Source: an uncultured archaeon | GTDB lineage: Archaea > Asgardarchaeota > Thorarchaeia > Thorarchaeales > Thorarchaeaceae | Direction: 5' to 3' | DNA: 32,000 bases | NCBI GenBank assembly: GCA_964648855.1 | Contig: CAZYLT010000005.1 | Span: 1 to 32,000 of the forward strand | Shown here: positions 1-32,000 of the stretch, in pieces | How positions within the stretch are numbered: position 1 is the stretch's first letter | Layout of the letters: each line of letters begins with the position of its first letter | Program-made: the position numbers and the translations under genes | Notes under the pieces: generated by a model | The model's database searches: none | Told to the model about the DNA's origin: nothing | Seen by the model: the letters and a program-made list of their open reading frames with translations, nothing else

Positions 1-31
1 GCTCGGGGGCCATCCTCTCAAAGAGTGTCAT
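1..31 (-). CDS. 5' end of a gene running off the window (MTLFERMAPE...)
   Basis: ATG at 31..29 on the minus strand preceded by a strong SD (GGAGGAGAGAGA-ATG); frame open to the window edge. Only 10 codons visible. Confidence 0.55.
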   Translation of the reverse strand, partial: MTLFERMAPE

Positions 32-366
32 TCTCTCTCCTCCTTCCAACGTTCTCCGGCCCCCGATCACGATTTTGTTATTATCGCATTATGACCAAAT
101 CATGCTCTTTATTCTAAGGTTATTTTGAATTCGGTTTCTACACACAGCATCCTGGACCTACAACGACTAACCTTATATTAAATAATATGAAGTAATATTA
201 TGTACGAGCTCACAGGAATCCGCTACAGTATCTCTCTCAGATTCATTAGTTGAAAGCACCGGCAAATGCTTAACCTGTGAGCTCCTACTTACTCTCCGGT
301 TTTTGCGTCGTTTTCCAGCAAATGTTAAAAGGAAGGTAAAGCTCCCGCAAACCAGAGGAATACGAT

Positions 367-702
367 TTGTCAGGTGCCAGAAAAGCAGTAGATAGTACCA
401 TTCGAAGAATTCTCGTTTACACCGCGGAAATCATAGCGTCAATTATTCTGCTCATCATTATTTGTCTGCCACTAGCATTTGTGGTTCCCATGTGGATTCA
501 ACAGGTGATTTTTGGCACTCCCACAGCCCAATTGTTTGTAAATCCTGTTGCCTGGTTCGGCCCAGCTGGTGCTGTGTTGATCACCTTGGGACTTGGCTGC
601 ATATCTTCTGTACTTGGATATCTGTATGTTTCAAGACTCCTTTTGACGAGCGATACGACCTCTTCAGGAACCGAAGCGACAATCGTCGATGAAGCCGAAT
701 AG
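367..702 (+). CDS. Small integral membrane protein (2 TM), unknown function
   Basis: 111-aa ORF with TTG start after GAGGA; two long hydrophobic segments and an acidic tail. Confidence 0.7.
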   Translation: MSGARKAVDSTIRRILVYTAEIIASIILLIIICLPLAFVVPMWIQQVIFGTPTAQLFVNPVAWFGPAGAVLITLGLGCISSVLGYLYVSRLLLTSDTTSSGTEATIVDEAE

Positions 703-1024
703 AGCCGTACTGCGCTACAAATATCGGAACAAGTCAGAGCCCTCCCTTAGGGGTTCAATTCATCTGGCTGACTATGGATTTTGTATCTTACTCATATTTG
801 ACTGAGATTTGTTAGTGAATCCCCTTCCGAGAAACCGAAGCTCTGGTGCGAGAAGGTATGCAATCGAAACAGTTACCACTAATTCGCTCAAATTAACCAA
901 TAGCCCTAGATGTACGTGCTGAATAAATTCATCTCCTGGCTATTCTAATAGCAACATATCACATAAAGTTGGTCGTTCACTTGAGAGGCTAAGTTGAATT
1001 GCTGCAGGCTTCATTAATTTGTCA

Positions 1025-1837
1025 CTAAGCTCGGATTTTCTCCTTTAGCTTGGTTACAATCTCTTCAAATCTCTTTGCAGCCAAAGCATCCGGTTCCTGA
1101 ATAACAAATGGAGTCCCTCTATCACTTGCTGTTGTGACTCTGGGATCTAGAGGGAGTGATCCAAGATAGTCAACTTCATATCTTTCACTTGCCTCTTTCG
1201 CCGCCCCGCCACCAAAGATTTTGTACGAACTTCCACATTCAGGACAGACGAATTCACTCATATTCTCGATGATTCCCAAGACAGGAACGCCCATTTTATT
1301 CACCAGTTGAATTGCCCGCCTTGCATCCTGAACAGCGACTTCCTGCGGAGTAGACACAATAACCACTCCATCAATGTCAGGAATGGACTGAAGGATACTG
1401 AGAATTTCATCACCCGTGCCTGGGGGCAAATCAGCCACCAGCAAGTCTAGTTTTCCCCATTTCACATCTGATAGAAACTGACTAATCGCTCTTGCGACAA
1501 GAGGACCTCTCCATGCAACTGCATCATCTTCGTTTCTTAGTAGAAAACCCATGCTCATGACCTTGACTCCGAGCGGCCCTTCAATTGGATGAATCTTATT
1601 CTCTTCTGCAACAGGATGCTGTCCTTCTAACCCAAGTAGCTTCGGTACGTTCGGACCGTAGATATCAACATCGACTAAGCCTGTAGATAATCCCTGTTTT
1701 GAAAACGACATCGCTAAGTTAGTGGCCACAGTTGTCTTTCCGACACCGCCTTTACCAGAAAGAACTACAATCTTATGTTTCACATCTTTCATTGCTTCTT
1801 GGATTTCTTCAGGAATTTCGAGCTTTGGCTGTGACAT
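1025..1837 (-). CDS. mrp: Mrp/NBP35/ApbC family Fe-S cluster carrier ATPase
   Basis: Deviant Walker A GKGGVGKT, DVDIYGP, WRGP, DLPPGTGD, ENMS..CPEC motifs; SD GAGGT at 1845-1849. Confidence 0.95.
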   Translation of the reverse strand: MSQPKLEIPEEIQEAMKDVKHKIVVLSGKGGVGKTTVATNLAMSFSKQGLSTGLVDVDIYGPNVPKLLGLEGQHPVAEENKIHPIEGPLGVKVMSMGFLLRNEDDAVAWRGPLVARAISQFLSDVKWGKLDLLVADLPPGTGDEILSILQSIPDIDGVVIVSTPQEVAVQDARRAIQLVNKMGVPVLGIIENMSEFVCPECGSSYKIFGGGAAKEASERYEVDYLGSLPLDPRVTTASDRGTPFVIQEPDALAAKRFEEIVTKLKEKIRA

Positions 1838-1872
1838 GAATGCAACCTCTAGTTTTGAGGAATTCAGATGGG

Positions 1873-1880
1873 TTATAAAA
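1873..1880 (-). promoter_or_regulatory. Putative TATA box for mrp
   Basis: TTTTATAA on the minus strand ~35 nt upstream of the start codon. Confidence 0.5.
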
Positions 1881-1908
1881 TGTTAGATGCAACTAAGTTT
1901 TGGTTCGG

Positions 1909-2721
1909 TTACTCACAGTGAAATCCTCTTAGAATCGTTTCAGCCAATTCTTTTGTATTTGCAGCGATGAAACTCATCCTGTGGTCCAAATCCAGTGGAA
2001 TCTCAAAGGAATCACCCGATTCATCAATTACGACTCCTCCCGCCTCCAAAACCATATGTGTACCAGACACATGGACTACAGGGAGTATACTTCGCATATC
2101 AACCATTGCTTCGAGTTTTCCAGCGGCTGTCCAGCAGAGGTCTAGAAGATTAGCTCCCGTTCTTCTCATATCATATACTTGCTGTAGTGCCCCTAATGAT
2201 GCTGGCCCGAAATCCGATTTCAGAGCCTTCTTTGTATCATAGGATATAATCACCCTTTCAGGAAGTTTTCTTGAGGATGGTCGGACTGGCTTATCGTTCA
2301 ATCTTGCTCCCTTGTCAGCAACTGCCACGTATTCTTCCTCACTGAAAATTGAGGTTATTACACTAAGTTCGACATCAGAGCTCGTCAAACGACCATTGAA
2401 TGGCGCTATGCTAATTCCAACTGCACAAAGAGGAATCCCTCTCGATAAGTTGGTTGATCCATCTATGGGGTCAATTATTGCAACATATTCTGGATTTTCC
2501 GAAATGTCGATTTCTCCAACCTCCTCTGTTAGGATTGTGAAGTCGTATTTTGAGTCCCGAAGAACCTCAATTATCATGTCTTCTGCTTGTTTATCAAGAA
2601 GCAAAGTCGCATCACCGAACGGATTCTCTTCCCCCGTCAATTCGGAAGCATTCTCCAAATTGTCAAGAACTAGTTTTCTAGCATTCTTTGCTGCTTCTTT
2701 GGCAATATCAAGCAAGGACAT
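1909..2721 (-). CDS. Inositol monophosphatase / FBPase family (archaeal IMPase-FBPase-like)
   Basis: TEE and DPIDGSTN metal-binding motifs, RRTG..LDL, EAGG. Confidence 0.88.
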   Translation of the reverse strand: MSLLDIAKEAAKNARKLVLDNLENASELTGEENPFGDATLLLDKQAEDMIIEVLRDSKYDFTILTEEVGEIDISENPEYVAIIDPIDGSTNLSRGIPLCAVGISIAPFNGRLTSSDVELSVITSIFSEEEYVAVADKGARLNDKPVRPSSRKLPERVIISYDTKKALKSDFGPASLGALQQVYDMRRTGANLLDLCWTAAGKLEAMVDMRSILPVVHVSGTHMVLEAGGVVIDESGDSFEIPLDLDHRMSFIAANTKELAETILRGFHCE

Positions 2722-2785
2722 TCTAATTCAACTCTCCAAAGAGCTGAAATATGCTTCCCTATGATATTAGTTTCTCTTACAATTC

Positions 2786-2793
2786 TTTAAATA
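2786..2793 (+). promoter_or_regulatory. Putative TATA box for the ESCRT-III gene
   Basis: TTTAAATA in the divergent intergenic region, 46 nt upstream of ATG 2840. Confidence 0.45.
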
Positions 2794-2839
2794 CGTGAGA
2801 ATATGACATCCTCATGTATGGGCTGGTGCGGTATAACCA

Positions 2840-3490
2840 ATGGGTTTCTTAAGTGGTAAGAAGAAGGTTGATGCAGAACGTGGTATCTTAGAAATAAAGG
2901 GCAGTATGAATGCCTTGACTCTGAGGATACGACGCTTAGAAACCAGAATGGCCGAAGAGCGGAAGAAGGCCAAGGACGCTATGGAAAATGGCAACCGCTC
3001 TGGCGCTCGTTCTCATCTATCTATTGTAGTTGACTTAGAGAATAGAAGAAACCGCTATCAACAACAATTTCTAACATTGGAGACAGCACTTCTAAATCTT
3101 GAAGAAGCCAAAGACCAAGCTGAGGTTCTCCGTGCCTTCAAAATTGCAAATCAGGCCCTTCAGTCTGCAAGAAAGATGCTAAGTCCGACTGAAATACAAC
3201 AGCAACTGGACAAGCTGTCCGATTCCTTTGAGCATATCTCGATTGCAGGTGAACTGTTGTCAGAAGATATCTCAACATCTGGGACTTCGCTCGAATCTGA
3301 TGAGCGGATCGAGAAACAACTTGAGGAGATGGAGGCAGAGGTTCTTCTAGAGAAAGAAGGCGTTTTACCCCCGTTAGAAGAGCAAAAAGAGAAATCAGAA
3401 AGGGAAAAGGTAACCGAAGAGAAAAGAATCGATGAATTGCTAGCTAATCTCGAAGAAGAAGCCAAGAAAGAGCGAGAAGCCGAGAGCTGA
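2840..3490 (+). CDS. ESCRT-III subunit, Snf7 (Vps20/32/60-like) family
   Basis: N-terminal MGFLSGKKK anchor-like segment; basic helical hairpin (AKDAMENGNRSGARSHL...), LE.A....EVL.A...AN.AL pattern, acidic C-terminal half with LPP motif and terminal helix. Confidence 0.85.
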   Translation: MGFLSGKKKVDAERGILEIKGSMNALTLRIRRLETRMAEERKKAKDAMENGNRSGARSHLSIVVDLENRRNRYQQQFLTLETALLNLEEAKDQAEVLRAFKIANQALQSARKMLSPTEIQQQLDKLSDSFEHISIAGELLSEDISTSGTSLESDERIEKQLEEMEAEVLLEKEGVLPPLEEQKEKSEREKVTEEKRIDELLANLEEEAKKEREAES

Positions 3491-3518
3491 GCATAAACTA
3501 GATAATGGAGAGTCCTTC

Positions 3519-4157
3519 ATGCCCATACGCTTGGTTGTATTTGATTTAGATGGCACCCTAACAACTCATGCCAGCTCGTGGTGGCGGCTTCATGAAGTAT
3601 TTGGCACCAATGAAGAGGGACAAGAATACTACGATCGGTACTTTGCAGGTGAAATCAACTATCAGCAGTGGGCTGACTTAGATGCTGGCCTTTGGAAGGG
3701 AAAACCCTTGGCAGAAGTTGAACGGATTGCTGATGAAACTCAGCTGGTCCCTGGAGCCCGAGAAACAATTCAGGAACTAAAGAGAAATTCTATCGATGTG
3801 GCTGTTCTTTCAGGAGGCATCGATTTATTGGCCAATAGAATAGCTGAGCGTCTAGCAATTGACTACGTTATGGTAAACAAGATCCACCACGAAGATGGTA
3901 ACCTAACTGGAGAAGTTGATGTTATCGTTGGCTGGGGTGGAAAGGCAGAAGAGCTGAAACAAGTCTTCAATGATTTCGGCGTTGCTCCTAAAGAAACTGC
4001 ATTTGTAGGAGATGGCAAGAATGACATCAGTGCCTTCTCAGTTGTGGGTCTCTCTATTGCATTCAATCCGGAACACGAAGAAGTGGCAAAAGCAGCTGAT
4101 GTAGTTGTGCCTGGAAATGATTTGAGAGCGATACTCAGATATATTCTTGAGAATTAG
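3519..4157 (+). CDS. serB: HAD-IB phosphoserine phosphatase-like hydrolase
   Basis: FDLDGTL motif I, LSGG motif II, K and GDGKND motifs III/IV. Substrate not certain. Confidence 0.8.
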   Translation: MPIRLVVFDLDGTLTTHASSWWRLHEVFGTNEEGQEYYDRYFAGEINYQQWADLDAGLWKGKPLAEVERIADETQLVPGARETIQELKRNSIDVAVLSGGIDLLANRIAERLAIDYVMVNKIHHEDGNLTGEVDVIVGWGGKAEELKQVFNDFGVAPKETAFVGDGKNDISAFSVVGLSIAFNPEHEEVAKAADVVVPGNDLRAILRYILEN

Positions 4158-4209
4158 TCCTTGAGTTCATTTAGATATTCTCAATCGCGATGGCTTAATC
4201 CTCCATTGC

Positions 4210-5361
4210 TCAAGTATATCGCATACCGGAGCCAGTATTCAACACGACAATTTCTTCATCATAGTCCACAATACTACTCTCAACCAAGTTCCTCAGCCCT
4301 GAAAACCCTACAGCGGCTTCCGGACATATGTCAATTCCTTCAATTCTAGGGACTAGTCTCAGCATTGGTTTAATCTCTGCCTCAGCTACTGCAACTGCTC
4401 CGCCGTTCGACTCCTTGATAATCCTCATTATCAGTCTATCTGCAAAAGGGGATGGAACTCTCAGTCCGAAGGCAGAGGTTTTTGCGTCAGTCCATGGTTC
4501 TATGTTCCCCGAATTCTTTTCATATGCCCTTACTATCGGTGCACAACCTTCACTTTGTGCAGCAAATATTCGTGGTGTCTTGCGTTCGATCAATCCGACT
4601 TGCTTCAATTCCTCAATACCTTTCCATATTCCAAGCATTGCTGTCCCTCCACCAGTAGGGCAAACAATGACATCCGGCATATTCCAATCCAACTGTTCTC
4701 CAATCTCAAATGCTAGTGTCTTTTTCCCTTCCACACGGAACGGCTCTTTGGTAGTGGAGAGATTTGTCCAATCCTCTCCAGCCCTTGCCATCGCCTCTCC
4801 ACAATCTGAAATATTGCCATCGATTTCGTGAATTTTCCCTCCATACATCTTACACCCTTCAAAGAAAGGCTTAGGCGTGTCCTTTGGTAGGAAGATATCT
4901 GTTTCTGCATTTCCTGCTGCGGAGTATGCACATGCCGAAACTGCTGCGTTTCCAGCTGAAGGCAACGCGAATTTTGTGGATCCAAGCTCTAGATGTTTTG
5001 ATATTGCAACAGACATACCCCTGTCTTTGAAACTAAGTGTTGGATTTCTAGCCTCGTCTTTGATTCTAAGATTCTGAAGCCCCAGATGCTTTCCAAGTCT
5101 ATTTGCAAACAAGAGAGGTGTCCAGCCTTCTCCTAAGCTGGTTATGCTTGACGGTGATCCAACAGGAAGTAAATCAGCATACCGCCACAAAGAGTTCTCA
5201 TTGGATGGAAACTGATCAGCCTGAGCAGCTTCTACAACCAGTTTCATGTTATATCTTGCAAAAAGAGGTGACCCACATACGCAATATGAAACATCTCTCC
5301 GTATGGAATGATTTCTACCACATGCGGGACATTCAAGATGAGTCAGTCGTGTAAACACCAA
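4210..5361 (-). CDS. thrC: Threonine synthase (PLP fold II)
   Basis: N-terminal CxxC..CxC, LGEGWTPL, NPTLSFKDRG (PLP Lys), SAGNA, EGKKT, PTGGG, NTGSG. Confidence 0.88.
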   Translation of the reverse strand: MVFTRLTHLECPACGRNHSIRRDVSYCVCGSPLFARYNMKLVVEAAQADQFPSNENSLWRYADLLPVGSPSSITSLGEGWTPLLFANRLGKHLGLQNLRIKDEARNPTLSFKDRGMSVAISKHLELGSTKFALPSAGNAAVSACAYSAAGNAETDIFLPKDTPKPFFEGCKMYGGKIHEIDGNISDCGEAMARAGEDWTNLSTTKEPFRVEGKKTLAFEIGEQLDWNMPDVIVCPTGGGTAMLGIWKGIEELKQVGLIERKTPRIFAAQSEGCAPIVRAYEKNSGNIEPWTDAKTSAFGLRVPSPFADRLIMRIIKESNGGAVAVAEAEIKPMLRLVPRIEGIDICPEAAVGFSGLRNLVESSIVDYDEEIVVLNTGSGMRYT

Positions 5362-5411
5362 ATAACCCCATCTTTACTTCTATCCTCAGTGTTATATGTG
5401 TCTGTGCTTTT

Positions 5412-6626
5412 TTGAATTTGGAGGCATTAGAACTGGAAACCGGTGAAAGGGTGGTCTTACCATTCACTGCATTGGTTGGCCTAGAGCGCCTGAAGTTGGC
5501 CCTATTGTTAAATGGGGTCAATCCAAGGATTGGTGGCGTTCTGGTTTCCGGTCCTAAGGGGACAGGAAAAACTACTATCGTCAGGGCATTTGCCGACCTT
5601 CTACCTGAGGTGGAAGTGGTGCAGGGTTGTCGTTTCGGCTGCAATCCGAACAATCGTGATGCGCTCTGCGCTGAATGCCGCGCACGATCGGAGAGTGGCG
5701 AGGAATTAGAAACCACAACGCGGAAGATGAGGGTAGTGAATCTCCCTCTATCGACTACAGAAGACCGCCTTGTGGGTTCGCTTGATATCGAAAAAGTCTT
5801 ACAGGAGGGAATTCAAGCTCTAAAACCTGGAATTCTCGCGGAAGCACATCAAAACGTTCTGTATGTTGATGAAGTAAATCTTCTTCCTGACCACCTAGTT
5901 GATGACCTTCTTGATGCAGCGGCCACAAAGGTGAATGTGATAGAACGTGAAGGCATCTCAATCTCACATGCTTCTGATTTTGTTCTAATGGGGTCGATGA
6001 ATCCCGAAGAGGGAGAATTGCGTCCTCAGCTTCTAGATAGATTTCCTCTTCATGTATCAGTTGGAGGAAACCATAGTATTGGAGAGCGAATGGAACTGGT
6101 AAGACGAAATCTGGCGTTTGAAAAAGACCCTGATGCCTTTTCAAAGAGATGGTCAGAAGAGCAAAACAAGTTAAGAAACAAAATTATTCAGGCAAGAGGA
6201 CTACTGGACTCGATATTCTTACCTGATGCCAAATTAAGAGCCATTGCAATGGCCTGCGATGCATTAGAAGTAGACGGTGTTCGTCCAGATATCATTATCA
6301 GCAAAGCTGCAATTTCCTTGGCAGCATTTTATGGGAGAGAAGAAGTAAGTCTTGAGGACATGAAATTAGCCTCTCAGCTGGCACTAAGCCATCGTACCAG
6401 ACGTGGTGGTCTCTTAGAACCACCTTCAGCTTCAGAGATTGACGAATCCATATCGAGGGCGCATGCAGTCGCCAAGAAAACGGGCAAGAGAAAATCACCT
6501 ACAGAAATGACTGAGGAATCAGAAGACAAATCCGGGCCCAGGATGAGTGGTGGCAAATTCGGTCGTCAGTCAACAGTTGCGGAAACTGATATGGCAAACG
6601 GCAAAAAAAAACTCCGAAGAAAATAA
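5412..6626 (+). CDS. ChlI/BchI-like chelatase AAA+ ATPase (0-frame product; N-terminal part of a frameshifted chlD-like gene)
   Basis: Walker A GPKGTGKT, TEDRLVGSLD, Walker B LYVDEVNLL, MNPEEGELRPQLLDRF, Cys cluster, L.HR.R.; ends 15 nt after an A9 tract. Confidence 0.92.
   Translation: MNLEALELETGERVVLPFTALVGLERLKLALLLNGVNPRIGGVLVSGPKGTGKTTIVRAFADLLPEVEVVQGCRFGCNPNNRDALCAECRARSESGEELETTTRKMRVVNLPLSTTEDRLVGSLDIEKVLQEGIQALKPGILAEAHQNVLYVDEVNLLPDHLVDDLLDAAATKVNVIEREGISISHASDFVLMGSMNPEEGELRPQLLDRFPLHVSVGGNHSIGERMELVRRNLAFEKDPDAFSKRWSEEQNKLRNKIIQARGLLDSIFLPDAKLRAIAMACDALEVDGVRPDIIISKAAISLAAFYGREEVSLEDMKLASQLALSHRTRRGGLLEPPSASEIDESISRAHAVAKKTGKRKSPTEMTEESEDKSGPRMSGGKFGRQSTVAETDMANGKKKLRRK
6603..6611 (+). 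other. Candidate programmed -1 frameshift / transcriptional slippage site (A9; GGC AAA AAA AAA CTC)
   Basis: The -1 frame is open from 6590 (after TGA 6587-6589) to 8086, and the 0 frame ends at TAA 6624-6626. The A9 run sits inside this 37-nt overlap and contains the heptamer A_AAA_AAA. Confidence 0.7.
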
Positions 6627-8086
6627 GAAATCCAAGAGCCAATCCTATCAAAGGAACGATTCTCGCAATAATGATGATAGTAGTTTTCTCATATTTTGCT
6701 TGGGTGGCTTTTAGCCCCATCAATTTCCTGTTTGGGATTTCCCCTGGAACATTTCCCCCCGCTCCATTGATTATCATAAACTCCATTCTATACATCCCTC
6801 TTATTTTCCTCTTGATTCGACGATGGCTTCGAACAATGATGAATAGAAAAGGTGGACCTGCAGCTGGAATTGATACTGTAGAACCCGGCAAGGCAGTGCC
6901 AGAACCCGGCGATGAGTGGGGGACAGCAACGAGACCATATGAGGCAAAAGCGGAGTCTAAGGTCACCGGATCTAAATCTGATATACGTGAAACTCCTCTT
7001 GCACTAGACGATGGATTCTTCGTTAAGACCCCCGATATGGATTCCGGGCAGCCTCTCTTTGATCCTGAGAAGCTAAAGGCTCGAGCGATGGTAAAATCGA
7101 AGGTGTCATCAGGTGGATGGAGTGACAAACGGGTCAGATCAAGAGCCACAGGGAGTCTAAGGGCATCTGAAACCGAGAAACATGGACGCCCAACTAGATC
7201 ACGCAGACCCCACCGCGATCTATCAAACATTCATCTCCCCTCCACATTGTTGGCAGCTGCAATTCGCGAAGGCAAAAATAGAGAGGGTAAAGGCATTTCC
7301 ATTAAGGCTGAAGACATCAGGGAAACCGTATTTACTGGAAAGACTCCTCTGACCGTCATACTCGTTATCGACGTGAGTCTCTCGATGAAGAGAAGCATGT
7401 CAGAAGTTCGCAAATTGGTTGAAAGAATCGAAAGAGAAACAAGGGGCTCAAAGGACCGAGTTGGGATTATTGCCTTCAAAGACAGTGGAGCCATAGAGAT
7501 TCAAGCACCGACAACCAACTGGAATAAGGTCTATCGGTCGCTTGCTAAGCTGCGCATTTCTGGTCTAACACCGCTGGCCGATGGTTTGGTGAAATCACTA
7601 GAAACAATAAAGCGCGAACGAATGAGAAACGACCTAATGGAGCCATTGGTCATAGTCATCTCAGACTTCAATCCGAATATTCCGTTGGCTCAGTCCGCTG
7701 GACCTGGGCATGAAAGATATACACCCATTAGAGACTTGGTGCGCGCTTCACGGATTCTTAGGAAGCAAAAAGTACGAGTTGCGACAGTAAGTGTTGATTA
7801 TGACCAAGCCAATTTCTCAAAATTTCTAAAAAGGCCATTTCACGATGCAATGGAGCTTGCAGCTCTCCTTAGGATGAAAAAAGACGGATATAACGATGTC
7901 ATGGAAACTATTCTATCAGTTCCCGCTTTCCGAAAAACATTCGGTGCGTATATTATTGCACGGGCCAGTGGTGGACACGCCTTTCTCTCCAGGGAACTCA
8001 TTAAAGCTGAATCCGTGATTGGTGCTATTCTAGCTGCAATCGAATCTAAGACAAGAATGAGCGTTACCAATCTTCGTGAGGCATAA
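6611..8086 (+). CDS. ChlD-like linker + vWA (MIDAS) domain with two N-terminal TM helices; -1 frame continuation of the AAA gene (first ATG at 6671)
   Basis: IHLPSTLLAAA..DIRE ChlD linker motif, VIDVSLSM (DxSxS), DRVGIIAF, GLTPLADGL, VISD. Hydrophobic TM1 begins upstream of the first ATG (GTILAI-MMIVVF), and there is no well-spaced SD for ATG 6671. Confidence 0.85.
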   Translation, partial: TPKKIRNPRANPIKGTILAIMMIVVFSYFAWVAFSPINFLFGISPGTFPPAPLIIINSILYIPLIFLLIRRWLRTMMNRKGGPAAGIDTVEPGKAVPEPGDEWGTATRPYEAKAESKVTGSKSDIRETPLALDDGFFVKTPDMDSGQPLFDPEKLKARAMVKSKVSSGGWSDKRVRSRATGSLRASETEKHGRPTRSRRPHRDLSNIHLPSTLLAAAIREGKNREGKGISIKAEDIRETVFTGKTPLTVILVIDVSLSMKRSMSEVRKLVERIERETRGSKDRVGIIAFKDSGAIEIQAPTTNWNKVYRSLAKLRISGLTPLADGLVKSLETIKRERMRNDLMEPLVIVISDFNPNIPLAQSAGPGHERYTPIRDLVRASRILRKQKVRVATVSVDYDQANFSKFLKRPFHDAMELAALLRMKKDGYNDVMETILSVPAFRKTFGAYIIARASGGHAFLSRELIKAESVIGAILAAIESKTRMSVTNLREA

Positions 8087-8152
8087 TCCTATCTGCAGAA
8101 ATGATATCTACAGCCAATCTGAATAATGCCGTCTCGATTAGATTATTAGCAA

Positions 8153-8290
8153 CCCCGTAGAGCGATATCTGCATACGGAATCCCACATTTCCTGATGTCG
8201 TAGTGAGTGTTGAGAGCCCTGAACAGGGTATTCGATGAAATCACTTTTCATACGTCAGGAACAGGGCCCGTATGCACTACTTGCACGGGG
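8153..8290 (+). ncRNA. Candidate structured ncRNA: long rod-like hairpin with H/ACA-like core (K-turn + ACA)
   Basis: Nested pairings 8153-58/8285-90, 8162-65/8281-84, 8170-78/8268-76, 8182-84/8264-66, 8189-98/8252-61, 8202-06/8241-45, 8217-20/8225-28 with GAAC loop. Several G-U pairs work only on the + strand. ACA at 8261-63. Confidence 0.55.
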
Positions 8291-8299
8291 ACTGATTGA

Positions 8300-9310
8300 T
8301 TGCTACCAGGGAAAGTACCGCGAGAGGTTCTGGAGAAGCACGTATTCACACATTTAGGAAAGCGCCATCCTGACTTGATCTTAGGCCCTGCAATGGGTCA
8401 AGATGCATCACTAATTCGTATGGGTAATAGAATCATTGTAGCAGCAACGGACCCGATAACAGGCTCAATTGAGGATATTGGGTGGCTAGCTGTGCACGTA
8501 AACGCTAATGATGTAGCAACTTTCGGAGTGCGTCCTACATGGTTTCTGTGTTCCATCATGTTACCTGAAGGAACGGAAGTTCAAGACATTGAGAAAATAA
8601 TGATGCAAATTGATGAAGCAGCTCAAAGTCTTGGAATAGGTGTTGCTGGCGGACATACAGAGATTACCGCAGGATTGAACCGGCCAATCGTTGCTGGATT
8701 CATGATGGGTGTGACTGAAGAAGGGAGGTATGTTACTTCTTCGGGAGCGGAGCCTGGTGATTCGATTATCATGACCAAGTCAATCGCGATAGAAGGAACT
8801 GCTATTCTTGCCACAGAAGGTCATGACATGCTATCAGATACCATCCCCTCAGAAGTGGTCTCTCAAGGAAAGTCCCTAAGAGCGCAAATTAGTGTTGTCC
8901 ATGAAGGAATTGCCGCATTCGAAACCGGTTATGTGACTGCAATGCATGACCCGACGGAGGGCGGCTTAGCTGGCGGATTGCATGAAATTTGTGATGCGAG
9001 TTCAGTGGGTTGTGAAATTGATTACCAATCGATACCTATTGACGATGCAACAAAGGCAATCTGCGAGCTCCTTGAAATTGACCCTTTCAGATTAATTAGT
9101 AGTGGCTGTATGCTGATTACTTGCAAGCAGGACCACACTTCAACCGTCATAGAGAAGATAAAATCTGCTGGAATTGGAGCAACAGCCATTGGCAAGGTGG
9201 TTTCTGATGAGAATAGAAGAGCTTTGATAACGGATGACGGAATACAGGAATTCGAGCATCCGGAAACTGATGAATTATGGGTCGGATTACAGAGAATTTC
9301 TAATCCATGA
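8300..9310 (+). CDS. AIR synthase (PurM/HypE/ThiL)-like ATP-binding protein
   Basis: MxxGK start, G.GQDA, TDPI, VNANDVA..G..P, AGGHTE, GA.PGD, AMHDPTEGG, SSG. Confidence 0.88.
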   Translation: MLPGKVPREVLEKHVFTHLGKRHPDLILGPAMGQDASLIRMGNRIIVAATDPITGSIEDIGWLAVHVNANDVATFGVRPTWFLCSIMLPEGTEVQDIEKIMMQIDEAAQSLGIGVAGGHTEITAGLNRPIVAGFMMGVTEEGRYVTSSGAEPGDSIIMTKSIAIEGTAILATEGHDMLSDTIPSEVVSQGKSLRAQISVVHEGIAAFETGYVTAMHDPTEGGLAGGLHEICDASSVGCEIDYQSIPIDDATKAICELLEIDPFRLISSGCMLITCKQDHTSTVIEKIKSAGIGATAIGKVVSDENRRALITDDGIQEFEHPETDELWVGLQRISNP

Positions 9311-10076
9311 ATGTCCTCAAATCTTGCAGATGTTTCTTAGATATACAATCCAATATTATTGGTGACAGAGAAGCTTTCTGCTTTTCTAGTACTGTATGAA
9401 CGTCTAACCCCTCTTCTCCATCTACCTCGACACCCCGGAACCAATAGTACGCTCTTCCGTGTGGGTCTATCCGCTCCTCTACTTCATTTCGCATTCTGAC
9501 TCTAGCAGGTCTAGTTATTTCTATGGTGGTGTCTTTGTTTACTTCACACGGGAAATTCAGGTTCAGCAGATCAATTCCGGTGGGCAGACCATTGTTGAGG
9601 ATTTTCGAGATGACGGTCATTGTGATATCACACACAATCTCGTAGCTTCTTCTCGGGCCATTTGGGTTGAACCAATCATTGGGGGTCGCCTCCATTGATA
9701 CTGCCAGTGCGGGATATCCTTTCAACGCAGCTTCCATTGCTGCACCCACAGTTCCACTGGTTAGCAAGCTCTGATAGCCTAAATTCCCTCCTGCATTAAT
9801 CCCGGATACAAAGAGGTCAATTCCATCTAGCATTGAATCCGCAAGAACAACCGAATCCGCAGGAGTTCCATCATGAGTTACCAACCTATAACCATTAACT
9901 TGGTGGTCTTCCAAGACACGAAGAGGTCGATTGAGTGTCAGCGACTTACCTGTTGCGCTTCTTTGCGCATTTGGCGTAACCACTACGAGATCCTGACTTT
10001 CGGATATTTTCTCTGCAAGTTTCTGAAGTCCAATGCTAAAGGGGCCGTCATCATTCGTCAAGCAAACTAGCTTCAT
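9300..10076 (-). CDS. surE: 5'/3'-nucleotidase SurE
   Basis: LTNDDG, S.TG.SLT, DGTPAD, SGIN.G.N...SGTVGAA, NLNFP, DP.GR.YYW. Convergent 11-bp overlap with the preceding gene. Confidence 0.95.
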   Translation of the reverse strand: MKLVCLTNDDGPFSIGLQKLAEKISESQDLVVVTPNAQRSATGKSLTLNRPLRVLEDHQVNGYRLVTHDGTPADSVVLADSMLDGIDLFVSGINAGGNLGYQSLLTSGTVGAAMEAALKGYPALAVSMEATPNDWFNPNGPRRSYEIVCDITMTVISKILNNGLPTGIDLLNLNFPCEVNKDTTIEITRPARVRMRNEVEERIDPHGRAYYWFRGVEVDGEEGLDVHTVLEKQKASLSPIILDCISKKHLQDLRTFMD

Positions 10077-10135
10077 TCTTCTTTCTCCGCTTGCCTTCTA
10101 GAGAGAGCAAGCCGGTTTGTTGATAAGATTGACGG

Positions 10136-10175
10136 AAAGAAAAAGATAGGATCCGGAAGCGATTAACCGCCTCCG
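10136..10175 (-). terminator. Hairpin + U-rich terminator downstream of the histone gene
   Basis: On the minus strand CGGAGGCG-GTTAAT-CGCTTCCG (8 bp, one G-U) is followed by GATCCTATC-TTTTTCTTT. Confidence 0.6.
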
Positions 10176-10210
10176 AACTTCATATACTATAAGGTCAGCT
10201 CAGGGACAAA

Positions 10211-10381
10211 TCATAGGTCGTAAGGCTTGAGTGTCTTACGCTTATTGGCTTTTGTGCGCTCGGCAGCCGCTTTGAGCATTTTCTCAATGTGCTTGTCCAA
10301 TGCGCCGTAGAAATCCCCGGCAACCTGCATGTTGTTTCTCTTCGCGAAATCCTGAATTGCTTTCTTTACAATGTATGACAA
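10211..10381 (-). CDS. Histone-fold protein, 56 aa, short-alpha3 'face-to-face'/DUF1931-like type (not in ORF track)
   Basis: TTG start with SD GAGGTG (10387-10392). Translation MSYIVKKAIQDFAKRNNMQVAGDFYGALDKHIEKMLKAAAERTKANKRKTLKPYDL carries the histone L2 motif RKT(L)xxxDL. Confidence 0.9.
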   Translation of the reverse strand: MSYIVKKAIQDFAKRNNMQVAGDFYGALDKHIEKMLKAAAERTKANKRKTLKPYDL

Positions 10382-10431
10382 TTGAACACCTCACTAATAC
10401 TAATGGGTATCAAAAGGTATCCAAATCCCCT

Positions 10432-10439
10432 CTTATAAG
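10432..10439 (-). promoter_or_regulatory. Putative TATA box of the histone gene
   Basis: CTTATAAG ~50 nt upstream of the start, leaving room for a short SD-containing leader. Confidence 0.5.
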
Positions 10440-10506
10440 CATATCCAGAAATGACGTTTAGAGCCTTCTGGCGCCAATAGTATGGCGCGTTTATAAAGGG
10501 CCTTTA

Positions 10507-11604
10507 TTATTCTATTTTATCCTCAAGAATATCCATAATTTTGACTGCTGCGGTTCCATCTCCATACGGGCACTCCCTTCTCTTGCTTTGAACATCCAAG
10601 CCCTCTTTGATGCGTTGCGGAAATTCATCTTTGTTGATGCCAACAACAGTTACGTGTCCCGAATCTACGGCTTCGGGCCGTTCAGTTGAAGTCCTCAATA
10701 CGAACGCCTGCTTATTCAAAGAGGGTGCTGTAACCTCCTCCTGCAAACCTCCTGAATCAGTAATAATGAATGACGCTTGATCCATGAAATAGAGGAATTG
10801 AAGATACCCAACTGGTTCTATTATGCGTATTTTTGGTGTCTTTTCCAACTTCTGCAGCATATCAAATGCTCTAAGTCTGGAGATTGTTCTTGGATGGGCG
10901 GGAAAAATAATTGACACATCTAATCTTATCAGGCCTTCAATGATTCCCTTCAGTATTTCTTTATCATCAACATTTTCTGCACGATGTAACGTCAGGAGGG
11001 CAAAATTATCCGGTAGATTCATCTCCCTTTTGGAAAAGCGTTGCCGGGCAACAGGAATTCGTGATTCCAATGTATCAATCACGGTATTACCTGTAACGAA
11101 AATCTGTCCCCATACTGACTCATCTTCCAATATCTTCTTTGAATTCTTGGTCGGGGCAAATAGGTACGCCGATGCATGATCAGTTAGGCGGCGGTTGTGT
11201 TCCTCTGGCATCCTAATATCATAGCTTCTAAGTCCAGCCTCGACGTGGGCAACGGGAATTTGTAGTTTTACAGCAGCCAGCGTTGCAGATAGGACTGCAT
11301 TGGTATCTCCTTGCACTAATACAACATCGGGTCTTTCTCGTATCAATTCCTTCTCTATTCCAACCAATGCTTTTGCTGTTTGGGTTGAATGCGATCCCGA
11401 TCCAATATTCAGATTCTTGTCCGGTTCTGCAAGGTCCAAATCATTGAAGAATTCTTGACTCATCTTCTTTGAGTAATGTTGTCCAGTATGAAGTACATAA
11501 TGAGATGTCCCCCGGCTTTTGCATTCGTTAATAATGGGAGCCATCTTGACTATCTCTGGTCGTGTACCAATCACTACGAAGATATCTGGTTTTGCCATGG
11601 TCAT
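10507..11604 (-). CDS. wecB: UDP-N-acetylglucosamine 2-epimerase (non-hydrolysing)
   Basis: GTRPE.VKMAP, HTGQH, QGDTN, HVEAGLRS, PEE.NR, TLHRAEN, HPRT, TDSGGLQEE, TERPE, PYGDG. Start is probably 11604 or 11598 rather than 11670. Confidence 0.95.
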   Translation of the reverse strand: MTMAKPDIFVVIGTRPEIVKMAPIINECKSRGTSHYVLHTGQHYSKKMSQEFFNDLDLAEPDKNLNIGSGSHSTQTAKALVGIEKELIRERPDVVLVQGDTNAVLSATLAAVKLQIPVAHVEAGLRSYDIRMPEEHNRRLTDHASAYLFAPTKNSKKILEDESVWGQIFVTGNTVIDTLESRIPVARQRFSKREMNLPDNFALLTLHRAENVDDKEILKGIIEGLIRLDVSIIFPAHPRTISRLRAFDMLQKLEKTPKIRIIEPVGYLQFLYFMDQASFIITDSGGLQEEVTAPSLNKQAFVLRTSTERPEAVDSGHVTVVGINKDEFPQRIKEGLDVQSKRRECPYGDGTAAVKIMDILEDKIE

Positions 11605-11727
11605 GAGTATCAATTGTATCCGATAAAAATCGAATGGTATTTCAAGCAAATTAGGACATTGAGAAAACACCTTTAAGATTCAAATGAATGGCATACTTGC
11701 ATTGGTTCTGCAGGGTGTATAGGTTCT

Positions 11728-12507
11728 ATGAGATATGGATTTGGCGTTTTGCTTGGTTTTGTTCTTTCGGGAGTCATCTTTCTGGGTAGTGCCGCTATCA
11801 AGATTGTTGGATCCGCTGCAGAGAATTCATCTGCCCTCGCAAGTATGTGGAGCCTATTCCTTGTTTGGTTTGTAATTTCCTTAATCATTCTCATTTCACC
11901 ACTTATTATTTCCTTCATAGCCTACCGTGAACAGTTCAAACAGATTCTAATATTCGAAATGGGAGGAGTATCCTTGTTCACACCTTTCTGGCTAGGAATT
12001 ACGACTGAACTCTCAGGAGATCCTTTTACGGATTTGTTGCGCAACGGCATTGACAATGGTCTGCCTTATATCGATGCTCAGGGAATTGTGAGGGGTCTCA
12101 GCATTGGACCAATCATTCTCATCCCTGCTTTGACTGCCATGCTTGTTATCGGCTTGATTGTATTGCGGCCATCTTTTGTAAAATCGCTAGGAGCAGAAGC
12201 TGAAAGCACCGAGTTGTCCGAGTTACGAGCCGATGCCGAAAAGACACCTGAAGTAGAACCGGAAGCAATTTCCATAGAACCCCCTAAAAGCGACGAAGAG
12301 AGCATAGCAGAATTGAAAAGCATACTAACCGAAATCGGTGTTAAAACATCCACAATTGACGCGTTGCTTAACGCAGGTTTTGGGAATATAACTAATCTAA
12401 TGGGGACCAGTTCTGACCAAATTTCTACTGATACTGGGATTGAAACATCTGAAATTCAGAAACTACAGATAAAACTCCAGAAACGAATTTGGTTTAGTGG
12501 AATCTAA
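11728..12507 (+). CDS. Multi-pass membrane protein with C-terminal helix-hairpin-helix domain
   Basis: About 4 hydrophobic segments, acidic linker, then IGVKTSTIDALLNAGFGNITNL..SSDQIS..TGI (HhH_5/RadA-N-like pattern). Confidence 0.75.
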   Translation: MRYGFGVLLGFVLSGVIFLGSAAIKIVGSAAENSSALASMWSLFLVWFVISLIILISPLIISFIAYREQFKQILIFEMGGVSLFTPFWLGITTELSGDPFTDLLRNGIDNGLPYIDAQGIVRGLSIGPIILIPALTAMLVIGLIVLRPSFVKSLGAEAESTELSELRADAEKTPEVEPEAISIEPPKSDEESIAELKSILTEIGVKTSTIDALLNAGFGNITNLMGTSSDQISTDTGIETSEIQKLQIKLQKRIWFSGI

Positions 12508-12524
12508 CGAAATACGAGTAAGGC

Positions 12525-13265
12525 TCACCTAAATGTTATTGCTGCATCCAAGGCAATGCTGACCAAGTCATCAAGTTTGGGTTCCCCCTCGATCTCCTTT
12601 TCTTTTTCAATGGGTTCACCAACAATGACACAAGCGCTACCTACCCTAACTGTACGCAACTGCCCCAACGTAAATAGCACGGCAGCCTCCATCTCTGTAG
12701 CAAGCACATTCGAATTCCTGAGCCAATCCCATCTCCTTTCCATTGCATCAGAATCAGCAACCATTGATGGATATTCACTATAAAATGCATCTTTGCTATG
12801 CCCTATACCCACTTTGTAACGAGCATTTCTTTTCTTTGCAGCATCAGTAAGTGCTATCACCATCTCTGGGTCTGCCACTGCAGGAAACTCAACGGGCACA
12901 TATTGCTTCGAGGTGCCATCATCTCGAACAGCACCACTAAAAATGACAATATTTCCGGCCTTCAGAGATGAATCAATTGCTCCCGATGTCCCAACTCTTA
13001 TGAATGTCTTACATCCGACTTTGACAAGTTCTTCCAAGGCAATTGCCGCAGACGGACAGCCAATTCCAGTTGAGCAAACTGCTACTGGAATTCCTTTCCA
13101 AGTTCCTTTGAAACTCCAATACTCTCGTTTATGTGCTATCTCCTCAGGATTGTCAAAGAATTCATTTGCAATTTTCTGGGCGCGAAACGGATTACCTGGC
13201 AAGAGGACACGTTCGGGAATCTCATTCGGTGCTATGTCAATGTGATATTGCCTGTCCTTTGCCAT
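12525..13265 (-). CDS. udp: Uridine phosphorylase (NP-I family)
   Basis: QYHI, LLPGNP.R, REY, STGIGCPSAAIALEEL, IRVGTSG, AVRDDGTS..Y, DAFY, EMEAA. Confidence 0.88.
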   Translation of the reverse strand: MAKDRQYHIDIAPNEIPERVLLPGNPFRAQKIANEFFDNPEEIAHKREYWSFKGTWKGIPVAVCSTGIGCPSAAIALEELVKVGCKTFIRVGTSGAIDSSLKAGNIVIFSGAVRDDGTSKQYVPVEFPAVADPEMVIALTDAAKKRNARYKVGIGHSKDAFYSEYPSMVADSDAMERRWDWLRNSNVLATEMEAAVLFTLGQLRTVRVGSACVIVGEPIEKEKEIEGEPKLDDLVSIALDAAITFR

Positions 13266-13386
13266 TGTTGATGCAATCCCAGCTTTCCGGTTTTCAAGCC
13301 TAACAAAAGGGTTTCGAAGGCTGCTATCTGCTGAAGCCAGAGATAGCCTTAAAAGAATGTTTCAAGCCAGCTTGGTTTGATTATCC

Positions 13387-13611
13387 ATGAGTAAAGAGGT
13401 ATCAGAACTTGATAAAGCAATATTGTCTGCCATTTTGGAGGACAGCCATAGACCATCAGCAATTACCAGTATTGTAAATGCTCGTGGTGTCAGTTGTACT
13501 CAGAATGAAGTCGTGAAGGCTCTCAATGGATTAGAAGAAAAAGATCTGGTTGAAAGATTCACATCTAAGACGTGGATTGCAAAATCTGGTGCCGCAGATC
13601 ATGTCGAGTAG
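13387..13611 (+). CDS. Small winged-helix protein
   Basis: 74 aa; LDKAILSAI...P..I...EVVKALNGLEEKDLVER...W is a wHTH pattern. TTAAAA lies ~33 nt upstream. Confidence 0.7.
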   Translation: MSKEVSELDKAILSAILEDSHRPSAITSIVNARGVSCTQNEVVKALNGLEEKDLVERFTSKTWIAKSGAADHVE

Positions 13612-13661
13612 GTTCAGCATCCATCTTTTGGCATAGAACACCTTCGCGTGAAGTTAAAACA

Positions 13662-14648
13662 CTATAATCGTTTCACTAGTGAGTCAACAACATTGTAGGT
13701 TAGTTCTGGATTCTTCACACAAAATACGTCGGTTTTCACTGTATTTGAAGCCACAATTTTTCCATCGATTTTCTCAATCAAGTTCTCAAGCAATTCCTCG
13801 CCTTCGTCAATAAGTGGAAGAGCATGCACAACTGCAAAAGCAATTTCCTTGGCTTCTTGTTTTCTGAGTCGGTCCGCGGTTTTTAAGAGTGTACCACCAC
13901 TCTTGGTCAGATCGTCTATCACAATCACATTCTTGCCTTTAACTTCCAAGTCACCATGAAGCTCGACAGAAAATGAGTTTTCTCTGCTTTTTCCAAACCC
14001 TGCAACATCAAATCTCTCCTGTCCTCCTTCATCGGGTGTAATGACAACATAGTCATCAAATCCAAACTGACTGCCTGCAAATTCTATTAGACGCGGAGTG
14101 ATGTCTATATACTCCATTAATCCCCTGCTCTCCAGGTTCTCCACCCATTCCAAACTTTCTGGTGCATGAGGATTGATTACCCATACTTTATTGCATGCAT
14201 TGGCAACCAACTGAAGAGCCCATTTAGCAGAAACTGCTTCTCCTGTCTTGAAGGCTTTGTCCTGAAGAGCAAAAGGTTGGAAAGTCAAAACAACTTCGAC
14301 TTTTCGAGGCGGTTCAACAGGTTCTGCTTTGTAGGTCTTATGATTTAATTGGTCAACCTTTACTGGATTGTGAAGAAGATTCAAGATGAGCATCAATTCC
14401 ACCAATCTATCAGATGTGGAGTAAGACTCTTCTTCAGCGGGACCTGATCCTGTGCAGCACTGCACAACCACTACTTTGCGATTGGATAATCGAGAGATTC
14501 TAGGAATCCTGACATACAAATCGCCATTGGGAAAAATCCGTTTGTTGTCATAATTCAGAGCTGATCTGTAGACATTGAATCCGTGCTGTTTGAATCTCAA
14601 CCCCAAATGTTCAGCTCCACTAGCAAGAATAACATCGTAATCTCTCAT
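13662..14648 (-). CDS. Divergent ribose-phosphate pyrophosphokinase (PRPP synthase)-like protein
   Basis: FPNGDLYVRI, QDKAFKTGEAVSA, PDEGG, KSR, GKNVIVIDDLTKSGGTL, VHAL, SNTV. Confidence 0.75.
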   Translation of the reverse strand: MRDYDVILASGAEHLGLRFKQHGFNVYRSALNYDNKRIFPNGDLYVRIPRISRLSNRKVVVVQCCTGSGPAEEESYSTSDRLVELMLILNLLHNPVKVDQLNHKTYKAEPVEPPRKVEVVLTFQPFALQDKAFKTGEAVSAKWALQLVANACNKVWVINPHAPESLEWVENLESRGLMEYIDITPRLIEFAGSQFGFDDYVVITPDEGGQERFDVAGFGKSRENSFSVELHGDLEVKGKNVIVIDDLTKSGGTLLKTADRLRKQEAKEIAFAVVHALPLIDEGEELLENLIEKIDGKIVASNTVKTDVFCVKNPELTYNVVDSLVKRL

Positions 14649-14700
14649 GGTTATCCGCCACTTCTTCCCGGACGGTCTTCCTTTATGTGGCTTTCCCCAT

Positions 14701-15246
14701 CTATCCTATTTCTGGTTTGTCTTGACCCACATAGTGACTACCCGGTCGTTGATCGTATCCCATTCTCGACGGTCGTGACAGCGGGACAAACATTAGCTGT
14801 ACAATCTTCATTCCTGGGTGTAACATGACAGGACTGAGATTTTCACAAAAGATTTCTAGTGTCAGCTTGCTGGGCTTTTCAAGTCCCGTACCTGGATTCA
14901 CTAATCCCGCTGCATGCACAATTATTCCAAGCCTAGCAACGCTCGATCGCCCTTCAAGAAGCCCAGCATATGACTTGCTCAATGAGATTTTCTCTTGAGT
15001 TTGGGCCAAAATGAATTGACCTGGCAAAATCATAAACGGGTCTTCTCCCGTGTCTACCAGCTTGGTATGCTGGTCCTCGGGATTCCCAGATTTGAAATCA
15101 ACTGGCTCTCCTGGGCTATATATTCTAAAGACGCTATCGAGCTTCAAGTCAACACTACAAGGACCCACGGCCTCAGCATCAAATGGCGTAATTACGATAT
15201 CCTTTGCCTTTATCGCATTTCGTATGTCTACATCTGATAGCATCAT
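14701..15246 (-). CDS. dcd: dCTP deaminase
   Basis: LSD.DI, P.SVDL.L, PGQF.L..T.E, EGRSS.ARLG, G.V.PG, TLE, GMKI.QL.F, Y.GQ. Confidence 0.92.
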   Translation of the reverse strand: MMLSDVDIRNAIKAKDIVITPFDAEAVGPCSVDLKLDSVFRIYSPGEPVDFKSGNPEDQHTKLVDTGEDPFMILPGQFILAQTQEKISLSKSYAGLLEGRSSVARLGIIVHAAGLVNPGTGLEKPSKLTLEIFCENLSPVMLHPGMKIVQLMFVPLSRPSRMGYDQRPGSHYVGQDKPEIG

Positions 15247-15333
15247 TCAGTCACCCAAATTAGCCCATCCAATGAGTAATACTGACACACTTAAAATGAG
15301 CCTACCGGTTATATATAACACCACCAAGGAACT

Positions 15334-16053
15334 GTGTTTGGCTTGAGCTTGACAGCCCGAGAGATTCTCCGTAAGATTGCAAAGGATTCAGGAATATCAT
15401 ACAAAGTCATAGCTCAGAGAGTAAATTCTGATGTACAAAAAGGCATTCCATTACTGAAATCGCTACGTAGAGTTGCCACAGAAAACAGCTTGGATCCGAA
15501 CAAATTCAGACTTAAATCAGAAGACATCATAAAGGAAATGGAACGGATTCTCACAGAAAACTATTCACAGACTCTGATGATATCTGCTGTGCTTGCAAGA
15601 ATGGTGGAATCAGAAGACAGAGATCGTTTTCCTGCACCAGCCTTCTTCGCGTTTCTGGAGATAATGTCCAATATTCATGACGAGTCCATGAACCGCAAAG
15701 CAGAACCCTCAGAGGATGTCGATGATAAGACTGCTGCTATAATAGAGATGTCCACAACGCTGGTGTCACTAATCTGCCAATGGGGCAAAGATGGAATCAT
15801 TGGCATCGCTCCGGGTTTGGATGATAAGACAAAGTCAATTGCAAAGTCCATCTATAGAAAAACCAAACTGCTTCAATCCGGTATGTGGGTATGTCTGTCC
15901 TGTGGTGAGATAGTAGATGTTAACGAGACATACGCACTTCTGTGCAGAAAATGCAATGCTGCATTAGCCAATGCAACCAGTGGTTCAACAAAACGGCGCG
16001 AAAGAGAACGCACTGGATATGGCCGAACGAAGAAGGGCTCATTATTGGAGTAA
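15334..16053 (+). CDS. Hypothetical helical protein with C-terminal Zn finger
   Basis: 239-aa ORF with CLSC...CRKC and a basic tail. The true start may be a few codons downstream. Confidence 0.75.
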   Translation: MFGLSLTAREILRKIAKDSGISYKVIAQRVNSDVQKGIPLLKSLRRVATENSLDPNKFRLKSEDIIKEMERILTENYSQTLMISAVLARMVESEDRDRFPAPAFFAFLEIMSNIHDESMNRKAEPSEDVDDKTAAIIEMSTTLVSLICQWGKDGIIGIAPGLDDKTKSIAKSIYRKTKLLQSGMWVCLSCGEIVDVNETYALLCRKCNAALANATSGSTKRRERERTGYGRTKKGSLLE

Positions 16054-16215
16054 TTGTCCTCGCTAGAAACTAGGTTCTCTTGACCTCAAACACTACATTG
16101 CTTCATAGATTCTCTCCTGCTATTTTTGCGAATCTATCCTAAAACGATTCATTTATCAATGAGAGGCAACGGCTGCCAGCTCGCCTATTAGTGGAAGCTT
16201 TGTGAGGTCATTTCA

Positions 16216-17565
16216 TTGAAAAGCTATATTGAAAATGTATACAACAAGGTCGTTGAGAAAGATCCGAGTCAAGAGGTCTTTCACCAAGCCGTCGAAGAAG
16301 TGCTGGACTCTCTTGAGCCCGCTATTGAAAAGTATCCAAAATTCAAAGAACATGCCATTCTTGAAAGGATAGTGGAGCCCGAACGTGTGATTTTGTTTCG
16401 CGTTCCTTGGGTCAATAAAGAAGGTGAGGTCAAGGTCAATCGGGGATTCAGAGTTCAATTTAATTCAGCCATCGGCCCGTACAAGGGAGGGCTCAGATTT
16501 CATAAAACCGTGAATGTTGGGGTTCTGAAGTTTCTTGGATTCGAACAGGTATTCAAGAACAGTCTTACCGGACTGCCCATGGGTGGCGGGAAGGGCGGAT
16601 CTGATTTTGATCCCCATGGGAAGACTGATGCTGAGGTCCGCAATTTTTGTCACAACTACATGTCTGAACTCTACAAGCATGTAGGACAATTTACTGATGT
16701 ACCGGCAGGCGATATTGGTGTTGGTGCTCGAGAGATTGGTTATCTCTATGGAATGTATCGCAAAATTACCAACAATCATGGAACCTGTGTCTTAACGGGA
16801 AAGGGTCCGACTTATGGTGGGTCGCTAATCAGACCTGAGGCAACAGGCTATGGTACTGTCTATTTCACTCAGGAAATGCTCAAGACAAAGAATGAGGAGC
16901 TGAAGGACAAGACAGTCTGCATCTCTGGCTCGGGGAATGTTGCTCAGCATGCCGCTGAAAAGTGCATTCAAATGGGTGCTAAAGTCATCGCAATGAGTGA
17001 CTCCTCAGGTTGGGTACACGACCCAGATGGCATTGATCAACAGAAGCTTGAGTGGATTATGGAACTCAAGAATGTAAGAAGAGGCAGAATAAAGGAATTT
17101 GCTGAAGAATTCAAGGGCGTCGAGTACCATACAGACAAAAGTCCATGGTATCTGCCCTGTGACATTGCTCTACCCTCTGCGACTCAGAATGAAGTCGATG
17201 CAAAGGAGGCAAAGGCTCTTGTCGATAATAATGTGATGGCTTTAGGCGAAGGTGCCAATATGCCACTTACGCCAGAAGCCATTGAAATAATGCAAGAGGC
17301 TAATGTCCTATACGCTCCAGGCAAGGCCGCTAACGCTGGTGGTGTATCTGTATCTGGTCTAGAGATGGCCCAGAACAGCATGCGATACTTCTGGACAAGA
17401 GAGGAAGTGGACCAGAAGCTGCATCAAATCATGGTCAGCATACACAAGACAGCCTACGATACCGCAGAGCTCTTTGGTGAAAAAGGCAACTATGTCTTGG
17501 GTGCGAATATTGCTGGCTTCTTGAAAGTAGCTAATGCAATGGTGGCTCAGGGTTATATCAGCTAA
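16216..17565 (+). CDS. gdhA: NADP-specific glutamate dehydrogenase
   Basis: GPYKGGLRFH, FEQ.FKNSLTGLPMGGGKGG, DVPAGDIG, RPEATGYG, GSGNVA, EGANMP, PGKAANAGGV; SD GAGGT. Confidence 0.97.
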   Translation: MKSYIENVYNKVVEKDPSQEVFHQAVEEVLDSLEPAIEKYPKFKEHAILERIVEPERVILFRVPWVNKEGEVKVNRGFRVQFNSAIGPYKGGLRFHKTVNVGVLKFLGFEQVFKNSLTGLPMGGGKGGSDFDPHGKTDAEVRNFCHNYMSELYKHVGQFTDVPAGDIGVGAREIGYLYGMYRKITNNHGTCVLTGKGPTYGGSLIRPEATGYGTVYFTQEMLKTKNEELKDKTVCISGSGNVAQHAAEKCIQMGAKVIAMSDSSGWVHDPDGIDQQKLEWIMELKNVRRGRIKEFAEEFKGVEYHTDKSPWYLPCDIALPSATQNEVDAKEAKALVDNNVMALGEGANMPLTPEAIEIMQEANVLYAPGKAANAGGVSVSGLEMAQNSMRYFWTREEVDQKLHQIMVSIHKTAYDTAELFGEKGNYVLGANIAGFLKVANAMVAQGYIS

Positions 17566-17577
17566 ATTCTAAGATGC

Positions 17578-17611
17578 GAACCCCTCAGTGGGTTCCCCTC
17601 TTTTTCTCTTT
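17578..17611 (+). terminator. Hairpin + U-tract after gdhA
   Basis: GAACCC-CTCAGT-GGGTTC followed by CCCTC-TTTTTCTCTTT. Confidence 0.65.
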
Positions 17612-17655
17612 ATATCGCTAAAATTCCTGCAGTTTCTTAGAGCTGGGCTTGCAGT

Positions 17656-18261
17656 CTATTGTTTTATTATTTCTAGTAACTCATTCAGTCTACGCTTAAT
17701 ATCAGATTCAACCCTACTTAGTTCCACAAGCTTTCCTATTTGCTCAACTTTTCCTTTTCTATAAGCTTCATCCGAGATTTCGTTTTCTTCTCTTTGTTCA
17801 TGAAGTCTATCCATCTCGTCCGATATTTGCTTGCGCTGATGAGCAACAAGTTCGAATCCCTTCTTCAAGCTCATCCATTCGATCATTGCATTGCTTTTCT
17901 CTTGCTCTATTCTCTCTCTCCGCCGCTTTTGCTCTTCCTGCTCTTTAAGGGCCTTGTTTGCTGCTCTAATATCTCTCTGAATTTCAAATAGCCTAGCCTC
18001 TACTTCTCTTTTTACTTGAACAATCTCAGTTGATTCACGCCATTTCTCTCTGTATTGCTTAATATGTTCTTCTTCAGAGATGCTCCCCTCCTCGAGCCTA
18101 CTATCGAGTTCACTTAGTGCTTCTTGAACATTAGTTAATCTATTCTTTATCTCTTCATAGGATTTTCGCAGGCTCATCCATTCAACCGAATACTGTGAGA
18201 GTACCTCCTTAGAATCCAAATACAGGTTGTCTTCGGGGGTGTCCTTTCCGTGACTCATCAT
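17656..18261 (-). CDS. Internally duplicated coiled-coil protein, possibly CdvA-like
   Basis: Two repeats EWMSL(R/K)K...(G/N)(S/E)IS(E/D)E(E/A)(H/Y); all-helical; SD GGAGG. Confidence 0.75.
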   Translation of the reverse strand: MMSHGKDTPEDNLYLDSKEVLSQYSVEWMSLRKSYEEIKNRLTNVQEALSELDSRLEEGSISEEEHIKQYREKWRESTEIVQVKREVEARLFEIQRDIRAANKALKEQEEQKRRRERIEQEKSNAMIEWMSLKKGFELVAHQRKQISDEMDRLHEQREENEISDEAYRKGKVEQIGKLVELSRVESDIKRRLNELLEIIKQ

Positions 18262-18415
18262 CTATCCTCCGGCATCTAATTATGAATCAGCCAAGTAACT
18301 TAAGGCGTTTTCTGAGCTAACATAGGAGATGCCATTGTACTTCTGCTACCAAAGTCTTAGCAGAAATCGAATTTTTACCTATTCTCTTAAGAGGGAGTGT
18401 GTATTAACAACATAG

Positions 18416-19498
18416 GTGCGTGGGTCAATATTGAAGATTCAGATGGACCTATTACCAACTGGAGAAAGGAAGGAAAAACCTGAAAAGGTTGAAGATCTGT
18501 CTTTTGGGTCAATCTTCAGCGACCATATGTTTACTATGAGATACTCAGAAGGGCAGTGGCATTCGCCTCTAATCTCCCCATATTCTGCTTTGGAATTAGA
18601 TCCTGCATCCTTGGTATTGCACTATGGTCAGGGCATCTTCGAAGGTATGAAAGCATATAGTCGAGGTAGTGATGTGTATCTCTTCCGGCCAACTCAGAAC
18701 ATAAGTCGATTCAACAAGTCCGCATTAAGAATGGTCATGCCCCAAATCGATGAAGACTTCATGCTAGACGCGATTGAAAAGATAATACGCATCGAGAAAG
18801 AATGGATTCCATCTGAATCTGGAACCTCACTATATGTTCGACCAACAATGATTGCCACCGAAAGTAAACTGGGCGTGAAACCATCGGATGAGTATATTTT
18901 CTTCATAATCCTCAGTCCAGTGGGTCCCTATTTCAAAGAAGGCTTTAAGCCCATCAGAATAATGATTGCCGAAAGTCACGCAAGAGCAGCTCCTGGTGGC
19001 GTTGGAGCCGCAAAGACCATCGGAAATTATGCAGCTAGTCTAAAGGAAGAGAAGAAGGCTAAAAGCTCCGGGTATTCACAGGTCCTGTGGCTCGACGCAT
19101 GTGAAAGGAAATACTTGGAAGAAGTAGGAACCATGAATGTTTTCGTTGTTTTTGAAGACGAAATTGTTACTCCTGAACTTGGAGGGACCATACTACCTGG
19201 GATTACACGCGATTCGGTCATAACCCTGCTACGTGCATGGGGTGAGCATGTAACAGAGAGAAAGGTCTCTGTAGATGAATTACTTGGGGGAGTGCGCGAA
19301 GGTCGCTTAACGGAAATGTTCGGATGTGGTACTGCTGCTATTATCGCTCCTATCGGAGTTTTAGGCTACCAGGGTGAAGAACACCTCATCTCAGATGGCA
19401 GAACTGGAAATATCACGAAGAGGCTGTATGATGAACTAACCGGAATCCAATGTGGTGAGAGAAAGGACAACTATGACTGGGTACATCTAGTATGCTGA
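18416..19498 (+). CDS. ilvE: Branched-chain amino acid aminotransferase
   Basis: LHYGQGIFEGMKAY, LFRP, LYVRP, AKTIGNYAASL, EVGTMN, ILPGITRDS, GTAA. Exact start uncertain (18416/18431/18443). Confidence 0.95.
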   Translation: MRGSILKIQMDLLPTGERKEKPEKVEDLSFGSIFSDHMFTMRYSEGQWHSPLISPYSALELDPASLVLHYGQGIFEGMKAYSRGSDVYLFRPTQNISRFNKSALRMVMPQIDEDFMLDAIEKIIRIEKEWIPSESGTSLYVRPTMIATESKLGVKPSDEYIFFIILSPVGPYFKEGFKPIRIMIAESHARAAPGGVGAAKTIGNYAASLKEEKKAKSSGYSQVLWLDACERKYLEEVGTMNVFVVFEDEIVTPELGGTILPGITRDSVITLLRAWGEHVTERKVSVDELLGGVREGRLTEMFGCGTAAIIAPIGVLGYQGEEHLISDGRTGNITKRLYDELTGIQCGERKDNYDWVHLVC

Positions 19499-19504
19499 AT
19501 TATC

Positions 19505-19999
19505 CTAAGAATCCCGCTTGAGTTCGTCTGACTCTATCTCCGACTCTGATATTGGTGGGCTATCCTCTTCCAATGATTCCCAATCCGGAGGTGGTTCAAG
19601 GTATGCCTCTCTGGGAATTTCTTCATCACTAGCTTCCTCATTGGCATATTCCTCATCTTCCGCTTCGTAATCTAGCGAATCTTCCTCACCATATTCGTAG
19701 GATTCGTCTTCCTCATAGTCGTAAGAATCTTCTTCCTCTTCATCATCTCCCCAAGACTCCTCTTCCCCTTCATCTTCCTCCCAATCTTCTTCTTCCTCTT
19801 CATCATCTCCCCAAGACTCCTCTTCCCATTCATCTTCGTCAGGAATCTCCAATGTGGCTACAAGCCCTCCAGTTTCAAGCTTGTCTATAAGAAGCTTGAA
19901 CATCCGTTCTATGACCTCGCTACGTCCCCTTGCCTCAAATTCGATGTCGCCAATTTCAAATTCCATCTCGATATAGTCATCCTTTTTCTCATTATCCAT
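19505..19999 (-). CDS. Small folded domain plus very acidic low-complexity tail
   Basis: Likely start MDNEKK at 19999; short beta-beta-alpha-like N-terminus followed by >100 residues of D/E-rich sequence punctuated by W/Y. Confidence 0.75.
   Translation of the reverse strand: MDNEKKDDYIEMEFEIGDIEFEARGRSEVIERMFKLLIDKLETGGLVATLEIPDEDEWEEESWGDDEEEEEDWEEDEGEEESWGDDEEEEDSYDYEEDESYEYGEEDSLDYEAEDEEYANEEASDEEIPREAYLEPPPDWESLEEDSPPISESEIESDELKRDS
19728..19840. repeat. Tandem duplication, 60-bp period, inside the acidic protein gene
   Basis: 19728-19780 and 19788-19840 match over 53 bp with 2 mismatches; encodes EEESWGDDEEEE twice. Confidence 0.9.
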
Positions 20000-20115
20000 G
20001 GGATTCACATCGCATTGAGAAACATCGAATGCATATAAACGCTTCAAATGCATACCGTCTTATTAGCTAAACCTTTTAGCCAGTAACCTATCCAAATTCT
20101 CTTCGGGTACCAACC

Positions 20116-20622
20116 GTGCCATCGCAGCTAATCGTAGACTATTCGAAATGTACGGGATGTAGAATCTGTGAACTCGCCTGTAGTGCAAAGCATGAGAAGA
20201 CATTTCAGCCCAGTCTAGCGCGTCTTAAGATTGTGAAGTATGATGATTTGGGTGTTGATATTCCCCATGTTTGCGGCCCCTGTGAAGATGCACCATGCGT
20301 TGACATCTGTCCAGTATATGCGATGCGGCGCGATCCAGAAACGAATATGGTGTTCATTGACCAAGATAAATGCATACTATGCAAATCCTGCGTTGGTGTT
20401 TGCGTCAATGGCGTTATTCGTCTTGATACTCAGAAGATGCGAATCATCAAATGCGATCATTGTGACGGAGATCCTGAATGTGCAAAGGTATGTCCTACAG
20501 GTGCAATTCGGTACGGACCGATTAGTCCAATTGATACCGTAGATAAACACTCGAAGGTGTCGACATATCTCAGCGAGATTTCAAGGACTGCGAAACCAGC
20601 AAAACCATCGGAGGAGGCATAG
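20116..20622 (+). CDS. 4x[4Fe-4S] electron-transfer subunit (DmsB/HycB-like) of aldehyde oxidoreductase
   Basis: CTGCRICELAC, CGPCEDAPCVDICP, CILCKSCVGVC, CDHC..DPECAKVCP. Confidence 0.93.
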   Translation: MPSQLIVDYSKCTGCRICELACSAKHEKTFQPSLARLKIVKYDDLGVDIPHVCGPCEDAPCVDICPVYAMRRDPETNMVFIDQDKCILCKSCVGVCVNGVIRLDTQKMRIIKCDHCDGDPECAKVCPTGAIRYGPISPIDTVDKHSKVSTYLSEISRTAKPAKPSEEA

Positions 20623-22509
20623 TTGGGTAGAGGCGGATATACTGGTCGTATCCTTCGGGTTGATTTGACATCAGACAAATTCGCCATCGAGAACACACCC
20701 TCAGATTGGATACGAGAATACATTGGGGGGGATGGATTTGCTCTTCGTCTACTGTATGAGGAAGTGAAGGGTGGCACAGACCCACTATCACCTGACAATA
20801 AACTGATTATCTCAACCGGGCCTATAACAGGCACTTTGTGGCCAATGAGCGGCAGAACCGTTTTTGTTAGCAAATCGCCCCTGACAGGCATATGGGGCGA
20901 AAGCCACGTCGGGGGCTTTCTTGGTCCAGAACTCAAATATGCCGGTTACGATATGCTGGTCATTGAGGGCCGAGCAGAGAAGCCGGTGTATATTTCGATT
21001 CAGGATAACGATCTAGAGATCCTTGACGCTAGCGAATTATGGGGCATGAAAACAAACGAGGTTTCGGCAGAAATCAGAAGAAAAACTGCTGATCCAGATA
21101 CTCAAATCGCGGCAATCGGGCCTGCAGGTGAGAACCTTGTGGGCTTCTCCTCCATTATTATAAACAATGCTAGAGCAGCAGGACGAACGGGCATGGGTGC
21201 TGTCTTAGGCTCGAAGAATGTGAAAGCAGTTGCCATTAGAGGCACTGGAGGAGTGGATGTTGCAGACCATGAGGGTTTTACGGAACTTGCAAAGAAGGCC
21301 CATATGAGGGTTCGAAAGGACCCCCAAGCACAAGAGATGCATAAATGGGGGACATGGATTCTAACATCTGTCAAGCAAGAAATTGGTGAGTTGCCAACCT
21401 ATAATCATCGTACCGGGGTATTCTCTGGGTGGGAGGCACTGAGCGGCGAATACATCCAGCCCCGGTTCACTATATCTGACCGGGCATGCTTCGGGTGTTC
21501 CTTAGGTTGTAAGAAAGTAAACTATGTACCTGAAGGCGAATTCGAAGGAACTCTTGAAGAGGGGCCAGAATATGAGGGTTTGATGGCGATTGGTAGCAGC
21601 CTGGGCATTGATGACTATCCGACCACCCTGAAAGCAAATCAAATGTGCAATAGATATGGAATGGATATCATTTCAGCTGGCGGAACACTGGCCTTTGCTA
21701 TTGAAGCGTTTGAGAATGGTGAAATCGATAAGGATGACACCGGTGGAATTGAGCTGGAGTGGGGCAACTCAAAACAAGCTATTGAGCTATTAAGAATGAT
21801 TGGAGAACGAGAGGGCTTTGGTGACATTCTAGCGAAAGGTAGTAAGGCTGCATCCGAAGAGCTAGGTGAGAACACGAAAAAGTATGCAATGCATGTCAAG
21901 GGGCTTGAGGTGTCCGGGCAAGATGGTCGAACACATCGAAGCATTGGACTATCCCATGCAACTGCTGCAAGAGGTGCTGACCACCTGAGAAGTCTCGTAG
22001 TAGTCGACCAATTGGGTTATGAAGATGTGGCCGCCAAAAGATGGGGCGTAGACAAGCTACCAGAAATTCTCAATCCATATGTTGAGAAGTACAAGGCTGC
22101 TGCGGTCGTAGAAACTGAGAATGCGTATTGTATTCGTGATACTTTGATTGTATGCTGGTACTCGGTTTCTTGGCCGCCTATTTTCTGGATGGAGGACTTC
22201 GCAGAGGTACTTCCATTAGCAACTGGTGAGAGTTACTTCGGGAACACTGAAAACCTAACTGAGATCGCTGAAAGACAGCTAAATCTCAAGCGTCTGTTCA
22301 ATGCTCGAGAAGGCATAACAAGAAAAGACGATATGTTGCCTCGGCGCTTCACCCATGAACCAATGCCTGAAGGACCAGGTAAGGGTCAAGTTGTTGATTT
22401 GGAGCCCATGCTTGATGATTACTATCGGAGGAGAGGCTGGGACAAAGAAACAGGCCTTCCAACCTCTGAAACATTAAAGCGCCTATCACTAGGTTGGGCA
22501 GAAATTTAG
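20623..22509 (+). CDS. aor: Tungsten-dependent aldehyde:ferredoxin oxidoreductase family protein
   Basis: GY.GRILRVDL, KSPLTG, IGPAGEN, AGR.GMGAV.GSKN.KA, CFGCSLGC, GPEYE, C..YGMD.IS, RGADH, YY..RGWD. SD GGAGGAGG; TTG start abuts the upstream stop. Confidence 0.95.
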   Translation: MGRGGYTGRILRVDLTSDKFAIENTPSDWIREYIGGDGFALRLLYEEVKGGTDPLSPDNKLIISTGPITGTLWPMSGRTVFVSKSPLTGIWGESHVGGFLGPELKYAGYDMLVIEGRAEKPVYISIQDNDLEILDASELWGMKTNEVSAEIRRKTADPDTQIAAIGPAGENLVGFSSIIINNARAAGRTGMGAVLGSKNVKAVAIRGTGGVDVADHEGFTELAKKAHMRVRKDPQAQEMHKWGTWILTSVKQEIGELPTYNHRTGVFSGWEALSGEYIQPRFTISDRACFGCSLGCKKVNYVPEGEFEGTLEEGPEYEGLMAIGSSLGIDDYPTTLKANQMCNRYGMDIISAGGTLAFAIEAFENGEIDKDDTGGIELEWGNSKQAIELLRMIGEREGFGDILAKGSKAASEELGENTKKYAMHVKGLEVSGQDGRTHRSIGLSHATAARGADHLRSLVVVDQLGYEDVAAKRWGVDKLPEILNPYVEKYKAAAVVETENAYCIRDTLIVCWYSVSWPPIFWMEDFAEVLPLATGESYFGNTENLTEIAERQLNLKRLFNAREGITRKDDMLPRRFTHEPMPEGPGKGQVVDLEPMLDDYYRRRGWDKETGLPTSETLKRLSLGWAEI

Positions 22510-22527
22510 GCTGACGGCTGAATTTCG

Positions 22528-23490
22528 TTACATCCTATTATACTGCACAGTATGAGTGTGACCACAATGCGGGCAGGAGTATTGATCGGGTCCAGTCCAA
22601 TCGATATGTTCCCAAGACATTGGAGCTCCACAGGTGTCGCATTTGTTTTTTATCACTGGCCGGACAAAAACAGTTGAACCACTTGCCTTGCTAGTTGAGT
22701 CCATCTCTATTTCATTAGATGTTTCTTGAGCTACTGGACTATAGGTTTGTGATGCAGTATCTGCAACTTCATATTGAGAGAGCGGATGTCGGGCCTGAAT
22801 ATAGCGGAAGGGGCGAACTAACCAATCTAGGTGCTCCTTTGGTAGTGTGGACCATTCTCGGTTTTGCCATACCGTCAACATATGATCTTGTCGTGGCACG
22901 TGTCCTCTTACTTCAAAGTTACCTGTTGTTGCCTTAATGTTCAGCTTGCCCTGTCTTGCCTCGAAAGTTTCTATCATGTAGAATGGGAACATGTACAGCT
23001 TGTTTTTTCTAGAGTCCCGTTGATAAAGCCTGTAATTTGTCATAACGAAATTGTCTGGATAATATGTGAAGACAGCTTCTCCTTTTAGCCATGCAAATTC
23101 GGTGTAGAAGTGTTTCGAGAATTTCCGGTGATATCCAACGGATACCCACCGATTATAGGGCTGATTTGGATGGACAAAAGCCACTCCACAGACTTCGCAT
23201 ATTTTTCGTTGTTCACCGATATTGAGGTTCTCAAACTCCCGTAGTCCCAAAGCTCCTCGCAACTCCTCACGACGAGGCATCGCACCTAGAACATTGATAA
23301 TGCCATTGATTACCTTGAACATGGCAGCTCTTGAGGTCAGTTTGTATTCTTTTATGATATGCAGCGGAATGCTAACCACAGTTCTTGAACCGCGGTCATA
23401 TTGAACAAGCCTGTAGTTGCTAATAAGATACTCACTACTTTCAGCAATCAGGCGTTCTCCATTAATGGGGATGTAAGTCAGGGTTGTCAA
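22528..23490 (-). CDS. Hypothetical protein with two PH-like (bPH/GRAM-like) repeats and C-terminal Zn ribbon
   Basis: Repeats E...(IS/MT)NYRL..D.....(SIP/MFP)...I.....G...V.G..PR; C-terminal CDTC...CPHC; SD GAGGT. Confidence 0.7.
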   Translation of the reverse strand: MTTLTYIPINGERLIAESSEYLISNYRLVQYDRGSRTVVSIPLHIIKEYKLTSRAAMFKVINGIINVLGAMPRREELRGALGLREFENLNIGEQRKICEVCGVAFVHPNQPYNRWVSVGYHRKFSKHFYTEFAWLKGEAVFTYYPDNFVMTNYRLYQRDSRKNKLYMFPFYMIETFEARQGKLNIKATTGNFEVRGHVPRQDHMLTVWQNREWSTLPKEHLDWLVRPFRYIQARHPLSQYEVADTASQTYSPVAQETSNEIEMDSTSKASGSTVFVRPVIKNKCDTCGAPMSWEHIDWTGPDQYSCPHCGHTHTVQYNRM

Positions 23491-23587
23491 GAGTCTTTAC
23501 CTCAGAATAACTTGCATTGAGGAAATCTACACTTAGGCGTATTAAAAGGTTGAGCGTAGACATTCTCCAATATGGATTCAAACATAA

Positions 23588-23815
23588 TCACTGTCTGGGA
23601 ATAGAGATATAGAGGATATCTTCGTATCCCAATACCCCATATCCTGAAGGATTCTCCAGCTTGATATGGTCCTCATAAATCTCATTCACAGTGACGTTTG
23701 GGATCTTTGCAAGCGTTTCTTTCTGCATATAGCGAAGATACACCGTGAAGGTCTTTCCTGATGTTTTCAAATCTTGAAAAATACTCTTCCAATTGGGCAT
23801 GTCATTTTCCTCCAT
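23588..23815 (-). CDS. Small hypothetical protein, possible Sm/SH3-like beta-barrel
   Basis: Helix followed by ~5 predicted strands (FTVYL, VTVNEI, DHIKL, GVLGY, ILYISI). Start may be 23800 (SD GGAGG). Confidence 0.7.
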   Translation of the reverse strand: MEENDMPNWKSIFQDLKTSGKTFTVYLRYMQKETLAKIPNVTVNEIYEDHIKLENPSGYGVLGYEDILYISIPRQ

Positions 23816-23880
23816 AATTGTGCAACAGACTAGCGAATTTAACAGTTGCTGCTTACAAAAATAGTTGCAGATTATTCTTA

Positions 23881-24348
23881 CTAATGTGATGGCTTCTGCA
23901 ATGTCTTACTGTACAATGATGGCCTTAAGCCGAGGTTTCTGAGGGTGTCACCAAGTACTCTCTTCACATCTTCGTTGGATTCAAAATGAATGAGATGGGA
24001 TTCACATCCGGATCTGCAATCACTTGCTCCAAACTTCTTTGGCCCCCAGTTTCCCTTTTTGCGAGAAGCAAGAGTCTTGGCAACCAAACATTCAAGCGGC
24101 TCATCACTTTCTGAGAAGATGGCTTCTTTGACTGTGACATCCGCATCTAGAAGATAATCTATGTGCCAATGGAGTCTCTTCTCTTTTCTGAAATGTCTAC
24201 TTAACCTGTTTTCTATGCTTGTTGATTTTCCTCGGGCAGATCCCACGTAAACATAGAACCCCTCAAGAAAACATATCTCACCGAGAGCGCCAACATGCAC
24301 TTTGATTGGATGGGACACCATTACTATCAATCCATACACGCCCTTCAA
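23881..24348 (-). CDS. GIY-YIG (Uri/DUF123) endonuclease-like protein
   Basis: KGVY, G.YVYVGSA, RL.RH, HWHIDYL, EC, FGASDC..GC.SHL. Confidence 0.9.
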   Translation of the reverse strand: MKGVYGLIVMVSHPIKVHVGALGEICFLEGFYVYVGSARGKSTSIENRLSRHFRKEKRLHWHIDYLLDADVTVKEAIFSESDEPLECLVAKTLASRKKGNWGPKKFGASDCRSGCESHLIHFESNEDVKRVLGDTLRNLGLRPSLYSKTLQKPSH

Positions 24349-24372
24349 TTCTTGCTCTCCTCCATTCAGTAA

Positions 24373-25428
24373 TCATGTTTCTTGGGAAAGATTTCGCCTC
24401 TTCAGATATTCTACTGATGGCTTTAGGATATTGTTGATTTGCTGAAGTGCTTGTCCTGTTGTCAGGACACCAGCCTCTGATTCTCGTAGCACACGGTAAA
24501 TCGATGGCCCTATCATTTTCCATCCTTGCTGATGACACCTTGAAAGCAATCTACATCCGAACCGCTCCTGTCCTTCGGAAATCCCAAGACGTGATGAAAT
24601 TTCTCTATTTCTATACTTCGAGAGTGAGAGAGCAGCTGGCAAATGAATGACTGTCAAGTCATCCAATAATTCAATACTCTGTCGTCCTGTTGGCAGTAGT
24701 TCACCCGTAAGCAGAACGTCAAACCCTAGATCTCTTGCTGAGTTTCTCATGCACTCCATCGTGATCGAGTGGCATTGTCCACATGGATGAATCTTGCCCT
24801 TGAGTGCATCCTCGAAAATCTTGTCTACCTCGGAAGTTGCATCAATAAAACGCTGCGATGCTCCCAGCTTTTCAGCTAGTTTTCTAACGGCAATTTTCTG
24901 AGAATCATCCATCACTTGGTACCCCAAGTCTGCGGTTAGGCTGATCACCGACATCGATTTTCTGGTCGCCCAATACAATGCAGCTCCACTATCAACACCA
25001 CCAGAGAATGCTACTGCAACTCTCATGTCGGTATCATCTCTTTTCATGTTGATTTGCATTCTTGGATAGTCCCTTTCCCGTTGGACTTCCTTTCTCAATT
25101 GCTGCAATATCTGCCTTTGATTGACTGAAGAATATTGAAGCACGTCACTTATTCTCTGAAGTGTCATACCAAGTTTCTCCTCTCTCAACAGCAATTCATT
25201 TTTGGAGTGAATGGTAATCGCCTTTCTGAAGGTATCACTCAGTTTTGCGGCTATCCTCCCGCCAGGGCCAATTAGAAGGCTCTTTTCCGACCTATCAGGC
25301 ACAATCACATGCAGCTGGTCTTCAGTTTCAATAATATCTGATACAATAGGAGCGACCCCCCGTTTGTAATCCAAAGCATTTCTTATGGTTTGCACCGCTG
25401 CTGAAAATTGATTCCTATTTACCATCAT
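24373..25428 (-). CDS. KH-domain + PP-loop ATPase (COG1365-like)
   Basis: PDRSEKS..IGPGG (KH GxxG), VAFSGGVDS (PP-loop), HPCGQCH, GELL.TG, FGC.L. Confidence 0.85.
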   Translation of the reverse strand: MMVNRNQFSAAVQTIRNALDYKRGVAPIVSDIIETEDQLHVIVPDRSEKSLLIGPGGRIAAKLSDTFRKAITIHSKNELLLREEKLGMTLQRISDVLQYSSVNQRQILQQLRKEVQRERDYPRMQINMKRDDTDMRVAVAFSGGVDSGAALYWATRKSMSVISLTADLGYQVMDDSQKIAVRKLAEKLGASQRFIDATSEVDKIFEDALKGKIHPCGQCHSITMECMRNSARDLGFDVLLTGELLPTGRQSIELLDDLTVIHLPAALSLSKYRNREISSRLGISEGQERFGCRLLSRCHQQGWKMIGPSIYRVLRESEAGVLTTGQALQQINNILKPSVEYLKRRNLSQET

Positions 25429-25498
25429 GAAACCTCCAGTGATTCCAAAAGCGCCTCATTGGCGATAGCATCTTAAGGACTGATGAAGTAATCGGATT

Positions 25499-26452
25499 GT
25501 GAAAATGGTTTCTCGAGAGATTGTTCCTGGAATAGTATCAATTCAAGGCGACTATGAACCTGGCTTTGGGTATCTAACCAGCCACCTGATACTTGGGGAT
25601 GAGGTTCTCGTAGTCGTTGATCCAGGAACGGCTGGTTCACCAGGTCGCGAAATCATCGAAACAATTGAAGAGTTGGGCTTCAATTCAAAAAGCGATGTTG
25701 CTGCTATTCTCTGTACTCATGGGCACCCAGACCATATTGGGGGTTGTCATAGAATTCAGAAACACACAGATGCTCCCATTATGATTCACAAATTGGATGC
25801 CAAGCTAATTGAAAAACCCTCCTCTTTCATAAAGGACAGACTAAGACTGGATTTTGCCGGAAGATTGTCAATGAAACTTGAGAGAGGACCACTCAAGGTC
25901 AATTACAAATCTATGAGTGTGGATAAACGACTCAAGGGTAACGAATTGCTGAGTTTTGGTGATATTGAGATTGAGGTTAGATATACCGGAGGGCATTCAC
26001 AGGGTCACTGCGCATTCTATGTGAGGGATAAGAAAACGGTCTTTTCGGGAGATGAAATCAACAATTATCCCAATAATCCTCGACAATTCTATGTCGACCT
26101 ATCAGGTAGTCTGACTGCAAAAGCTGATGCTGCAAGAAAGCTTCAAGAACTTGAAATTAGCACCCTGATTCCAAGTCACGATGAAGTGCATCTCAATGGA
26201 GATGTGGACCTACAACTCAAAGAGGTTCGAAGCGGTGTAATCGATTTTCAGGATGCTATTCTAAATCACGTTTCTGCTCGTGGTGATGTAGATATTGAGC
26301 AATTGGTATACGATATAGAGCAGTCTAGAAGCGTTCCTATTCCTGACGGGTTAGATTCCCTCTTGCCAACGACTATCGTGGTGTGCCTACAAGATTTGCA
26401 AAAAGCTGGGCTTGTCCGTCAAGACCTAGACGACATATGGCACAAAACATGA
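25499..26452 (+). CDS. Metallo-beta-lactamase fold hydrolase with C-terminal wHTH-like extension
   Basis: VDPG, THGHPDH.GG, GHS.GH, FSGD, PSH. Confidence 0.9.
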   Translation: MKMVSREIVPGIVSIQGDYEPGFGYLTSHLILGDEVLVVVDPGTAGSPGREIIETIEELGFNSKSDVAAILCTHGHPDHIGGCHRIQKHTDAPIMIHKLDAKLIEKPSSFIKDRLRLDFAGRLSMKLERGPLKVNYKSMSVDKRLKGNELLSFGDIEIEVRYTGGHSQGHCAFYVRDKKTVFSGDEINNYPNNPRQFYVDLSGSLTAKADAARKLQELEISTLIPSHDEVHLNGDVDLQLKEVRSGVIDFQDAILNHVSARGDVDIEQLVYDIEQSRSVPIPDGLDSLLPTTIVVCLQDLQKAGLVRQDLDDIWHKT

Positions 26453-26573
26453 GTTTGAAAGCCGCTACATTCGAGCTATATTCAAAAGATTCCCCCTATT
26501 ATTCTCAATGGTGCTAATCAAACTTCACAGTTTGAATGCTAGAATAGATGCCTTAGCGAGAAGTGAATAATCA

Positions 26574-29153
26574 ATGTCAAAATCAAGATACACCGATGAC
26601 CGAGTAGTAAGCACTGCAGAAGCAATTCGAATGGCTTCGGCTTCCATACTAGGAACCACCACTAGTCAAGGTAATGCTCTGGGCAGCGCCACAGGCTCTG
26701 GTACGAAATTGGAAGAAAATTCGCGTCTCGTTGCAATGGGAGTGGTTCCCCTTGTTTCCGCATATTCCAAAAGACTGCGCGATATATCCAATGTGGAACT
26801 CATCTCAATAGAGTGGGATTTAGGTTCTGGGGGCAGTTCTGAGATTCTACCTGAGCACCTTATAGTCTGTGCAGGAGAGGAGGACAGATTCTCAACTCAC
26901 ACTTGTGCTGTTACTTGGGAGAAAGGCGTGGTTGACCCATTTCGTTTGAATTCGCATTTATATCGCCTATCAGCGAAAATGAAGGAGGTCGAAGATGCAA
27001 TTCTTTCCAATCAACTTGACTATGAGAATGAGGGGCTCTCTGTGCTCCGTCAATTTTGTGAAAGATTCAATCTTGTTACTTTCGTTGAGATGCTTGACCG
27101 CAGGTTTCAAGAGAGGTGGGACTCGAAAAAGGTACAACAGGAAGATGTTGACCTTCTTACTTCTTCAGTTACAGAGATTAGAACGGACTATTCGACAGTA
27201 CCACCTGGACTAGTGCTAACTGGAGGAACATCTTTCAAATTCGGTCTGCCTACTGCTTCTGAAGATCAGATTTTGAATCACTTCACGAAACGTATTATTT
27301 CCCCTTCTTCTCTGCTTAGTCTTACAAAGGGTACTGCAGAACTAGGAAGAGCAATAATAGCTGAGATTAACACCTATGCCTACAGTACTGAAGAGGTTGA
27401 TATCACTCGCGCCACTATTGCTATGCTGGTAAAATACCTTGGAACCGACAGCGTACCAATCAGCAATTTGGATATGATTGCATCTCGTATACATGATTTT
27501 GAGATCATGATTCAATCAATCATGAACACATTCTCAGATATCACCGACGCGTATATTCGCTCTGGAGAATCACTGACTACTAAGGGGCATAAGAAAAAGA
27601 TTGTAGAGATAGTGGAAGATTCAACACTCAAAGATAACGAATTAGAAAAGGCATACGCTAAGGTTCTCATTGAACATCTAGTATCATCTGTTGAAAAGGA
27701 AATCAAAACTGATAATCCCTATCGGGCGTGGATGCTTCGAAGCATAATAACGTACTTTAACTACATGGCGAAGCGAGTTCATTCTTTCTTTGAAGAGGAG
27801 CTGTCAAACTATCTTGCGGCACGATCAGTGAAAGAATCGATGTTTAGGGGATTGAAATCCTTTGAGATAGCCGCTAATACTGACGAAATGGATTCAGAAG
27901 ACCTCAGAGTCTTCAAGAAGTTCCAAAAAGCATTGACGAACCAGATTGACACTACAGTAGATAGAAAGAGTTACGAGGGCGATGCAAAGATAGAGCAACT
28001 TCTGCGAGTCGCGTCCAAGGAAATTGAAAACGAGTTCCGAAAAATCGATATCTGGGATTTGATTGATTTTGCCGATATTGCCGAGGTGGCGAGGAATGAA
28101 ATGGAAACCATGAGAAACGACTCAGGCGAAGAGGAGTCACTCGATTTTACGAAAGTATCTGAGTTATTGGCTCGCTATGAAAATCTGGAAACTGAGATAA
28201 TCCCCGACTTGGCTGAACACATTCTCTCGAAGGAGAATATCCAGAAGCTTGTGTCCTCCAGCAAGGAAGATTTCCTTTCCGCTCTGATGGAAATTGTTCA
28301 GTCCAAAGAGGATATGCCTGAAGAGTGGTATGCAGAGGCTAACCGGTGGGTTGGTCAGGTTGCAGAGGTAGTTGACCCCGATACTTCCATTTCAGACCGT
28401 ATGAAGCTATGCATTGAAACGATATTCTCAGGATTGATGGAGGGAAGCAAAGCTACTGCGATCATTGACCGAGTCAAAAAGGAAGCTAGGTTAAGAGAGA
28501 AGGCATATGAAGAAGCCGTGAACAAATGGGATTCTGAATGCGAGCGCATTGAAAATGATAATGCTCCAATACGAGAACACAATCGTAAAAGAGAAGAAAT
28601 GAAGACAGCTGCCAAAGAGCAATATGATAATGAGATGCACGCCTATGAAGAGCAAATCCTGAAATATAACAACAGGCCGAGCGAGGGAATGGGTCAGAAT
28701 GCTGTAGAAAAACCGGAGAAACCAACGCATATAGAAACTAGACTGGCGCGCATCGATGAGCAGTTTCCTCACAAAGATGAAATCCCTCTGCCTCCCAAGC
28801 CGCAGAAGCCTGAGAGTACAAAGTTCTACTCTGTGTTGGCGACCCTGTTGGATAATATAGTTTCAAAATTCCGGGCAAGCCAGAATCAAATGCAAGAGTT
28901 GTTTTTGAACGAGTTGTCAAGCTTACAACAACAAGCAGAACAAGCGTACGAGAATATAACAATCCGAGTTGACACCGAGTTCTTGGAGTATTTAATGGAT
29001 TCGAAAATCCGACGACTGAGCAGAGCAGTTGCTGTTCCAACTCGTGCTTACCTGCGAAATGCTGCAGACCCGGAAATACTGTATCTCGTAAAATACGACT
29101 TCTCTGGTAATGAATTTCGGGTTGAGATCGGAAACAGTCTGCTGAAGGGATGA
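26574..29153 (+). CDS. Large hypothetical protein (859 aa), mostly helical, coiled-coil/Pro-rich C-terminal region
   Basis: Long uninterrupted ORF; no recognisable enzyme motif. Confidence 0.85.
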   Translation: MSKSRYTDDRVVSTAEAIRMASASILGTTTSQGNALGSATGSGTKLEENSRLVAMGVVPLVSAYSKRLRDISNVELISIEWDLGSGGSSEILPEHLIVCAGEEDRFSTHTCAVTWEKGVVDPFRLNSHLYRLSAKMKEVEDAILSNQLDYENEGLSVLRQFCERFNLVTFVEMLDRRFQERWDSKKVQQEDVDLLTSSVTEIRTDYSTVPPGLVLTGGTSFKFGLPTASEDQILNHFTKRIISPSSLLSLTKGTAELGRAIIAEINTYAYSTEEVDITRATIAMLVKYLGTDSVPISNLDMIASRIHDFEIMIQSIMNTFSDITDAYIRSGESLTTKGHKKKIVEIVEDSTLKDNELEKAYAKVLIEHLVSSVEKEIKTDNPYRAWMLRSIITYFNYMAKRVHSFFEEELSNYLAARSVKESMFRGLKSFEIAANTDEMDSEDLRVFKKFQKALTNQIDTTVDRKSYEGDAKIEQLLRVASKEIENEFRKIDIWDLIDFADIAEVARNEMETMRNDSGEEESLDFTKVSELLARYENLETEIIPDLAEHILSKENIQKLVSSSKEDFLSALMEIVQSKEDMPEEWYAEANRWVGQVAEVVDPDTSISDRMKLCIETIFSGLMEGSKATAIIDRVKKEARLREKAYEEAVNKWDSECERIENDNAPIREHNRKREEMKTAAKEQYDNEMHAYEEQILKYNNRPSEGMGQNAVEKPEKPTHIETRLARIDEQFPHKDEIPLPPKPQKPESTKFYSVLATLLDNIVSKFRASQNQMQELFLNELSSLQQQAEQAYENITIRVDTEFLEYLMDSKIRRLSRAVAVPTRAYLRNAADPEILYLVKYDFSGNEFRVEIGNSLLKG

Positions 29154-29157
29154 AGAC

Positions 29158-31584
29158 ATGTCAAGTTCATGGTTATTGAAAACGCGTCAAATGAGTGAAG
29201 CTGGAAAAGAATTCTTGCTTACACAGGCTCTGGCAACTCACATGAGAAGCCCAAGAGATCGTGAGTTAGTTAGAGAAAGCATGGCTGAAGAGAAACCACT
29301 GGAAGACATTTTTTCCTTTTTTGGAGCTTTCTATCTCTATCATTATCAGGGGGTTCGGCTGCTAGATATTACTGATCAGGGAGAAATGACGATCGAGGAA
29401 CAACAGGCCCTCAGTGTCAAAGAAAGAGAAATGCTGGAGTTGGAGGTACGTCAACTATTAGGCAACAAACAACGTGAGGAGTTAGATGTATCAAAGCTGG
29501 TTAGCGAATTTTTCGTTTCAGCAATAGACAAGTATTCGGACAATTTAGAGGAGCAGTCGAAGATTGTTGAATTGCTTGAGAAGTTCTTACAGAAAATACC
29601 GAGAGAATATTCCCGGAACGCCGTTGTCGATTTCATACTAGAAGCAACGGGATGGGGTGATACGTGGCGAGAAGAAATCTATATGAAAGCCTCAGGACTG
29701 AAAGAATCTTCTCTATCCCTACGTGACGAGCTTCTCAGGAATCATGACGAAGAAGTGATTGAGAGCACATTGATCAAACGGGCACAGGAATTGCTATCGA
29801 TTGACATAGAATCAATAGATGAAAATAGTTGGCAGGGTATGTTATCAGCAAAATCCAAGCAAACTGTGGCAAAGGCGATAATTGAGAATCGATTTAAGAC
29901 TGGAGTATCTCTTGATGGATTTTGTACAGCACACGAAATCAGAATGTCCTTGCTAGAAGAGTTTGAAGCAGAAATAGAAATGCCTACGGATTTGGACTCA
30001 TTTGAGAACCGGATGGCTGACCTGGCCTCAAACCTTCTTGTTGATTCCTTCAAAGAAAACCCTGAGGCGATTTTCAATGCTCTTTCAGTGCTAACGGAAA
30101 TGAGCGAGAGTGATATCTCACAGGAGCTAGCTTCAAAGGGAGTACGAACAGGAAACGATTTGATAGAAGGATTCTCAATCGAAACTCCAGAAGAGGAAGA
30201 TGACGGTGAATTAACTCTATCTCGAGAAGAGATGGAAGAGATTTCCAGGTCACTACGCAGGTTGGAGAAGATTGAACATACATTAGAAAAGCCAGTGAAA
30301 GGAATGCTGCGCGCCAGAGGGTTTAGTTCATCAGAGATCGACAAGGTTTCCATTCAGACTCTGACCAAAAATCCTAGGGAACTGATTGCTACTGAATCCC
30401 AAGTTATTGCTGAACTGAAAAAGAAATTACGCTTACCTTCGCCCGAAGAGATATCACAGTTGTTGGAGCTAAGGGCAGAATATGCGGATAAGAATCTGGG
30501 TCAAATTGGATCTACCGCTGCACGAATGGGTCAGAAACTCCAATATGGCGAAACTGTGGAGAAACTCAAATATGATCTGGTGTGGCATCTAGTAATTTCA
30601 CTGTTGAAGAACCTAGCCAGAGTCATTGAGATGTACATTCGTTCAAAGCATGATTTGGTTCGGATTAAGGCTATTCTCAAGAGCATTTACGAGGAGTCAG
30701 AAATAGAACTGCAATTCCTCCGCGAAGAAATCCTCATGGATCTTGCATCTGACAGACTGCTAGAAACCAAGCGCGTACATCCGGACCTTGACGCCTCGAC
30801 AATAAGATCTTGGTACCACGCAAGGCTTCAGGGAATAGATTTGAGCACTGCTGTATCAGAGGTTGAGAAGAGCCCTTCACCAGTTTTCAAGGGCATAGTT
30901 GAGAAACCTCTGCAAACAGGGGCCCTCAAAATAGACAATTATGCTATTGCGTTTGACCTGATGCAGAGATTCCTTACTAAACAACGCCAAGAGAAATTGG
31001 AGCGAGAGGCTTTGATGATTGAAACAAAGAAGAGAGAAGCAAAGCTCCTTGAGTCTAAGAAAGACGAGTTGGATGTGATGAACTATGTTTCAACCAAAGC
31101 ATATACTGCCTTCCGTGCAATTGGTAGAGTAGGTAAGAGAGGTTTGGAGTGGAACTCAAACGATGACACCAAGCTGGCGAATTTGCTGTCCTTCTACATA
31201 AGGCGCAATCGAGGACGCACTATTTGTGCTGTTTGCGGAGAAGAGGTATCTGAAGGCTACTGCCCTCAACATGGCTCCGCAAATGTCCGAGATTCGAATG
31301 ATATCGATAACTTGAGCAATTTCGTTAGACAGGCTGTTTCAGACATCAAACAGGGTCTGACTGGAACTAAGAGTGAATCAATGACATGGGATGAAGCCCG
31401 TTCTCTTGTGAAAAGAGAAATCTCCAAGCTAAAGCAAAAGAGTAAACTCACAGGAAAAACTAATGTCAATAATTTGCTGCCCGGAGAAATCAACTATATA
31501 GTCGGCCCTGCAATCGCAAAGATTATCGGACGCTATTTCAACGACTCATTGAAATATGCTGCCCGTGGTGCAGATATCGCATAG
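29158..31584 (+). CDS. Large hypothetical protein (808 aa), helical, with CxxC-x8-CxxH Zn finger
   Basis: Long ORF 4 nt after the previous stop; CAVCGEEVSEGYCPQHG. Confidence 0.85.
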   Translation: MSSSWLLKTRQMSEAGKEFLLTQALATHMRSPRDRELVRESMAEEKPLEDIFSFFGAFYLYHYQGVRLLDITDQGEMTIEEQQALSVKEREMLELEVRQLLGNKQREELDVSKLVSEFFVSAIDKYSDNLEEQSKIVELLEKFLQKIPREYSRNAVVDFILEATGWGDTWREEIYMKASGLKESSLSLRDELLRNHDEEVIESTLIKRAQELLSIDIESIDENSWQGMLSAKSKQTVAKAIIENRFKTGVSLDGFCTAHEIRMSLLEEFEAEIEMPTDLDSFENRMADLASNLLVDSFKENPEAIFNALSVLTEMSESDISQELASKGVRTGNDLIEGFSIETPEEEDDGELTLSREEMEEISRSLRRLEKIEHTLEKPVKGMLRARGFSSSEIDKVSIQTLTKNPRELIATESQVIAELKKKLRLPSPEEISQLLELRAEYADKNLGQIGSTAARMGQKLQYGETVEKLKYDLVWHLVISLLKNLARVIEMYIRSKHDLVRIKAILKSIYEESEIELQFLREEILMDLASDRLLETKRVHPDLDASTIRSWYHARLQGIDLSTAVSEVEKSPSPVFKGIVEKPLQTGALKIDNYAIAFDLMQRFLTKQRQEKLEREALMIETKKREAKLLESKKDELDVMNYVSTKAYTAFRAIGRVGKRGLEWNSNDDTKLANLLSFYIRRNRGRTICAVCGEEVSEGYCPQHGSANVRDSNDIDNLSNFVRQAVSDIKQGLTGTKSESMTWDEARSLVKREISKLKQKSKLTGKTNVNNLLPGEINYIVGPAIAKIIGRYFNDSLKYAARGADIA

Positions 31585-31598
31585 ATTCGCGCATTGGA

Positions 31599-31913
31599 CT
31601 AGTTCACAACATCCGAAATCCACTCTAGGTATGCTTTTGCCCCCGATTCAATGTCAAATACAACGAATTCTGGGACCTCGTAGGAGTGGGATTCTTCAAC
31701 GATTGCTTGTAAGTCCCTGATGTGTTTCCCGACTGTCTTCATAACCAAAATTGATTCTATTGATCTTTCCACCTTGCCTTTCCAATGAAATATGCTATGA
31801 ACATTTTCGATTACGTTGACACAGGCCGCCTTTCTTGATTCTGCAATTACCAATGCCAGTTTGTATGCTTCTTCTACAGGGCAGGTAGTTAATGCAAGCT
31901 TGTATTCCGTCAT
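31599..31913 (-). CDS. cutA: Divalent-cation tolerance protein CutA
   Basis: TTCP, AACVN, SIFHWKGKV, E....KT, HSYEVPE, YLEWI. Start MTEYK at 31913. Confidence 0.93.
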   Translation of the reverse strand: MTEYKLALTTCPVEEAYKLALVIAESRKAACVNVIENVHSIFHWKGKVERSIESILVMKTVGKHIRDLQAIVEESHSYEVPEFVVFDIESGAKAYLEWISDVVN

Positions 31914-31947
31914 ATATCCTATAGTGCAAGAGATACATATATACAGA

Positions 31948-32000
31948 ATGCTGGAATCGAAACAAATGTCTGGTGACATTAATGGGCAAGAAGTTTTATC
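31948..32000 (+). CDS. Possible 5' end of a gene divergent from cutA, running off the window
   Basis: In-frame ATGs at 31948 and 31966 (MSGDINGQEVL...), open to the edge; too short to judge. Confidence 0.3.
   Translation, partial: MLESKQMSGDINGQEVL

Follow-up and report, generated by a model that had tools for sequence, protein, structure and literature searches.

The window (the whole 32,000-nt stretch that was analysed, positions 1 to 32,000 of contig CAZYLT010000005.1) carries on its forward strand two overlapping open frames that meet at a run of nine adenines (Table 1). As re-read from the sequence, the 0 frame passes the junction as GGC AAA AAA AAA CTC CGA AGA AAA TAA. The start codon of ORF1 is uncertain and could be TTG 5412 or lie a few codons further on, with orthologue alignments beginning at residues 4-16. 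The A9 run falls within the 34-nt overlap of both open frames, and a -1 shift on it would join 400 residues of ORF1 to 491 of the -1 frame (ORF2) in a protein of 891 aa. The -1 frame encodes, in order, a basic stretch, a TM hairpin, a linker and a vWA domain; its first ATG, GTG or TTG is at 6671, within the first hydrophobic helix, and alignments with orthologues begin at residues 2-6 of this frame as read from stop to stop. The positions given in a first-pass annotation of this DNA for the run, for the stop codons on either side and for the end of the -1 frame were exact, and its product sizes (404 aa unshifted, ~891 aa shifted) agree with those computed. It had also suggested a probable Asgard host, which is borne out by orthologues named Candidatus Thorarchaeota in public records and by a Snf7 gene in the window at 2840-3490. 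Runs of at least nine A/T are fewer in the 3.1 Mb genome than expected from composition (7 observed vs ~42 expected), and this A9 is the only one of them within a long ORF. In the 32-kb window it is the sole A/T run of at least seven.

Table 1. Features of the recoding locus, with positions in the window and the basis for each call or its role.
Feature	Position	Strand	Basis or remark
ORF1, ChlI-type AAA+ ATPase, 0 frame	5412..6626	+	404 aa; product without a shift
Walker A motif GPKGTGKT	5550..5573	+	motif search
Cys4 motif C-x3-C-x8-C-x2-C inside AAA+ module	5628..5678	+	sequence comparison
Walker B motif VLYVDE	5856-5873	+	motif search
TGA closing the -1 frame upstream	6587..6589	+	5' limit of shift window
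A9 slippery run, AAA AAA AAA in 0 frame	6603..6611	+	putative recoding site
-1 frame continuation	6611..8086	+	491 codons + stop (8084-8086)
TAA stop of the 0 frame	6624..6626	+	3' limit of shift window
Hydrophobic helix 1 (TM1)	6656..6712	+	Kyte-Doolittle 19-residue window 2.31
Hydrophobic helix 2 (TM2), then basic stretch RRWLR..RK	6761..6817	+	Kyte-Doolittle window 2.44
vWA / integrin-I-like domain	7355..7810	+	Pfam VWA_2 E 2.2e-10, VWA E 2.5e-7
MIDAS motif DVSLS	7370-7384	+	motif search

By sequence comparison ORF1 is a ChlI homologue, matching positions 2-355 of NCBIfam TIGR02442 (E 2.9e-136), the BchI-ChlI model TIGR02030 (E 1.1e-117) and, over residues 10-351, the ChlI structure 8osf in the PDB (E 9.1e-98). 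It is the only ChlI-like gene in the genome. The Cys4 motif is invariant across 18 TM-type homologues and was not found in the solved ChlI/BchI structures 6l8d, 8osf and 1g8p.

ORF2 matches positions 382-616 of the same TIGR02442 (E 2.9e-33) and the BchD-ChlD model TIGR02031 (E 1e-21), and its only sequence match in the PDB was BchD (2x31_A, E 7e-7). As the two ORFs jointly span one model, homology supports a single chlD-type gene. The first-pass annotation had described the fused product as having the ChlD architecture, and this holds for the AAA+ and vWA parts but not for the linker; the soluble Pro-rich/acidic linker of canonical ChlD is replaced by two hydrophobic helices bordered by basic stretches, predicted to form a membrane hairpin. 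A soluble linker of that kind characterises canonical ChlD and is no part of the recoding device. An AF2 model was built on the natural in-frame orthologue from genome G012, which is 57-75% identical to the window's proteins (tblastn), and in it TM1 corresponds to helix 400-428 and TM2 to helix 439-466, arranged as a helical hairpin. That the first hydrophobic helix begins upstream of the first ATG, as had been reported, is confirmed by the position of the best 19-residue window relative to ATG 6671.

Species-level genomes of the same family were surveyed for this junction; an orthologue was present in 72 of 86, and 70 junctions were examined. This comparison had been proposed in the first-pass annotation and its outcome agrees with the reading given there, with a run of A9-A11 kept in 68 of the 70 junctions and a -1 shift needed in 61 of 69-70. 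The run has nine A's at 51 loci, ten at 13, eleven at four, eight at one and seven at one, and occurs in all three codon phases (0, 1 and 2). Six junctions are in frame, each of them equal to its sibling class plus exactly one A, and two need a +1 shift. At the A7 locus (G023) the run is broken, and an in-phase heptamer (CCA AAA AAA TAA) lies 12 nt downstream. Natural in-frame fusions are 880-913 aa long (G012, 893; G083, 913; G101 and G046, 898; JGI P0003, 880) and distant in-frame forms 852-900 aa, and metagenome pattern scans for run-length variants of the same strain added a single in-frame contig, with C-A11, a result that does not bear on polymorphism. Outside the family, the nearest relatives are in-frame genes without an A-run, which suggests that the site arose within this Thorarchaeota family. 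Soluble ChlD-like paralogues elsewhere in the phylum mostly lack an A-run; one (L087) has an in-frame A9 in an AT-rich linker, and another (L090) is a frame-split gene.

Homopolymers are error-prone, and the one A8 relative (from a 20-contig assembly) and the six in-frame relatives could be taken to mean that the real sequence here is A10, or that the gene is a recent pseudogene. Either is very unlikely given that the -1 state is common to 61 of 69 independent assemblies at species level, that the closed single-contig relative G041 has A9 with the -1 register, and that the Logan per-run assemblies SRR7048218 and SRR7048227 show 100% identity across 4,416 nt, A9 included. Decay is further opposed by the state of both halves in more than 60 genomes, where they are full length, free of stops and subject to purifying selection. 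The first-pass annotation had allowed for reads giving A10, or for orthologues that are consistently fused in frame or separate; the orthologues are neither, and the two per-run assemblies have A9.

Comparison of the junctions shows the site, its register and the coding frames to be under selection. No AAG occurs inside any run, all 126 of 126 Lys codons being AAA against an AAA usage of 39% in these genes, and the Gly codon directly before the run alternates freely between GGC and GGT. Column entropy has the periodicity of the 0 frame as far as the run and switches to that of the -1 frame at the codon directly following. Across different run lengths and phases the -1 register is held by compensating flanks, for example A11+GCTC vs A9+CTCC. 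The 20 codons after the run are conserved as protein (T-P-x-x-I/V-R-N-P-R-G-D-P-I-K-G-T-I-C-A-I), with variation at third positions.

These data also bear on whether the locus simply holds two separate genes, the vWA protein starting at ATG 6671 or at an unusual codon and the run merely encoding Lys-Lys-Lys. GenBank and IMG split the halves in this way, as 'AAA family ATPase / ChlI' and 'VWA domain-containing protein / ChlD', and of the two consecutive Met codons at 6671-6676 the first is conserved in 37 and the second in 36 of 42 loci. There is little to recommend this arrangement, however, as the 20 codons before ATG 6671 are conserved as protein and no conserved ATG, GTG or TTG was found between the run and this first conserved Met. 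Upstream, the -1 frame carries stops and is closed just before the run or inside it; a TAA overlaps the run in 9 of 42 main-class loci, and in several relatives the frame opens only inside the run. Initiation at ATG 6671 would moreover truncate TM1, which counts against an independent start, Lys coding cannot account for the exclusive use of AAA, and natural in-frame fusions are known. We consider two separate genes highly improbable.

The reading that we prefer, with a probability of about 0.87, is that 5412-8086 is one chlD-type gene with programmed recoding at A9, by the ribosome or the polymerase, giving a short and a long product. One gene yielding two subunits by recoding on the A-run was the central proposal of the first-pass annotation, and it is upheld by the 61 of 70 junctions that keep the -1 register and by the switch of coding constraint from one frame to the other at the run. 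Standard decoding would stop at TAA 6624 and give a soluble 404-aa ChlI-like AAA+ ATPase, while a proportion of expression events would involve a -1 move on the A-run and give the 891-aa protein. This could occur if RNA polymerase inserted an extra A and so turned A9 into A10 in the transcript, or if two Lys-tRNAs slipped back one base on A_AAA_AAA. Both routes would lead to an identical protein, comprising the same AAA+ module, the basic stretch, the two-helix hairpin, the linker and the vWA/MIDAS domain. Judging from conservation, the long form is very probably expressed. By analogy with ChlI/ChlD and with published frameshifted chlD (fs-chlD) genes, the short and long forms may co-assemble via their shared AAA+ module, in which case the efficiency of slipping would set the short/long ratio and the membrane-tethered share of the machine. 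Counted against this reading are the in-frame relatives in other families, which have no separate small-subunit gene, so the short form is not obviously needed for function.

Variation in run length could alternatively reflect phase variation at the DNA level, with the A-run as a hypermutable contingency tract and with most cells carrying A9 (short ATPase) and a minority A10 (fusion), in which case neither the RNA nor the ribosome would have to slip. Alleles of A9/A10 (or A10/A11) do alternate between lineages that are 91-94% identical: the G044 bin carries both on contigs 94% identical, and G046 and G059, 91% identical, differ by one A in the run. Among 69 consensus genomes, six are in frame and two in the +1 state, and poly-A tracts can act in replication too (PMC3711429). 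Phase variation would however be expected to produce its two OFF states about equally, yet -1 and +1 were found 61 and 2 times. The -1 register has been preserved by compensating flanks over family-level divergence (57% protein identity), the downstream 490 codons are intact in every lineage, and the gene appears to be a cytoplasmic or membrane housekeeping-like gene and no surface antigen. We therefore judge phase variation to be improbable, if somewhat less so than the two-gene and artefact explanations.

As to how programmed recoding would take place, a choice that the first-pass annotation had left open, we lean, at close to even odds, towards RNA-polymerase slippage rather than ribosomal -1 frameshifting, and both may contribute. 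In favour of the polymerase, a run of at least nine is kept in all three codon phases, and outside the minimal heptamer A is fixed at synonymous positions too, with CAA and never CAG in 7 of 7 loci and with GGA/GCA/GTA in the phase-2 class. Close relatives also include in-frame and +1 alleles in which the downstream frame has stayed intact. The search for a conserved stimulatory RNA structure was negative, with an empty RNAalifold consensus for the 70 mafft-aligned and the 42 ungapped junctions. Mean fold z-scores were -0.88 downstream and +0.09 upstream (60 nt upstream folded), and the 60 nt downstream of the run in the window fold with only -4.3 kcal/mol, in line with the earlier remark that no convincing downstream hairpin is present. 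Local hairpins vary in position among sequences and are absent in the window. Two of them, a CUCC-GNRA-GGAG hairpin directly after the run in one genus and a CCC-AUCAA-GGG hairpin ~31 nt downstream, were rejected as conserved stimulators, being not universal and at the wrong distance.

In favour of the ribosome, A9 in any codon phase contains an in-phase A_AAA_AAA, so both run length and phase are compatible with ribosomal frameshifting. An in-phase heptamer is present in every run class, including the A7 locus, and A_AAA_AAA is in phase in the window; the A7 locus is explained more readily by a ribosomal heptamer than by slippage of the polymerase. Only 17 tRNAs, one of them Lys(UUU), were detected in the MAG by aragorn, too incomplete a set to serve as evidence. 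Our literature search found no paper on programmed transcriptional slippage in archaea. A more speculative extension, which we put forward as possible but doubtful, is that the archaeal RNA polymerase slips on the run and that this serves as a localisation switch for a membrane task other than tetrapyrrole metalation, in keeping with the Cys4 site and with no porphyrin-binding partner having been found. Without slippage the product would then be a soluble AAA+ subunit; with slippage it would be the same motor tethered to the membrane by the TM hairpin and equipped with the MIDAS domain. If true, it would, within the literature searched, be the first case of an archaeal cellular gene with conserved programmed transcriptional realignment.

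The first-pass annotation had called the products chelatase subunits. Homology to such subunits is clear, but the large subunit ChlH/BchH/CobN (PF02514) had no match in this genome (94.6% complete), and CobN/ChlH had none in 31 family genomes (this one and 30 relatives), the same search being positive in five control genomes; the name is thus a label of homology rather than of function. Curated cut-offs were also not reached, with scores of 455.5 + 115.2 vs 779 bits for TIGR02442, 393 vs 467 for TIGR02030, and 232 and 77 vs 499.6 bits for TIGR02031. As the search for CobN/ChlH was negative, insertion of metal into porphyrins is unlikely to be the cellular task. Our guess would be that the machine acts at the membrane in the manner of MoxR/ChlID, using ATP to drive remodelling or the loading of metal. 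The gene is flanked throughout the family by thrC, a HypE/ThiL-like AIR-synthase-family gene and surE. These neighbours were rejected as a hint to function, as they accompany no distant TM-type homologue and the synteny therefore reflects relatedness only.

Very few cases of recoding in archaeal cellular genes are documented, and reviews name fucA1 and suggested methanogen chelatase genes. The present locus would add a whole Asgard family, of ~70 species, with a site held by selection. Its natural series of A9, A10 and A11 in three phases, with six in-frame alleles and one A7, is suited to asking whether the polymerase or the ribosome is responsible. The separate GenBank and IMG entries would need to be corrected to one gene. 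As only the shifted product gains a predicted membrane anchor, recoding may here have a use beyond subunit stoichiometry. Caution is also indicated for metabolic reconstructions of Asgard archaea, in which these genes should not be read as evidence of Mg- or Co-chelatase activity.

Among known systems, ChlI/ChlD (BchI/BchD) and CobS/CobT share with this locus an AAA+ module, here homologous to ChlI over its full length, a BchD-type vWA domain with MIDAS, and an AAA+ fold common to the small and medium subunits. The Thorarchaeota locus differs in its membrane-hairpin linker, in scoring below the NCBIfam cut-offs and in that ChlH/CobN was not found in the 31 genomes. Unlike in ChlD, the Walker motifs of the long form would be intact, as the long and short forms share one and the same AAA+ polypeptide.

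In Thermus thermophilus dnaX (gamma/tau), according to PMC3711429 and PMC5009743, transcriptional slippage takes place on nine A's. Common to both are a homopolymer roughly as long as the RNA-DNA hybrid (9-10 bp), short and long products that share an AAA+ N-terminal module, no requirement for RNA structure, and tolerance of genomic alleles of differing run length. In dnaX, however, the slip yields the shorter product, whereas here it would yield the longer one, and the polymerase would be archaeal, its slippage being a candidate mechanism. Sulfolobus solfataricus fucA1 (alpha-L-fucosidase; PMC8037382, PMC8211752) likewise has two archaeal cellular ORFs, a -1 shift and an A-rich site; there the site is a heptamer rather than a run of 9-11 nt and only the fused protein is functional, whereas here both products are plausible functional subunits.

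The closest precedent is fs-chlD (Antonov et al. 2013 NAR, PMC3711429; the review of Atkins et al. 2016, PMC5009743; Kuznetsov, Milenkin and Antonov 2022, PMC9227772, citing Antonov 2020 MBE), and these sources bear out the statement of the first-pass annotation that poly-A recoding is established for chlD. In E. coli reporters, the 'Mg chelatase' poly-A site gave 63, 40 and 10% -1 frameshifting for 11, 9 and 7 A's, respectively (PMC3711429). As here, a ChlI-type AAA+ ORF is followed by a linker-vWA ORF in the -1 frame, the poly-A shift site (A_AAA_AAR, 7-11 A's) is under purifying selection and lies where the AAA+ module ends, some homologues are fused in frame, and databases list the halves as if they were separate genes. 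The group includes archaeal members (Methanocaldococcus, Methanococcus), and in some fs-chlD genomes, too, the large subunit and the pathways for B12 and chlorophyll are missing ('stage 1', function unclear). The Thorarchaeota locus is set apart by its invariant Cys4 motif, by having no conserved downstream stimulatory structure, by its Asgard host clade, which is not listed in PMC3711429, PMC5009743 or PMC9227772, and by the two-helix membrane hairpin in the linker, which would anchor the shifted product alone in the membrane. The recoding device itself is already published for chlD, and this locus is a well-supported variant of it rather than a new mechanism.

The 0 frame from position 5412 (ORF1) ends as GGC AAA AAA AAA CTC CGA AGA AAA TAA, and the -1 frame (ORF2) is open across the run of nine A's. 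The unshifted product is 404 aa, and a -1 shift on A9 would give one of 400 + 491 = 891 aa. The first-pass annotation had described the junction in these terms, and its description of the run, stops and product sizes was borne out. It had also read the two frames as one gene expressed by recoding, which is now supported by the register (the shift needed to pass from ORF1 to ORF2), the conservation of the run and a switch of frame at the run. The probability of programmed recoding at A9 is put at roughly 0.87. Chance does not explain the run: it is the only A/T run of at least seven in the 32-kb window, and the 3.1-Mb genome has 7 of at least nine against ~42 predicted from base composition, the remaining 6 all lying outside long open frames. 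The longest homopolymer in the genome, an A24 (contig C1:160006-160029), lies ~16 codons upstream of a 554-codon minus-strand open frame.

Features of the window at and around the junction
Feature	Position	Strand	Remarks
Threonine synthase gene	4210-5361	-	Divergent from ORF1
Cys4 motif, C-x3-C-x8-C-x2-C	5628-5678	+	Inside the AAA+ module
-1-frame closing TGA	6587-6589	+	Window sequence; -1 frame open from here to stop 8084-8086
A9 run	6603-6611	+	Window sequence
0-frame stop TAA	6624-6626	+	Window sequence
Two-helix hydrophobic hairpin	6656-6817	+	Between AAA+ and vWA; basic stretches either side
AIR-synthase-family gene	8300-9310	+	Directly downstream, same strand as the window gene

ORF1 encodes a full-length ChlI-type AAA+ ATPase (BchI-ChlI TIGR02030, E 1e-117; residues 10-351 match the ChlI structure PDB 8osf, E 9e-98) with intact Walker A (GPKGTGKT) and Walker B (VLYVDE) motifs. 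The -1 frame encodes first a basic stretch and then a pair of strongly hydrophobic helices (Kyte-Doolittle 2.31 and 2.44), which another basic stretch separates from a long linker. After the linker comes a vWA domain that carries a DxSxS MIDAS motif; the BchD integrin-I domain is the one solved structure related to it in sequence. ORF1 covers positions 2-355 and ORF2 positions 382-616 of NCBIfam TIGR02442, a fused ChlI/ChlD-type 'putative cobaltochelatase' model, and they therefore derive from a single ancestral gene, of which each is one half. A natural in-frame orthologue from a relative (G012) was modelled with AlphaFold2. In this model the AAA+ module (residues 1-347) is confident, residues 347-400, within which the Lys run falls, are disordered, and a helical hairpin (helices 400-428 and 439-466) is followed by a second disordered linker and a confident vWA domain.

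Column entropy over 42 ungapped main-class sequences was used to locate the change of reading frame. The 0-frame periodicity extends as far as the run, with an invariant Gly preceded by Glu or Asp, and the -1-frame periodicity begins at the first codon past it, with 1.2-1.9 bits at third positions versus 0-0.3 bits at first and second positions. The conserved peptide after the run is T-P-x-x-I/V-R-N-P-R-G-D-P-I-K-G-T-I-C-A-I-M-M. The -1 frame is interrupted by stops before the run, and in nine main-class loci a TAA overlaps the first two A's, so that the frame opens only inside the run there. In the window, the earliest ATG, GTG or TTG of the -1 frame is at 6671; across the 42 sequences no conserved start codon was found in the 20 codons from the run to the first conserved Met. 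Initiation at this Met would cut short the first membrane helix, which agrees with the earlier claim that the helix begins before the first ATG of ORF2. Given the conserved peptide, the lack of a conserved start and the truncated helix, independent initiation of ORF2 cannot explain the conservation. Judged on these sequence patterns, the frame transition must fall on the A's.

An orthologue was found in 72 of 86 species-level genomes of the window's family; the genomes bearing it are called Candidatus Thorarchaeota in public records. The comparison of orthologous loci, proposed as a check in the first-pass annotation, covered 70 junctions, of which 61 are in the -1 register as in the window, six are in frame, two are +1 and one, ending at a contig edge, is unreadable. 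The run has 9-11 A's in 68 of the 70 (nine in 51 loci, ten in 13 and eleven in four), with single loci of eight and seven. Each in-frame allele equals a sibling class plus one A (GGC-A10-C vs GGC-A9-C; C-A11-G vs C-A10-G; G-A10-G vs G-A9-G), and of the two +1 alleles, one is an A8 and the other has lost 1 nt immediately before an A9. All three codon phases are represented, with compensating flanks that keep the -1 register. Directly before the run, GGC and GGT are used interchangeably for Gly. No AAG Lys codon occurs within any run at the 70 junctions, even though outside the runs these genes use AAA for only 39% of their Lys codons. The sole broken run (genome G023) has an in-phase CCA AAA AAA TAA heptamer 12 nt downstream. 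One bin (G044) has two junction copies 94% identical (L038 and L076, on contigs C247 and C195), one A9 in the -1 register and the other A10 in frame, which are probably two strains in one bin.

Separate Logan assemblies of SRR7048218 and SRR7048227 each reproduce the window, A9 included, at 100% identity over 4,416 nt, and a closed single-contig relative (G041) also has A9 in the -1 register. More than 60 genomes have both gene halves intact and show purifying selection on them. The main remaining rival to programmed recoding is phase variation of the run at the DNA level, under which the 61:2 predominance of the -1 over the +1 state would not be expected.

Within programmed recoding, slippage could occur at either of two steps. 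By the polymerase route, A9 in the DNA would become A10 in the mRNA; by the ribosome route, tandem -1 tRNA slippage would take place on A_AAA_AAA. Both would yield one protein, ...G-K-K-K-T-P... The polymerase route is slightly favoured. The run is kept at nine or more, the RNA-DNA hybrid length (PMC5009743), irrespective of codon phase, and synonymous positions beyond the minimal heptamer are fixed as A (CAA, never CAG, in 7/7 loci; only A-ending codons before phase-2 runs). No conserved RNA structure was found up- or downstream of the run, and the window itself has none, as the first reading had noted for a downstream hairpin; this too was counted towards the polymerase. In-frame and +1 alleles occur in lineages 91-94% identical to -1 alleles with the downstream frame undecayed, as would be expected under polymerase slippage because any allele would give transcripts of several lengths. 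The ribosome is kept in play by the in-phase heptamer contained in any A9, by the A7 locus, which resembles a classical heptamer beside a stop codon, and by a literature search in which no report of an archaeal polymerase with programmed slippage was found.

Only ~50 nt (5362-5411) separate the threonine synthase gene from ORF1. The mRNA may have no leader or only a short one, since a TTATAT element at ~5392-5397 precedes the candidate TTG starts by ~15-20 nt. The best NCBIfam matches of the AIR-synthase-family product, HypE (145 bits vs a cut-off of 252) and ThiL, are both below cut-off. This gene adjoins ORF2 family-wide, but not beside distant homologues, and beyond such family-level synteny the neighbouring genes gave no functional hint.

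Proteins with the AAA+-TM-vWA architecture in a single frame make up a wider group that has no name, with ~22 representative clusters; its records carry the names Thorarchaeota, Promethearchaeota and Bathyarchaeota. Only the window's family has the A-run; the nearest relatives with the membrane hairpin in the phylum's other families (G035, G031, G033) are in frame and without the run, and the soluble ChlD-like paralogues of those families likewise need no shift. This distribution suggests that the site arose within the family. In one soluble ChlD-like gene of another Asgard family (L090, G029:C23:13000-17000), the AAA+ match and the vWA match lie in different frames and are separated by ~570 nt containing numerous stops, which may reflect a different split or decay.

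CobN/ChlH (PF02514) was not found in the window's own genome (94.6% complete) or in 30 relatives by a search that was positive in five control genomes. The window's genome has only one ChlI-like gene, and no separate small-subunit gene was found in in-frame relatives. The Cys4 motif is invariant in 18 ChlD-like proteins of the hairpin type (30-64% identity) but absent from solved ChlI/BchI structures (6l8d, 8osf, 1g8p), and is possibly a subfamily-specific Zn or Fe-S site. Because no large subunit was found in these genomes, 'chelatase subunit' is best read as a homology label for the window gene.

Poly-A frameshifting in chlD genes had been cited as established in the first-pass annotation, rightly so (PMC3711429; PMC5009743; Kuznetsov et al. 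2022, PMC9227772). Antonov et al. 2013 described a cluster of 23 frameshifted 'magnesium chelatase' genes that shift by -1 on poly-A and come from Pseudomonas, Burkholderia, Delftia, Herpetosiphon, Methanocaldococcus and Methanococcus, with measured frameshifting in E. coli of 63, 40 and 10% for 11, 9 and 7 A's, respectively (PMC3711429), and a 2016 recoding review treats the same cluster (PMC5009743). The window locus therefore belongs to this kind; it is a well-documented variant of the published device and not a new mechanism. It is useful for annotation correction, and the junction set provides a natural allelic series for studies of archaeal slippage. Compared with the published frameshifted chlD genes, the linker of the window gene is a membrane hairpin, and therefore only the shifted product would be membrane-bound.
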